A stretch of DNA of 64,000 nucleotides, taken from NCBI GenBank assembly GCA_963805855.1, contig CAWDVW010000007.1, positions 224,001-288,000 on the forward strand. The letters run 5' to 3'. Shown here piece after piece: positions 1-64,000 of this stretch (the first letter of the stretch is position 1; every line of letters begins with the position of its first letter). The notes below the pieces were generated by a model. That model was not told the DNA's origin and ran no database searches. It saw nothing but the letters and a program-made list of their open reading frames with translations. The translations under genes and the position numbers were made by a program. Origin of the DNA: Candidatus Dadabacteria bacterium (lineage in GTDB: Bacteria > Desulfobacterota_D > UBA1144 > Nemesobacterales > CSP1-2).

Positions 1-6
1 ATCGAG

Positions 7-921
7 TTGTACAGAAAATGCAATGCAGATATTTATCATTCACAGCAACCTTCATTAGGTACTTACCTGGCGATGAAGGCAATGCCTGACCGAAAGCATA
101 TCACTACATGCAGAGATCCAAAAAATACATATGATTGGAGAATTGAAATAGGTCTTGCTTCCCTCAGCAAACTCAAAGTTTTGGCTAGTTACCTATATGA
201 GGACAATTTCTTAGTTAAAAAAGCTGTTATTCGTGCAGACGGTGTATTTTGTGCAGCTGACCATTTAGTCCCAAAGGTCAAATTCAAATACGATCTAAGG
301 TCTGTTCCCTCTTTACTTCCTACACCTGTTGCCGTGCCTGGAAATGTGAAAAAAGCAATTACCCCAACTGTTTGTTTTTTAGCCCGTTGGGATAGAAGAA
401 AAAGACCAGAATTATTCTTTGAACTGGCAAGGGAATTTCCACGAATTATATTCATTGGAATTGGTATAGCTCAGGATAGTAAGTGGGATAATTACCTTAG
501 AAAAGCATATTCGAAGTTGCCGAATCTGGAGATGACTGGTTTTATAGATCAGTTTTCTACAAATGATTTATCTAGCATTCTTGAAAAAAGTTGGGTCTTA
601 GTGAATACCTCAATGAGAGAAGGTTTACCCGTTTCATTCTTGGAGGCTGCTGCAAATAGATGTGCAATACTTAGTGGAGTGGACCCAGATGGTTTTGCAT
701 CAAAGTTTGGATACTGTGTTAAAGATGATAATTTTGTAGAGGGGTTGGAATTTCTATTGGAGGATGACAGGTGGAAGGAAAGAGGAGAATACGGGTATGA
801 ATACATAAAAGAAACATTTGAAATGAACAAGGCTATTAATAGGCATATCGATGTATATGAGCAAGTTTTAAGTAAAAAACCTCGTGCTTCTGTCACGGGG
901 TTTTTTGCTCGTATTGTTTAA
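7..921 (+). CDS. Glycosyltransferase family 4 (GT-B), probably 5'-truncated by the window edge
   Basis: RWDRRKRPELF and NTSMREGLPVSFLEAAA (E-X7-E) motifs of GT4. Confidence 0.85.
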   Translation: MYRKCNADIYHSQQPSLGTYLAMKAMPDRKHITTCRDPKNTYDWRIEIGLASLSKLKVLASYLYEDNFLVKKAVIRADGVFCAADHLVPKVKFKYDLRSVPSLLPTPVAVPGNVKKAITPTVCFLARWDRRKRPELFFELAREFPRIIFIGIGIAQDSKWDNYLRKAYSKLPNLEMTGFIDQFSTNDLSSILEKSWVLVNTSMREGLPVSFLEAAANRCAILSGVDPDGFASKFGYCVKDDNFVEGLEFLLEDDRWKERGEYGYEYIKETFEMNKAINRHIDVYEQVLSKKPRASVTGFFARIV

Positions 922-926
922 ATAGA

Positions 927-2549
927 ATGAATAAGAAAACTGAAAAAGGTAACAAGGATAAGAATCCTGTATTCGTGATTGGATTAGATGGTGCTGAGTA
1001 CTCTCTAATACAGAAGTGGTCTCGGGACGGGTATCTACCGGCAATTACTTCGCTAATTGATAAAGGTTGCTGGGGGATTTTAGATTCAACAGGAGATATA
1101 TGCAGCGGTACCGTGTGGCCTAGTACTATTACTGGTCTATCACCATATAAGCACGGGGTTTTTTATGGACATCGGGAGTTTAAAAGTGGTACATATAGAA
1201 TATATAGGAAGTACCCTGATCAGGTAGATGGTATTCATTTTTGGTACTGGCTTAGCAAGGCAGGAAAAAGGCTTGCTATTTTTGACATACCTCATACATA
1301 TCCATTTAAGGGACTTGATGGGATCCAGATAGTCGCCTGGGGAGCTTTTTCGCCAAGCTGGAAGATGTCTTCTTGGCCCCCTGGACTTATCAAAGATCTT
1401 GTATCACGATTTGGAACTCATCCTCTATCGGGTTGGTATGAAAGAGTGCCTAAAACGATAGATGATTACCAGGAAATATGCTCAAAATTAATTTCTGGAG
1501 TGAAGAAAAGGAGTGAAATCTCTGCTTATCTTTTGAAAAAAGAAATTTGGGATATCTTTTTGGTGTCCTTTTCAGAAACTCATTGGGCCGGACATCTGCT
1601 TTGGCATCTGGTAGACGAGCGACATCCTTTTTACAAACCACAGTCTCCGGATTCCATAAAAAATTTAGTTCGTGACCTTTACTCGGCAATTGATTCTACT
1701 ATATCAAAACTTTTCGAAGCATACCCAAATGCTACTTTTCTAATATTCTCTCCAGAAGGTATGGGACCAAATTTTAGTGGAAACCATCTTTTGCCTGAAA
1801 TTCTAAACAGACTGGGTATGGGAAGAACCATGCAAGATAAAAAACTATCTGCAGGATTATCAATTTTTGCTGAGAAAATAAGCCAGTTAATGCCGGGTAA
1901 AAAAACGGGATCCAAGGTAATTAGGACTGTCGAAAGATTAATACCTTTTAAAGTAATAGAATTAGCAAAAAAAACGATTCCTAAAAAGATTTGGGATAAT
2001 TGGACTCGTCGCCTAGTTTATGCGGGAAATGATTGGCGAAGTAGCAAAGCCTTCATGATACCAGGTGAGTACTCTGGTGCGATCCGAATAAATCTCAAGG
2101 ATCGTGAACCCAATGGATTAGTACAACCTGGAAAGGAATATGATGAGGTCTGTGAAGAACTTATTGAAAGACTAACTTGTTTGGTCAATGTTGATACGGG
2201 GCAACCTGCCGTAGATGAGGTCGTGAGATTGGATAAGGTGTTCAACACTAATGATGTTAAGCACTTTCCCGATATTTTAGTGAAGTGGAAAGGAGATGCA
2301 CCTATAAAGCAGTTATACTCCGAACGAATTGGAACAATTCATGGGGAAAGCAATGAGGTGAGATCGGGAGCTCATAGACCTCATGGATTTCTGATAGCTA
2401 GTGGAAAGGGGATTTGTAAGGGGAAAGTTGTAACAGGGGGCAACATAATGGATTTGGCGCCTACTATTCTATATCTTCTAGGACAATCAATTCCCGCGGA
2501 AATGGATGGGAAGGTTTTAATGGATATGTTTGACAAAAAATCTCAATAG
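927..2549 (+). CDS. Alkaline phosphatase superfamily protein (type I phosphodiesterase/nucleotide pyrophosphatase-like, COG3379-like)
   Basis: VIGLDGA, W-x-S-x-x-TG-x-x-P-x-x-HG, INLKDREPNG, GAHRPHG and DLAPTIL motifs. Confidence 0.85.
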   Translation: MNKKTEKGNKDKNPVFVIGLDGAEYSLIQKWSRDGYLPAITSLIDKGCWGILDSTGDICSGTVWPSTITGLSPYKHGVFYGHREFKSGTYRIYRKYPDQVDGIHFWYWLSKAGKRLAIFDIPHTYPFKGLDGIQIVAWGAFSPSWKMSSWPPGLIKDLVSRFGTHPLSGWYERVPKTIDDYQEICSKLISGVKKRSEISAYLLKKEIWDIFLVSFSETHWAGHLLWHLVDERHPFYKPQSPDSIKNLVRDLYSAIDSTISKLFEAYPNATFLIFSPEGMGPNFSGNHLLPEILNRLGMGRTMQDKKLSAGLSIFAEKISQLMPGKKTGSKVIRTVERLIPFKVIELAKKTIPKKIWDNWTRRLVYAGNDWRSSKAFMIPGEYSGAIRINLKDREPNGLVQPGKEYDEVCEELIERLTCLVNVDTGQPAVDEVVRLDKVFNTNDVKHFPDILVKWKGDAPIKQLYSERIGTIHGESNEVRSGAHRPHGFLIASGKGICKGKVVTGGNIMDLAPTILYLLGQSIPAEMDGKVLMDMFDKKSQ

Positions 2550-2649
2550 ATATCCTTAACCTTTCGTGTAATGACAGAGGTCATATTTAATACAGTCTTT
2601 TTCTCAAGTTTCTTTTTAATTTTATTTATACACAAAAGGTGGTTTTTAA

Positions 2650-4203
2650 TTGTATAAAAAGCCAAGGGTGCTTGTAATTTGTGTCGCTGAAGCTACCCTA
2701 GATCTTATTACTCCGTGGGCCGAATTCGGAAAGTTGCCTACATTTCGTACATTGGCGACGGAGGGGGTTTCAGGCCCCCTTCGCTCGCAGATTCCAATCA
2801 GTATTCCCCAGTTGTGGGGAACAATTGTCACCGGAAGGTCTCCAGGCCATCACGGACTGTTTGATTTTTGGCAGCGTGGCCCTGACGGAGCGTTTCATGA
2901 AATCAATAGCTCTCACATCCAATCAAAAACGGTATGGAAAATCATTAGTGAGAATGGACTAAGGTCTGGGATAGTAAATATTCCAATTGTTTATCCACCT
3001 GAAAAAATTAATGGTTTTATGATATCGGGAGAAGTTGCCCCCGGTGCCCATCGTTCTATAGCCTATCCATCCAGTCTATACGATGAGATCGTCGATAAAT
3101 TTGGCAGGTATCGTCTCAAGGACATATTTCCAGGCGGACGCCAAAAATCTGATTATCTTGGATTGATCGAGGAGGATGTCGCTAAGCAGACGGAGGTCCT
3201 TGAATATCTCATATCCAGGAAGGAGTGGGACTTTTTCTTTACTTTCTATAGTGCTACTGCTATAGCTCAACATTATTTTTGGTCAGATATGGAAACCGGA
3301 GATGAAAATAATCCCTTTCGAAGTGTAATTGAAAGTGCATACAGGTGTATTGATTCAGCACTAGGCCGTTTAATCAACGGGGCGGGCCCGGATACCACAG
3401 TCTTTGTAATCTCTGAATGTGGTGCAGGACCTTTGTATTCAGGTGTTCAGATCAATTCATGGCTAGAGAAAGAAGGCTTTTTAACTCGTAAGAGAAGAAC
3501 ATCAGAAGCATTGATTGGATCAACGCCATTAAGCTATATTCAATACTGGTTACGTGGAATTGTTGCTGAATTTAGAAAAGATGCTCAGGGATTCCTCCCT
3601 AAATCTGCCTTTTACTGGATGAATCATAATATGAAGAGTATCAAAGCATGGATTCAAACTTATTTATCTAGTTCGGATATTGATTGGTATAGAACTAAGG
3701 CCTTTTCACGAGGGAAGGAGGGAAACATATATATAAATTTGAGGGGGCGAGACCCCCATGGGGTTGTCAATCCTGGATCGGGTTATGAAAGCCTAAGGGA
3801 AGAGATTGTTAAACGTTTAAATCAACTTATCGATCCTAGTACAGGGATTAGGGCTGTTGAAAACGTTTACTGCCGCGAAGAACTTTACGATGGTCCGATG
3901 GTCGAATGGGCACCTGATTTGATTATCGAGTGGCGTGATACCGCTTACGAGCCAACAGAGAGCGATCGGGACAGGGACTCTATTTTTGTAACACGTTGGC
4001 GTGAATATATGAATTGGCCGACATCTGGAAGCCATAGGATTGATGGGGTTTTATTCGCAAAGGGCCCTCGAATTGATAAATCAAAAAAGGTAGAGGATGC
4101 GCGTATAATAGACATGATGCCAACGTGGCTATATTGTTTGGATCAACGAATTCCCTCTGAGTTAGAGGGCCGTGTGATTTTAGAGCTTTTCGATGATCAT
4201 TAG
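2650..4203 (+). CDS. Alkaline phosphatase superfamily protein (COG3379-like), atypical metal ligands
   Basis: LWGTIVTGRSPGHHGLFDF, INLRGRDPHG, GSHRIDG, DMMPT; TTG start. Confidence 0.8.
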   Translation: MYKKPRVLVICVAEATLDLITPWAEFGKLPTFRTLATEGVSGPLRSQIPISIPQLWGTIVTGRSPGHHGLFDFWQRGPDGAFHEINSSHIQSKTVWKIISENGLRSGIVNIPIVYPPEKINGFMISGEVAPGAHRSIAYPSSLYDEIVDKFGRYRLKDIFPGGRQKSDYLGLIEEDVAKQTEVLEYLISRKEWDFFFTFYSATAIAQHYFWSDMETGDENNPFRSVIESAYRCIDSALGRLINGAGPDTTVFVISECGAGPLYSGVQINSWLEKEGFLTRKRRTSEALIGSTPLSYIQYWLRGIVAEFRKDAQGFLPKSAFYWMNHNMKSIKAWIQTYLSSSDIDWYRTKAFSRGKEGNIYINLRGRDPHGVVNPGSGYESLREEIVKRLNQLIDPSTGIRAVENVYCREELYDGPMVEWAPDLIIEWRDTAYEPTESDRDRDSIFVTRWREYMNWPTSGSHRIDGVLFAKGPRIDKSKKVEDARIIDMMPTWLYCLDQRIPSELEGRVILELFDDH

Positions 4204-4239
4204 GTGATGAAACAAGTCACGGAATTTGGGGGAGTGAAA

Positions 4240-5226
4240 ATGAATTACAGATCATTTGGTAGTACAGGTTTAAAGGTTTCAGAGATAGGGTTTGGGTGTT
4301 CACGTATTGGCGGAGGTGTAATAAAAAAGGATAATACGGAATCAATTCGACTTCTGCTCAGGGCATATGAGCTAGGTGTGAATTTTTATGATACTGCTGA
4401 TACATATACAAATGGTCGAAGTGAAAAACTGATCGGAAGAGCCTTTAAAGATCTAAGAAGCCACATAGTAATTGCCAGCAAAGTGGGAATGGTACACTCG
4501 TCTCTTTATCGTTTAGGTAAGACTTTATTACCTGCTCTAACACCAATTCACCGTGTAATCGAACCTTGGAAGAGTACTCTTAAGAAAGTATCAAAACGCA
4601 GGCAAGAATTTTCACCTTTATATATAAAAAAATCTATAGAAGAAAGCTTAAGTAGGCTAAAAACAGACTATCTCGACTTATATCAGCTTCACAGCCCTCC
4701 GACGTCGATAATAGAACGGGGAGAAGTATGTGAAACTCTAGATCTTCTAAAGTCTCAGGGCAAAATTCGATTTTATGGGATATCTGCTAAAACGATCGGC
4801 GATGCTATTTTGTCTCTAAAATATATAAATATCTCTTCCCTCCAAGTTGAGTTTAATCTCTTACAGCAGGAGGCTTCAAAAGAGCTCTTTCCCCTAGTGG
4901 AGGAGGAAAAAATCGCAATTATTGTTCGAGTTCCTTTAGCAAGGGGGTTGCTTACAAAAAATATGACTGACAAAAGGGGCGAGGTCTTGAATAGAAGAGA
5001 GTTACAAATATCAAGGGCAAAGGCGACAGGACTATCCTTTCTGGTGAATGAGAAGCGTGACCTGGCTCAGGCAGCACTCCGATTTGTCTTAAGCCATCCC
5101 CAGGTCTCTGTGGCAATTCCGGGGATAAGCCAAGTAAAACACTTAGAGGATAATATCAGAGCCTTAGAAGCCCCACCGCTGACAGGAGAAGCACTGGAAA
5201 AGATTGCTTTATTGAATAATCACTGA
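4240..5226 (+). CDS. Aldo/keto reductase
   Basis: VSEIGFG, FYDTADTY, IASK, LKTDYLDLYQLH; catalytic D/Y/K/H intact; ATG at 4240 follows a GGAG SD. Confidence 0.9.
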   Translation: MNYRSFGSTGLKVSEIGFGCSRIGGGVIKKDNTESIRLLLRAYELGVNFYDTADTYTNGRSEKLIGRAFKDLRSHIVIASKVGMVHSSLYRLGKTLLPALTPIHRVIEPWKSTLKKVSKRRQEFSPLYIKKSIEESLSRLKTDYLDLYQLHSPPTSIIERGEVCETLDLLKSQGKIRFYGISAKTIGDAILSLKYINISSLQVEFNLLQQEASKELFPLVEEEKIAIIVRVPLARGLLTKNMTDKRGEVLNRRELQISRAKATGLSFLVNEKRDLAQAALRFVLSHPQVSVAIPGISQVKHLEDNIRALEAPPLTGEALEKIALLNNH

Positions 5227-5310
5227 TGGTTCTTTCAGGGAACGATTAATACAAAGAATTCGAAAGTATGCAATTAAAAGACAAATCAAATAGTGTAAAA
5301 AAGACCAGCG

Positions 5311-6894
5311 ATGAGAAGTGACCCTATAATAGTTATTGGATTCAATGGCGCGGAGCATCAGCTGATCCAAAAATGGTCAGACGAAGGATACTTACCGACA
5401 ATTGCCTCTCTAATGGAACGTGGCTGCTGGGGTAGGATAAATTCTACTGGGGATATATCCAGTGGGTCTGTATGGCCCACTTTTTTAACCGGCGTTTCTC
5501 CTGCTAAACATGGCGTATTTTACGGACATCGAGAGCTAAAGATAGGTACATATCAGATATACAAAAAATACGCCGACCAAATCAAAAGTAAACCCTTCTG
5601 GTACAGGCTGAGCAAAGCCGGGAAAAGGATAGCTATCTTCGACATTCCTTATACCCATCCGCTTAAGGGACTTAATGGGATTCAGATAGTAGCATGGGGA
5701 GCTTTTGCTCCAAGCTGGAAGATCTCATCTTGGCCTCCTCGACTTATCAAGGAAATTTTAACACGATTTGGCGACCATCCTCTCGCAAGTTGGTATGAGC
5801 AAAGACTTAAAACCATCAACGAGTATGAGGAGTTTTTCAAAAGGTTGATTTCAGGGGTGGAGAAAAGAGGTCTAATCTCGGCGTATCTCCTAAACCAAGA
5901 GCCTTGGGACTTCTTTTTAATGGCGTTTTCAGAAGCGCACTGGGCAGGACACCTACTTTGGCATGTCATGGATGATAAACATCCTGATCATAACCCTCGG
6001 ATAGCTGAGACCTTTAAAAATGCAATTCGAGACGTTTACTCGGCAATCTCAAGACTTATTGAAATTATCCCCCAAGCTACCGTTTTCATTTTCTCTCTGG
6101 ATGGTATGGGGGCTAACTACAGTGGGAAGCATCTGCTGCCTGAGATTCTTAAAAGAATTGGTATGATTGAAAGGCCCGCTCAACCTAAAAAGCAATCCAG
6201 AATCGTATCGAGCACACTTGTTACCATAAATCAGTTGATGCCGACTGGGAGATGGGGATATAACTCTATTAGAAATGTTGAGAGTTTAATCTCTATCAGG
6301 CTAATAGAGATCGCTAAGAAGTTGCTGCCACAGAAGTTTTGGGATTATTGGACTAGTCGCACTCTTTATGCCGGTAACGATTGGCGATGGAGTAAAGCCT
6401 TCTGTGTGCCAAACGAATTCCATGGATCAATCCGAATTAATCTTAGAGGCCGCGAGCCTAATGGGTTAATTGAACCTGGTATGGAGTACGACGAACTTTG
6501 TGAGGAACTCACCGAAAAACTTAGTAGCTTGGTAAACGTAGATACGGGAGGAAATGCTGTCAGTGAGGTTATAAGGTTGGACCGGTTCTATCAAGGAGAG
6601 AATATCTCTGAGCTTCCGGATCTCGTTGTAAAATGGGTAGGAGATGCACCGATCAGGGCACTGCATTCTCCACACGTGGGCACCATTAAGGGGGAACCTC
6701 TCGATTTTCGGACAGGAGCGCATAGACCGGATGGCTTTCTAATAGCTTCTGGAAAGGAAATCTGTAAGAGAAAAGTCTTAGAAAATGGGAGTGTTATGGA
6801 TATAGCACACACTATCTTATACCTAATGGGTCAATCTGTTTCCCGAGAAATAGAGGGTAAGGTTTTGATCGATATAGTAGCTGAAAACTTTTAG
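5311..6894 (+). CDS. Alkaline phosphatase superfamily protein, close paralog of 927..2549
   Basis: Long near-identical blocks with 927..2549 (HGVFYGHRE, GIQIVAWGAF, HWAGHLLWH, GAHRP). Confidence 0.85.
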   Translation: MRSDPIIVIGFNGAEHQLIQKWSDEGYLPTIASLMERGCWGRINSTGDISSGSVWPTFLTGVSPAKHGVFYGHRELKIGTYQIYKKYADQIKSKPFWYRLSKAGKRIAIFDIPYTHPLKGLNGIQIVAWGAFAPSWKISSWPPRLIKEILTRFGDHPLASWYEQRLKTINEYEEFFKRLISGVEKRGLISAYLLNQEPWDFFLMAFSEAHWAGHLLWHVMDDKHPDHNPRIAETFKNAIRDVYSAISRLIEIIPQATVFIFSLDGMGANYSGKHLLPEILKRIGMIERPAQPKKQSRIVSSTLVTINQLMPTGRWGYNSIRNVESLISIRLIEIAKKLLPQKFWDYWTSRTLYAGNDWRWSKAFCVPNEFHGSIRINLRGREPNGLIEPGMEYDELCEELTEKLSSLVNVDTGGNAVSEVIRLDRFYQGENISELPDLVVKWVGDAPIRALHSPHVGTIKGEPLDFRTGAHRPDGFLIASGKEICKRKVLENGSVMDIAHTILYLMGQSVSREIEGKVLIDIVAENF

Positions 6895-6951
6895 AGTTTT
6901 TCGATGCTCGTTCGTTGGTGAAAAGAGCAATTGAGATTTGAGAGGGTTCGC

Positions 6952-7944
6952 ATGAATTATAGATTGTTTGGGCAAACTGACTTAAGCGTCTCTGAGATTG
7001 GATTAAGCTGTGCATCGTTGGCTGGAGGCCTATACTATAAAAATGATCGTGAGTCTCTAATGACTTTGCTGCAGGCTTTTGATTCAGGCATCAATTTCTT
7101 TGAGACCTCTGATTCCTGGGGTCAGGGAAACAGTGAAAGGCTTGTTGGTGAAGCATTTAGAGGCAGAAGGGATAGTATCATAATCACAGGTAGAGTAGGT
7201 GTTGATTTTTCGACCTTAGGAAATCTCGCTTTGAGAACGAGAACCCTGCTCCGGCCTGTAAGTCGCTTTCTTCGCCCAATGAGTGGCTACCTTTACAAGG
7301 TCCGCACATCGCAGAAGCGAAAGGATTTTTCACAAAAACACCTAACGGAAGCGATTCACGGAAGCCTGAAGCGTCTACAGACCGACCATTTAGATCTTTA
7401 CCAATTGTACGGACCGCCGTCATCTGTGTTAGAAGAAGGGGATTTCTGTGAAACATTTGAGAACCTAAAGGCTCAGGGAAAACTCAGATATTATGGTGTC
7501 GTCTGTGATACAGTCAATGATGCTTTAATCTGTTTAAGTCTTCCTGGCATCTCTTCGATTCAAGTCGATATTAGTCTATTAGACCAAGAGGCTATCACTA
7601 AGGTTTTACCTTTAGCATCGGAGAGGAAACTAGCTGTAATTGCTGGTCATCCCCGAGCAATGGGTCTTTTAACAAATGATCTTAGCGACATTATGGGAGA
7701 TACCTCATCATACAACCGAACAGAATTAGTAAATAGAAAAAACAGAGCCAGGTCGTTGCAGTTCCTTACCAAAGAAAATCGCACATTGGCTCAATCCGCA
7801 CTCCGGTTTGTCTTGCAGCTTGATGGAGTCTCAATTGCGCTGCCACGAGCTATAGATCGCGTGCAGCTCGATGAAAATCTCGGAGCGCTGTCTGCTCCGC
7901 ATCTGATGAAGGAAGAACTTGAAAAGATTCGCTTGTTGTCATAA
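6952..7944 (+). CDS. Aldo/keto reductase-fold protein with substituted catalytic residues
   Basis: VSEIGL, SLKRLQTDHLDLYQL, LAQSALRFVL; colinear with 4240..5226. Confidence 0.85.
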   Translation: MNYRLFGQTDLSVSEIGLSCASLAGGLYYKNDRESLMTLLQAFDSGINFFETSDSWGQGNSERLVGEAFRGRRDSIIITGRVGVDFSTLGNLALRTRTLLRPVSRFLRPMSGYLYKVRTSQKRKDFSQKHLTEAIHGSLKRLQTDHLDLYQLYGPPSSVLEEGDFCETFENLKAQGKLRYYGVVCDTVNDALICLSLPGISSIQVDISLLDQEAITKVLPLASERKLAVIAGHPRAMGLLTNDLSDIMGDTSSYNRTELVNRKNRARSLQFLTKENRTLAQSALRFVLQLDGVSIALPRAIDRVQLDENLGALSAPHLMKEELEKIRLLS

Positions 7945-8029
7945 TAGCAGGCTTACCAGAAATTAAGTAAATTGAGGAAGTTCACTAGCAAATCTCTTAA
8001 GAACCTGCATAATTAGGGTTTGTTAAGAT

Positions 8030-8875
8030 ATGACGAATTATTCTGAAGCCGGTAGTTGGCTAGCAAAGGAAGTAGGTCAGGTAGAAGAGCGAATAAGTCT
8101 ATCTAGGGCTTCACTTCGTCTGGCTAAGTGTGTCGAGTATCCAAACCTAATAGTTGATAACTATTTGCTGCGAATAGATGAGATGGCAGCCGAAATCGGG
8201 TCCCGCTTAGGCTGTGACACCAGCGATCCGAATTCGTTGATAGATTCAATCAATAATTATTTGTTTGTAGAACAGGGATTCCATGGTAATGCGGCCGACT
8301 ATTATGATCCTAGAAATAGTTTCTTAAATGATGTTATGGATAGAAAAACAGGAATTCCAATTACGCTTTCTACGCTCTATATTGAACTTGCAAGCAGGGT
8401 GGGGCTGAAATTAAATGGGGTAGGTGTCCCGGGACACTTTATTGTTAAATATTCGGGACCAGGCGATGAGATACTGATTGACCCCTTTAACAAGGGCAAG
8501 GTACTATCGGAGATAAACTGCCAGGATATTCTTAATAGGATGTACGGGGGTGGGGTCCGATTTAGAAGAGAAATGTTAGCTCCTTCCACGAATAAGCAAA
8601 TACTTAGCAGAATGCTGAATAATTTGAAAGGAATATATGTCGATTCTAAAAATCATCAAAAGGCTCTTTCAGTTGTTGAATTGATTCTTGAATTAAATCC
8701 TGATAGTGTTTCGGAAGTAAGAGATAGAGGATTACTTTACTATGAGCTGGAATGCTTTTCCCAGGCACTTCATGGTCTGGAAACCTATCTTAATCTATCT
8801 CCTGATGCTCCTGATCGTGACGTGATTACTAATATTGTTTCACGATTAAGGGATGTAGTGAAATTGATTAACTAA
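8030..8875 (+). CDS. SirB1/transglutaminase-like domain protein with C-terminal TPR
   Basis: YYDPRNSFLNDVMDRKTGIPITLS, PGHF, IDPF, RMLNNLK, RDRGL. Confidence 0.9.
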   Translation: MTNYSEAGSWLAKEVGQVEERISLSRASLRLAKCVEYPNLIVDNYLLRIDEMAAEIGSRLGCDTSDPNSLIDSINNYLFVEQGFHGNAADYYDPRNSFLNDVMDRKTGIPITLSTLYIELASRVGLKLNGVGVPGHFIVKYSGPGDEILIDPFNKGKVLSEINCQDILNRMYGGGVRFRREMLAPSTNKQILSRMLNNLKGIYVDSKNHQKALSVVELILELNPDSVSEVRDRGLLYYELECFSQALHGLETYLNLSPDAPDRDVITNIVSRLRDVVKLIN

Positions 8876-9038
8876 GTAAAATTTAAAATTAGTATATACA
8901 TGGCTAGTTGCCTTTTCATAAGAATGCTAGGTTTATCTACCTACACCACAAAAAAATAATAATTTTTATCTGTTTATTGGATTATCTCCCTTACTTCGGT
9001 AGAATTCCTACATTTTGTATGCTTAGAGGATATCAGAT

Positions 9039-10838
9039 ATGAGACAATTCAAAGGTTTGAACCTTTTTTTTATATGGATATTACCCATTATCGTACTAAC
9101 AGTTTTATCCTGCAGCGTCGGCGATAACACCCCGCCGAGTACAATTACCGATCTTGGTGTTGACAGCGGGTTAAGGCTCTTAGAATGGACTGCCCCTGGC
9201 GATGATGGAAAAAGTGGGCAAGCCTCACTTTATTTTATCAGGTACCTTGACAATTCACAGGTCGAAGAGATCCTGGGCGTGCCAAATTTGGATGATGTCC
9301 CACCTGAAGTTATAGATGAAACGGTGATTAGTAATTTCGATGAAGGTATTCAAAACCCGACATTTGTTCCACCACAAAATAGAGGATTTCCAGAGAGTTT
9401 CTCAGCTCCGAGATTGGACATCACGGGTGAGATGCAATATTTCTACTCTATACAGTCAAGCGATGAAGTGGGTAGTAAGTCTAAGCCGTCCAATGTGGTC
9501 AAGGTTACGACTGAGCTGCAATCGTTAAAATTTCAGGGCCCGGATACTTTATGTCCCGAGGGACTCTCAATCGGAGCCGGGAATTTTACAAATACACAGG
9601 AAGATGACGATGATGGCCTAATAAGGAATGATATCCTAATAGGTGATCCATGTAACGGAATTGTTTATGTGTTCTTTGGCAGTAGTGATCTCTCTATAGA
9701 TATATCATCTCCCGATGTCACCATTATAGGGAATGAAAATGATAGATTTGGTGCATCGGTAACCGGGATCGGTAATATTGGTGGTCCTGGCCCCGCATTG
9801 GCTGAGATTGGCATAGGGGCACCAGGATTCGATGGCGATACCGGGGAGGTTTTTATCATTTTTGGAAATAATAGGTTTCCCAGTGTGATTGATCTCAACG
9901 CCGGTGATGAGCCTGACTTCTTGATTATGGGGGAAAATCAGAGTGATAATTTTGGAGTTAATACCGTCGGGTTTGCAAATGTCGGAAGAAGGGGCAGTGA
10001 GTTTTTTGTCGGTGCTCCCAATGCGGATTCCCAAACGGGAAAGACTTATCGATTTTCGGGAAATAGATTAAGTGACGGCGTTAGTTCTGCCAGTGATGCG
10101 CGAGGAATAATAATTGGTGAATCTGAGGGAGACCTTTTTGGTTCTGCTATTACAGATGCAAGTGGGATTAAATCTGGTGGCTCCGGTGAGTATGCAATCA
10201 GTTCTCGGGGCTCGGGAAAGGTGTATTTGTTTTTCGAGAATGTGTCTGGGGAAAAGGATCTTTCTGTTGATACATCGGATGTTTTGATCATACAGGGGAG
10301 TGTCGCAGACGAGTTTGGAGTGTCAGTGTCGGGGGGGGGTGATATCGACGAAGACGGGGATGGAAAAACCGATCTTGTTATTGGAGCTCCTGCTGCTGCG
10401 GACGACGCGGGTTCCGTGTTTTTTTATAGCGGAGACGATTTAAATGATGCCTTCGAAAACGGTACGGAACCGATGGCCGCAACAGAATTCGTTGGTTTAC
10501 CAGGCTCAAGGTTTGGACAGTCTGTTAGGGTTTTCAATCTTTTAACCCCTGACGTCACAACTAGGAAGCGTACCACTGCTGAGATCCTCCTTTTAGAGCA
10601 ATCGAACGCGGACTTTGGAGTGGGTGCGCCCGGTACCAGTAACGGTACGGATTTTATTTTCCTTGGAGGTAGTACTTTTCCCACGGTTGTGAGCGCATCA
10701 GATGCTGGTGTTACGATCGAAGGAGGCCCTGGTGAATCCGAATTCGGAGAGACCACAGCCGATTTGGGAGACGTAAATGGTGATCAGATAGAAGATTTTG
10801 CCTCATCAGGCTCAGGTTTTGTCAGAGTAGAATTCTGA
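9039..10838 (+). CDS. Lipoprotein with Fn3-like N-terminal domain and FG-GAP (integrin-alpha beta-propeller) repeats
   Basis: Lipobox-like VLSC; DNTPP...WTAPGDDG; repeated FG-x-S...IGAP...G-x-V-Y/F; D-x-D/N-GDG calcium loops. Confidence 0.8.
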   Translation: MRQFKGLNLFFIWILPIIVLTVLSCSVGDNTPPSTITDLGVDSGLRLLEWTAPGDDGKSGQASLYFIRYLDNSQVEEILGVPNLDDVPPEVIDETVISNFDEGIQNPTFVPPQNRGFPESFSAPRLDITGEMQYFYSIQSSDEVGSKSKPSNVVKVTTELQSLKFQGPDTLCPEGLSIGAGNFTNTQEDDDDGLIRNDILIGDPCNGIVYVFFGSSDLSIDISSPDVTIIGNENDRFGASVTGIGNIGGPGPALAEIGIGAPGFDGDTGEVFIIFGNNRFPSVIDLNAGDEPDFLIMGENQSDNFGVNTVGFANVGRRGSEFFVGAPNADSQTGKTYRFSGNRLSDGVSSASDARGIIIGESEGDLFGSAITDASGIKSGGSGEYAISSRGSGKVYLFFENVSGEKDLSVDTSDVLIIQGSVADEFGVSVSGGGDIDEDGDGKTDLVIGAPAAADDAGSVFFYSGDDLNDAFENGTEPMAATEFVGLPGSRFGQSVRVFNLLTPDVTTRKRTTAEILLLEQSNADFGVGAPGTSNGTDFIFLGGSTFPTVVSASDAGVTIEGGPGESEFGETTADLGDVNGDQIEDFASSGSGFVRVEF

Positions 10839-10877
10839 TTTAGTCGTGGGTTATTACCAACGCCTTGTTGTAGTTTA

Positions 10878-11606
10878 TCAATTTATATGGGAAGCGTGAT
10901 TTAAGTCAAAGTCGCTATTCTCATCTAATTTATTTTCGCTTATTATTTTACCGTCACTTAATATTATTATTCGCTTCGCATATTTAGCTATATCTTTTTC
11001 GTGAGTTATCATAACGATAGTTTTTCCCTGCTCATTCAGTGATTTGAAGATTTTCAGTATTTCTACGCTCATCTTCGTATCCAGATTCCCTGTTGGCTCA
11101 TCAGCCAGTATTATACTTGGCTTGTTAACAATAGCCCTTGCGATTGCAACTCTCTGTTGTTGACCGCCCGATAGTTGAGATGGCAGGTGGTGTTCTCTAC
11201 CCTCAAGGCCCAACACTCTCAATGCCTCTTTTGCCAGTTCGAACCTCTTACTCGACGGGGTTCCGTTGTATATGAGGGGAAGTTCGACATTCTCAATAGC
11301 TGATGTCCTGGGAAGCAGGTTAAAGCTTTGAAAAACGAAACCGATTTTCTCATTCCTTATTTCAGCAAGCTGATCTTTTTCAAGGTTCACTATGTTCTGA
11401 GCTTCGATAAAATAATTGCCACTCGTTGGTTTATCCAGGCATCCTATTATATTCATCAAAGTGCTTTTTCCTGAACCAGAAGGCCCAATGATGGATATAA
11501 ACTCCCCAGATTTTATGTTGATTGAAACACCCCTTAATGCGTGAACATCAACCTCTCCCATATTATAGACCTTGTGAATATCTTCTAAGGAAATAGCATA
11601 ATCCAT
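10878..11606 (-). CDS. ABC transporter ATP-binding protein (MacB/LolD-like)
   Basis: GPSGSGKST, LSGGQQQRVAIARA, ADEPTGNLD. Confidence 0.95.
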   Translation of the reverse strand: MDYAISLEDIHKVYNMGEVDVHALRGVSINIKSGEFISIIGPSGSGKSTLMNIIGCLDKPTSGNYFIEAQNIVNLEKDQLAEIRNEKIGFVFQSFNLLPRTSAIENVELPLIYNGTPSSKRFELAKEALRVLGLEGREHHLPSQLSGGQQQRVAIARAIVNKPSIILADEPTGNLDTKMSVEILKIFKSLNEQGKTIVMITHEKDIAKYAKRIIILSDGKIISENKLDENSDFDLNHASHIN

Positions 11607-11610
11607 ATTC

Positions 11611-12789
11611 TTAGAACCTCTTGGGCTTAGGAAGGACTATGGGACCCAATTCCTCTGAGCTTGACTCACCTTTCTGTGTCACTCCAATTACAATCTCCTG
11701 TCCTTTTTCAAGATCCCCACCTAGAATCTGGGTGAATTCATCATCGCTAATTCCTGTTTCTACGGACACGGCCCTGAGGCGGCCGTTCTTAAGCAAAGTC
11801 CAGACCATCGGACTGTTTTTGAGATCGCTAGAATCTTCTTCAATCAGAGATGATGGAGGAGGTATAAATCTTAATGCAGCCGTCGGTATTCGGAGCACGT
11901 CGTTTTGATTTGCTACAAGAATCTGTACCTCTGCTGTCATTCCCGGTTTTAGTCTCAACTCATCGTTTTTGTCGATAAGTATAACTACATCATAGGTCAC
12001 AACATTATTGTTTGTAGTTGGTACATTTCTTATCTGCTTAATCCTTCCCTCAAATTGTTGGCCGGGATACGCATCCACCTCAAAGAAGGCTTCCTGCCCT
12101 TCTCTTAATTTCCCGATATCGGCTTCACTCACGTGCGCTTCGACCTTCATTTTTGCTAGATCATTTGCTATTACAAATAGAGGATGGCTCTGGCTCGGGC
12201 TTACGAATTCCCCAACGTCTATATTCATCGAGACGACGACACCGTCAATGGGGGAACGAATCGCTGTAGAATTTAAATTGGATTCAGCCTTTTCTAGCTC
12301 TGTCTTGGCTATTTTGAGTTGCTCCGTAGCCGCGGTGAATTCTATTCTTGAATTTTCTAATTCAAATTTGGAAATTCTGTCTGGTGTGTTAATTAGCTCT
12401 TTATACACTTCGTATATTTTCCTTTTTTTCTCAGCCTCTGCCTGCGCCTTGTTCATGGTTGCTTCCGCCTGTCTAACCTGTAATTCATACAGAGCGGGGT
12501 CAATCTGAGCAACGATCTCTCCCTGTTTTACGATAGAGTTGAAATCTACGTGAATCTGATTCACTACCCCTGAAACCTGGGCTACGACATCGACCGTGTT
12601 GAGAGGGTTTACTGTGCCCGATGCCAAGATGTAGGCTGCAATATCCCCCTCGTCCATCATTGCAGTTTCATAGGAATAACTGGGCGAATTTGTTATTAAT
12701 TGACTATTTTTTAAAATCAAGACTACTATAAGGGCAGCAATGACGATCGTTAAGATAAGTATCTTTCTATTCATTACCTGTTTCGGCAT
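11611..12789 (-). CDS. Efflux periplasmic adaptor (MacA-like membrane fusion protein)
   Basis: N-terminal TM; V-x-AQVSG, IRSPIDGVV, SEADIG, LKPGMTA. Confidence 0.9.
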   Translation of the reverse strand: MPKQVMNRKILILTIVIAALIVVLILKNSQLITNSPSYSYETAMMDEGDIAAYILASGTVNPLNTVDVVAQVSGVVNQIHVDFNSIVKQGEIVAQIDPALYELQVRQAEATMNKAQAEAEKKRKIYEVYKELINTPDRISKFELENSRIEFTAATEQLKIAKTELEKAESNLNSTAIRSPIDGVVVSMNIDVGEFVSPSQSHPLFVIANDLAKMKVEAHVSEADIGKLREGQEAFFEVDAYPGQQFEGRIKQIRNVPTTNNNVVTYDVVILIDKNDELRLKPGMTAEVQILVANQNDVLRIPTAALRFIPPPSSLIEEDSSDLKNSPMVWTLLKNGRLRAVSVETGISDDEFTQILGGDLEKGQEIVIGVTQKGESSSEELGPIVLPKPKRF

Positions 12790-13152
12790 CTAATTATCAG
12801 TTTTCCTAAGTACCAAGCACGCATTTCATTAGATTAAATGTTAACTATTTTACTCGTTAATTTGACTTTTAAAACTATGATGTCCCGTGGGTCATCCGTT
12901 ATTTAACTTTTATATTCCTCAGCTCGAATATCCTCCTATCCCTTCCGCATGACGATTTTGTAGTATTCAGGAATAATCAAGCAGCGGGCTCCGGGGGGTC
13001 CCGCGCGTAAACAAACAATCTCTTCAATCGCTAATGACAATCAAGATTGTGCCCGAATGGTGGTTGGTCATTGCTATAGCAAGTCACCTGGAATCCTCGA
13101 GTTCAAAGTAGCCCCCCCCCCACATTTATTCAGTGAAACTTTAATCTGTTTT

Positions 13153-14376
13153 CTATAAATCGCCTGTTACCATTTCAAGATTCGCAACTGAAATGTTATA
13201 TAGAAAGACAGTTTGATAATATTGTGCCCCTTCCCTGAGATAGGTTCCAAATGCGTTTATCAATTCGTTTAAGCTTCCGATACCCAGGTCATAATTGGAA
13301 ATAGAGTTTTGTAATAGTTTCTTGGCTTCTCCGAAGCCCTCGTTTTCATATTCAAGATTGTTTTTATTCTCTTTCATCTCAAGGTATGCCTTTTCCACTT
13401 CAAGATCTATATCTTGGAGTAAAGCGTCTTTCTCTTTCAGTGATTTTGAATATTCCGCCTTGGCCTCGCTCAAATCTGCAGAGATACCGTAATTGAGTAT
13501 CTGCCTTATGCCAATTCCGGCTCCACCGATTATTGTGTCTCTGAATAGTGTAGATTGATTATATCTCAGGGTTCCACCTACAAAAATGGTCGGATAGTAG
13601 TTGCTCTTCTCTCTGTGGACCGTGTGCAATTTCGATTCAACGACCGCATTTAAGGCCTTTAGCTTTGGTCTGTTTGCTTGGGTCTTATCCTGATAATAAT
13701 TTAACTCATCTGGCTCGAACTCAACGGGTTTTAAAGTGTGAGAATCTATATCAAAGGAATCCTTATCTTCAATCGCTAACATCTTTATTAGCTCGGCTCT
13801 AGCAACGTCTATCTCCTTTTCTGAACTGACAGCGTCTTTATTGACGTTGGACAGTAGAATTTTCAGGTTGAGCTTATCCATCTGAGTAGCCTTAGGGGAG
13901 CCAACTCTGATTAACTCCTCCACACTACCAAGAACCCTCTGAGCTTCATTCCTCCCTTCGATAGCCAGGTCATTAAGAGCGTATGCTAACTGCAGATTGT
14001 AGTAGCCTGTTTTCGCTTGTGTTATTGTGTCATTTTTGGCTTCGCTTATATTTGCAATCGTTGCTTCAAGCCCTTTTTCAGCCCTCTTTTCGTCTGAGCT
14101 TATCTTACCGAAGGTATAAATGGGCTGGAAAAGGTCTGCCCTTACAACTGTGAAAATGCCCCCGGTTACTACCGCACCATCGAATTGAGGATATTTTTCA
14201 GCCTTTGCCTTTTTTACCCTGCTCTCAGAAATATCTAAATCTTTGTCTTGAACGCCCAAATTTGGATTAGTAATCAATACTCTTTCCAAAATTTCGTCCA
14301 AGGTAAAGATGTTGTCATCAGCAATCGCATCAACACTAAGTATTAGAAATGTGCATAAAGTCAATAATTTTATCAT
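13153..14376 (-). CDS. TolC family outer membrane efflux protein
   Basis: Signal peptide, two helical OEP-type repeats (QPIYTFGK, YDLG), upstream of the MFP gene. Confidence 0.8.
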   Translation of the reverse strand: MIKLLTLCTFLILSVDAIADDNIFTLDEILERVLITNPNLGVQDKDLDISESRVKKAKAEKYPQFDGAVVTGGIFTVVRADLFQPIYTFGKISSDEKRAEKGLEATIANISEAKNDTITQAKTGYYNLQLAYALNDLAIEGRNEAQRVLGSVEELIRVGSPKATQMDKLNLKILLSNVNKDAVSSEKEIDVARAELIKMLAIEDKDSFDIDSHTLKPVEFEPDELNYYQDKTQANRPKLKALNAVVESKLHTVHREKSNYYPTIFVGGTLRYNQSTLFRDTIIGGAGIGIRQILNYGISADLSEAKAEYSKSLKEKDALLQDIDLEVEKAYLEMKENKNNLEYENEGFGEAKKLLQNSISNYDLGIGSLNELINAFGTYLREGAQYYQTVFLYNISVANLEMVTGDL

Positions 14377-14722
14377 CTGGAATCCTCCTTATCCTTCTCA
14401 ATAGTTACAGCTGTCATTATATAACAACTTTCATTAATTTTAATGGCCCTTTCCAATTATTATCTTCTTGATGGATAAAGGGAATCTCATGCAATTCATC
14501 CACTACTCGCAGCGGGTAACTTGACTGGGGTCACAATGAAATTAAAAACCTATAGGAAGTTATTCTTTTAAAATGCGAATGAGCGATCTCCTACAATCGA
14601 AATATGCGCCTTGTACGGATTCATATGCGCTATTTGCATAATTAAAACTTGTCTAAAACTTCAAAAATATGACTTTCCAAGATCACCGTTGCAACAATCA
14701 GCTTTTTCTTTAAAATAAAGAG

Positions 14723-15883
14723 ATGGGTTTTGGAATTTATATACATATTCCTTATTGCGTAAAGAAATGTCCATACTGCGACTTTAACTCTTATGGAGTT
14801 GGAAGACTCATTCCAGAGGTTGACTATACCGAGGCTTTACTCGCGGAATTAGACACATGTAGTGATGCGATTGCCCGCTATCCTCTAACGTCTATCTTCT
14901 TTGGCGGTGGAACTCCTTCATTGTTTTCATCTGAGAGTATAGGGAGAGTCATCAAAAAGATCCTGGGGATTACATCTCCATTGGAATCACTTGAGGTGTC
15001 TATAGAAGTAAATCCAAAGACAGCCGACCTCGGTAAACTCCTCGCTTTTAAGGAGGCAGGGGTAAACAGGGTGAGTTTAGGTGTGCAATCATTCTCTGAC
15101 AAAAAATTGCGATTTTTAGGAAGGATAAATTCACCCGAAGACAGCATCAGGGTGCTGGAGGATGCAAAAAAGGCGGGATTTGAAAATGTCAACGCTGATC
15201 TGATGTATGGTTGTTCCTTTGAAACGCCCGACGAGTGGGGATCGGAGCTCAATAAGATACTCGAATTCGATACAGCCCATGTGTCAGCATATTGCCTCAC
15301 TATAGAGGATGACACAGAGTTTTCGGGATTATACTCGAAGGGCGAATTAATTCTTCCCGATGAGGAAACGCTCTCTTATATGATCTCTTTAACCGGTAAT
15401 GTACTTGAGGGCGCAGGCTACAAACAATATGAAATCTCGAACTTTGCTAAGCCTGGATTTGAGTGTAGACACAACATGCTCTACTGGAGAGGTGAAAATT
15501 ATATCGGAATTGGCGCTGGTGCGCACTCACATCTTGATAGATGTTTAGATTCTGAGTGGGGGGTCAGATGGGCCAACTTAAAAAATCCTTCGGCGTATAT
15601 GAAGAGCGTTTTTAAGCGCAACAGGCCGATAGCTTTCACGGAGCTTCTTGACAGGCAAATGGCGCTTAAAGAGAGGGTCTTGATGGGGCTTAGATTAGGG
15701 GAGGGGCTCGACCTTGGAAAGATAGAGGATAGATTTTCAGTAAGCCTGATGTCTGAAGGGCTTGATTATCTAATCGGTGATGATTTCATTGACGTCTCGG
15801 ATAATAGGCTTCGCTTTAATAAAAAAGGGCTTTTGGTCTCGAATTCAATAATTTATAAGATACTTGAGGCCGTGGCTAGGTGA
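14723..15883 (+). CDS. hemW: Radical SAM heme chaperone HemW (HemN-like)
   Basis: YIHIPYCVKKCPYCDFNS, GGGTPS, YEISNFA, HNMLYW. Confidence 0.9.
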   Translation: MGFGIYIHIPYCVKKCPYCDFNSYGVGRLIPEVDYTEALLAELDTCSDAIARYPLTSIFFGGGTPSLFSSESIGRVIKKILGITSPLESLEVSIEVNPKTADLGKLLAFKEAGVNRVSLGVQSFSDKKLRFLGRINSPEDSIRVLEDAKKAGFENVNADLMYGCSFETPDEWGSELNKILEFDTAHVSAYCLTIEDDTEFSGLYSKGELILPDEETLSYMISLTGNVLEGAGYKQYEISNFAKPGFECRHNMLYWRGENYIGIGAGAHSHLDRCLDSEWGVRWANLKNPSAYMKSVFKRNRPIAFTELLDRQMALKERVLMGLRLGEGLDLGKIEDRFSVSLMSEGLDYLIGDDFIDVSDNRLRFNKKGLLVSNSIIYKILEAVAR

Positions 15884-15893
15884 GGGGTAGCAA

Positions 15894-16355
15894 TTATTTT
15901 TTTGATTTTATCTGATACCTTTTATCGCCGAGTTCCAGATAATACTTACCGCTCTGTTCCTTCAGGTATTTGGTGAATTCGTAATATGCAGGCCTATTAA
16001 ATCTGGCATCAAATGTCCCGCCTTTCACCTTTGTGTAAGGTATGTTATCTCTGTTTAACACTAGCGTTCTGAAATCAAGTTTTTCCTCGGTCTCGTCATT
16101 CAGGATTAAGTAGATACCATCTTCGCGTTTATCTATCATTTTTACCACGAATGGCGTATCTTCGACTTGGACGTAAACCTTTCCTCGTCCCTCGTCTATA
16201 TAGTATCTGCCTTCTTTGTTACGCCTCAGCAGCCTGTTGTTGTAAAGGTAAGTCCATCTGTGGAGGACCGGGATCCCGTCCTGGAACCAGTTGCCTTCCC
16301 TGTCGATAAAGATCCTGGGCCTGACAGTCTCGTGTTTTTTTTCCTTTTTTCTCAT
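15894..16355 (-). CDS. DUF1285-like protein
   Basis: IDREGNWF...VQVEDTPFV...ARFNRPAYY pattern. Confidence 0.65.
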   Translation of the reverse strand: MRKKEKKHETVRPRIFIDREGNWFQDGIPVLHRWTYLYNNRLLRRNKEGRYYIDEGRGKVYVQVEDTPFVVKMIDKREDGIYLILNDETEEKLDFRTLVLNRDNIPYTKVKGGTFDARFNRPAYYEFTKYLKEQSGKYYLELGDKRYQIKSKK

Positions 16356-16443
16356 CTACTTCTATGGTACTAAGTCGCCGGTTCTTGTTCAAGTTTAGAG
16401 CCTTCTAAGACTCCCAGAGAACCCTAATTTGCGAAGTTAATAA

Positions 16444-16818
16444 CCGTTCGCACTGAGCAAAGTCGAAGTGTGAACAATATCAGGCACTATTCCCCATATT
16501 GTCATGCTGCCTGCCTCTTGTTATTCCAAGCACTTTGTTTTGACTCAGTGCGCGATCTGGATGAAATCCATGTTTCGACTGCTATGAGTGCCCCTTTAAG
16601 ACTATTTGCTCTACTTAACACTACAAGATCTCTCACAGGAGTTTATGCTGAGTTCAACGAAGTATTCGAGATGACAGACTGGGGTATCATGACGACAGAA
16701 AAAGGGTGTCATTTCGAGCGAAGCGAGAAATCTTTCCTTTGTCTTTGAATTTACCAACTTAACTACAAGATCTCTCACAGCTCCTTCGCTTTAGCTCAGG
16801 ACAAGGTTCGAGATGACA
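16444..16818. repeat. Cluster of palindromic REP/REPIN-like repeats (GTCAT...ATGAC type)
   Basis: agatctctcacag...ttcgagatgaca at 16626-16676 and 16768-16818; tgtcatttcgagcgaagcgagaaatct at 16707-16733; hairpin gttcgcac/gtgtgaac at about 16446-16475. Confidence 0.8.
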
Positions 16819-16846
16819 ATAAAAGATGCCGTCTGCCGGCCTTCTG

Positions 16847-17260
16847 TCACTCACCCAACACCTTCACAACAACCCTCTTCCTCCTCTGCCCATCGAATTC
16901 AGCATAGAAGACTCTCTGCCAGGGACCAAGGTCAAGATCGCCTTTTGTGATCGGCACAATTACCTGGTGGTGCATTATAAGATTCTTCAGGTGGGCATCA
17001 CCATTATCCTCTCCTGTCTGATGGTGTTTATAATCCTTACTATAGGGGGCGAGCCTTTCAAGCCATTCCCATATGTCTTCGAATAGACCCTCCTCATTGT
17101 CATTAACGTACACAGCGGCTGTTATATGCATTGCCGAGACAAGTACGAATCCCTCGTCGACAGAGCTTTTTTTCACAATACCCCTTACAGTATCTGTGAT
17201 GTGAATTATTTCCCTTCTCTTCTTTGTATTAAACCAAAGATATTCTGTATGACTCTTCAT
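16847..17260 (-). CDS. yjbQ: YjbQ/UPF0047 family (secondary thiamine-phosphate synthase-like)
   Basis: HITAA...Y-x-H...[13 protein letters not shown]...EFDG; ATG at 17260 with AGGAGG SD. Confidence 0.9.
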
Positions 17261-17355
17261 GTTATGTCCTCCTGCCAATAAAGACTTTTACCTCTAACGG
17301 TGACCAGCATTTGTCTATACTTTATCAATATAACTGTTGTATAATTAATATTGCC

Positions 17356-17973
17356 GTGGAAATAAAAAAATCAGGTGGAATAAATAGACGAGGATTCATT
17401 GAATTAATATCGTCGTGTTCATTTCTATTCTTTCTAATTCCCAGTAATTACGCATTCTCAGAAAGTAATCAAAAGGGGACCTCACCTCCACCTCTTGATT
17501 CCATCAAAGGGAGTTTTAAATTCTTTAACCCTAATCAGGCTCAGGTTATCGAGAATGTGACGTCGTTAATAATCCCAAGCTATGACAGCCCTGGTGCAAA
17601 GGAAGCGGGGGTAGTTTTCGAGATCGATAAAACCATAGCGGAAAATCAAAGGCTAAAGAACAGTTACACGAAGGGAATAGAATCGTTGAATCAGATGGCA
17701 AAACAATTAGGAGGTAAGGATAGTTTTCTCGATTTGAATCAGGATGAAAAGATGGAGATTTTAAATATGGCCTATGCGAGCAAATCTCTTTCCAGAAGGG
17801 GCGGTATTTCAAATCAGTATGGCAGTATGCTGCCGGGCATATTGCTTATTAATCATTTAATTCGGCAGACAATTCAAATCTTCTATACAAGTGAAGCAGG
17901 GTGGAAGGTTGTCGGTTATCAAGGGCCGCCGCAGTGGAAAGGGAATCTGGATTACGATAAGTGTGACTTTTAG
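17356..17973 (+). CDS. Gluconate 2-dehydrogenase subunit 3 family protein, Tat-exported
   Basis: NRRGFIEL twin-arginine motif, IIP...PGAKEAGV, FYTS-x-x-GW-x-x-VGY-x-GP; start uncertain (ORF from 17311). Confidence 0.8.
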   Translation: MEIKKSGGINRRGFIELISSCSFLFFLIPSNYAFSESNQKGTSPPPLDSIKGSFKFFNPNQAQVIENVTSLIIPSYDSPGAKEAGVVFEIDKTIAENQRLKNSYTKGIESLNQMAKQLGGKDSFLDLNQDEKMEILNMAYASKSLSRRGGISNQYGSMLPGILLINHLIRQTIQIFYTSEAGWKVVGYQGPPQWKGNLDYDKCDF

Positions 17974-19662
17974 ATGAGTGCAGAGAACGAAGTTGACGTG
18001 TGTATCGTGGGATCTGGCGCCGGAGGTGCTCCTGTAGCATATGCGCTGGGGAAGGCTGGATTCTCGGTTGTAGTTCTCGAAGCGGGTCCTCGATTTACGC
18101 CTAAAGAATACCACCTCGCTCAGGCGGACTGGGAGCAGTATCCCTATCCTCAGCCTTTTGTTGAGCGCGAATATGGTGCGAAGAAAGACGTTTATGCCTA
18201 CAGCCAGCCAGAAACATTAAATCCGAAATATAAAAAACTTCGCTCATGGTCCAAGGCGCAGGGTAATTACAATAACACTGATAGAAGAAGGCCGCCCCAT
18301 GTCGACAGGGCGAAAGGGGTCGGAGGGACAACTCTCCACTACCAGGGCGAAGCGCATCGTTTTTCCACATATGGGTTTAAGTCGAAGTCTCTCTACGGGG
18401 TTGGAGACGACTGGCCAATAAATTACGAAGACCTCGAACCTTATTATGAAAAGGCTGAAAAGTTACTGGGAGTTGCGGGGTTAAATGGGAACCCCTTCAA
18501 ACCGCCTAGGAGTCCATTTCCAAATCCGCCACATAGTCTTAGCTGCGCGAGTGAGAGGGTTAAGGTTGGTTTCGATAAGCTCGGGCTGCATCTCTGGCCT
18601 AATTCTCTGAACATCAACTCAAGACCCTTCGGCGGCAGGCCAGCCTGTAACTATTGTAATGGTTGTTTTCTCGGGTGCATGATGAAGGCAAAGGGCAGCA
18701 TGGATGTAAATTTGATTCCAATAGCGGAAGCAACCGGAAATGTCGAGGTCAGACCAGATTCGGTTGTAAGGGAGATTACAGTAAATAAAAACGGCAAAGT
18801 TGATGGAGTAATTTATTTTGACTCTGATAAGGTCGAAAAAATACAAAAGGCAAAAATAGTCGTTGTTTCAGCGAGCGCACTCGAATCCTCGAGGCTGCTT
18901 TTAAATTCGAAGTCTTCTCAATTTCGGGAAGGCCTTGCCAATACAAGTGGGATGGTCGGAAAGAATTTTATGGAAACAGTAATCTATAGTAATACGGTTC
19001 TTTTCGCTGAACCAATCGAATCGTATAAAGGGCTTCAGATAGATAGCCGCGCCTGGGATTATAATAAGCCGAGGAAGGAAAACAATTTCATGGGTGGACT
19101 TGTTTTTGGAGTGTCAGCCCTTGATTTGCTGGGGCCACTGAGCTACGCGCAGAAGATAGCGCCTGGATGGGGGAAGAAGCATAAGGACTTTATGAAAAGT
19201 TATTTCGGCCATGCACTAAACGTATTTGCGATTGGGGAGCAGTTGCCTCATCAAGAAAACATGATAAGCATTGACCCTGAAGTAAAGGATTATTATGGAA
19301 TTCCAGTTGCCAGGATCTCGACAGAATTAAGCGACAACGACCTCGAGATGTTGTCATTCATGCAGAGAAAGTGTGATGAAATTGTAGAGGCGGCAGGTGC
19401 CCTGGAAAAGGTCAGACAATTCGGCTCTTATGATCTGAGCATGATGTCCCATATGGGCGGTACCTGTAGAATGGGGACCGACCCCAAAACCTCTGTACTA
19501 AACCCATATTGCCAGAGCCATGATGTGAAGAATCTTTTTGTAATCGACAGTAGTTGCTTTGTCACGCAGGGCGGTGGGGACAGCCCATCTCTTACAATTC
19601 ACGCAATTGCATTCAGGGCGTCGGATTATATAATTGGGGAAGCGAAAAAGGGGGACCTGTAG
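17974..19662 (+). CDS. GMC family FAD oxidoreductase (sugar dehydrogenase large subunit with Cys cluster)
   Basis: IVGSGAGG, VGGTT, CNYCNGC-x-x-GC, HMGGTCRMG, PSLTI. Confidence 0.9.
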   Translation: MSAENEVDVCIVGSGAGGAPVAYALGKAGFSVVVLEAGPRFTPKEYHLAQADWEQYPYPQPFVEREYGAKKDVYAYSQPETLNPKYKKLRSWSKAQGNYNNTDRRRPPHVDRAKGVGGTTLHYQGEAHRFSTYGFKSKSLYGVGDDWPINYEDLEPYYEKAEKLLGVAGLNGNPFKPPRSPFPNPPHSLSCASERVKVGFDKLGLHLWPNSLNINSRPFGGRPACNYCNGCFLGCMMKAKGSMDVNLIPIAEATGNVEVRPDSVVREITVNKNGKVDGVIYFDSDKVEKIQKAKIVVVSASALESSRLLLNSKSSQFREGLANTSGMVGKNFMETVIYSNTVLFAEPIESYKGLQIDSRAWDYNKPRKENNFMGGLVFGVSALDLLGPLSYAQKIAPGWGKKHKDFMKSYFGHALNVFAIGEQLPHQENMISIDPEVKDYYGIPVARISTELSDNDLEMLSFMQRKCDEIVEAAGALEKVRQFGSYDLSMMSHMGGTCRMGTDPKTSVLNPYCQSHDVKNLFVIDSSCFVTQGGGDSPSLTIHAIAFRASDYIIGEAKKGDL

Positions 19663-19793
19663 CACGCGGTTTATTAGCCTCAGCGAATAAGAAGTGTCTG
19701 TTGTCCCTGATTCTTGTCTAATCCATTCTGACCGTCCTTTTCAAAAAGGGGGATTCAGAAGAACTCTCTTTCCTGATTTCCAGGGCGCCGCTT

Positions 19794-19907
19794 TGTCATC
19801 TCGAGCGAATGCGAGAGATCTTGTAGTTAAGTTGGTAAAAGAAAAAATCAAAGGAAAGATTTCTCCTTGCAGTCGAAACATGGATTTCTCGCTCCGCTCG
19901 CAATGAC
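19794..19907. repeat. GTCAT-type REPIN-like repeat, inverted copy of 16707-16818
   Basis: 19813-19839 is the exact reverse complement of 16750-16776; aaaggaaagatttctc is the reverse complement of 16725-16740. Confidence 0.85.
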
Positions 19908-19959
19908 AAAAAGGGGGACGAAAACCGATTTCTCATGGAACTCGCGCCGAATTAATGCC

Positions 19960-20060
19960 CGTTCCGTATGGCACAAATCTCCCTTACGGAAATTTCTCTT
20001 CTTGGCTCGTGTAACCCATGTACCCGGTCTATTCTGTTACCCAGGTGCCCGGTTTGGACC
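19960..20060 (-). mobile_element. Isolated IS481-like terminal sequence (remnant)
   Basis: Two 21-bp units 25 bp apart: tgtaacccatgtacccggtct (20010-20030) and tgttacccaggtgcccggttt (20035-20055), resembling IS481-family tandem end repeats; no transposase. Confidence 0.5.
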
Positions 20061-20072
20061 GGGGTGATACTA

Positions 20073-20111
20073 CCCCCATCCTGCCCTTCCCCCTTTTGAA
20101 TGGGGAAGGGA
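20073..20111. repeat. Palindromic element cccccatcctgcccttcccc...ggggaaggga
   Basis: Stem cccttcccc/ggggaaggg preceded by ccccatcc, resembling a widespread intergenic hairpin repeat. Confidence 0.55.
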
Positions 20112-20209
20112 TTTTTATTGATTACCTGCTGGTTAATACTGACTTAAGGTAAGAGCCCTCGTAATCATTATTGAAATATCTCAGTTTTGGGGTTAAACCT
20201 TCCTGTATC

Positions 20210-21307
20210 ATGGAGGAATGGAAATACTGGTTGGGCCTGAGCTTCGTTCCAGGTATAGGTGATGTATGGTCTAAAAATCTAATTTCGAGGTTCCATAACC
20301 CCAGAGCAGTTTTTGAAGCCAGTGTGAAAGAGCTTGATCAGGTAGAAGGGATCGGTGGAAAGGCGGCAGAGGCAATCAAGAATTTCTCAGACTGGGGCAG
20401 GGTCGATACTGAGATCCAGAACTTAAGGAGGCTCGGCTTTAAGCTGGTCTCCATAACCGATAAAGAGTATCCGAGGAATCTCTCGAAGATTTACTATCCC
20501 CCTTCAATTCTCTATTTACACGGTGAGTTCTGCGCGAATGATGAGCAAGCTCTCGCAATAGTTGGCACGAGGGCGGCCGATCGATATGGGAGACTTGTAA
20601 CGGAGAGGTTAGCATCTGAACTGGCATCAATGGGCATCACCATCGTGAGTGGTATGGCGCGTGGGATTGATTCTGTCGCCCACACAGCGGCTTTAAAATC
20701 TGGAGGAAGGACCATAGCCGTTCTGGGGTCAGGCTTGGACGTTATATACCCACCCGAAAATAAAAATCTTTATAATCAGATTTCAGAAAACGGGGCAGTA
20801 ATATCCGAGTTCCCCCTGGGCTCTGATCCGGATGCGGTAAATTTCCCCAAGAGGAATCGAATAATAAGCGGTCTCTCGCTAGGCGTTCTTGTGATTCAAG
20901 CCTCCGAGAAGAGCGGGTCCTTAATCACAGCTTCGTTTGCGCTCGAACAAAACAGGGAGGTTTTTGCTGTGCCCGGTAATATCGCATCAAAACTCAGCCG
21001 TGGAACAAACGCGCTTATAAGACGAGGGGCGAAACTGGTCGATTCAATTGAGGATATCCTGGGTGAGATCGAAGCATTCAGGCGGCTTAAGCCAATGGAA
21101 CCGCCCGTTGATACTGGTCGTATTCTAGAAAGACTCAATGAAGATGGGAGAAGAATCTTTTCCACAATCACGAACGAGCCCATTCATATAGACGATATTA
21201 TCACGCAATCCGGGTTTGAGCCCCACAGGGTCTTATCCACCCTTCTCTCGCTGGAGCTCGAAGGTCTCATTACACAACTTCCTGGTAAAATGTTTCAGCT
21301 AAGATAA
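20210..21307 (+). CDS. dprA: DNA-processing protein DprA/Smf
   Basis: AIVGTR, VSGMARGID, FPKRNRIISG, SGSLITA, REVFAVPG; C-terminal winged helix. Confidence 0.95.
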   Translation: MEEWKYWLGLSFVPGIGDVWSKNLISRFHNPRAVFEASVKELDQVEGIGGKAAEAIKNFSDWGRVDTEIQNLRRLGFKLVSITDKEYPRNLSKIYYPPSILYLHGEFCANDEQALAIVGTRAADRYGRLVTERLASELASMGITIVSGMARGIDSVAHTAALKSGGRTIAVLGSGLDVIYPPENKNLYNQISENGAVISEFPLGSDPDAVNFPKRNRIISGLSLGVLVIQASEKSGSLITASFALEQNREVFAVPGNIASKLSRGTNALIRRGAKLVDSIEDILGEIEAFRRLKPMEPPVDTGRILERLNEDGRRIFSTITNEPIHIDDIITQSGFEPHRVLSTLLSLELEGLITQLPGKMFQLR

Positions 21308-21450
21308 GTCCGAAGTTTTCAGAATGATTCTCCCCTTTACATAAGATAGGTGGTCTGATATTAATGGGGCTTCTGGTTTATTTTTTTTCGAAAATTCTTT
21401 AAGTTTATTGAATTTGTGATATCCTAGAATGACTTTGCAAACGGAGCAAT

Positions 21451-22845
21451 GTGATGAAAATAGGAATTGTCGGCACCGGGTATGTTGGTCTTGTTACAGG
21501 AGCATGCCTGGCATCTAGCGGGAGTAATGTAATCTGTGTCGATATTGATGACCGCAAGATAAAGGCTTTAAAGAAGGGGGTAGTTCCCTTTTACGAGCCG
21601 GGCCTTTCAGAGCTTGTCCGGTCAAACCTTAAGGAGGGGCGGCTCCATTTTACAACGGATATTTCCGAAGCTGTAAAAAAGTCGTTTATTGTGTTTGTGG
21701 CTGTTGGTACGCCTCCCAATGGCGATGGTTCGGCGGATACCGGCATGGTATTCAACGTGGCAAGATCGATCGCAGGGTGCCTGGACGATTATAAAATAAT
21801 TGTAACAAAGAGTACCGTACCCGTTGGAACAACCGAGATGGTCCGTGAAATAATCAGGGGAAATAGTGATTATGAGTTCGATGTGGCATCGAATCCCGAG
21901 TTTCTCAAGGAGGGGGCCGCTGTTGAGGACTTTATGAAACCTGACAGAGTGGTGATCGGCGTCGATAAGCCTTCTGTCGGGGGAATCTTGAAAGAGCTCT
22001 ATTCGCCTTTCATGAGGTCCGGCGACAGGGCTATGGTTGTATCCATAAGGTCAGCTGAACTTGCCAAGTATACTGCGAATGCGATGTTGGCTACGAGAAT
22101 TTCCTTTATGAATGAAATTGCAAATCTCTGTGAGCTTGTTGGTGCTGATGTTTCGGAGATTAGACAGGTCATCGGTAGCGATCACAGAATAGGACGCCAT
22201 TTCTTATTTCCTGGAATTGGCTATGGAGGCTCGTGCTTTCCTAAGGACGTAAGGGCGATCATCAAGACAGCTGGAGACCTGAATTTTGATCTAAGGATCT
22301 GTAAGGCGACGGATCAGGTTAACACACGGCAGAGAGAGCTTTTCTGGCAGAAGATTGAAGGGATTTTCGGGGGGAGGTTAAAGGGTAAAAAGATTGCTTT
22401 ATGGGGTCTCTCATTCAAGCCCAAGACCGACGACATAAGGGAGGCTCCGTCTTTATACGTGATTGATAGGCTGTTGTCGGCTGGCGTTGAGGTAACGGTT
22501 CATGACCCGGTTGCGATGGAGAAAGTAAGGGGAATTTACGGTAAAAAGATAAAATACGCGGAGTCTAACTATGATGCTTGCGTAAATAAAGACGCGCTGG
22601 TAATTAATACAGAATGGAACGAGTACCACCAGCCTGACTTCGCCAAAATGAAGAAAATGATGAGATCCCCAATCATAGTGGATGGCAGGAATTTATATAA
22701 TCCTAAGATGCTTAGGGACCTTGGGTTCATCTATATTGGGGTAGGTATCAATAATCTTGAGAATATCGGCGAGCTCGATGACGGGAGCAGTCTGGCTGAT
22801 CTTGTAAAGAAAACGCCGGGTGTTAAAGCACGACAAAGGATTTAG
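21451..22845 (+). CDS. ugd: UDP-glucose/GDP-mannose 6-dehydrogenase
   Basis: GTGYVG, KSTVPVGT, SNPEFLKEG, GYGGSCFPKD, FKPKTDDIRE. Confidence 0.95.
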   Translation: MMKIGIVGTGYVGLVTGACLASSGSNVICVDIDDRKIKALKKGVVPFYEPGLSELVRSNLKEGRLHFTTDISEAVKKSFIVFVAVGTPPNGDGSADTGMVFNVARSIAGCLDDYKIIVTKSTVPVGTTEMVREIIRGNSDYEFDVASNPEFLKEGAAVEDFMKPDRVVIGVDKPSVGGILKELYSPFMRSGDRAMVVSIRSAELAKYTANAMLATRISFMNEIANLCELVGADVSEIRQVIGSDHRIGRHFLFPGIGYGGSCFPKDVRAIIKTAGDLNFDLRICKATDQVNTRQRELFWQKIEGIFGGRLKGKKIALWGLSFKPKTDDIREAPSLYVIDRLLSAGVEVTVHDPVAMEKVRGIYGKKIKYAESNYDACVNKDALVINTEWNEYHQPDFAKMKKMMRSPIIVDGRNLYNPKMLRDLGFIYIGVGINNLENIGELDDGSSLADLVKKTPGVKARQRI

Positions 22846-23211
22846 GGCGTAATATGGTTAAATAAATGTCATGAGATCATCGTATAAATTTACGATAGAG
22901 GCTATTACCAAACTTTAGAGATAGCTTGTAAATCTTAATCAAACACTTAACATACTTTATCAGGTATAATCTATAATGTGCTTAAATTACTCAATAAGCC
23001 ACAATCACAAATCTCTTTAAAGTCTGTATGCCGCCCGTGATTGATCCCTGAGCAAAAAACCAGTGTCGTTCAATTTCCAGACATGGGCACTCTCAGCGTA
23101 TTGCAAAAGGGTATATTATCAGGTAGAAGGTTCTACAATTTAAGAATAGGATTGAATCTTAAGCTTTTGTGATTAATCTAACAGTTAAAAGACATACAGT
23201 AAGGGGGGTTA

Positions 23212-25320
23212 ATGTCTAAGTCACTTATCATAGTTGAGTCTCCATCCAAGGCGAAGACCATAAAAAAGTATTTGGGTAATGATTACAGCGTCGAGGCTTC
23301 CTCAGGTCATCTAATTGATCTTCCACCCAGCAAACTCGGTGTAGATATAGATAAGGATTTTAAGCCAAACTACGTTGTGATAAAGGGAAAGAACAAATTT
23401 CTCTCTCAGCTTGCCAAGGCTGCAGAAAATGTCGATAGGGTATATCTCGCGTCGGATCCAGACAGAGAGGGAGAAGCAATAGCCTGGCATATCGTGAACA
23501 GGCTTAAATTGAAAGATAGGGCATACAGGGTGCTGATATATGAAATTACTCAAAAGGGCGTACTCGATTCCTTAGAACATCCAACGAACCTGAGCCAGGA
23601 TAGGTTTGAGGCCCAGCAGGCACGGCGAATACTGGACCGGCTCGTAGGATATCAGGTAAGCCCAATTCTTTGGAGGAAAGTAAAGAGGGGTCTGAGTGCG
23701 GGGAGGGTGCAGAGTGTTGCACTCAGGATGATTGTTGAGCGAGAGAGGGATATAGAGAGCTTTAAGACAGAGGAGTACTGGACGGTTGAATCCAATTTGC
23801 AGAAATTGGCAGATGGGCATAACGGGTCATTTCAAGCAATCCTTCATAATTATAATGGCAAAAAGATAAAGATAGGTAATGAAGAAGAGGCCACGAGGAT
23901 TGTGGATTCAATTAAGGGTGAAAGGTTTACGGTTGTTTCTGTCGATAGAAAAGAGAGGATCAGGAAAACACTCCCGCCGTTCATCACAAGTACATTACAG
24001 CAAGAGGCGTCGAGAAAACTTAGGTTTGCTGTGAAAAAAACGATGTCTGTTGCTCAAAAGCTTTACGAGGGCCTAGAACTAGGAGACGAAGGGCCGATGG
24101 GTCTGATAACGTATATGAGAACGGACTCTGTAAGGATATCTGAACATGCTATCGGCGAGGCGAGGTCATACATTAAGGATACGTATGGCGGTGAGTACCT
24201 TCCCAAGAAGCCTAATGTGTTTAAGGTAAAGAAATCTGCTCAAGATGCCCATGAGGCCGTTAGGCCGACTGCGGTGATCAAGACCCCCGACTCGATAAAA
24301 TCCTTTTTAACTGAAGATCAGTTTCAGCTTTATAAGCTCATTTGGAATAGATTTATTGCGTCGCAAATGAATCCTGCGATATATGACCAGACAACGGTTG
24401 ATATAAATGCCGGAAGGGGCGTGTTTCGCGCGACCGGTTCGATTATTAAATTTCCTGGTTTCAGTGTGGTGTACAGAGAGGGAAAGGAAGAGGAGGAAGA
24501 GGCGAAAGACTCCGAAGAAGGCAAGAAGCTGCCCGAATTAGCTGTTGGTGAAGAGCTCAGGGTATTAGAACTCGGCGGGAAGCAACACTTCACGCAACCT
24601 CCGCCTAGGTACACTGAAAGCTCGCTGGTAAAGGAGCTCGAGGAAAAAGGGATAGGTCGTCCGTCGACCTATGCAGCTATACTCTCCACCATACAGGAAA
24701 GGGAATATGTGCTGAAGGAGAAAACCAAGTTAAAGCCGACTGCTCTGGGCCGTTCGGTAAATGATCTTCTTATAGATGGTTTTCCTGAAATCATGGACAT
24801 TAAGTTTACGGCAGAAATGGAGGAAAAACTCGACGAGGTGGAAGAAGGTAAAGCATACTGGGTTGATATCCTGAAGGGGTTTTATAGCGGGTTCTCTTCG
24901 AGGCTCGATAACGCCGAAAGGTCGATGAGAAGCTTGAGAAAAGAGGGGATACCAACGGATATAGATTGCTCACAATGCGGAGCAAAGATGTTGATTAAAT
25001 GGGGTAAAAGAGGAGAGTTTCTATCATGTTCCAGGTATCCGGAATGCAAGAATGCGAAGAAGTTTGCTTACGGTAGGGACGGGGAGATTATGATAATAGA
25101 AAAATCGGAGCCTGAGGTAATGCATGATATCGTTTGCGATCTGTGTGGTAAACCTATGGCGGTTAGGACCAGCAGGTATGGAAAGTTTTTGGGTTGTACC
25201 GGCTATCCCAAATGTAAGAATGTAAAGAAAATCGATCACGTAAGCAAGGATATTGTTGATGGTGGCAAGAGCCATAAAGAGGAAGACGACACAAATCAAC
25301 TAAAAAGGAAGATTATTTAA
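23212..25320 (+). CDS. topA: DNA topoisomerase I with two C-terminal zinc ribbons
   Basis: IVESPSKAKTI, DPDREGEAI, SAGRVQS, LITYMRTDS, GIGRPSTYA. Confidence 0.97.
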   Translation: MSKSLIIVESPSKAKTIKKYLGNDYSVEASSGHLIDLPPSKLGVDIDKDFKPNYVVIKGKNKFLSQLAKAAENVDRVYLASDPDREGEAIAWHIVNRLKLKDRAYRVLIYEITQKGVLDSLEHPTNLSQDRFEAQQARRILDRLVGYQVSPILWRKVKRGLSAGRVQSVALRMIVERERDIESFKTEEYWTVESNLQKLADGHNGSFQAILHNYNGKKIKIGNEEEATRIVDSIKGERFTVVSVDRKERIRKTLPPFITSTLQQEASRKLRFAVKKTMSVAQKLYEGLELGDEGPMGLITYMRTDSVRISEHAIGEARSYIKDTYGGEYLPKKPNVFKVKKSAQDAHEAVRPTAVIKTPDSIKSFLTEDQFQLYKLIWNRFIASQMNPAIYDQTTVDINAGRGVFRATGSIIKFPGFSVVYREGKEEEEEAKDSEEGKKLPELAVGEELRVLELGGKQHFTQPPPRYTESSLVKELEEKGIGRPSTYAAILSTIQEREYVLKEKTKLKPTALGRSVNDLLIDGFPEIMDIKFTAEMEEKLDEVEEGKAYWVDILKGFYSGFSSRLDNAERSMRSLRKEGIPTDIDCSQCGAKMLIKWGKRGEFLSCSRYPECKNAKKFAYGRDGEIMIIEKSEPEVMHDIVCDLCGKPMAVRTSRYGKFLGCTGYPKCKNVKKIDHVSKDIVDGGKSHKEEDDTNQLKRKII

Positions 25321-25542
25321 AAGAGGATACCAACGTATCGAATATTAAAGCATTATTAGTAGGAGTCTTCGGCGGGATGTGTGCTTAATATTGATAATGA
25401 TAGAAACCTTACTCGGAGAATTTTTTGAATTAAAGGTTAATTTCGCCCCCCGCTGAGAAGAGACCAGACTTAACGTTATTCCTCCGGTCCGGAATACCCC
25501 GCACTTGAAAAGATTGAACAACTCCCAGTAAAATCTTTAACT

Positions 25543-28023
25543 GTGACTGAAGGTCTACAGAAAATTTTGGAGTCCCTTGAGAAACCTCTCAGGTTTGCAT
25601 CCAGGACAAACTTTCACAATATCCATAAAGTAAAGGATCTGGACAAGGTGGTAGAAGACATAACTCTCAGAGCACTATCGCTCGACCTGAGCGAAAAAGA
25701 GGTTGCGATGCTTAAATCTTTAAGGGAGTCATTCGGCGCATATAATAGATTACAGCTTGACGGTAAGAAAAAATTAATAATGGACTCACTCGGTTTAATA
25801 ACTAGATTAAAGGGTTTTGACGACTATCCTGTTGATGAGACTTTGGCAACTCCAGAAGTCAATAGTCCTGCACCCGATAAAATGGATATATCGCAAATCT
25901 CGATCCAATATGTGAAGGGGGTCGGGCCCAGGATAGCTGAATTACTTTCAAGGAGAGGTATAAAGACAGTTGAAGATGCCCTTAATTACTTTCCGCGCAA
26001 ATATGAAGATAGAAGAAACATTAAGAGAATATCTACACTAAAGCCTAATACCCGCCAGACTGTAATGGGTAAAATTGTTCTCAGCGGAGTGGTGAGATCG
26101 AGGTCAAGGGGAATTTATCAGGTTATTGTTTCCGATGGAACAGGAACGCTCGCTCTTTCGTGGTATCAATACAGTCCTAAATATCTCAAGGCAACATATA
26201 AGAAGGGTTATACGGTAATATTGAGTGGAGATGTGACTTTAAATCGCTACAACAATACGCTTCAGATTGTCCATCCAAGTCCTGATGATGTAGAGGTTTT
26301 TGATGACATTGAAGGCATCGAAAAAGACATGCTCAATTTCAATAGGATCGTTCCGATTTACCCATTGACCGAGGGTATAAAACAGAGACGTATCAGGAAG
26401 ATTGAAAGCCTTGTATTGGATACTTATGCTAAAAGCCTATTCGATTATGTTCCATACGAAGTAAGGAAGAGAAATCATCTAATAGGTATAGATCAGGCAA
26501 TCTCAAGGGTTCACTTCCCAAGCAATTCGGACAACCCTGTAGATTTGTCGGATACGAGTTCTATTTATAATTCTCTCCCTCACAGGACCGTTTCATTCAA
26601 TGAATTTTTCCTCCTGGAGGTAGGGCTTGCCCTTAAAAAGCGCGACGTTTCGAAAATGCCCGGGATATCATTTAATCCTACGGGAGAGCTTACTAAAAAA
26701 CTGCTTTTAGGGCTTCCATTCAAGCTTACCTCTGCTCAATCACGTGTCCTTTCTGAGATAGAGGCTGATATGAGAGGAGATCGCCCCATGAACAGGCTTC
26801 TCCAGGGGGATGTGGGGAGCGGTAAAACCGTGGTGGCACTGTTGTCCATGTTAAAAGCGGTCGAGAGCGGATACCAGGCTGCTTTAATGGCGCCTACAGA
26901 AATCCTCGCTGAACAGCATTTGAGGTCTGTCCTCAAATATGTTGATGGATTTGGTATTAAGGTCGTACTCTTGAAGAGTGCTCAAACTAGAAACGAGAAA
27001 GAGTCGAATTATGATGCAATCAGTTCTGGAGATGCAAACATAGTTATTGGAACACATGCGTTGCTTCAAGGGAAGGTTGAATTCAGAGAGCTTGGCTTTG
27101 TGGTGATAGATGAGCAGCACAGATTTGGGGTGATTCAGAGAGCCCTACTGAGAAGTAAGGGTAAGAACCCCGACGTTCTTGTTATGACTGCTACACCTAT
27201 TCCAAGGACCCTTGCCATGACCGTATATGGAGATCTCGATGTTTCCATTCTCGATGAAATGCCCCCTCATCAACAGTCGATAAAGACCTTCGTCTTCTTC
27301 GAGGAAAAAGGCGCACGCGATAAAGCATATGACCTTGTCAGGCAGGAGGTTACCAAAGGGAGACAGGCATATATTGTCTATCCTTTGATTGAGGAGTCTG
27401 AAAGCCCCGACCATAGGGAGTTGAGGTTCGCAACTAAAATGTTTGATGAGTTGAAGGAGGATGTATTTCCTGAATTTCGACTTGGTCTACTTCACGGGAG
27501 GATGAAGACTGAAGATAAGAATGAGGTTATGAAAGGATTTATTTCGTGCCAAATTGATATCCTTGTCGCGACAACCGTGGTAGAGGTTGGGGTGGATGTT
27601 CCGAATGCGACGGTTATGGTAATCGAAAATTCTGAGAGATACGGTCTCTCACAACTCCATCAATTGCGGGGTCGGGTTGGGAGAGGGGAACATGAGTCTA
27701 TATGCATCTTAATATCCGCTGCGAGGAGATCCGTTGATGCTCACCAGAGGCTCTCTATTTTGAAGGGTACTTCTGATGGTTTTAGAATTGCAGAAGCGGA
27801 TCTCATGATTCGGGGTCCAGGGGAGTTCATTGGAACTAGGCAATCCGGTCTGCCGGAGTTCAGGTTTGCGAACTTGTTGAGAGACGCTAGAATACTTGGT
27901 GAGGCCAGAAATGAGGCTTTTAATATCATAAGAGAGGATCCGACACTTGCCAATTATCCGAGATTGTTTAAAGAAGTTCTCAAAAGATGGGGGGAGAGTC
28001 TGGAGCTTGCCGGTATTTCTTAG
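25543..28023 (+). CDS. recG: ATP-dependent DNA helicase RecG (N-terminally extended)
   Basis: LQGDVGSGKT, IDEQHRFGV, MTATPIPRTL, QLHQLRGRVGRG. Confidence 0.97.
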   Translation: MTEGLQKILESLEKPLRFASRTNFHNIHKVKDLDKVVEDITLRALSLDLSEKEVAMLKSLRESFGAYNRLQLDGKKKLIMDSLGLITRLKGFDDYPVDETLATPEVNSPAPDKMDISQISIQYVKGVGPRIAELLSRRGIKTVEDALNYFPRKYEDRRNIKRISTLKPNTRQTVMGKIVLSGVVRSRSRGIYQVIVSDGTGTLALSWYQYSPKYLKATYKKGYTVILSGDVTLNRYNNTLQIVHPSPDDVEVFDDIEGIEKDMLNFNRIVPIYPLTEGIKQRRIRKIESLVLDTYAKSLFDYVPYEVRKRNHLIGIDQAISRVHFPSNSDNPVDLSDTSSIYNSLPHRTVSFNEFFLLEVGLALKKRDVSKMPGISFNPTGELTKKLLLGLPFKLTSAQSRVLSEIEADMRGDRPMNRLLQGDVGSGKTVVALLSMLKAVESGYQAALMAPTEILAEQHLRSVLKYVDGFGIKVVLLKSAQTRNEKESNYDAISSGDANIVIGTHALLQGKVEFRELGFVVIDEQHRFGVIQRALLRSKGKNPDVLVMTATPIPRTLAMTVYGDLDVSILDEMPPHQQSIKTFVFFEEKGARDKAYDLVRQEVTKGRQAYIVYPLIEESESPDHRELRFATKMFDELKEDVFPEFRLGLLHGRMKTEDKNEVMKGFISCQIDILVATTVVEVGVDVPNATVMVIENSERYGLSQLHQLRGRVGRGEHESICILISAARRSVDAHQRLSILKGTSDGFRIAEADLMIRGPGEFIGTRQSGLPEFRFANLLRDARILGEARNEAFNIIREDPTLANYPRLFKEVLKRWGESLELAGIS

Positions 28024-28041
28024 AAACAGGATTTTGAAATT

Positions 28042-28773
28042 ATGCATCTGAGTGTAATCATCCCGGCATTAAATGAACATCAATACATGTCCGATACTAT
28101 ACAGGCGGTGCGGCATAACGCCATTATCGGGGGGCCTCATGAAATCATAGTTGTAGATACCGGCTCGGTGGATGGAACTCCTAAAATTGCTAGGGAGCTC
28201 GGTGTGAAGCTTATTGAAATTAGACCCGAGATAGCTGGTCGGGCCCAAGCTCTGAACACAGGTGCCAGTATTTCAACAGGGGATGTGTATTTGTTTCTCG
28301 ACGCGGATACGATTCTTCCCTTGGGGTATGACGCGGCGATCAAAACCGTTCTGGAGAATCAGGATATAGCTGGTGGCGCATTTGAATTCGCCCTTGATGG
28401 AAAGGGTTTTGGTTTGCGTGTAGTTGAATTGATTAACCGTATTCGCTACAGAATCTCACATCAATTTTACGGGGACCAGGGTATTTTCGTGCGCGCCACC
28501 GTGTTTCGCGGAGTAGGTGGATACCCGAAAAAAGGGATTCTTGAGGCTTCCGATTTCTGCTCCTTATTGAAGAAGGTGGGAAAGTTGGCTCTGATCAGAA
28601 AAAAAATTAAAACTTCTCCCCGCCGATTCCTAGAGGGTGGGGTCTATAGAGTTCTCGCAGGCGATATAAAAATATGGTGGCTCGATCTAATGGGAAAGCC
28701 GGTCGATCAATTCGGTGATATTTACTGGAAGAAGAATATATACAAAGCCAAGAAATGCCCTTCGGAGAAATAA
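28042..28773 (+). CDS. Glycosyltransferase family 2 (TIGR04283-like)
   Basis: SVIIPALNE, GRAQALNTGA, FLDADT, YGDQGIFV, TSPRR. Confidence 0.85.
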   Translation: MHLSVIIPALNEHQYMSDTIQAVRHNAIIGGPHEIIVVDTGSVDGTPKIARELGVKLIEIRPEIAGRAQALNTGASISTGDVYLFLDADTILPLGYDAAIKTVLENQDIAGGAFEFALDGKGFGLRVVELINRIRYRISHQFYGDQGIFVRATVFRGVGGYPKKGILEASDFCSLLKKVGKLALIRKKIKTSPRRFLEGGVYRVLAGDIKIWWLDLMGKPVDQFGDIYWKKNIYKAKKCPSEK

Positions 28774-28793
28774 TCCTCAAACGAAGTAAGTGA

Positions 28794-30110
28794 TCAGCCC
28801 TCTAAAAGCAGGGCTCCGGGGTCTTCTATAAGTCGCTTGATCCTTACCAGGAATAAGACTGCTTCTCGCCCATCCACTATACGGTGATCATAGCTTAGAA
28901 CCACGTACATCATGGGGCGTATCTCTATGTTTTGGTTTATTACCACGGGTCTGTCCTCAATTTTGTGCATACCCAGGATGCCCACCTGCGGAGGGTTGAG
29001 AATAGGTGTGCTCAGCAATGATCCAAAAACGCCCCCGTTTGTTATAGTGAAAGTACCTCCCAGTAAATCCTCGAGTGAAAGTGTTTCATCCTCGGTTTTC
29101 TTAACATATTCAGCAATTTGCTTTTCGATTTCAGCGAAGGACATCTTGTCGGCATCGCGTAAAACCGGTACTACCAATCCCCCTGAAGCTCCAATAGCTA
29201 CCCCAATATCATAGTAATTTTTGAGAACTATTTCATCTTCCTGTATTTCCGCATTCAAAAGTGGAAAGTCTTTCAAAGCTCCTATTGATGCCTTGACAAA
29301 GAATGAAACTATGCCAAGACCGATCCCGTATCGTTCCTTAAATGACTCCTTATGGCGTTTGCGGAGTTTCATTAGAGAGCTCATATCGATCTCGTTAAAC
29401 GTAGAGAGAATCGCCGCTGTCCTCTGGGCTTCCAGCATACGGCGAGCTATGGTCCGTCGGCGACGAGACATTCGGATTCTCTCTTCTTGCCTGGAAGGTT
29501 CTGCCTCGGGTTTGGGAGCGGTTGGCTCTTTCGAGACCTTCTGTTCCCTCTGTTCAATCTCTCGGGGTTTGGGCTCAGACCTCTTCTTCTCAAGGAAGTG
29601 TTCTATATCTTCTTTTGTGATTCTTCCGTTGGGCCCTGAACCTTCAATTAACCTCAGATCGACGTCATTTTCTTCGGCAATCCGTCTTGCCACAGGAGTG
29701 GCTTTAATCTCTGGTATTTCCTGTTCTTCTTTTACTACCCTAAGGGGTTCTCTCTCTTTTTTTTCAGATTCTTTACCCCTAACGTCAATTTTTTTGTCTG
29801 ATTCCTTTGCTGCTTTCTCACTTTTATCCCTTTCCTGGTCAGGCTTTACTTTTTGTTCTCCTTCTTCCTTTCGAGTTTCATCTATTACCCCTAATACGTC
29901 GCCTACCATGACATCGTCTTCTTCGGATTTGTCTATGCGTACGAGAATACCTCCCTTCTCAGCCCCTACCTCGAAATTTGCTTTCTCGGTCTCCAGCTCT
30001 ACAACAGCTTCACCTGGATTCACCGCTTCTCCTTCTTTTTTTAGCCATCTGACGACCGTGGCTTCGACCACTGATTCACCCATTTCGGGTACTACTATGT
30101 TGAACGACAT
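28794..30110 (-). CDS. sucB: 2-oxoglutarate dehydrogenase E2, dihydrolipoamide succinyltransferase
   Basis: Lipoyl domain (ETEKA), E3-binding domain ([12 protein letters not shown]), SYDHRIVDG. Confidence 0.95.
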
Positions 30111-30128
30111 GAGTTTCGATTCTCCGGA

Positions 30129-32924
30129 TTATAAATTTGTCAAGCATAATATGTCATGCATTTCCCTTTCGCATTCTAACTTGAAAGCCTGCTCTATCAG
30201 TGTACCTTGATTTATCTTATGACGGGATATTGAACCTTCCGCAGGACTTGAATAGGGACGTCTCCCGATGAATTGCAGCGGCACATCGTTTACGAGCGTT
30301 TTTAATCCTGGCCGCATATAGTTCCACGCACCCATGTTCATTGGCTCTTCTTGCAGCCAGACGACTTCATCTATTTTATTGTATTTATCTAGAATATGCT
30401 TCAGTTCATCCTTTGGCAGTGGATAATATTGCTCCACCCTTGCCACTGCGACCGAATTGTTCTCATTCCGGAGATCGCTTGTTACGAGATCAACGTATAC
30501 CTTTCCACTGCAAAATATCAGCCGTCTGACTTTATCAACATTTTTTTGAATTGCCGGATCATCAATAACCGGCTGCCAAGAGCCTTCAGAAAGTTCGATC
30601 AAAGAGGATGTTACAGCAGGATTCCTCAATAGGCTCTTAGGGGTCAATATTACGAGGGGCAAGGGATCGATTCGCAGAAGAACAGCCTGACGCCGCAAGA
30701 GGTGAAAGTATTGTGCCGCTGTTGTACAGTTCGCAATACGAATATTAGTATCGGCGGCGGATTCTAGAAACCGCTCTACCCGAGCGCTAGAATGATCTGG
30801 TCCCTGTCCTTCATAAGCGTGCGGTAATAAAAGCACCAAAGATGGGGTTTGTCCCCATTTAGCACGTGAGGTAGTTAGAAATTCATCTATTACAACCTGG
30901 GCTCCATTTATGAAGTCTCCGTACTGCGCTTCCCAAAGAACAAGCCTTTGAGGCTCTTGGATGTTATAGCCGTATTCAAACCCGAGCGCAGCATTTTCCG
31001 ACAGCGGGCTGTTGTGTATTTCAAACGCGGCTTTTGCCTGTGACAACTCCTTTAGCGGAATATACCGGGCACCGGTGTTAATATCGTGGAAAACGGCATG
31101 TCTATGGCTGAAAGTACCCCTCTCACTATCCTGGCCGGTGAGTCTTATCGCTATCCCATCTGACAGTATTGACGCAAAAGCGAGTTGCTCGGCCATCATC
31201 CAGTCAATAGAGGGTTGGGCAGGATCTCCATCTAGAGCCTTGCTCCTTTTTTCCATTGTTCGCTTGAGCTTTGGATGGAGCTTGAAGTTATTGGGCACCT
31301 TAAGTAATTCCCCATAGTAGGTTCTAAGCTTTTCTACGGGAACCGCAGTTTTGATCTTTCTTGCAATACCGGGCGGCGGCGGCTCGGGATGCTTCCTTAT
31401 CGGGACTTCGGTGCCACTCAATGACTCCAGAGCCCTGTGGAGCTGGTCCATACTGTCAGTAACAAGTTCTTCAGGCCATGTCTTATCGATGATGTTTCGT
31501 GCGAACAGCGTATTTGTCCATAATTCTCGAACAGTCGGGTGTTCCTCAATCTCTTTGTACATGGTAGGTTGTGTAAAAGAGGGTTCATCGGCTTCATTAT
31601 GTCCATGACGACGATAGCCGACCAAATCTATCAGGAAGTCCTTTTGAAATCGAATTAGATATGCGAATGCAAGACGAGATGCCTCGATACAAGCCTCTGG
31701 GTCATCTGCGTTTACATGAACGATCGGGATTTCGAATCCCTTTGCTAAATCGCTTGCGAAAAGCGTACTCCGCCCGTCTTCCGGGTTTGTGGTGAAGCCA
31801 AGCTGGTTGTTAGTTATGATGTGAATAGTTCCACCGGTGCGATAACCGGGTAGGCGAGAAAGATTCAAGGTTTCTGCCACTACCCCTTGCCCAAGGAATG
31901 CGGCATCTCCGTGAATCAGTATTGGCAGACTAACTGTGTGGTCAAACTCGGGGGCCCCATGGTTATCGACCTTTGTTCCAGCCGCCCGCGCCATTCCCTC
32001 GACTACCGGGTTTACCGATTCCAGATGGCTGGGGTTGGGTGCAAGGGTTACAACCATTTCAATCAGTTTGCCGCTTTTCAATGCCCTGCTGGCTCCTTCA
32101 TGATATTTTACGTCACCTGTCCAACCCATATCATCTTTGAAGTCGCGCGCAAGCACAGGGTCTCTAAACTTTACGAGGGCTTGTACGTAGGGTTTGTTGA
32201 GAACGTGGGCCATCACGTTCAGCCGTCCCCGATGGGCCATACCCAGAAGGATGTTCCTGATGCCTGCCTCTGCTGCTTCAGCTATCATCTCGTTTAACAT
32301 AGGTACCAGCATATCCACGCCCTCTATTGAGAAGCGAAATTTGCCGGGGAATATACGGTGAAGAAAGCGTTCAAAAACCTCTACCTTAGTAAGCGTCTCG
32401 AGAATTGCCTTTGGATCAATGGGGTCTTTCGGCGGGCGGAAACGACCCGATTCAGCGGTTAGCCTTAACCATTCACGCTCCTCGGGTATGTGAATGTGAT
32501 CGTAATCAAAACCGATTTTGGATGTATATATTTTAAAAAGGGATTCGATTGCATCGTGTGCGCTTTCTGCTTCCTCAGCAACAGGGCCGCCGACAAGGCT
32601 CGGTGGCAACTGAGTAAGCTCCTCCTTTGTCAATCCATGTGCGGAAAACTGCAGTGAAGGATCCCCGGGGGGATCACTACCAAGAGGGTCAATACTTGCA
32701 GCCAGGTGGCCATAAGCGCGGATGTCCTGTGCGAGAATAACGGCACCGGTGATTTTATCAATGTCAGCGGCTCGAGCGGGGGTCTCGCCGTCGATCTCCG
32801 GCTTCCAACGTTCAAACATAGCTCTTGTTCGCGAGTCGACGGAGTCCGGATCCGCGTGATATTTGCTGTATAGGTCTAGTATATAACCTGCATTAGGTCC
32901 ATGGAAGTCCTTCCAGATATTCAT
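30129..32924 (-). CDS. sucA: 2-oxoglutarate dehydrogenase E1
   Basis: GMAHRGRLN, GDVKYH, HGDAAF-x-GQG, WEAQYGDF, EGQGPDHSS. Confidence 0.97.
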   Translation of the reverse strand: MNIWKDFHGPNAGYILDLYSKYHADPDSVDSRTRAMFERWKPEIDGETPARAADIDKITGAVILAQDIRAYGHLAASIDPLGSDPPGDPSLQFSAHGLTKEELTQLPPSLVGGPVAEEAESAHDAIESLFKIYTSKIGFDYDHIHIPEEREWLRLTAESGRFRPPKDPIDPKAILETLTKVEVFERFLHRIFPGKFRFSIEGVDMLVPMLNEMIAEAAEAGIRNILLGMAHRGRLNVMAHVLNKPYVQALVKFRDPVLARDFKDDMGWTGDVKYHEGASRALKSGKLIEMVVTLAPNPSHLESVNPVVEGMARAAGTKVDNHGAPEFDHTVSLPILIHGDAAFLGQGVVAETLNLSRLPGYRTGGTIHIITNNQLGFTTNPEDGRSTLFASDLAKGFEIPIVHVNADDPEACIEASRLAFAYLIRFQKDFLIDLVGYRRHGHNEADEPSFTQPTMYKEIEEHPTVRELWTNTLFARNIIDKTWPEELVTDSMDQLHRALESLSGTEVPIRKHPEPPPPGIARKIKTAVPVEKLRTYYGELLKVPNNFKLHPKLKRTMEKRSKALDGDPAQPSIDWMMAEQLAFASILSDGIAIRLTGQDSERGTFSHRHAVFHDINTGARYIPLKELSQAKAAFEIHNSPLSENAALGFEYGYNIQEPQRLVLWEAQYGDFINGAQVVIDEFLTTSRAKWGQTPSLVLLLPHAYEGQGPDHSSARVERFLESAADTNIRIANCTTAAQYFHLLRRQAVLLRIDPLPLVILTPKSLLRNPAVTSSLIELSEGSWQPVIDDPAIQKNVDKVRRLIFCSGKVYVDLVTSDLRNENNSVAVARVEQYYPLPKDELKHILDKYNKIDEVVWLQEEPMNMGAWNYMRPGLKTLVNDVPLQFIGRRPYSSPAEGSISRHKINQGTLIEQAFKLECEREMHDILCLTNL

Positions 32925-33128
32925 ATATTTGCTTAAGATTCCTTGTCAATGTGTTGTGTCGGTTTGATCTTAAAATAATAGCACAATCATACACAAATTA
33001 AAAATCGATAAGGTGGAATCAAAAAATTCTAAGAGCCTTGATTTAAAGCTATAAATATGACAATGTTAAGTCTTGACATCAATCTTACGAGAATTATTTT
33101 TTACCTAAATTCAATAGCTTAGTAATAT

Positions 33129-34055
33129 ATGATAAGTGTTTCGGGCGTAACCAAATGTTATGGCAATCTGATTGCCATCGATAACATATCCTTCCGGGTG
33201 GAGAAGGGTGAGATCTTAGGTTTTTTGGGGCCAAATGGTGCCGGAAAAACTACTACTATGCGTATGATAACCGGTTATACACCCCCTACGGAAGGCGAGG
33301 TCCGGGTTGGAGGCTTTGACGTTGTTGAAGACCCCATTTCGGCTAAGAAGCAGATAGGGTATTTGCCTGAGAATCCACCACTTTACAATGAAATGACTGT
33401 TCGGGGCTATCTTGACTTCGTGGCAGATTTAAAGGATGTACCTGGCAAAATAAAGCCGGAGAGAATTGGCTTTGTGATGGAGAAATGTGGAATTGCGGAT
33501 GTAGAAAACAGACTTATCGGAAATCTCTCGAAGGGATATAGGCAGAGGATTGGAATTGGACAGGCATTGGTGAATGATCCTCCTGTTCTCATACTCGACG
33601 AACCTACTATCGGTCTCGACCCGAAGCAGATCATCGAAATCAGGGAGCTCATAAAAGGCCTCGCCGGAGACCGGACCATTATACTTAGTACGCACATCCT
33701 ACCGGAAGTAAACATGATATGCACACGGGTTATTATTATTCATAAGGGAAAGATAGCACTCGAGGAGTCGCTTGATAGAATCGCCGGGGACTCGCAGGCG
33801 CCGAAAATTCTGCTACTTAAAATCAATCGTAGCGACGACAATGTGAAGGACAGGATTCGGGTTCTACCCCACGTTTCTGAAGTGAGTGTAATCTCTCACG
33901 GAGAGTTCAGGGTTACGTGTGAAGGGTCGCATGATGTCAGGGATCTAATTGCAAAAACGGTGGTCGAAAATGGCTGGGGGTTGTTAGAGTTGCGCCCGTT
34001 TACTCAATCTCTAGAAGAGATATTTCTCAAAGTGATTTCGGCCGAAGGTGAATAA
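33129..34055 (+). CDS. ABC transporter ATP-binding protein (GldA-like)
   Basis: GPNGAGKTT, LSKGYRQR, LDEPTIGLDP. Confidence 0.9.
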   Translation: MISVSGVTKCYGNLIAIDNISFRVEKGEILGFLGPNGAGKTTTMRMITGYTPPTEGEVRVGGFDVVEDPISAKKQIGYLPENPPLYNEMTVRGYLDFVADLKDVPGKIKPERIGFVMEKCGIADVENRLIGNLSKGYRQRIGIGQALVNDPPVLILDEPTIGLDPKQIIEIRELIKGLAGDRTIILSTHILPEVNMICTRVIIIHKGKIALEESLDRIAGDSQAPKILLLKINRSDDNVKDRIRVLPHVSEVSVISHGEFRVTCEGSHDVRDLIAKTVVENGWGLLELRPFTQSLEEIFLKVISAEGE

Positions 34056-34808
34056 ATGAAGGCACTGTTCACTGTATTCAGGAAGGAGTTGAGATCCTAC
34101 TTTTCTTCTCCGATCGCATTTGTTGTCCTATTTGTATTTCTCGTTATTTCTGGGATTTTCTTTTTTCTGTACCTACAAAGTTTCGCCGAGGCGCAATTTG
34201 ATCCACGGTTACAGTTTGTTGAGGAAGGGGTTAACCTGAACGAAATTGTGATTCGTCCGTTCTTCGGAACAATTAGTGTCGTTTTCCTTCTATTAATCCC
34301 TCTCATGACAATGCGCCTTATCGCGGACGAGAGAAGAAGCTTTACGGCGGAGCTGCTGTTTACGTCGCCCGTCAGGATAACCAGTATCATCATGGGTAAA
34401 TACCTGGCATCCCTGTTGCTATTCGGCATAATGATCATTCTTTCGGCTGTTTACATTCTGGTACTGGTCAAATACGGAAATCCCGATCTAGGGCCTATTC
34501 TTTCTGGCTATCTAGGGCTATTTCTTATGGGGGCTAGCTTTCTGGCCGTCGGGATTTTTGCTTCTGCTCTTACAGAGAATCAGATGATTGCAGCGGTAAT
34601 ATCATTTGGAGTACTTCTTGTGTTTTGGATCATGGGTGCCACTTCAAGTGCTGGGGATTCTGTCTTTGGTTATCTTTCCATCATTAACCATTTTGAAAAC
34701 TTTGCAAAAGGTGTCATCAAACTAACGGATGTAACGTATTATTTGTCATTTACCTTCCTTGGGCTCTACCTGGCTTACATAACGCTAGATTCGGAGAGGT
34801 GGAAATGA
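34056..34808 (+). CDS. ABC-2 type permease (GldF-like)
   Basis: KELRSYFSSP, P-x-x-TMR-x-x-ADE, six TM segments. Confidence 0.9.
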   Translation: MKALFTVFRKELRSYFSSPIAFVVLFVFLVISGIFFFLYLQSFAEAQFDPRLQFVEEGVNLNEIVIRPFFGTISVVFLLLIPLMTMRLIADERRSFTAELLFTSPVRITSIIMGKYLASLLLFGIMIILSAVYILVLVKYGNPDLGPILSGYLGLFLMGASFLAVGIFASALTENQMIAAVISFGVLLVFWIMGATSSAGDSVFGYLSIINHFENFAKGVIKLTDVTYYLSFTFLGLYLAYITLDSERWK

Positions 34809-36169
34809 GAAGAAGGCGCATATTTATCCACGGCACGAATGCCCTCGTATTGACACTATTAATTCTTGGGATCCTGGCGGTAATAAACTATCTTTCCTGG
34901 AAAATCGGATCAAAGTTAGATGTTACCCGAGAGAGGCTCCATTCAGTCTCGGATCAAACAATCAAAGTACTGAATGGTCTTGACAAGGATATCGAGGTAC
35001 TTGCATTTTTTAAAGATGTTGGACTGGACAGACTGGAATTTCAGGAGTTGATGGGTGAATACACTGGGAGGAGCCACAGGATCAAGTTTAGATTCATCGA
35101 TGCCGATAAGGAGCCCGGAGTGGCCAGGAAATACGAAATTGATGATTATGGAACGGTTGTATTATCAAGCGGCGACCGAGAAATCAAGGTAAAGGTATCC
35201 GATCCGATCTCTGGTACTATCAAAAATAATACCGAACAAGAACTCACAAATGCGCTGATAAAGCTATCGAGTGACAAGAAGAAGGGTGTTTATTTCCTTG
35301 TAGGCCACGGAGAGAGGGATATCAATAATAATTCGGACGCGGGAGGTTTGGGGAAGTTGAAGAGAACACTCGAAGAGGAGGGTTATGAGGTCGGAGAATT
35401 GCTACTACTCAGAGAGTCGATAATACCGAGTAAAAACTCAATTTTGATAATTGCCTCTCCGGCTAAACCTTTATCTGAAAAGGAACTCGGCGATATAAAA
35501 AAATATCTGGATGAAGGAGGTAGGGCTGTATTCCTCATAGAACCAAGAATGGGTGGCGATCTAGTTTCACTATTGAAAGACTATGGTATTGAAGTAGAGA
35601 ATGATATAGTAATAGATCCTTCTTCAAAAATGGTTGGCGGTGGGGATGTTGCTCCCATAGTCGCACAATATCCGAATCACGGAATTACTGATAATTTCCG
35701 TCTTGCCACGATCTTTCCGTTCTCGAGAAGCATTAATGTGACTAGCAAAGACAACGTAACAAATAAGCTCATCGCCAATACAAGTCAGTTTAGCTGGTCA
35801 GAACGAAATTTAAGCCTCTTTGATCAGGGGACTGCCCGGCAAGACGATGGAGATAAGCCGGGGCCGCTCGGAGTCGCTGAAGCGAGTGAGATCGGAGAGA
35901 AAAGTAAGGTTGCAGTTTTCGGGAGTGCCGATTTTGTGTCGAACAGATTTTTTGGTTTTTCCGGGAATAGCGATTTATTTCTTAATACAGTGCACTGGAT
36001 CGTAGGTGACGAGAATCTGATTTCAATTCGGCCCAAAGTGGCCGAGGGAGGGAAATTGACCATAACCCAAAATCAATTGACCGTTATTTTTATGGTCACT
36101 GTTGTTCTGTTTCCGGCAATCGTTTTATTTGCGGGGGTTGGGGTTTGGTTGAAAAGGAGAAATATGTAG
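34805..36169 (+). CDS. GldG-like ABC auxiliary protein
   Basis: DVT...HSVSDQT, YFLVGHGE, GNSDLFLNTVHW; ATGA overlap with the upstream stop. Confidence 0.85.
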   Translation: MRRRRIFIHGTNALVLTLLILGILAVINYLSWKIGSKLDVTRERLHSVSDQTIKVLNGLDKDIEVLAFFKDVGLDRLEFQELMGEYTGRSHRIKFRFIDADKEPGVARKYEIDDYGTVVLSSGDREIKVKVSDPISGTIKNNTEQELTNALIKLSSDKKKGVYFLVGHGERDINNNSDAGGLGKLKRTLEEEGYEVGELLLLRESIIPSKNSILIIASPAKPLSEKELGDIKKYLDEGGRAVFLIEPRMGGDLVSLLKDYGIEVENDIVIDPSSKMVGGGDVAPIVAQYPNHGITDNFRLATIFPFSRSINVTSKDNVTNKLIANTSQFSWSERNLSLFDQGTARQDDGDKPGPLGVAEASEIGEKSKVAVFGSADFVSNRFFGFSGNSDLFLNTVHWIVGDENLISIRPKVAEGGKLTITQNQLTVIFMVTVVLFPAIVLFAGVGVWLKRRNM

Positions 36170-36205
36170 CACAAATAACGAATCTATGCCCATTATAAAA
36201 TAGTC

Positions 36206-37546
36206 ATGAATAAAACTCTTAAAACGTTCTCCCCCACGCTCATTGCGGCGCTAATCCTTATCGTCCTTCTCGGCTATCTCTTTCTGTCTGAAATTATGGG
36301 AAACAAGGAAACCGAAACCGAGAAAGCACTATTCCCCGAAATCAACAAACCACAAATAGGCTCTATGACTCTTAGATACGCTAATCATGAAATAACCTTG
36401 ACTGAGGATGCAGGTAAATGGCTTGTAATTAAAGATTCAAAAAGATTTAGTGGCGATAACGATGTTGTTGGGAGCCTTCTTAACGAAATTTCAGAGATGG
36501 AAGTTCAGAAGATTGCCGCCGATAATCCTTCGAGTTTGGATGATTTTGGACTGAATAATCCTCGAGCGGAAGTGATATTCAGGATGCCTCACCATGAATA
36601 TAAGCTTTTAGTAGGTTCAGAGACCCCGGTAGGTTCAGGTACGTATGTTAAGACTGGCGAGGGCGGCAAGGTACTGATTGTTGACAAAAATTCTCTTTTG
36701 CCGTTTCTGGACAGATCAGAAAATGATTTCAGGGATAAGCAAATCCTCGCACTGGACGAGGATAAGATAAATAGCATTACCTTTAGGTCAGATGACTCAT
36801 CATTTGAAGTCGAAAGAGAAGATGGGAGGTGGCTTGGAAAGGATATGCCTGATTATATTCAACTCGATCAAGACAGGATAAGGTTGATTCTAAAAGCATT
36901 TTTGAATTTAAATATAGATAATTTCGAAACAGATAATCCCAAGAATCTATCTGCATACGGCCTGGACAATCCAAGTGCCGAGATTGAAATCTTTGAAGAC
37001 GATAATTCGACTAGAATCTTATTCGGAAATAAGAAGGAGAATGGTGATTATTATATAAAGCTTGATTCAGAAAGCCCGGTTTATTTAGTATCTGAACATG
37101 TATTCTTCCAGATCCCCGAAAAGATGGATGAAATAAGGGTGCGAAAGGTAGTAGTCATAGACCCAATGAGGGTAAGAGGAGTGGAGATAAAAGAGGGTGG
37201 TAAAGATCTATCGGTGAGCAAAATTGGGGATAGGTGGATGGTTATAAACGATGGGAAAGCACAAGTAAACGAGAAAAAAATTAAAGACCTATTGAATGAA
37301 ATTGGTAGCCTAGAGGTTGAAACCTTTGTTGATGATAATCCCCGGGACCTAGCCCCGTATGGTTTGGACAGACCAGAATTACAGATAACGGTTACCGGAC
37401 CGGGTGATGAGATGGTCACGCTACTTTTTGGGAGTAAAGAGGACAAAAAGTTATATACCAAGATTTCGGGTCAGGACTCAATTTATAAAACGAGCGATGT
37501 AATACTCTCTAAGATACATGTCGCTGAGAATGAATTCGGGAAATGA
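36206..37546 (+). CDS. DUF4340 repeat protein
   Basis: N-terminal TM plus three repeats ending L-x-x-F/YGL-x-x-P. Confidence 0.85.
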   Translation: MNKTLKTFSPTLIAALILIVLLGYLFLSEIMGNKETETEKALFPEINKPQIGSMTLRYANHEITLTEDAGKWLVIKDSKRFSGDNDVVGSLLNEISEMEVQKIAADNPSSLDDFGLNNPRAEVIFRMPHHEYKLLVGSETPVGSGTYVKTGEGGKVLIVDKNSLLPFLDRSENDFRDKQILALDEDKINSITFRSDDSSFEVEREDGRWLGKDMPDYIQLDQDRIRLILKAFLNLNIDNFETDNPKNLSAYGLDNPSAEIEIFEDDNSTRILFGNKKENGDYYIKLDSESPVYLVSEHVFFQIPEKMDEIRVRKVVVIDPMRVRGVEIKEGGKDLSVSKIGDRWMVINDGKAQVNEKKIKDLLNEIGSLEVETFVDDNPRDLAPYGLDRPELQITVTGPGDEMVTLLFGSKEDKKLYTKISGQDSIYKTSDVILSKIHVAENEFGK

Positions 37547-37876
37547 ACGGCAATGATCCATGCAATTTCATAATCCTCGCTTTCTATCAATTGAGAAGTT
37601 GCCTGATGTCCAATATAAATGTAAAAAGCAATAGTTTGACTGTGCAAGATTTATCTGCGAAGACAAATTCAGTGGCTTTATTTTAAACATTCGAATCCTC
37701 ATTTGATTCTACCGTTAGTACATTCTCGTATCCATTATTCTCCACAATGATGAACAACGTTTTTCTAATCTTTTTAACAACTAACGACTCTAGCTAGTCG
37801 GGACCTTGTTGATTATGGTTTTCTCTGGAGGGCAGGAGTTTCAGCTGGCTTATTTGTGCACGAGAAATCATTACCC

Positions 37877-39667
37877 CTACATTTTTTTCAGATCCAGCTT
37901 TATCCCCAATTCAATAAGCTGCTTTTCTTCGACTTTAGAAGGGGCTTCGGTTAGCGGGCATCCCCCTTTTTGCGTCTTTGGAAAGGCAATCACCTCCCTT
38001 ATGGAGTCTACTCCGGCTAGTAACATAACCAGTCTATCAAGGCCTAGCGCAATCCCACCGTGGGGTGGCGCTCCGAATTCCAGTGCTTCGAGGAGGAAGC
38101 CGAACTTATTAGTGGCCTCATTTGGTTTGATCCCCAGTTTACTGAAAATGGCTTCCTGCACGTCCTTCCTGTGTATTCTGATACTACCGCCACCGATCTC
38201 GACACCGTTAAGCACAATGTCATAGGCTCTCGATCTTACTGCTCCGGGGTTATCATTGAGTAAAATCAGGTCATCTTCTTTAGGAGACGTGAAGGGGTGA
38301 TGCAACGATATATACCTATTTTCACTCTCGTCAAATTCCAACAATGGAAAATCGGTGACCCACACTAGTTCATAACTATCACCTGGAATAAGGTTGAGAG
38401 ATTTCCCAAAGCTCAGTCTAAGATTCGATAGGACCAGATTCACGATATAAGAACTATCCGCTGCGAAAAATATAATGTCTTTATCTTCGATGCCTAAAGC
38501 ACGTTTCAGTTGATCCTTTTCTGTCTCACTAAGGAATTTAACAATAGGGGATTGCCATTCACCATTATCAACCCTTATCCACGCCAGACCCTTAGCGCCC
38601 AGTGATTTCGCATATTCGGTCTGGTCATCTATTTGTTTTCTTGATAGTACGTTAGCTTTCCCCTTCACGTTTAATGCTTTGATTATCCCACCTTTTTTTA
38701 CCGTATCGCTAAAGACTCTGAAATCCGAATTTTTGAATATCTGCGTTATGTCATTCAACTCTAATCCGAATCTGGTATCTGGCCTATCGTTACCATATTT
38801 CAACATTGCCTCATCAAAACTTATTCTTTGAAAAGGGGTACGAATCTCTTTGTGCTTTACCTCTTTAAAAATGGCCTTCAGCATACCTTCAACCGTTTCT
38901 ATCACGTCATCTTCCCCTACAAATGACATCTCCATATCTATCTGGGTGAATTCAGGCTGTCTGTCTGCGCGCAGGTCTTCGTCGCGGAAGCATTTCGCGA
39001 TCTGATAATACTTATCAAATCCCGAAATCATGAGTGTTTGTTTCAACAACTGTGGTGATTGGGGAAGGGCATAGAACTCGCCCTGATTAAGCCTGCTTGG
39101 AACCAGAAAATCCCTCGCTCCTTCGGGTGTAGATCTTGTGAGCTGAGGTGTTTCGAACTCAATGAACCCGTGAGAATTAAGATAGTTTCTTGTCGTGCTT
39201 ACGACCTTATGCCTGAGCAACAAATTTTCTTTCATTACAGGTCTTCTCAGATCGAGGTACCGGTACTTCATCCTTAATAGTTCATCAACGATTATGTCGT
39301 TTTCGATCAAGAAAGGAAGAACCTTTGACTGATTTAAAATTCGTATCTCCTGTGCTATAACCTCAATCTCGCCGGTTTTAATATTTGGATTTATTGTTTC
39401 GGGCGTTCGATTCGAGACTATACCTTTGACGGCAATTACCCATTCATCCTTGATTGTTTCCGCCTTCTTATGAGAATCAAGGCTTTTTTCGGGGTTGAAC
39501 ACGACTTGGATTAATCCTTCGCGGTCTCTAAGATCAACGAAAATTACCCCACCGTGATCCCTGTGGGATTGGACCCAACCCATTACGATTACTTCGCGAT
39601 TTAGATCCTTCGTGCCAAGATTTCCGCAATGATCCGTCCTCTTCCACTCACCTAAAAGCTCGAGCAT
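37877..39667 (-). CDS. aspS: Aspartate--tRNA ligase
   Basis: [49 protein letters not shown]. Confidence 0.98.
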
Positions 39668-39783
39668 GCTGAAGAACTCCCTTAGATTTAAGTTTAGAAG
39701 CTAAAAATGTTAACCTTATTAAATAATGTTAGCAAGGTGTGAGATTTCTGTTGTCAGACAACATATGATGGCCCATAGTTTGC

Positions 39784-40165
39784 ATGGAATACAATCCTGA
39801 TTTGCGCAATAGAAGGTCTGTTAGGTTGAAAGAGTATGATTACTCACAGCCTGGGGCTTATTTTGTTACGATAATGTGGTCTTTGTTAAAGGAATTGTAG
39901 GGGCAGACCCGCGTGTCTGCCCGAATTATAAGGGCGAACATAGGGGTTCACCCCTACATAAGATAATCCAATGGTTTAGAACGATGACAATAAATGAATA
40001 CATTAGGGGTGTAAAGACGGGTGAATTAAGGCCATTCCATGGTAAATTCTGGCAGCGGAATTATTACGAACACATTATCCGTGATGAAGATGATTTGAAT
40101 AAAATAAGAGAATATATGCAGAACAATCCATAGAAATGGCATCTGGACATTGAAAATCCAAAAGC
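39784..40165 (+). pseudogene. REP-associated tyrosine transposase (RAYT) remnant
   Basis: 39784-39873 reads MEYNPDLRNRRSVRLKEYDYSQPGAYFVTI; then, in another frame, IIQWFRTMT...WQRNYYEHIIRDE...NNP*KWHLDIENP; central HUH region absent; premature TAG at 40131-40133. Confidence 0.85.
39897..39957. repeat. GTAG-REP doublet inside the RAYT remnant
   Basis: gtag-gggcagac-ccgcgt-gtctgccc ... gggcgaac-ataggg-gttcaccc-ctac. Confidence 0.85.
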
Positions 40166-40200
40166 CGTGGCCAAAGCCAAGCCGAGGGTAAAATTTTAGA

Positions 40201-40228
40201 GTAGAGACGCAAAATGTTGGGTCTCCAC
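40201..40228. repeat. 28-bp GTAG palindrome (degenerate)
   Basis: gtagagacgcaaaatgttgggtctccac, similar to 41301-41328. Confidence 0.75.
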
Positions 40229-40240
40229 ATTTTCTCAAAT

Positions 40241-41140
40241 ATGAAAACTACAGATAATTTCCATTCAGGTTTTATTTCGATAGTAGGTAGTCCCAATGTT
40301 GGAAAGTCAACATTGCTAAACGTCCTAGTTGGAAGAAAAATATCTGCCGTTTCTGAAAAGCCGAATACTACGAGGAACCGAATTGTTGGTATTAAAACCC
40401 TGCCTTGCGCTCAGCTTATATTTCTGGATACCCCTGGTATCCACAGGGCGGCCAAGGGATCGCTTGGGAGAGGAATGGTTCAGGCTTCGATGGCAGCGCT
40501 TGGAGAGGCAGATGTTATCTTATTACTGATAGATGTGAAGTCACCATTTAATCAGCAAGATCTATATGTAATTAATAACCTTCCGAAGCCTGCTATTCTG
40601 GTGTTGAACAAGATTGATTTGATAAAGAAATCGACGATCCTGAACATCATCAATCAGTCTCAGCAGTTTGAAGATAAGTTTGCAGAAGTCTTACCGGTAT
40701 CCGCATTACAAGCGGATGGGATCGATGATCTGATACAAACTACAATAAAATACCTCCCAATCGGTCCAAAATACTTTCCAGACGATATGATTACTGATAG
40801 ATCAGAAGGGTTTCTGATTGCGGAACTGATTAGAGAAAAGGTGTTTGCTCTGACCCGTGACGAGGTTCCATATAAAACAGCAGTCCTTGTCGAGGAGATT
40901 GATGAAGTGCCAGAGAGGAATTTGGTGAGAATTTCTGCCTTGATCTATGTTGAGAGGAAAACTCACAGGGGAATTATTATAGGTAATCAAGGCCAAATGT
41001 TGAAGAGAATAGGGACCCTTGCAAGAGCAGAAATTGAAAGGATACTGGGTGCAAACGTCTATCTCAAGCTTTGGGTCAAGGTCAGTGAAAGATGGAGTGA
41101 GAGAGGCGACCTGATTGATGAGTTTGGATATGCAAGGTAG
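40241..41140 (+). CDS. era: GTPase Era
   Basis: GSPNVGKSTL, DTPG, NKID, KH domain GIIIG. Confidence 0.95.
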   Translation: MKTTDNFHSGFISIVGSPNVGKSTLLNVLVGRKISAVSEKPNTTRNRIVGIKTLPCAQLIFLDTPGIHRAAKGSLGRGMVQASMAALGEADVILLLIDVKSPFNQQDLYVINNLPKPAILVLNKIDLIKKSTILNIINQSQQFEDKFAEVLPVSALQADGIDDLIQTTIKYLPIGPKYFPDDMITDRSEGFLIAELIREKVFALTRDEVPYKTAVLVEEIDEVPERNLVRISALIYVERKTHRGIIIGNQGQMLKRIGTLARAEIERILGANVYLKLWVKVSERWSERGDLIDEFGYAR

Positions 41141-41148
41141 GAAAAAAT

Positions 41149-41200
41149 TGCAGGATGCAAGACACACGATGCAGGATAAATGATGTATCCTGCATGACGT
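41149..41200. repeat. Heptamer tandem repeat folding into a hairpin
   Basis: tgcagga tgcaaga cacacga tgcagga taaatga; atgcaggata (41169-41178) pairs with tatcctgcat (41186-41195). Confidence 0.6.
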
Positions 41201-41300
41201 GCCGTTCATTTCTTTGTCATTTGTGTTGATTTTCAGCTAAATCTTTTTTAACGCGCCAGAAAGAATCGTTTATTATCAGCTGTCATAGAAAGATATTTTA

Positions 41301-41328
41301 GTAGAGACGCAATATTTTGCGTCTCTAC
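41301..41328. repeat. 28-bp GTAG...CTAC palindrome
   Basis: gtagagacgcaa-tatt-ttgcgtctctac (12-bp perfect stem). Confidence 0.85.
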
Positions 41329-41356
41329 ATTTTGGATGATTACGAGGAGAATAAGA

Positions 41357-41863
41357 ATGGATACATTTGAATGTATAAGAAAAAGAAGGAACATAAGGAG
41401 TTTCATGGAGAGGGACGTGAGCGATGAAGTGATCATGAAAATAATTGAGGCCGGCAGATTGGCTCCAAGTGCAATGAACCTTCAGCCCTGGCATTTTATT
41501 GTGATAAGAGATAGGCAGACTATAGAGTCTCTGGGACCTCTCTGTACAAGCGGGAGGTTTGTGGTAGACGCCTCATTTGCCATAGTTGTTGTTACAGATC
41601 CTTCAAATAAATGGCACGAGATAGATGGTGCAAGGGCGGTTCAGAATATGGCACTTGCCGGGTGGAATGAAGGAGTAGGTTGTTGCTGGATTGGCGCTAT
41701 TGATAGGCAAAAAGTAAAGGAGCTAATCAATATTCCCCCGAAGCTTCACGTGCTCACAATACTTCCCTTTGGCTACCCCGAGCAATTTACGGTGAAGAGA
41801 AAGAAGAATCGCAAATCTGTTGACGAAGTTTTTCACAGAGAGAAATTTGGGGTTAAACTTTAA
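41357..41863 (+). CDS. Nitroreductase family protein
   Basis: RRNIRSF, APSAMNLQPWHFIV, GVGCCW, GYP; ATG at 41357 after AGGAG. Confidence 0.9.
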   Translation: MDTFECIRKRRNIRSFMERDVSDEVIMKIIEAGRLAPSAMNLQPWHFIVIRDRQTIESLGPLCTSGRFVVDASFAIVVVTDPSNKWHEIDGARAVQNMALAGWNEGVGCCWIGAIDRQKVKELINIPPKLHVLTILPFGYPEQFTVKRKKNRKSVDEVFHREKFGVKL

Positions 41864-41867
41864 TAGA

Positions 41868-41899
41868 AGAATTCAGGAGACGGGAGTTAGAATGCAGAA
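41868..41899. repeat. Left heptamer-repeat arm of the four-helix-bundle unit
   Basis: agaa-ttcagga-gacggga-gttagaa-tgcagaa. Confidence 0.65.
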
Positions 41900-41918
41900 G
41901 GAATAAGTTGGTCTTGAA

Positions 41919-42293
41919 ATGTGCGATTGTAAGAAACCGGCCAGGACCTTTGAGGATTTATTAGTTTGGAACAAAGCACATGAATTTGTGTTATCCACGT
42001 ACCGATTTAGTGCTTCATTTCCCCAGCATGAACTCTATGGACTTACTTTACAAATGCGTAGATCCGCAGTGTCAATTCCGGCAAACATTGCTGAGGGATT
42101 TAAGAAACGGGGCAAATCCGATAAAGCCCGATTCATGAATATTGCTCAGGGCTCGATTGAAGAGAGCCGCTACTATTTAATCTTAACTAATGATTTAGGT
42201 TATGGAGAAACTAAGGAATTGATGAATAAATTAGCAGAAGTAAGTCGTATATTGCAAGTATACACAAAATCAATTCTGTCTTCTGTCTCCTGA
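41919..42293 (+). CDS. Four helix bundle protein (23S rRNA intervening-sequence protein family, TIGR02436-like)
   Basis: FEDLLVW, FP-x-x-ELYGLT-x-QMRRSAVSIPANIAEG, AQGS-x-x-E. Confidence 0.92.
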   Translation: MCDCKKPARTFEDLLVWNKAHEFVLSTYRFSASFPQHELYGLTLQMRRSAVSIPANIAEGFKKRGKSDKARFMNIAQGSIEESRYYLILTNDLGYGETKELMNKLAEVSRILQVYTKSILSSVS

Positions 42294-42307
42294 CTCCTGT
42301 ATTCTGG
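42274..42307. repeat. Right heptamer-repeat arm (inverted relative to the left arm)
   Basis: ttctgtc-ttctgtc-tcctgac-tcctgta-ttctgg. Confidence 0.7.
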
Positions 42308-43099
42308 TCATTTTCCTTTAAAAACTGGTTTTCTCTTCTCTGCGAATGCCCTTTGACCCTCTTTATAATCAGAGCTTGATTGTACTTCAAGGATCATTTG
42401 CTTCAGGGTTTCTTCGTCGGCCGGGTCGGGCTTTTGATTCCTTTGCCATTTATTTATGGTGTATTTCATCGTTTTCATGGAGAGTGGGGCGTTGGAAGCA
42501 ATATCATTTGCAAGTGAGTAAGTGTATTTTTCAATCCCCGAAGAACTTTTAACCTCATTTACAAGTCCAATACTTAATCCCTTATTTGCATCAATTGGGT
42601 TTCCTATCAGGAACATTTCTTTTGTGTAGCCAATGCCTATAAGGTTCAGAAACTTCCTGATTCCTGTATATGTGTAAATTACTCCCAGCTTAGCGGGAGG
42701 CATCCCCAGTCTTGCATCCTCGACACAAACCCTGTAGTCACAGGTGACTGCTAACTCCAGACCAGCGCCAAAAGCATGACCATTGATCATGGCAATAACA
42801 GGGTAGGGGAAGTTCTCGATGCTGTTGCCGGCAATGATCAACGGATGATCACCCTCATAGTCTCTCATCATGTCATTGTCACCTATTGCTGCGATGTCAT
42901 ATCCCGATGAAAATGCCTTGTCTCCCGCCCCTCGTATAACGACACATCTTACCTTCCCCTCATCATCGAGTCTTTTTAGTTCCTCATCTATTTTCACCAG
43001 CATCGTCGGTGTTAAAAGATTTCTCTTATCCGGTCGGTTAAGGGTTAAAGTACAGATCAAATCATTTTCTTCCACAAGTAGGTCTGAAGGTGATGGCAT
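42308..43099 (-). CDS. Enoyl-CoA hydratase/isomerase family protein
   Basis: LNRPDKRN, AFSSGYDI, GAGLELAVTCD, AFAEKRKPVFKG. Confidence 0.92.
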   Translation of the reverse strand: MPSPSDLLVEENDLICTLTLNRPDKRNLLTPTMLVKIDEELKRLDDEGKVRCVVIRGAGDKAFSSGYDIAAIGDNDMMRDYEGDHPLIIAGNSIENFPYPVIAMINGHAFGAGLELAVTCDYRVCVEDARLGMPPAKLGVIYTYTGIRKFLNLIGIGYTKEMFLIGNPIDANKGLSIGLVNEVKSSSGIEKYTYSLANDIASNAPLSMKTMKYTINKWQRNQKPDPADEETLKQMILEVQSSSDYKEGQRAFAEKRKPVFKGK

Positions 43100-43293
43100 T
43101 TTTTGATCTCCCTATTTCAATGAGGAATGTAGTTAGTATCGTTTCTTGATGAGCTTTGTCAATCCGTGTTCGCCGTTATGGATCCCTTTAGAGTACATTC
43201 TGGAACAAATAGAGTGTTGACAGTTTTAGTTTTGCGGATAAATTAGCGAAAGTAAGAAATCTAAAAATAAGAAGAGACGAGGACGGTTGCATA

Positions 43294-43905
43294 ATGAGAA
43301 TAACAGCTTTAGGTTTTATCTTGATCGGATTTTGTTTCTTTATTTGTTTTCTCGAGCTTTCGTACTCAAACGAGCAAAAAGGGGACGAGCTCAACGAGGT
43401 AAATAGGGAGGCCCAAATAAAGCGAGGGGAATACCTTGTCAATGCTGCAGGGTGCAATGACTGCCATTCACCAAAGATCTTCACTCCGAAAGGACCGGTA
43501 CCGGACCCGGATAGACTATTATCGGGTTATCCCTCCAAAGAAAAACTTCCTGATATTCCCAAAGATTTAATTGGTCCCGATGATTGGGGCGGTTTATTTA
43601 CGAATGACTTAACAGCTTGGACTGGGCCGTGGGGAGCGACGTTTGCGACGAATTTAACTCCCGATGAACAGACAGGAATTGGTTTATGGACCGAGGAGCT
43701 ATTTATCAAAACAATGCGCACCGGAAAACACCTGGGAGCGGGTAGGGATATTTTACCCCCAATGCCCTGGTATAACCTTTCAAAGCTGAGCGACGATGAT
43801 CTCAAAGCTATTTTTGCATATCTTCGAACAATTAAGCCCAAAAAAAATATGGTGCCTGCTCCAATACCACCGACTGATTTGTCTCCGGATAAAACAGGTG
43901 AGTAG
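43294..43905 (+). CDS. Periplasmic c-type cytochrome
   Basis: Signal peptide, RGEYLV...CNDCH, NLTPD-x-x-TG, PPMPW. Confidence 0.88.
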   Translation: MRITALGFILIGFCFFICFLELSYSNEQKGDELNEVNREAQIKRGEYLVNAAGCNDCHSPKIFTPKGPVPDPDRLLSGYPSKEKLPDIPKDLIGPDDWGGLFTNDLTAWTGPWGATFATNLTPDEQTGIGLWTEELFIKTMRTGKHLGAGRDILPPMPWYNLSKLSDDDLKAIFAYLRTIKPKKNMVPAPIPPTDLSPDKTGE

Positions 43906-44099
43906 TACTAGTTAAACATGTTGTGAGGAAGGCAGAAAGTCGATTGCATTGAGGAAAATAGTCACTAACCACTTTTGATTACTGCTAGGTACTTTAATGT
44001 ATCCCAGAGGATTAATTCAACAAGCATGCCGATGGCAAGTTTGTTTCTTCCTCCGTGGTTTAATGGGGTTCTACCTTCCTCAGGTTCTTGCTCTTCTCG

Positions 44100-44176
44100 G
44101 TAGGGATCGCATATATGCGATCCCTACATATTCGTTTAATATCAGTAAAATGTAGAGGAGCACCGTAGTTCTCTAC
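44100..44176. repeat. GTAG...CTAC palindromes
   Basis: Perfect 28-bp palindrome gtagggatcgcatatatgcgatccctac (44100-44127) and degenerate gtagaggagcaccgtagttctctac (44152-44176). Confidence 0.8.
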
Positions 44177-44399
44177 TTTTTGCCATCCTGAATTTATTTC
44201 AGGCTTCAACGTAAATAGTGACAAGTGTTCTTGTAAATGCGTGCCGGTTTTCGTTAGTTAGTATTTGACACATGGCGAATGGATAAGCAAAGTTTAAGAT
44301 ATTTGCTATTTTTTAAAATCAAATAGTTTACATTTTTTCTTCTCTTCATACCATTAACACTGTTTGTTTGCGCCATTTGTTGTTTTAGGGAGGGATTCA

Positions 44400-45197
44400 A
44401 TGAAACTTAAACACAAAGTTGCGATCGTTACTGGTGGAGGGACAGGCATAGGTCGAGCTACCGCGCTTCTGTTGGCCGAAGAAGGAGCTCACGTCGCCGT
44501 GGTTGGAAGGAGGGAAAGCAGACTTCTTGAGACCGTAAATGATATCAGGGAGCACGGTGGGAGCGCTCATCAAATCCCGGGAGATATATCAAAGGTAAGC
44601 GAAACCGAGAGAATCGTTAAAGAGACTGTAGAGCGGTTCGGCGGCCTTGATATTCTTGTAAACAATGCGGGTGTCTACAGGGGTCCAAAAATAACTGAGA
44701 CCACCGAGGATGATTATGATTACGTAATGGATATAAACCTTAAGGGTACGTTCTTTATGTGCAAGCATGCCATTCCTGAAATGAAAAAGAGGGGTCAGGG
44801 GGCCATAATAAATGTGGGAAGTGCCCTCGGGATAAAGGGATGGAAGGATGCATCTACATCTGTTTATTCAGCGTCGAAGGGCGGAGTCGCCATGCTTACA
44901 AAAGCACTGGCTCTGGAGGTTGCAAAAGATCAAGTCAGGGTAAACTGCATATCTCCCGGCATTGTGGAAACGGAGGTATTGGAAACCTTGGGAATCCCAA
45001 AGCACGAGGTGCCCGAGCGTCTGAAACAGTGGAATTCATTTCACCCGCTTGGTCGAAACGGTCAGCCTGAAGAGGTTGCAAAAGCAGTTCTCTATTTCGC
45101 ATCAGATGATTCATCCTGGGCGACGGGCTCAGTTTTCAACCTCGACGGCGGCGTAACCGCCGCACAGGTGATTCACACAAGATGGCAGCCAGGGTAA
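44400..45197 (+). CDS. Short-chain dehydrogenase/reductase (FabG-like)
   Basis: TGGGTGIG, NNAG, YSASK; ATG at 44400. Confidence 0.92.
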   Translation: MKLKHKVAIVTGGGTGIGRATALLLAEEGAHVAVVGRRESRLLETVNDIREHGGSAHQIPGDISKVSETERIVKETVERFGGLDILVNNAGVYRGPKITETTEDDYDYVMDINLKGTFFMCKHAIPEMKKRGQGAIINVGSALGIKGWKDASTSVYSASKGGVAMLTKALALEVAKDQVRVNCISPGIVETEVLETLGIPKHEVPERLKQWNSFHPLGRNGQPEEVAKAVLYFASDDSSWATGSVFNLDGGVTAAQVIHTRWQPG

Positions 45198-45362
45198 AAA
45201 GAACTAATCGGGGTTTTCTGGGTCACTTCTGCATCTTAGGCCTAGAATGGCTCAGTGTCTTGATTGTTTATTCATATTATTTGAATTTATGTAATTCTTG
45301 ATCTGGTGTAAGCTTTAGACCCGATCCAGGATAATCTATGGACTGATGAGTGCCGAACCCTC

Positions 45363-46736
45363 ATGAACTTTGATGAAACGAGAAGGAAATTAATAAATGA
45401 AGTTCACCAATTGCTGCGCCAGCATTTAGAGCGGCTGGTATGGACCAAAGATCACTTAATAAATTTTCAAACAATAAGACTGCGGGAGATATTGAGTATC
45501 GCAAAGCAAAATACTTCTTGGTATAAAGAAAGTCTCAAGAATGTTGACCCGAATGAATTCAAGTTGGAAGAACTTGGGGATCTACCTGTCTTAAGTAAAA
45601 ATGATGTGACGAATAATTGGAACGATGTGGTCGCTGTACCTGGATTGAGAAAAGAGATCGCTGAAGACCATCTTGAAATGTTACGAGAAGGGAAAATCGA
45701 TAATCCCTATTTTGATGATCGCTATCTCTTCATAGCCACCGGTGGCTCGAGTGGTAAAAGGGGTCTATTTATTTGGGATTGGGAGTTTTTAAAGGAAACC
45801 GCCTGTATCAGTTATCGATATCTCGCAGATCAAGAGATCAGGTGCGGATATAACGGACCAATGAAGCTGGCAACTATTGAAGCTCCCACCTTATTACATG
45901 GGAGCGCTCATTTATTCACGATAAATGTCCTTCCTGAAATCGAGGTAAGGACCCTCAGTGCGGTTGAGTCTCTGGTAAGGCTGAATAATATTTTGAACGA
46001 GTATAGACCAAATTATTTGGTAGGTTACGCGTCAGTTATTGCCGAACTCGCGAGGGATCAATTAAAGTGCGATCTGAATATTCAACCACGCTGGGTCAGC
46101 ACAAATTCGGAGCCTCTGGATGAAGATATGCGCTCTATTATAAAGGAAGCATGGGGCATTGAGGCCCGTAATTCCTGGGGTAGTGTGGAGATCGGATGTG
46201 TAGCCGTGGAGGCGGGAAATCGTTCTGGAATGATAATTGGAGAAGATGGAGTCATACTAGAGCTTGTTGACGATAGTTTGCAACATGTCGGAGAGTCAAA
46301 GGATGCGACAAAGGTAGTTGCAACAAGTCTAATTAATCGATCGATGCCCATAATTAGATACGTAATTGAGGATGTTCTGGAAATTGAAGACGATAATATC
46401 GAGTTTCCCGCATACCGAAGGATCAAATCTATTCTTGGCAGGGCAGACAACTGGTTTGTTTACGAAAATTCCAGGATTCACCCTATGGCTTTTAGAGATG
46501 TTATGTCTCAGGTGAAAGAGATCGAGGAGTATCAAATATTGCAAACGAGAGACGGTGCGGCCATTAAACTTATCTGTGAGGATAAGCCTGAAGTAGAGCA
46601 GATTTTGAACAAGATCAAAGAAAATTTAAGAAAACAGGGCTTGAAAACCCCCCATGTTACAGTCGATATCGTAAACAGCTTGCCAAGACACCCCGAAACT
46701 GGAAAGGTAAAGCGTTTTATACCTCTAAAATCTTGA
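45363..46736 (+). CDS. Phenylacetate-CoA ligase-like (ANL/CapK-type) protein
   Basis: TGGSSGKRG, WGSVE, P-x-IRY-x-x-x-D, GRAD, TGKVKRF. Confidence 0.8.
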   Translation: MNFDETRRKLINEVHQLLRQHLERLVWTKDHLINFQTIRLREILSIAKQNTSWYKESLKNVDPNEFKLEELGDLPVLSKNDVTNNWNDVVAVPGLRKEIAEDHLEMLREGKIDNPYFDDRYLFIATGGSSGKRGLFIWDWEFLKETACISYRYLADQEIRCGYNGPMKLATIEAPTLLHGSAHLFTINVLPEIEVRTLSAVESLVRLNNILNEYRPNYLVGYASVIAELARDQLKCDLNIQPRWVSTNSEPLDEDMRSIIKEAWGIEARNSWGSVEIGCVAVEAGNRSGMIIGEDGVILELVDDSLQHVGESKDATKVVATSLINRSMPIIRYVIEDVLEIEDDNIEFPAYRRIKSILGRADNWFVYENSRIHPMAFRDVMSQVKEIEEYQILQTRDGAAIKLICEDKPEVEQILNKIKENLRKQGLKTPHVTVDIVNSLPRHPETGKVKRFIPLKS

Positions 46737-46866
46737 ATATTAATCTGGTAAGACAGCACACATTCATTTCGGTTATATTAATTATATGCACCCGAAACTA
46801 GAAGGGACTGGAGTAAATCAAGAATCTTTGTTAATATTGTTATTTATTAATTAAGGAGAAGGAAAT

Positions 46867-47370
46867 ATGCCTGTATTTGAATATGAATGCGATAAATGCG
46901 TAGATAAATACAATTCCGATATTTCAGATTTGGTAAAGAAATTAAATAAGACAAGTGCCTCAAAATTGCTGAAGAGGAATCCCGGTTTCAAGTACATCGA
47001 ATCCTCCAATAGCAAAGATAACAAGGTGCATTTTTCAATTGGTGAACGAGGTAAACCGAATACAAGGAGATTTCGTTATCCACTTGATAGGGATAAAGTC
47101 TTGTATCTCGAGTTAAAGAATTATCGTTTCAGCGAGTTGATATACAATAAAGAAGAGGAAAAGGATCTGAAGTGTCCATTGTGTAAAAAGGGCGAGAGCG
47201 TGAGAAGAGTTTTTTCAACGTTCAAGGCGATTTTTGATGATAAGAATAAACGGGCGCCACGGCCTGGCGATGAATTAAGGTGGCATTTGGAGTATAAACA
47301 GCAAAAAGATGAGGAGATCAAGAGTGAATGGGTAGGGCAGGATTATTTAGACCAATATTTCCAAAGATAG
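46867..47370 (+). CDS. FmdB-like zinc ribbon protein with a large internal insertion
   Basis: MPVFEYECDKC ...75 aa... RFSELI...KCPLC...RRVFSTF; strong SD. Confidence 0.75.
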   Translation: MPVFEYECDKCVDKYNSDISDLVKKLNKTSASKLLKRNPGFKYIESSNSKDNKVHFSIGERGKPNTRRFRYPLDRDKVLYLELKNYRFSELIYNKEEEKDLKCPLCKKGESVRRVFSTFKAIFDDKNKRAPRPGDELRWHLEYKQQKDEEIKSEWVGQDYLDQYFQR

Positions 47371-47382
47371 GGAGCAATCAAA

Positions 47383-47865
47383 ATGCCTTTATATGAATAT
47401 GAATGTTTGAAATGCAGAAATAATCTTGAAACTTCTTTGAAAAGTCTTGAGAAAAAGGCGACAAAGAAGGCTGTATCTGATTTAGTTAAGAAGTATCCTA
47501 ATATTCATTATCTGCTGGTGATTGATCTGGATAATAAAAAGATGCTAGCCGAATACGGGAAGAAGAAGTCTGGCACCACCGACATGGATTTTTATCTCAA
47601 CGATGGTTCAAAAATGGTGCTGGTAAATATAGACAAGTTCAGGTTTTCAGAGCTTATTTTAGATAAAGATGATGAAAAGAGGCTTAAGTGTTATTGTGGT
47701 GAAACTAAAAAAATAGAGAGGGTTGTTTCTACCTTCGCATATACACATGATCTATCTACAAATATGCCTAAACCAGACCTTTCCGGCTTGCCTCCCGAGG
47801 TTAGAGCAAAGACATTTTTAACTGATTACATAGAAGAAAAGGACAGGCCAAAGGCGAATCGGTAA
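47383..47865 (+). CDS. FmdB-like zinc ribbon protein with a large internal insertion (paralog)
   Basis: MPLYEYECLKC ...75 aa... RFSELI...KCYCG...ERVVSTF; GGAG SD. Confidence 0.75.
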   Translation: MPLYEYECLKCRNNLETSLKSLEKKATKKAVSDLVKKYPNIHYLLVIDLDNKKMLAEYGKKKSGTTDMDFYLNDGSKMVLVNIDKFRFSELILDKDDEKRLKCYCGETKKIERVVSTFAYTHDLSTNMPKPDLSGLPPEVRAKTFLTDYIEEKDRPKANR

Positions 47866-47892
47866 CCATGCATTTTAATAATGAATTTTGAT

Positions 47893-47920
47893 GTAGGGAC
47901 ACAAAATTTTGCGCTTCTAA
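47893..47920. repeat. Degenerate 28-bp GTAG palindrome
   Basis: gtagggacacaaaattttgcgcttctaa; overlaps the hisIE stop codon. Confidence 0.55.
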
Positions 47921-48579
47921 TCGTTATATTCCTCTTTTTTTCGACCAAATCTTCTTCCGAGTTCTTCATAAATATCCTCTGGGGTGATACCAAAATTGGC
48001 AAGTAATACAAGGGAGTGAAACCAAAGGTCCGCTACTTCGTAAGTTATTTCATTGTTATTGTCGTTTTTAGCGGCTATAACCGCTTCGCCTGCCTCCTCA
48101 CCGATCTTTTTTAAGATGCTGTCAATACCGTCCTTAAATAGTTTACTAACGTATGACCCCTCTTTCGGATTTCGCTTCCTATCGTCAACAATTTGATATA
48201 CCTCATCCAACGTTCTACCACCTTTGATACCCTCAAATGCGGGTGCGCCTCTGTTACTTTCTCCGAGGCCTGTGAAGAAGCAGGTTCGCTGACCAGTATG
48301 GCAGGAAACTCCCTTTTGATTGACTAGCACCAGAACGGCGTCTCTGTCACAGTCAAGGAAGATCTGCTTCACCTCCTGAGTGTTTCCGGATTCTTCGCCT
48401 TTTTCCCAAAGCTTGTTTCTGGACCGGCTCCAGAAATGTGCCCTGTTTTTCTCGTGAGTTTTTTCAATTGCCTCTTTATTTGCGTAAGCGAACATAAGGA
48501 CTTGTCCATTTTCGGCATCTTGGACAATGACCGGCACTAAACCTTTATCATCGTACATGATTTTATCAATGTTCATCAC
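47917..48579 (-). CDS. hisIE: Bifunctional phosphoribosyl-AMP cyclohydrolase/phosphoribosyl-ATP diphosphatase
   Basis: WSRSR[11 protein letters not shown], DCDRD, CHTG-x-x-[17 protein letters not shown]. Confidence 0.96.
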
Positions 48580-48717
48580 TTCCTCCGCTACTAATACTAA
48601 CCAAGTTTAATCCAAATTCCGAGTTCTACGGTTTAGATTTCTTAGGATTGGCTTTACTAAGTTATAATTGTTGACTATATTTTAATCATATTGTAGTAGG
48701 CGTTAAGGAGAAAAGAT

Positions 48718-48927
48718 ATGGCAAGAGTAACAATTGAAGATTGCCTCGAAAAGGTAGAAAACAGGTTTGCGCTATCCATTACAGCTATGAAAAGAGCAAA
48801 GCAGATTGCTGAGGGAGCCGCTCCCCTTTCGCAAGAGACCGATAATAAGCCTATAGTACTTGCATTGAGAGAGATTGCCGAAGGTAAAGTAAAGGTTAAG
48901 TATCCAAAATCCCCAGAGAAAAAGTAG
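48718..48927 (+). CDS. rpoZ: RNA polymerase subunit omega
   Basis: [10 protein letters not shown]...NRF...KRAKQI...[13 protein letters not shown]. Confidence 0.96.
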
Positions 48928-49309
48928 CTGTGGATGTTTCCTGATTAGGGTTTTTGCTTCTAAAACAACGCATGGGAATATCAATTGGTTTGATTGTTCA
49001 TAGCCTGTAATCTATTTTCCACTCACTCCCTAAGATCGTTTTTAAGTGATTTCAATGAGCAATTCTAGAATTACATTAATTCGGCATTTTAGAATCATAT
49101 CGTCATTGATTGTAATTCAGAAGTAATTAGGGTTCTGAAACGAATTTAATTTTGTAGATTTTTACGATGAATGTTCCATGAATTCATGTGGAGTGCGTCA
49201 TTGCTGTAGCTGTAAGATAATCCGGGGACAGTATCTTAGATCTTAAATGGGCATTCAAAAAATTGCCAAAATCAATTCCGGAAGCGTTAAAAAAAGTGAC
49301 AATCATTAC

Positions 49310-49488
49310 TGTCATCTCGAAGGAGCAAAGTGACTGAGAGAACTAATTAATTATAGCAATAGATATCTCGCATTCGCTCGATACGCAAGCGTTTTTTGTT
49401 AGCCCTTGATTTTTGTTTCTTTGTATCAAGACAAAGAAAATAAAAAATTAAAGAATGGATCCCCGATTAAAACATTCGGGGATGACGG
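49310..49488. repeat. GTCAT-type palindromic repeats
   Basis: tgtcatctcga at 49310; agatatctcgcattcgctcga (49361-49381) has one mismatch to the reverse complement of 19801-19821; atccccga/tcggggatgac hairpin at 49459-49486. Confidence 0.7.
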
Positions 49489-49665
49489 ATAAGCAAATTT
49501 CCAGGAAATTTATTGTTGTTAGGATTTCGTCCACGAAATATCTAAGATCTAAAGCGATGACATGAGAGACCTTTTGTTTATGTACCGATATCTTATAGGG
49601 GCCTGCATGAAGTTTTATTTTCCATACAGTTTTGAATTCATTAGAATCAAAGTTAGGGTTTGTTC

Positions 49666-51615
49666 ATGATTAAGGTGGGAATAGATACGGGAGGGACTTT
49701 CACGGATTTTGTTTTTTCCAATGGAAAAGATCAGTTCACCCATAAAATATCCTCGACTCCCCATGACCCTTCTCAGGCTATCATTCAGGGGCTGATTGAG
49801 ATTCTGGGAAAGGAATTCAAAAGAACCGAAATTATTCATGGAACGACTGTAGGAACAAATGCACTGCTAGAGCGAAAAGGTGCAAAAGTGGCACTCATAA
49901 CTACAAAAGGGTTTGAAGATGTGCTTGAAATTGGAAGACAGAACAGGGGGGAATTATATAATCTCTTCTGGCAGCCCCAGGAGCCGCTTGTTTCGAGAAC
50001 GCTGAGGTTTGGAGTAAGTGAGCGGGTTGATTACGAGGGACGAATATTAAAGAGGGTGGAAATAGGAGAGATTAGAAAACTGTTAGGAAGACTTAAAAAG
50101 TTAAAAGTCGAGTGCGTTGCAATATCATTTCTTCACTCATACAAGAATCCCAAAAATGAAATTGATGCGGAAAAGATTCTCAGTTCCTTAGGTTTACCCA
50201 TTTCTACTTCATCCAGGATCCTTCCGGAGTTCAGGGAATATGAAAGGACATCAACGATAGTCGCCAATTCTTACCTTCAGCCCAAGGTAAGGGTTTATAT
50301 GAATTCGTTAGCTGAAAATCTCCCTGAATCTCGTGTACTTGTTATGCAATCGAGTGGCGGAGTCACTTCTCCAAAGCAAGCGGGGGAGGAGCCGGTAAGG
50401 ATTATATACTCAGGTCCTGCCGGAGGAGTTGTCGGAGGTTACAGGGTTTCGGAGATGATGGGTTATAAGAGGGTTATAACTTATGATATGGGCGGAACGT
50501 CTACAGACATCGCGCTTTGTGACGGTTCCCTCATGTTTACAACAGAAAACAAGATAGACGGGATTCCTATTACGATGCCAATGCTTGACGTTATAACAAT
50601 TGGTGCGGGTGGTGGGTCGATCGCCTATGTCGATTCTGGGGGAGTGTTGAAGGTGGGTCCCGAGAGTGCGGGTGCCGACCCAGGGCCTGCCTGTTATGGG
50701 AGAGGAAGTTTTCCGACGGTGACGGATGCTAATGTTGTTCTGGGGAGGATTAACGCCAAATGGTTTCTGGGAGGACAGATGAAAATTTTTCCTGAGAAAT
50801 CAAGATCGGCTCTCAGGAGACTTGCAGATAGACTTAATACGTCTCTTTTAAGGCTGGCGGATGGCATAATAAAGGTTTCCAACTCCAATATGGAAAGAGC
50901 CCTCAGGGTAGCCTCCGTCGGGAGAGGTTATGATCCCAGGGATTTTGCACTTTTCTCTTTCGGTGGTGCCGGTGGTCTTCATGCGTGCGAACTAGCAGTT
51001 GGATTGGGAATAAAAAAAGTAATATTTCCGAAAGATCCCGGCGTATTTTCTGCCCTTGGAATGCTCATGGCCGAATCCTTCAAGGATTATAGTCAAACAA
51101 TATTCCTGAGCGGAAAGCAAATCAATCTGGGTTCGATAGAAAAGGGGTTTAAGGCATTAGAGAAAAAGGCTCGGGAAGATTTTCCATCTGGAGACTTGAG
51201 ATTCGACCGTTTTATCGATGCGAGATATAAAAGGCAATCTCATGAAATAACAATACCCTTCAGCGATGGTTTTAAAAAGGCGTTTCATAGAACTCATAAG
51301 AAAAAGTATGGATATGAGAAATCGCATGACGAGATAGAGATTGTCACACTCAGGCTGAGGGCTGTGTTAAGGTCAAAAGGAAGGATAAGACTTCCACTGT
51401 TAGACAACCCACAAAGAAAAATTGCGCCTGATAAGACTAAATTGTTCTTAAATAACAAGAGGCTTGGTGTCAATTCATATGTTAGAGATGATTTCTATAG
51501 GGGGTTTACTTTTAAGGGACCAGCGTTGGTTTTTGAGAATACATCGACGCTGTTTATTCCTCCTCAATTTAGATGCGAGATCGATAAATGGGGGAATATA
51601 TTAGCTACTGTATGA
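49666..51615 (+). CDS. Hydantoinase A/5-oxoprolinase ATP-dependent subunit
   Basis: GIDTGGTFTD, HGTTVGTNALLE, SGPAGG, DMGGTSTD, SAGADPGPACY. Confidence 0.93.
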   Translation: MIKVGIDTGGTFTDFVFSNGKDQFTHKISSTPHDPSQAIIQGLIEILGKEFKRTEIIHGTTVGTNALLERKGAKVALITTKGFEDVLEIGRQNRGELYNLFWQPQEPLVSRTLRFGVSERVDYEGRILKRVEIGEIRKLLGRLKKLKVECVAISFLHSYKNPKNEIDAEKILSSLGLPISTSSRILPEFREYERTSTIVANSYLQPKVRVYMNSLAENLPESRVLVMQSSGGVTSPKQAGEEPVRIIYSGPAGGVVGGYRVSEMMGYKRVITYDMGGTSTDIALCDGSLMFTTENKIDGIPITMPMLDVITIGAGGGSIAYVDSGGVLKVGPESAGADPGPACYGRGSFPTVTDANVVLGRINAKWFLGGQMKIFPEKSRSALRRLADRLNTSLLRLADGIIKVSNSNMERALRVASVGRGYDPRDFALFSFGGAGGLHACELAVGLGIKKVIFPKDPGVFSALGMLMAESFKDYSQTIFLSGKQINLGSIEKGFKALEKKAREDFPSGDLRFDRFIDARYKRQSHEITIPFSDGFKKAFHRTHKKKYGYEKSHDEIEIVTLRLRAVLRSKGRIRLPLLDNPQRKIAPDKTKLFLNNKRLGVNSYVRDDFYRGFTFKGPALVFENTSTLFIPPQFRCEIDKWGNILATV

Positions 51616-51784
51616 TTTAATTATGCATAGTTAAGTTTCTGAAAATCGAACATCGTTCATTGCTTTTACTCCTCAACTGCCTTTGGCATGCTACAGGGTT
51701 TCCTATGTCGGCGGCGGTTCGCTAAATTGAGTGTTTACTCCGCAAAGCAATCCTTCCAATGAGATGTGAAATACAGATTATCAA

Positions 51785-51937
51785 TCCGCCAGCAAGCCTG
51801 TGCTGAGTTTGCCGGACGGACTAGCTGAACCTTACGAGTTTTTGCGTAAATGTTCTCTTCGGGTAGGTCACGAGTCTTGCTCGTGACGGAAGAGGTTCGT
51901 CCCCTTCGAAGGTGATTATCCTGAGTCACCGAGGGAC
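51785..51937. repeat. Three consecutive hairpins including a GTAG-REP
   Basis: gtag-gtcacgag-tcttg-ctcgtgac (51863-51887); gtccc..ggtga/tcacc..gggac (51899-51937); tccgccagcaag/tttgccggacgga (51785-51820). Confidence 0.65.
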
Positions 51938-52003
51938 TTAGAGCTCGTCGCAAGTGAATCTAATGTTTGTCTATGTGCTGATACGCCGTAGCCTCGTGCA
52001 GCT

Positions 52004-52711
52004 TTATTCATCGCGTTGAAATAATTTGCCGGCGATATCAAAGTCCATTGGGTAGGTGATTTTAATGTTTTTTTCGTCTCCTCTGATAGTATATACAGGC
52101 TGTCCAATTCTTAATACAAGAGATGAATCGTCGGTAGAGTTTTTTATTCCGTCCTCTAAAGCCTTTTGATGCGCCTCTTTGATTAGATCATAGCTAAAGG
52201 CTTGAGGGGTTTGAATCCGCCTTAACGTTGACCTGTTCGGTATGTTGATAATAAATCCTTTCCGATCGGTCTCTATCATGGTGTCTATCGAAGGGATTAC
52301 GGGGACGACAGCATGATGTTTGTCTAGAGCTTTAAGTAATCTATTCAAAAGATTGTTTGTAATAAAGGGTCTTACCGCATCATGTATTAGAACGAACTTT
52401 GTGTCGTTTCCACATGCATCAATCCCATTCTTGGATGATTCCTGTCTCGTTTTACCGCCCCGGATAATTTTCTTGACTTTCGCTAAGCGGTGGCGATTAA
52501 CAAATTCCCATGCTTTGTCTATGTACTCTGAGAGTGTCACGATTATTAATTCGTCAATATTGCTGCATTTTTCGAATGGTTTCAACGTTTGAATTAACAG
52601 GGGAGATCCCGATAAATCTAAAAATTGTTTGGGGACATCCTTATTTATTCTGCTTCCACTTCCCGATGCTAATATCACTGCCTTGACTTTTTTCTTCTTC
52701 TTTCGTTTCAT
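52004..52711 (-). CDS. ispD: IspD/TarI family cytidylyltransferase
   Basis: ILASGSGSRI...PKQF, GGKTRQES, IHDAVRPF, QTPQAF, TDD, NIKIT. Confidence 0.8.
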   Translation of the reverse strand: MKRKKKKKVKAVILASGSGSRINKDVPKQFLDLSGSPLLIQTLKPFEKCSNIDELIIVTLSEYIDKAWEFVNRHRLAKVKKIIRGGKTRQESSKNGIDACGNDTKFVLIHDAVRPFITNNLLNRLLKALDKHHAVVPVIPSIDTMIETDRKGFIINIPNRSTLRRIQTPQAFSYDLIKEAHQKALEDGIKNSTDDSSLVLRIGQPVYTIRGDEKNIKITYPMDFDIAGKLFQRDE

Positions 52712-52962
52712 GGATTTGTTAAGTATTGATTTTCCATAATCCTGAAATTTGAAATGTAAGATACGTTTTAGCCTTTTGGGCTCAGATTAGGAGCAAAGCA
52801 TTTTTGTGCGATTCTCGGTGTATCTCATAGGCTGTTAAGGATAACATTTATATTATATTCTGATATATTTAAGTTTAACTTTTTGTTATAAGAAGAGCAT
52901 CTATTATTGGTGAATTTCGTTTTGTTATTCGAAATATATGGATTGTTGTTTGGTGAACTAAA

Positions 52963-54339
52963 GTGTTGGATTTGAGTAAGCTGATATTACTAGGTGAAAA
53001 CCTCATCGGGGTTAAAGGGAGAGAGGATAGTCTACGATTCACTCTTATGCGGAACGCTGGCGGTACCTTTATACTCAAGGTAGCTTCAACAGCTCTAATA
53101 TTTCTTATGACCCTTCTTTTGGCACGCCTGCTAGGGTCAACAGGATATGGTACTTACGCCTATGCCTTGGCTTGGTTTGGCATATTAAGCGTTCTGTGTG
53201 TCTTTGGATTGGACAAACTGCTTGTTCGGGAAGTATCGATTTTCAACGCACGATCAGCATGGGGCTTGATGCGTGGCATCCTGCGCTGGTCAAATTTTAC
53301 CGCTCTAGTCGTCTCGGCAGGGTTTGCACTCTTGGCTGGAATCACTATATGGATTGTAAGTGAACGTCTCGAATCTCAGATGACCTATACCCTTTTGGTT
53401 GCCCTTATAATGTTGCCTTTGATCGTGCTCCTGCGATTAAGACAGGCCGCCATGAGGGGACTTCACTACGTAGTTGGCGGACAACTGCCGGAGATGCTTA
53501 TTATGCCTATCTCCTTTTTTATAATAATTGGCATCATGTATCTGTTTATAAGAAATGCACTTAGTGCGCCAATAGCTATGACAGCGCAGGTAGCCGCTGT
53601 CGCATTTGCTTTAATCGTGGGAGTTCGACAGTTACAGATATTCCTCCCACCATCTGCTAAAGAAGCGTATCCTGTCTATCAAGGCTGGACTTGGATGCAC
53701 ATTGTAATGCCATTGGTTTTTCTTGATTTTATGACGATGATTAATTCTCAGATAGATATAATATTGCTGGGATTGATGAGGAGCACAGGAAGCGTGGGTA
53801 TTTATGCCGTTGCAAAAAAGGGCGCGGGACTTATCACGTTCGTACTCATAGCGGTAAACATCGCATTGGCGCCTACGATCGCTCGCATGTATGCGGCCGG
53901 TGAGATGGATAAACTACAGCGCATGATCACAAAGAGCGCACGAATAATTCTAATCGGTTCCCTACCCATCGCGATAGTACTCATAATATTTGGCCACTGG
54001 TTCTTGTTATTTTTCTTTGGCCAGGATTTTATCCAGGGCGAGAGGGCGCTTGCTATATTAGGCGCTGGTCAGCTTATAAATGCAGCAACGGGATCTGTCG
54101 GTCTATTGCTTATCATGACTGGCTACGAGCGTGACGCTGCCTTGTGCGTTGGCATCAGCGCGGCGGTGAATATCATTCTCAACCTTATTCTAATACCAAG
54201 GTGGGGGTTGGAGGGTGCTGCTGCCGCTACAGCAACGGCTGTTATATTGTGGAATATCCTGTTAACGGTTCTGGTATATAGGAGGCTTGGAATTCATCCT
54301 ACTGCGGTCGGGGAAATAAGATTGTGGAAAGAAGTGTGA
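52963..54339 (+). CDS. Polysaccharide flippase (Wzx-like, MOP superfamily)
   Basis: Many TM helices; LARLLG-x-x-x-YG, VGIYAVA, LIPRWGLEGAA; start uncertain. Confidence 0.9.
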   Translation: MLDLSKLILLGENLIGVKGREDSLRFTLMRNAGGTFILKVASTALIFLMTLLLARLLGSTGYGTYAYALAWFGILSVLCVFGLDKLLVREVSIFNARSAWGLMRGILRWSNFTALVVSAGFALLAGITIWIVSERLESQMTYTLLVALIMLPLIVLLRLRQAAMRGLHYVVGGQLPEMLIMPISFFIIIGIMYLFIRNALSAPIAMTAQVAAVAFALIVGVRQLQIFLPPSAKEAYPVYQGWTWMHIVMPLVFLDFMTMINSQIDIILLGLMRSTGSVGIYAVAKKGAGLITFVLIAVNIALAPTIARMYAAGEMDKLQRMITKSARIILIGSLPIAIVLIIFGHWFLLFFFGQDFIQGERALAILGAGQLINAATGSVGLLLIMTGYERDAALCVGISAAVNIILNLILIPRWGLEGAAAATATAVILWNILLTVLVYRRLGIHPTAVGEIRLWKEV

Positions 54340-55253
54340 GGAAACCAGACTTTTTCATAGTAGGAGCCCCGAAGTGCGGCACCACTGCGATGCAAGATTA
54401 TCTTAGCCAGCATCCGGATATCTTTATGCCTGAGGTGAAACCACCTCTTTTTCTAGGAAAGGAATTTCATTTCTTTGGGAGTGACCTTAAGTTTAATAGG
54501 CCGACGCTTACGGAAGAAAAATATCTCTCTTATTTTCAGGGAGCAAAACATGAGAAACGGGTTGGCGAGGCGTCGACATGGTATCTGTACTCGAAGCGTG
54601 CGGCTTATGAGATTAAGAGGTTCAATCCAACGGCGAGCATCATCATTATGCTAAGGAACCCTGTGGATATGATCTATTCTGTGCACTCACAAGCCGTTTA
54701 TAACAGTGATGAAGACATTAGCGATTTTAAAACCGCCTTGGATGCAGAACCAGACCGAAAACTCGGTCTTCGTCTACCAAAACGCAGGTTAGTAGCAGCT
54801 GAGCGTTTTTTTTATAGAGAAGTCGGGCGTTATTACGAACAAGTTAAAAGATACTTTGATGTCTTTGGCAGCGGAAATACTATTGTTATTATTTTTGATG
54901 ACTTCAAAACTAATACAGCTAAAGTTTATAAAGAAACGCTTCGCTTTTTGGGTGTAAATGAAAATTTCCAACCGGGTTTTGAGATCATTAACTCCAATAA
55001 GCGGGCCCGTAGCAAGTTTGTGGCGAAATTATTAAGAAATCCCCCGCAGGTCACTCAATCGTTGGCAAAGCTACTAATTCCTCAGCAATTATGTCAAGGT
55101 TTAATCGAAGCGATCAAAAAGCATAACACTATATATGAGCCTAGACCACCCATGGAGCCTGAGTTAAGAAAATCTTTACAAGGAGATTTTGCACTCGAGA
55201 TTGAGAAACTGAGTGAACTATTAGGAAGGGATCTTACCCACTGGAGCAAGTAG
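54336..55253 (+). CDS. PAPS-dependent sulfotransferase
   Basis: 5'-PSB loop GAPKCGTT, GEAS-x-x-Y, 3'-PB motif LRNPVD-x-x-x-S; GTGA overlap with the flippase stop. Confidence 0.92.
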   Translation: MRKPDFFIVGAPKCGTTAMQDYLSQHPDIFMPEVKPPLFLGKEFHFFGSDLKFNRPTLTEEKYLSYFQGAKHEKRVGEASTWYLYSKRAAYEIKRFNPTASIIIMLRNPVDMIYSVHSQAVYNSDEDISDFKTALDAEPDRKLGLRLPKRRLVAAERFFYREVGRYYEQVKRYFDVFGSGNTIVIIFDDFKTNTAKVYKETLRFLGVNENFQPGFEIINSNKRARSKFVAKLLRNPPQVTQSLAKLLIPQQLCQGLIEAIKKHNTIYEPRPPMEPELRKSLQGDFALEIEKLSELLGRDLTHWSK

Positions 55254-55330
55254 CGTAAGGAATAAATAAACACATTACTCCGTGCTCAAAGTAATAAGTT
55301 CACTAAGCCAATTAATATTTTCAAACGAAA

Positions 55331-56086
55331 ATGAGCTATGAACCAAAATCTTATTGGGGAAAAAGGCTAAAAGGGGACTTTTCGCTAGCACAAACTGGTC
55401 ACCTTGGGTTTAGCCTTGTTTATAATAAATGGTCCTATAAAGCGAAAGTTCGAGTCCTTGAAAAAACTTTGAATGATTTGAAGATAAATTGTCAGGGGAA
55501 ATCGGTTTTAGACATCGGATGTGGCACAGGCTTTTGGATTGAATTCTACAAGTCGAAAGGAGCCGACCCAATAGTAGGAGTTGATATTACCGGCATTGGT
55601 ATGGAAAGACTAATGGAGGAACATCCGCAACTTGAATTCTTCGAGCTCGATATAGGCGAGGTGGACATAGACCTAGATAAAAGGTTTGATATAGTTAATG
55701 TTTTTGATGTCTTGTATCACATAAAAGATCGGTCGAAGTTTGGTCATGCGATATCTAATATCGCACATTTGTCAAACACGGGTTCTCATATCTTTATGAC
55801 CGATGCATTGATCGACAAGTGTGAATACGAGCATGTTTTCTTCAGAAGCCTAAAAACATACGAGGAGGAACTTAAGCGAAATGGTCTGAGGCTAGTAGAA
55901 GTTATTCCACTTTATTACTTATTAAACAGGGAATATCCTTTTCTTTTGAAAGCTATTAAATTCGCGCTTCTAAAAATCAAAGTTAATATGGATGACGTAA
56001 TGGCTCCGATTATTTATGGCCTTGATAAAGTTCTTTTATCGCTTAATAGATCCCATCTTAAGCTTGTCATCTCTGCAAAAGAATGA
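55331..56086 (+). CDS. Class I SAM-dependent methyltransferase
   Basis: VLDIGCGTG, GVDI, FDIV-x-x-FDVLYHI. Confidence 0.88.
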   Translation: MSYEPKSYWGKRLKGDFSLAQTGHLGFSLVYNKWSYKAKVRVLEKTLNDLKINCQGKSVLDIGCGTGFWIEFYKSKGADPIVGVDITGIGMERLMEEHPQLEFFELDIGEVDIDLDKRFDIVNVFDVLYHIKDRSKFGHAISNIAHLSNTGSHIFMTDALIDKCEYEHVFFRSLKTYEEELKRNGLRLVEVIPLYYLLNREYPFLLKAIKFALLKIKVNMDDVMAPIIYGLDKVLLSLNRSHLKLVISAKE

Positions 56087-57336
56087 AAGTAGCTCTTATC
56101 CTTTCATACTTTCCAAGCCTTACAGAAACCTTCATACTAAATCAGGTAACGGGACTTTTAGACATGGGACATGAAGTAGAAATTTTTTCTTCCGAAAATC
56201 CCAATGAAAAAAAAATACATCCCGACGTAGAGGATTATGGTCTTTTGCAGCGAACTCATTTTATGCCTCACAATAAAGTGAACCGCGTATTGAAAGCTGC
56301 CTATCTAATAAACCGGAATTTCTATAAAAGTCCGCTTAAGATCTTAAGATCGTTAAATATGTTCAGATATGGAGCCCATGCTTTATCATTGAGGCTCGTA
56401 TACTCTTTGATTCCTTTGTTAGAAAAGACATTTGATATAATTCACTGCCATTTTGGACCTAATGGAACCGTCGGTGAAAATCTGAAAGCGATTGGAATTC
56501 AGGGAAAGTACATAACCAGTTTCCATGGATATGATGTAAATATCTACCCTAAGATGGTGGGTGAAAATGTTTATAAAGATTTGTTCGAAAAAGGGGATGT
56601 GTTTATTTGTAATACGAATTTTACAAGAGAGCGGCTGGTGGAGCTTGGCTGCGATAGGAAAAAGATTATCATTTTACCGGCAGGGCTTCGCATTGGGCGA
56701 TTTAGTTTCAGAGAAAGGAGACTTCAAGAGAAAGAACCTATTAAAATATTAACCGTGGCGAGGTTGGTTGAGGAAAAAGGACATCGATATGCAATTCAAG
56801 CGCTTTCGAAATTAATTAAGAGTGGTATGGATCTTCAGTATATTATCGCCGGAGATGGACCATTGAGACGGGAGTTAGATAATTTAGTTTCGAAATTAGG
56901 AATGGGGAGGCATGTTAATTTTTTAGGTGCCATTGACCAGAATGAGGCCTTAGACCTTTATCAACAGGCACATATATTCATACTCCCCGGTGTAATCGGG
57001 AGGAATGGTGGAACGGAAGGACAAGGATTGGTACTTCAGGAGGCCCAAGCTGTCGGACTTCCCATAGTATCGACATCAGTCGGCGGGATACCAGAAGGGA
57101 TGCTTGACGGCAAGTCAGGCTTTCTTGTCCCGGAAAGGGATGTGGATGCATTAAGCGACAGGCTTCGATACCTGGTCGAACATCCTGAATTATGGCCGGA
57201 GATGGGGAGATGCGGGAGAAGGTTAGTAGAGGAGAAATATGATATTAAGATGTTAAATTCTAAGTTGGTTCGGATCTATGATGCATTATTAACTGATAAC
57301 TTGGCTGCTTTGGAAGAGCTTCGAGGGTCGCAGTAG
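56083..57336 (+). CDS. Glycosyltransferase family 4 (WcaL-like)
   Basis: FP-x-LTETFI, HCHFG, FHGYD, ARLVEEKG, EGQGLVLQEAQA. Confidence 0.9.
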   Translation: MKVALILSYFPSLTETFILNQVTGLLDMGHEVEIFSSENPNEKKIHPDVEDYGLLQRTHFMPHNKVNRVLKAAYLINRNFYKSPLKILRSLNMFRYGAHALSLRLVYSLIPLLEKTFDIIHCHFGPNGTVGENLKAIGIQGKYITSFHGYDVNIYPKMVGENVYKDLFEKGDVFICNTNFTRERLVELGCDRKKIIILPAGLRIGRFSFRERRLQEKEPIKILTVARLVEEKGHRYAIQALSKLIKSGMDLQYIIAGDGPLRRELDNLVSKLGMGRHVNFLGAIDQNEALDLYQQAHIFILPGVIGRNGGTEGQGLVLQEAQAVGLPIVSTSVGGIPEGMLDGKSGFLVPERDVDALSDRLRYLVEHPELWPEMGRCGRRLVEEKYDIKMLNSKLVRIYDALLTDNLAALEELRGSQ

Positions 57337-57491
57337 GATTAAAATCCGTTCCACCGTAGATAGGCTTTTTAAGCTTATCCCTTCACTCAATCTGTATGCG
57401 CATCGCGGCTCTGGCTCTGCTGTATTTGTAGTATTGTTTTTTATTGGTTAACGGGTTGCTAATATATGAATGCGTGACGCACTTGTAATAA

Positions 57492-58394
57492 TTAACTCAT
57501 TGTCCTGCCACCAAGTAGTAATCTCAATTTCTCCATAACTCTTAAAAGTCTTACGGAGAACCCAACTAATATAACTTTCAGTTTTTGTTCTGAATTCATT
57601 TGTTTAAATGTCTCATTCGAGGTAATGAAATGAATCGAGCTTATAGATGGAAACAGCTCTTTATAAGTATTTTCCACAAACGTGACAAACGTATTCCCAC
57701 CCCTGTTCATAATTAAATTATATTGGCCATCTGCGATTCGGATGTGTTTTTTATATAAGTCCCTTAAAGAGCGTCTTCCGGGGTGGCTCATACGGGTATC
57801 ATCAGCATAAAGTAGTTTGTAGCCTGATGAAAATACCCTTTGTCCCCATTCAATATCCCCACCTGATTTAAGGGTTTCGTCAAATTTGCCTGCATGTTCA
57901 ATGACAGTTTTGGTTGTAAAGACATTGGCTGTTGCGCCAAATCTCATAACCTCTACAAAATATTTCTGTGGAAAAGCTATAAAGCTTTCGTAAAGTTCGA
58001 CAGCGGTTGGTCTGTTTGAATTCTCGTAAAAGATTTCTATTTTCCCGGCAACCAGTCCGCAGTTAGGCACTTTGAGTAGGTTTGCTGCTCCTTTCTCAAG
58101 CCAGTCCGGGGCTGGGATACAATCCGAATCTGTAAAAGCAATTAACTCACCTTGAGCGATTGAGAGTCCTTTGTTCCGTGCTATATAGGAGCCAGGACGG
58201 GTTTCACTTATGTACGTGGCTTGACCGAAGTTGCTAACGAGTGCCTGAATGTCTTCCTCGGAACCATTGTCTACCACTATTACCTCATATAGATTTTTAG
58301 GGTAGGTCTGATTTTCAAGAGCCTCTAAACAGATCTTAAGCCTTTTGGAATCATTCAGAACAGGAATGATTACAGAAACGAAAGCGGTATTCAT
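57492..58394 (-). CDS. Glycosyltransferase family 2
   Basis: VSVIIPV, VVDNGS, ARNKG, FTDSDC. Confidence 0.9.
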   Translation of the reverse strand: MNTAFVSVIIPVLNDSKRLKICLEALENQTYPKNLYEVIVVDNGSEEDIQALVSNFGQATYISETRPGSYIARNKGLSIAQGELIAFTDSDCIPAPDWLEKGAANLLKVPNCGLVAGKIEIFYENSNRPTAVELYESFIAFPQKYFVEVMRFGATANVFTTKTVIEHAGKFDETLKSGGDIEWGQRVFSSGYKLLYADDTRMSHPGRRSLRDLYKKHIRIADGQYNLIMNRGGNTFVTFVENTYKELFPSISSIHFITSNETFKQMNSEQKLKVILVGFSVRLLRVMEKLRLLLGGRTMS

Positions 58395-58395
58395 T

Positions 58396-59445
58396 TTAAC
58401 TCATATCAGGAAATATGATTTCCTTGATGGCCTCTTCAAATTTTCTCTTGCTTTCATTAAGGTCATATTTTTTTGCTGTGCTCAGTCCATAGGTTTTCAA
58501 CTTTTCCCTTAGGTTCTGATCGCTTAGTATTATTTCAAGCTTTTCTCTCAGATCGGTTTCATTCCCACCGTTAGCTACTAGTCCGTTCTCTCCATCTTTT
58601 ACGTATGGAACAACATTGGTCGTTACAACCAGAGTTCCGCAGGCCATAGCTTCAAGCGGTAGTAGGCCGAACCCTTCGTGTCTTGTAGGATAGAAAAGGA
58701 CATCGGCGGTGCTGAGTATGCGTCTCAGGTTGTCCTCTCCAACCCAGCCAAAGTTCTTAACTTTGATATTCATAATTTCGTTTTCCAATGTTTCGCCGCA
58801 GGCCCAAACCTCTATTTTGTTCCTGAAATCATAACTTAGTTTGTTTATCACCTTTACTACACTATCAAGCCCCTTTCTGTAATCTTTCCTGGAGAGCACA
58901 ACTATTGCTTTCCTATTTTCTTTAATTGTAGAAAGTTTCTCGTCGGGATCGGGATAGAAGGTCTCTAAGTTTATTCCGTTCTCAACAAGTCTTGCACTGG
59001 CTTTGTATTTTTCTATTAGCTCTCGTATAAGCTCATTGGATACAGCTATCACCTTTACCTTCATAAGACTTAGACAGAAAAAGTAGAGGTTCCTTATAAG
59101 AAACCTTTTAAGTGGGTTCCTGTAATAAGATTCATCGTAGTCTTGAGCAAAGTATATCAGTCGGGTGTGATTTCTAATCGATAAAAAGGATGCTAACGGG
59201 ATGATATCCACGATAATAGCATCTGAGTGAAATTTCTTCACTAAAGAATGAATGATAGTTCCAATTTTCGTGGGGAGAGGAATCTTTGCCAGTATTATTT
59301 GTGGACGCAGTGTGAAGACCGTATTAATAGTGTTGTGCCATAACGTAACATTGTACCCTTTATCGGTAAGATAATTGGCATACTCAACCACCATTCTATC
59401 TCCGCCTCTGCTGAGTAACGTATGCCTATAAAAAGAAATTTCCAC
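58396..59445 (-). CDS. Glycosyltransferase family 4
   Basis: GG-x-R, RKG, EGFGLLPLEAMACG. Confidence 0.9.
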   Translation of the reverse strand: MEISFYRHTLLSRGGDRMVVEYANYLTDKGYNVTLWHNTINTVFTLRPQIILAKIPLPTKIGTIIHSLVKKFHSDAIIVDIIPLASFLSIRNHTRLIYFAQDYDESYYRNPLKRFLIRNLYFFCLSLMKVKVIAVSNELIRELIEKYKASARLVENGINLETFYPDPDEKLSTIKENRKAIVVLSRKDYRKGLDSVVKVINKLSYDFRNKIEVWACGETLENEIMNIKVKNFGWVGEDNLRRILSTADVLFYPTRHEGFGLLPLEAMACGTLVVTTNVVPYVKDGENGLVANGGNETDLREKLEIILSDQNLREKLKTYGLSTAKKYDLNESKRKFEEAIKEIIFPDMS

Positions 59446-59664
59446 TTATTTTGAGCCTATCTTTCCTTTTAAAAATATCTTAATGAATTGTTACCGCTTC
59501 CCCACACTAAAGCAATCCGGTCGATTAGATTCAAGACCTATAAAAAACTAGCTAACCGGATTAGAGACAGAGACTCAATATCTCGAATATTGAGCCAACG
59601 TATGCATTCGTCATTTGAACAGAAGTTATATGGATCAACTCAATTTTAACTTTCCGAAGATGAC

Positions 59665-61374
59665 TTATCTCATCAATGATGCGGTTTCCACTTCGGTAGA
59701 GTATCTCTTTATACCGGAGTATATTCCTCCGGCAATTTCGTTGACATAACTCTGGTTTCTTAATCTCTTTTCCTCCCGCGGATTAGTGATGAATGAAGAT
59801 TCCACGAGAATGCTGGGTATATCAGCCCCAATTAAAACAATGAAAGGTGCTTTCTTCACACCCTTATTGTTAACTGGCTTGTAGTTACTTGATACGTTTG
59901 AAACTACAGATGTTTGAACATGATTTGCGAGTCGTTTTGACTCTTCGATCTTTGAGCTGAGTATATATTTTTGAATAATGTTCTTTAAGTCACTGAGGCC
60001 TCTTGTTGTTGTTGCATTTTCCCTGGCAGCTACAGAGAGCGCGTCTGGGTCCTTAGTGAAGCTCAGAATGTATGTCTCAATTCCGTATGCATTCTTATTT
60101 CTTGCAGCGTTGCAGTGAATAGAAACGAAGAGGTCGGCATTTAGCTTCTTGGCGATTGCAGTTCTTTCTTCTAATGGAATAAACCGATCATCACTTCTAG
60201 TAAGAAACACCCTTGTGATTCCTATTTTATTTCCGTTCTGTTCAATTTTCGATTTTAATGCTTTTGCAATCTTTAAATTTACATCCTTTTCCTTAAGACC
60301 GGTAGGTCCTAATGCTCCGGTATCGTGTCCTCCATGGCCGGGGTCAATCACAATTGTTTTAACCTTGAGACCCAGTGCTCCTCTTAGAGTTGAAATATCC
60401 TCACCGTCCCTTGGGAGGGAGGCTACAGTTTTATCGTCTTTAGAGTCTTCGTCCTTAGCAAATAATTGATCTCTGTTCGACCCGTCTCCATCTATATCCA
60501 TTACTATTCTGAAGGGATTGGTTAATGAAAATACCCGATAGTCTTCGAAGCTCCTGATATAAAGAACAACCCTGACCTTGTCGGGCGTGTTCCTGCCGAA
60601 TTTTATCTCTTCAAGCAATCCTTTATCTACTGGCGGTACGGCCAGACCCTTTTCAACTGTTGTGCCAAGAATGTCGACCAATAGCCTGGGCGGCTTACCC
60701 AATTCTGGGTCTGGTTTTAAGAAGTATGACTTGTACGGCATTTCCTTATCGAGGTGGATAACCACCCTCGTTTTTGTGTCTGTCGACCATTGTCTGATTT
60801 CCCTGACTTTTACCAATCCGTCATTTTTTTCTTTATTGGCCAGGGCTTTCTCTTGTTTAGATGGTTTAAACGGTGATAGCTCCTTTAATTTTTCGTTGGC
60901 CGCATACACCATATCGCCATCCGGGAAATCTTCACTTACACTTTCGTATTCCAGGTATGCTTGTTTTTTGTCCCATCCCTCGATTATCCTTGCCTTTCTG
61001 ATCTGCGCGTCGTCTGCTAGATTACTTTTTGGATATGCCCTTGTAAAAAGAGTTGAACGATCGATCGATTTTTCAAGGTCTTCGCGGGAGTTAAATCTGT
61101 TCCCCATCTCTTCATACATCTTTCCAGACAAGAAAAGGGAATTTGGAGCTATTGTACTTTCCGGATTATCAAGATAGATGCTGTAAAAGGCTCTCGCTAA
61201 TAGATCCCAAATCTCGGGGTCCTTTGCCTTCTCCGGGTCGGTCGTGAGGTTTTTGTATAGGTTCATGGTCTCGTTAAATTGTTCTTCGGCCTGATCAATA
61301 CCGAGTGCGGTGTCTTTTATGAAAAGCACGGTTAGAAGAAGGTATAAACTTAAAGCAATTGTGTTACTTTTCAT
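59665..61374 (-). CDS. N-acetylmuramoyl-L-alanine amidase (TPR + AMIN + Amidase_3)
   Basis: VIDPGHGGHD, LKEK, FVSIHCNA, PSILVE; AMIN-like RVVI/PPRLLVD; signal peptide. Confidence 0.92.
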   Translation of the reverse strand: MKSNTIALSLYLLLTVLFIKDTALGIDQAEEQFNETMNLYKNLTTDPEKAKDPEIWDLLARAFYSIYLDNPESTIAPNSLFLSGKMYEEMGNRFNSREDLEKSIDRSTLFTRAYPKSNLADDAQIRKARIIEGWDKKQAYLEYESVSEDFPDGDMVYAANEKLKELSPFKPSKQEKALANKEKNDGLVKVREIRQWSTDTKTRVVIHLDKEMPYKSYFLKPDPELGKPPRLLVDILGTTVEKGLAVPPVDKGLLEEIKFGRNTPDKVRVVLYIRSFEDYRVFSLTNPFRIVMDIDGDGSNRDQLFAKDEDSKDDKTVASLPRDGEDISTLRGALGLKVKTIVIDPGHGGHDTGALGPTGLKEKDVNLKIAKALKSKIEQNGNKIGITRVFLTRSDDRFIPLEERTAIAKKLNADLFVSIHCNAARNKNAYGIETYILSFTKDPDALSVAARENATTTRGLSDLKNIIQKYILSSKIEESKRLANHVQTSVVSNVSSNYKPVNNKGVKKAPFIVLIGADIPSILVESSFITNPREEKRLRNQSYVNEIAGGIYSGIKRYSTEVETASLMR

Positions 61375-61505
61375 CTTAAGCGTTGCATTATATTATATTT
61401 TTGGTGATTTGTAAACCATTATTTTTACTTCTTAAGAAAATTTTTTGAATTTTGATTTTTGGGTTTACTTTGCAATGGTAGTAAGTTAATGCTAAATTTG
61501 GTTCC

Positions 61506-62273
61506 ATGAGGGTCATAATGCTTGGCTGTGCCACGTCCACCGGGGTTCCAATTATCGGTTGTGGCTGTTCGGTTTGTAGTTCGGATAATCCTAAGAATAA
61601 GAGAACTCGTTGTTCATTATTTATTGAAACAAGCGGGAAGAACATCTTAATTGACACATCGCCTGATCTGCGAATACAGGCCTTTAGGCACAATATAACA
61701 AGGATTGACGCCGTCTTGTATACCCATTCCCATGCCGACCATACTCATGGAATTGATGAGCTTAGGACTTACAATTTCATGAATAAGATGATTATTCCGT
61801 GCTACGGAGGTCCGCAGACAGTTTCAAACATCATGTCGAACTTTAAATATATTTTTGATGGGTCATTTCCGCCAGGTGGCAAACCCAAGCTATCGATAAC
61901 GGCTGTTGATGGTGATTTTGACATTGAAGGCATCAGGATTATTCCGATAGAACTTCAACATGCTGATTTGCTGATTCTTGGATACAGAATAGGGAACATG
62001 GCATATCTTACGGATTGTAGCGGTATTCCTGAAAGTTCAGTAGAAAGATTGGATGGGCTTGAGCTTCTGATAATAGACGCGCTCAGGTATAAACCTCATC
62101 CGGCACATCTGAGCGTGGATCAAGCGATACAGATTGTCAGAGAGATTAGGCCAAAAATCGCAGTGTTTACGCACATGGGTCATGAACTTGACTACGAAAA
62201 GCTTTCAAAGGAGCTTCCGGAAAACATTGAACCTGGCTATGATGGAATGGAGTTTGTTCTTAATGGCAGTTAG
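61506..62273 (+). CDS. PhnP-like metallo-beta-lactamase fold hydrolase
   Basis: TSTGVP-x-x-GC-x-C-x-x-C, THSHADHTHG, YLTD, THMGH. Confidence 0.9.
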   Translation: MRVIMLGCATSTGVPIIGCGCSVCSSDNPKNKRTRCSLFIETSGKNILIDTSPDLRIQAFRHNITRIDAVLYTHSHADHTHGIDELRTYNFMNKMIIPCYGGPQTVSNIMSNFKYIFDGSFPPGGKPKLSITAVDGDFDIEGIRIIPIELQHADLLILGYRIGNMAYLTDCSGIPESSVERLDGLELLIIDALRYKPHPAHLSVDQAIQIVREIRPKIAVFTHMGHELDYEKLSKELPENIEPGYDGMEFVLNGS

Positions 62274-62332
62274 TTTTCAACATGATTTTGTTTTGGTAAT
62301 CTTAGGTTAAAAAAACTGGACGAGGTAAGAAA

Positions 62333-63556
62333 ATGCAGGAAATCATGAAGGAGCTATTGCAACCTAACGGTTCAAAGATTATTTTGTGCGTACTCGATGG
62401 ATTGGGGGGACTTCCTATAAATGGAAAAACTGAATTAGAGGCAGCCTCAACTCCTTATTTGGATCACCTTGCGGGGAGGAGCGCTTGTGGGCTCCATGTC
62501 CCGGTGGCAACTGGCATAACTCCTGGAAGCGGTCCATCTCATCTCGGGCTTTTCGGCTACGATCCACTTAAGTATGAAATAGGCCGGGGGGTTTTGGAGG
62601 CTCTTGGCTTAGGCTTAGAGCTATCTCAGAACGATTTGGCAATAAGGGGTAATTTTGCGACTGTCAGATACGAAGGGGATAAGCCGATAATCATGGATCG
62701 AAGGGCGGGCAGGATACCGACCGAGGAAAATAAGAGGATTACCAAAGAGATTCGAAAAAAGGTTAAAGCCATAGATCAAGTAAAGGTTTCAATTACGTCG
62801 GGGATGGAGCACCGTTTTGTCCTTGTTCTTACCTTTCCTGAACCTCTATTGGCTGGTTCAGATGACATTTCAGACACCGATCCACAAAAGGAGGGTTTGA
62901 GTCCTCTCAGGCCCTTTGCACGAAGGAAGGAAGCAGATCGGGTAGTTAGTGTAGTGGACAGTTTAATAGACAAAATAAATCATGTCATAAAGGACGAGGC
63001 AGCGGCGAATCATATTCTCCTCAGGGGTTTTTCGGTTTATCCTAAGCTTCCAACTTTTAGTGAAGCATATGGACTTAAGGCGGCGGCGATTGCTGTTTAT
63101 CCTATGTATAGAGGTGTAGCCAGGCTGGTCGGCTTGAAAAACCTTGAGGTTAAAGATAGTACAATTGATGGCGAAATAGAGACACTCCGACGACATTTTG
63201 ATGAATTTGATTTTTTCTACTTTCATATCAAAAAGACAGATAGCTATGGAGAAGATGGTAATTTCGATGGAAAGGTCAAGGTAATTGAGGATTTTGATAG
63301 TCATGTACCTGATATTATTAGTCTAGAACCAGACGTATTCGTAGTTACAGGTGATCATTCTACACCTGCGATAATGAAATCACATAGCTGGCATCCTGTA
63401 CCGTTTCTCCTTTATTCTTCTAAGAATCGCGGTGCTTATGTTTCAGGCTTTTCTGAAAGGGAGTGTCTGAAAGGAGAGCTTGGCATATTCAGGGCCATCG
63501 AGGCAATGCCGCTTATTCTCTCGAACGCTGGTAGACTTCAAAAATATGGAGCCTAG
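62333..63556 (+). CDS. apgM: 2,3-bisphosphoglycerate-independent phosphoglycerate mutase (ApgM type)
   Basis: LDGLGG, TPGSGPSHL, GRGVLEALG, DRRAGRI, KKTDSYGEDG, TGDHSTP, HSWHPVP. Confidence 0.92.
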   Translation: MQEIMKELLQPNGSKIILCVLDGLGGLPINGKTELEAASTPYLDHLAGRSACGLHVPVATGITPGSGPSHLGLFGYDPLKYEIGRGVLEALGLGLELSQNDLAIRGNFATVRYEGDKPIIMDRRAGRIPTEENKRITKEIRKKVKAIDQVKVSITSGMEHRFVLVLTFPEPLLAGSDDISDTDPQKEGLSPLRPFARRKEADRVVSVVDSLIDKINHVIKDEAAANHILLRGFSVYPKLPTFSEAYGLKAAAIAVYPMYRGVARLVGLKNLEVKDSTIDGEIETLRRHFDEFDFFYFHIKKTDSYGEDGNFDGKVKVIEDFDSHVPDIISLEPDVFVVTGDHSTPAIMKSHSWHPVPFLLYSSKNRGAYVSGFSERECLKGELGIFRAIEAMPLILSNAGRLQKYGA

Positions 63557-63613
63557 ACTCTGAATCTTGCAATTTAGGGATGCTGTGCTAATTTAATTTC
63601 TCTGGAAATATCT

Positions 63614-63700
63614 GCCGAAGTGGCGGAATTGGCAGACGCGCTGTCTTGAGGGGGCAGTGCCCGAAAGGGCGTGCGGGTTCGACTCCCGCCTTCGGCACCA
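63614..63700 (+). tRNA. tRNA-Leu(GAG)
   Basis: Acceptor gccgaag/cttcggc, anticodon arm ctgtc-ttGAGgg-ggcag, long variable arm gccc-gaaa-gggc, GGTTCGACT, encoded CCA. Confidence 0.97.
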
Positions 63701-63711
63701 TTTGTTTCCTT

Positions 63712-64000
63712 TCTTGCAATGTCTTCACTCGTGAAGGCATACCAATCCAAAGTATAAGGACTGCATTCAGAAATGCATGCTTGAGAGCAGGCATAAAGGA
63801 CTTTAGATTCCATGACTTAAGACACACCTTTGCTAGTAGATTGGTAATGTCAGGTGTGGATTTGGTAACCGTATCAAAGCTTCTGGGGCATTCTTCAATT
63901 CAAATGACAATGAGATATGCTCACCCAACTCCAGAGAATTTTAAGCAGGCGGTTAAGGTTTTAGAAAGAAATGAGACATTATATGGCTTTGAAAGTGTTA
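63712..64000 (+). pseudogene. Tyrosine recombinase/integrase C-terminal fragment (not in the ORF track; runs off the window)
   Basis: Frame +1 reads SCNVFTREGIPIQSIRTAFRNACLRAGIKDFRFHDLRHTFASRLVMSGVDLVTVSKLLGHSSIQMTMRYAH... Confidence 0.9.

Follow-up and report, generated by a model that had tools for sequence, protein, structure and literature searches.

Tandem FmdB-type zinc ribbons, each split by a homologous insert, form a conserved gene pair in Dadabacteria

Examination of a 64,000-nucleotide stretch of a Candidatus Dadabacteria genome (hereafter the window) revealed two adjacent genes, A and B, whose products are, as judged from their sequences, paralogous FmdB-type zinc ribbons, each split by a homologous insert. 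The split ribbon pair is real and well bounded, and it is a phylum-core, single-copy tandem in Dadabacteria; its function we infer. The feature is not a chance one, since database searches yielded 163 homologues of A and 130 of B (the best 120 of 163 and the best 120 of 130 were used) and matches to A were found in 115 of 120 phylum genomes. The elements of the locus, in window positions, are:

46807..46837, plus strand: promoter-like element ACTGGA, 16 nt, TGTTAATAT; a putative promoter
46829-46837, plus strand: extended -10-like TG-n-TAATAT, part of the promoter-like element upstream of A
46853..46858, plus strand: Shine-Dalgarno-like AAGGAG of A
46867..47370, plus strand: gene A, 167 aa (P0001), a split FmdB zinc ribbon with insert and conserved tail
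46867..46902, plus strand: A ribbon N-terminal half, residues 1-12, C8/C11; positions 1-12 of PF09723 and 1-14 of the outside FmdB profile
46903..47121, plus strand: A insert, 73 aa, residues 13-85, boundary +/-2
47122..47223, plus strand: A ribbon C-terminal half, residues 86-119, C103/C106; positions 13-48 of the outside FmdB profile
47224..47367, plus strand: A tail, residues 120-167, of low model confidence
47329-47361, plus strand: A terminal motif W-V-G-x-[DE]-[HY]-L-x-Q-Y-F, within the A tail
47369..47374, plus strand: Shine-Dalgarno-like AGGGAG of B, overlapping the A stop codon; similar in relatives
47383..47865, plus strand: gene B, 160 aa (P0002), a split FmdB zinc ribbon with insert and conserved tail
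47383..47418, plus strand: B ribbon N-terminal half, residues 1-12, C8/C11
47419..47637, plus strand: B insert, 73 aa, residues 13-85, predicted topology as in A
47638..47736, plus strand: B ribbon C-terminal half, residues 86-118, C103/C105 (CxC)
47737..47862, plus strand: B tail, residues 119-160, DLST-x-MPKPDLS-x-LPP...Y-I-E-E-K-D-R-P-K

A preliminary description of this DNA had reported two open reading frames with FmdB-like motifs, 12 bp apart and each with a Shine-Dalgarno sequence. Both frames are present at these coordinates, the gap from the A stop to the B start is indeed 12 bp, and each Shine-Dalgarno-like element lies 8 nt before its ATG. The two proteins are 34% identical over residues 1-133 and contain exactly four cysteines each (C8, C11, C103 and C106 in A; C8, C11, C103 and C105 in B), the second knuckle of B being CxC in 54 of 115 homologues, CxxC in 54, another form in 5 and a single cysteine in 2. 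The 75-residue splitting segment of that description was right as a distance, with exactly 75 residues separating the first CxxC from RFSELI in each protein; the insert proper is 73 residues long, because the remaining two belong to the normal ribbon. The segments had also been called very divergent, and A-type inserts are in fact only about 16-24% identical to the window's B insert; nevertheless they are homologous and not just equal in length, with family profiles of A and B aligning without a gap through the insert (hhalign 99.8%, 150 columns) and with identical predicted secondary structure.

The resemblance of A and B to the FmdB family (PF09723 Zn_ribbon_8, TIGR02605, COG2331) lies in the MP-x-[YF]-E-[YF]-x-CxxC start from Met1, the second knuckle and the S-x-F end. 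Unlike that family, they carry a 73-residue folded domain between the knuckles, hence their full-length scores fall, in pieces, below the cut-offs of PF09723 (27.1 and 25.2 bits for A and B; cut-off 34.4) and TIGR02605 (29.0 and 28.7 bits; cut-off 31.3). They further differ from it as an obligate tandem pair with conserved tails and, in 54/115 homologues, a CxC knuckle in B. A full-length match to an already described family, the objection anticipated in the preliminary description, did not arise, neither protein being over any Pfam or NCBIfam cut-off. When 66-81 residues were cut from the window proteins and the products scored with a profile built from the N-termini of 80 FmdB proteins of other lineages, the score peaked at an excision of 73 residues for both proteins (55.7 and 53.6 bits; the best native half of each reached 22.2 and 26.6). 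The spacing of the knuckles, natively 91, becomes about 17-18 as in FmdB only after these 73 residues are removed.

The same excision was found to occur in nature. A TIGR02605 scan of the phylum gave full-length ribbon matches right behind gene A in some genomes, and these correspond to a short B of 87 aa, a contiguous ribbon followed by the usual B tail; it occurs in seven genomes, spread over three genera, of the family to which the window belongs. Genome G015 (family f2) has short versions of both A and B (85 and 87 aa) in the same gene slot. Among 21 metagenome loci we found a second all-short pair (L221) and four cases of a long A with a short B (L222, L225, L226 and L230). Overall, the insert is absent from B in 8 of 109 tandem genomes, 7 of which keep it in A, so that 101 genomes have both inserts, 7 that of A only and 1 neither; genomes without a sequence reading were here judged from spacing and match start, and the 101 include one with a broken B. 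In that genome (G009) gene B lies in two open frames, one of 59 aa and then one of 102 aa with the tail (L059:7943-8119, minus strand for L059; G009:C57:11680-11901), owing to a break or an assembly error. The reverse state, an insert in B with none in A, was seen neither in the 109 tandem genomes nor at the 21 metagenome loci. Insert-less and insert-bearing forms align with a single clean gap of 73 columns, and insert length is tightly kept (72-74 in 24 long B, 70-76 in 32 long A). The four insert-less orthologues tested (three B, one A) all pass the FmdB cut-offs, with 50.3-57.2 bits for TIGR02605 and 47.0-51.0 bits for PF09723.

We did not find the insert outside the A/B family within the databases and genomes searched. 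Its profile gave 28 matches among 1.84 billion representative sequences; the 22 that were read (21 new sequences and the known P0066, with six short matches of 51-79 aa left out) were all family members or fragments, with the exception of a 1406-aa repeat protein (E 1.8e-4). In 401 sampled genomes of a neighbouring phylum there were 11 weak matches, the best 5 of which resembled by sequence SurA/PrsA-like parvulins (3), an alanyl-tRNA synthetase and a signalling protein and were judged to be chance, and 0 of 600 candidate stretches in viral contigs carried the insert. An intein was considered and rejected: inteins are expected to carry characteristic terminal residues, and the insert has only 73 aa and lacks them.

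The pair is found throughout the phylum. Gene A was matched in 92 of the 94 high-quality genomes, the five misses overall being 77-96% complete, and B in 111 of 120. In 109 of the 110 genomes with both genes placed they stand in tandem, A then B, and in the remaining one they are split over contig ends; the conservation as a pair on which the preliminary description had made its proposal depend is thus borne out. Family f9, with genomes of 0.8-1.1 Mb, keeps the pair in 18 of 19 cases. Marine Dadabacteria have been described, in the part available to us of a preprint (bioRxiv 10.1101/2020.06.22.165886), as having streamlined genomes with limited or no gene duplication. Its retention as a unit even in streamlined marine genomes of about 1 Mb marks the pair as apparently close to indispensable. 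No description of it was found in the literature covered, a scope outside which supplements and most subscription journals lay. The source labels of homologues include Candidatus Dadabacteria and Thermodesulfobacteriota, on which basis the phylum is taken to be Dadabacteria. Two records with Dadabacteria-type pair proteins are labelled 'Candidatus Caldarchaeum' and 'Ignavibacteriales' (P0272 and L065) and are probably mis-binned or mislabelled.

In three RpoB+RpoC trees (41, 26 and 28 rows, rooted with four outside genomes, redundant genomes being dropped in the last two) the insert-less genomes were nested among insert-bearing ones. This nesting favours an ancestral insert that was probably lost later. 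However, long branches lie at the base of the trees, and grouping every two-insert genome into one clade was rejected only weakly (p-AU 0.037, LG+G4), so that stepwise gain, from none to an insert in A and then a copy to B, would be the less favoured but still viable history. In a gene tree built without the insert all 17 short B grouped together (100/100). Ribbon halves of short and long B from the same family are less identical (35-58%) than their tails (57-86%), so the ribbon has probably adapted to the insert or been swapped as a block. As a side observation from these genes, RpoB matches were split within one long frame in two genomes (G051:C1:1273058-1277632 and G057:C1:94500-99170; 1555 and 1603 aa), and RpoB/RpoC frames of family f5 (L165, L166) reach 1494-1560 aa, suggesting large insertions.

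AlphaFold2 monomer models (pLDDT 69 for A and 85 for B) predict a confidently folded insert in B (pLDDT 94-97) and a somewhat less confident one in A (about 80). The preliminary description had proposed that a folded domain is grafted into the ribbon's hairpin, and these values, together with the ordinary FmdB scores of the insert-less orthologues, uphold it. The models share the order E3-8, H9-24, H28-37, E41-48, E53/54-59, E66-72, E77-83/84, E87-91, second knuckle, E111-115, the elements predicted for the A insert being H9-24, H28-37, E41-48, E54-59, E66-72 and E77-84. The tails of both proteins are modelled with low confidence. Prediction of a complex of A, B and two Zn weighs neither way, as both runs scored 0.00 (mark 0.32) and the controls did not fold.

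Among solved structures, Cache/PDC sensor domains come closest (3lid: Z 8.0, rmsd 2.5, 78 aligned; CqsR 9nia: Z 8.7, rmsd 2.2, 68 aligned), followed by lower matches to the uS3 C-terminal domain (Z 6.0-6.3) and a roadblock-type/Ragulator chain (Z 5.6). However, the Cache/PDC values of 8.0-8.7 are to be read against 7.8 in the next rows and against the 7-8 at which models without a clear match typically peak, and the superposition search barely probed the ribbon and tails. The fold search by Foldseek that had been suggested as a check returned no PDB match at E<=0.001, nor any to viral structures at that threshold. Sequence searches of the PDB with A, B, insert and short-B profiles reached at best E 0.19, and the ESM Atlas held only what appears to be the A/B family's own cluster and Zn_ribbon_8 clusters. 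Profile comparison by hhalign gave 0.06-0.45% against a 20-sequence dCache_1 alignment (0.45% over 22 columns, the beta1-beta2 hairpin only) and 0.32% against a single Robl_LC7 sequence, and with 38 insert sequences the Cache families gave only one weak match each for CHASE5 (E 0.048) and sCache_3_2 (E 0.24). In the models the insert therefore resembles a minimal Cache/roadblock scaffold with a match at background level. The earlier suggestion of a PAS/Cache- or roadblock-like fold holds to the extent that Cache/PDC folds are the nearest, with roadblock lower; beyond that it is not supported, the Z values being at background and profile homology lacking in the comparisons made. With Cache/PDC domains (CqsR 9nia, vpHK1S-Z8 3lid, TlpC 5wbf) and roadblock/Ragulator proteins (6b9x_E, 3ms6) the insert shares two helices on an antiparallel sheet and an I-x-V-x-D-(x)-G hairpin signature, but it differs from them in having four strands only, in being cytoplasmic (no signal or membrane segment was seen), in lying inside a zinc ribbon and in having neither detectable profile homology nor a kinase or chemoreceptor output.

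The alignments of 108 A and 115 B sequences show the tails to be the most conserved part of both proteins, with at least 90% conservation in 24 of 48 columns of the A tail and 22 of 42 of the B tail, as compared to 21 of 73 in the A insert and 5 of 73 in the B insert. The B tail is nearly unchanged in insert-less B. Both insert-less A keep the V-G...L-x-Q-[YF]-F core of the A tail, and their mid-tail motif is replaced; this faintly hints that the mid-tail motif and the insert of A may work together, the two sequences being related and probably reflecting one event. Conserved positions of the A insert are E45 (99%), G59, R67 (97%), F69 (94%), L79, Y80 (97%) and E82 (100%). That insert has a mean net charge of +7, with R67/R68/R70 conserved, and the B insert is neutral; the net charge of the whole A protein ranges from -10 to +12. 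A database search with the B tail returned only B-type proteins (10/10), and among the matches listed in a species-genome scan only L065, an A plus short-B pair, carried it, the other 79 loci matching by the ribbon only.

In family f9 both A and B bear extra conserved C-terminal extensions. Two other FmdB subfamilies, outside Dadabacteria, have strongly conserved tails, so that a ribbon with a conserved tail is a recurring design; the two tail types, DSRN[IV]GL..KKRA and DEND/P.S.A...KMG.E, divide between two groups of loci (L067, L068, L070-L073, L075, L077, L078 and L082; L088, L095, L108, L123, L127, L131 and L138). The A C-terminus (47338-47361) reads Q-x-x-L-x-x-Y-F, which we take to be PIP-box-like and which is the sole such terminus among the 3885 ORF termini of the genome. 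As a clamp motif it was rejected, the Q being present in 73 of 108 homologues only; no PCNA was found in 5 genomes.

The genomic surroundings set the pair apart as a unit. Across 31 loci, a divergent enoyl-CoA hydratase gene on the opposite strand is found upstream in 30, at a distance of up to 500 bp in 22 of these, and a convergent hisIE, likewise on the opposite strand, is found downstream in 29; further out, rpoZ (27), era (24), a hydantoinase (22) and aspS (18) recur. The promoter-like motif ACT[GA]GA-N15/17-GTTA precedes A in 17 of 31 genomes. With flanking genes on the opposite strand and a promoter-like motif adjoining it, the pair reads as an independent unit and not as a member of a pathway operon; we predict a two-gene operon of its own, set in a housekeeping region and without a link to any pathway. 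As the signature of a regulon the motif was rejected: the genome gave 1 strict and 11 loose matches, as compared to 1-5 and 16-25 in shuffled sequence, and the only strict copy is the one upstream of A. Rfam had 0 matches in 44000-50000. In the window, three genes (43294-46736) separate the pair from the enoyl-CoA hydratase gene: a cytochrome-c-like gene, an SDR and a PaaK/F390-synthetase-like CoA ligase. Only 1 of 31 loci has a CoA-ligase gene on the same strand directly upstream, and this segment is therefore a lineage-specific insertion into the conserved slot. All five f9 loci (L041-L044, L064) have an opposite-strand ORF of 75-85 aa, of one family, between B and hisIE. In the 6 sequencing runs examined, 2 of them on record as RNA, two exact 151-nt pieces of B occurred in one oligo-dT sediment library and one piece matching downstream in a second; transcription is not shown thereby.

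The sole biochemically studied FmdB-type member that we found is Ruc, which we take to belong to TIGR02605. Ruc (Rv0991c) of M. tuberculosis binds one zinc, through C8, C11, C29 and C32, and needs its disordered tail, and the C-terminal region of its family is highly variable and hydrophilic with no shared sequence (Becker et al. 2020, PMC7448276, in the part available to us, where the name FmdB has 0 occurrences). The natural short forms of the pair have their cysteines at C8, C11, C30 and C33. Common to Ruc and the pair are thus a small four-cysteine zinc ribbon and a tail without a confident fold, in a lineage in which Hsp33 was detected in 0 of 5 genomes tested. In contrast to Ruc, the A and B tails are conserved and the ribbons carry an inserted domain. 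No chaperone or protease families were recognised among the recurring neighbour clusters (clusters, not gene-by-gene annotation), nor any CIRCE-like site at the pair (<=3 mismatches to the pattern); two such inverted repeats occur genome-wide, both away from it (C5:961922 and C5:992354 in G000). The genome of the pair also has a separate plain FmdB/Ruc-like gene (G000:C7:452222; L061:7223-7567) with a low-complexity tail and 67.5 bits for TIGR02605, and matches over the TIGR02605 cut-off occur in 116 of 120 genomes. Neighbours of that gene resemble an SDR, a penicillin-binding protein, a cysteine synthase and FtsH, with a similar context in L053 and L058. Elsewhere, one part of a Burkholderia FmdB gene lacked transposon insertions (a table row of PMC8770471), which hints that FmdB-type ribbons may be essential.

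We tentatively propose, with a probability of roughly 40%, that A and B are a small zinc-stabilised adaptor pair that docks on a conserved housekeeping target via its conserved tails. By analogy with Ruc of M. tuberculosis, the four cysteines of each protein would hold one Zn2+; the insert is predicted to fold on its own as two helices on a four-stranded sheet; in the models the ribbon halves re-pair through beta-strands 3-8, 87-91 and 111-115; and the tails, predicted to be unstructured when free, would fold upon binding. A and B would be co-transcribed from the conserved putative promoter in about equal amounts. The insert may serve as an accessory interaction surface. It would matter chiefly in A, possibly by packing against the mid-tail motif of the same protein; we suggest this packing because the motif is replaced where A has no insert. 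Oxidation-driven zinc release could, more speculatively, regulate docking.

Conserved tails of low model confidence are the usual sign of fold-on-binding motifs, and these tails speak for an adaptor pair, together with the persistence of the B tail without an insert and the survival of A's terminal VG..L.Q[YF]F core when its insert is absent. The phylum-wide retention, including f9 despite streamlining, the stand-alone organisation and the absence of any A-minus/B-plus state point the same way. On the other hand, no function is suggested by the neighbouring genes, conserved tails would be just as expected of a specialised chaperone or of proteins that bind each other through them, and the charge range of A, while opposing a fixed nucleic-acid site, is nothing positive for docking. 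The coupling of mid-tail and insert rests on the two related insert-less A, probably one event.

Other readings share parts of this evidence. A and B could be Ruc-like redox-switched holdases, in which oxidation frees zinc, the tails bind unfolded proteins and the insert adds client or partner specificity. The cysteine layout, equal to that of Ruc once the insert is removed, the low-confidence tails and the failure to find Hsp33 would all suit such proteins, as would the selenocysteine FmdB forms taken to imply a thiol-redox function (PMC2398784, in the portion available, and a table row of PMC13188914). However, tails that are near-invariant and contain aromatic residues are unlike the variable, hydrophilic ones reported in the available text for Ruc (PMC7448276), the locus has neither recognised chaperone or protease neighbour families nor a CIRCE-like site, and an ordinary FmdB/Ruc-like gene is present separately, and we consider this reading unlikely. 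The preliminary description had instead envisaged a heterodimeric sensor or regulator. In such a sensor the Cache/PAS-like inserts would take up a small molecule, and the zinc ribbons would relay the signal to the tails. In its favour are the Cache/PDC domains at the head of the structural matches of both models and the near-invariant polar and aromatic strand residues of the A insert (E45, R67, F69, Y80, E82). But the Z values are on a par with the usual top score of models that match nothing clearly, Foldseek and the dCache_1 comparison give no homology, the insert is less conserved than the tails, and there is no output domain. PDC domains carry a pocket-forming segment between strands 2 and 3, where the model has a loop of just 6 residues. 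Since the B insert is absent in 8 of 109 genomes and that of A is kept in 7 of these, insert-to-insert sensing cannot be the core function, and the sensor in this form is improbable. The adaptor pair fits better than either the sensor or the Ruc-like chaperone because the tails are most conserved and the B insert is dispensable.

A nucleic-acid role, as regulators binding RNA polymerase or the ribosome in the sense of the old label 'FmdB regulatory protein' and of actinobacterial RbpA, would have the basic A insert contact RNA or DNA. The mean charge of +7 with the conserved arginines, the uS3 domain among the fold matches, the recurrence of era, aspS and rpoZ nearby and a promoter-like motif conserved as for an autoregulated gene are in line with it, yet the net charge varies widely, the motif has no second strict copy and hence no regulon, and no DNA-binding family was matched. 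The RbpA model (PF13397) had no match at the pair in three genomes (G000, G015 and G102) at E<=10, being over its cut-off in 1 of 14 genomes as a control, and the N-terminal cysteine cluster of beta' is intact in the five RpoC sequences viewed; we hold this role to be improbable as well. A bolder reading, also improbable, makes the pair a switch that is essential and defines the phylum: a reduced domain of Cache/roadblock type, set into a zinc-thiol ribbon like that of Ruc, would let a ligand or partner bound at the invariant E45/R67/F69/Y80/E82 of A gate zinc release and tail exposure. If such a sensor-gated zinc ribbon were true, the natural two-, one- and zero-insert versions would be ready-made controls.

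Few small proteins are as common in bacteria as FmdB-type ribbons, and the A/B pair would be a good signature marker for Dadabacteria. The clean gain or loss of 73 residues shows that a whole domain can enter or leave a zinc-ribbon hairpin with the gene surviving. The natural A+B+, A+B- and A-B- pairs thus offer a direct way to separate the roles of ribbon, insert and tail.
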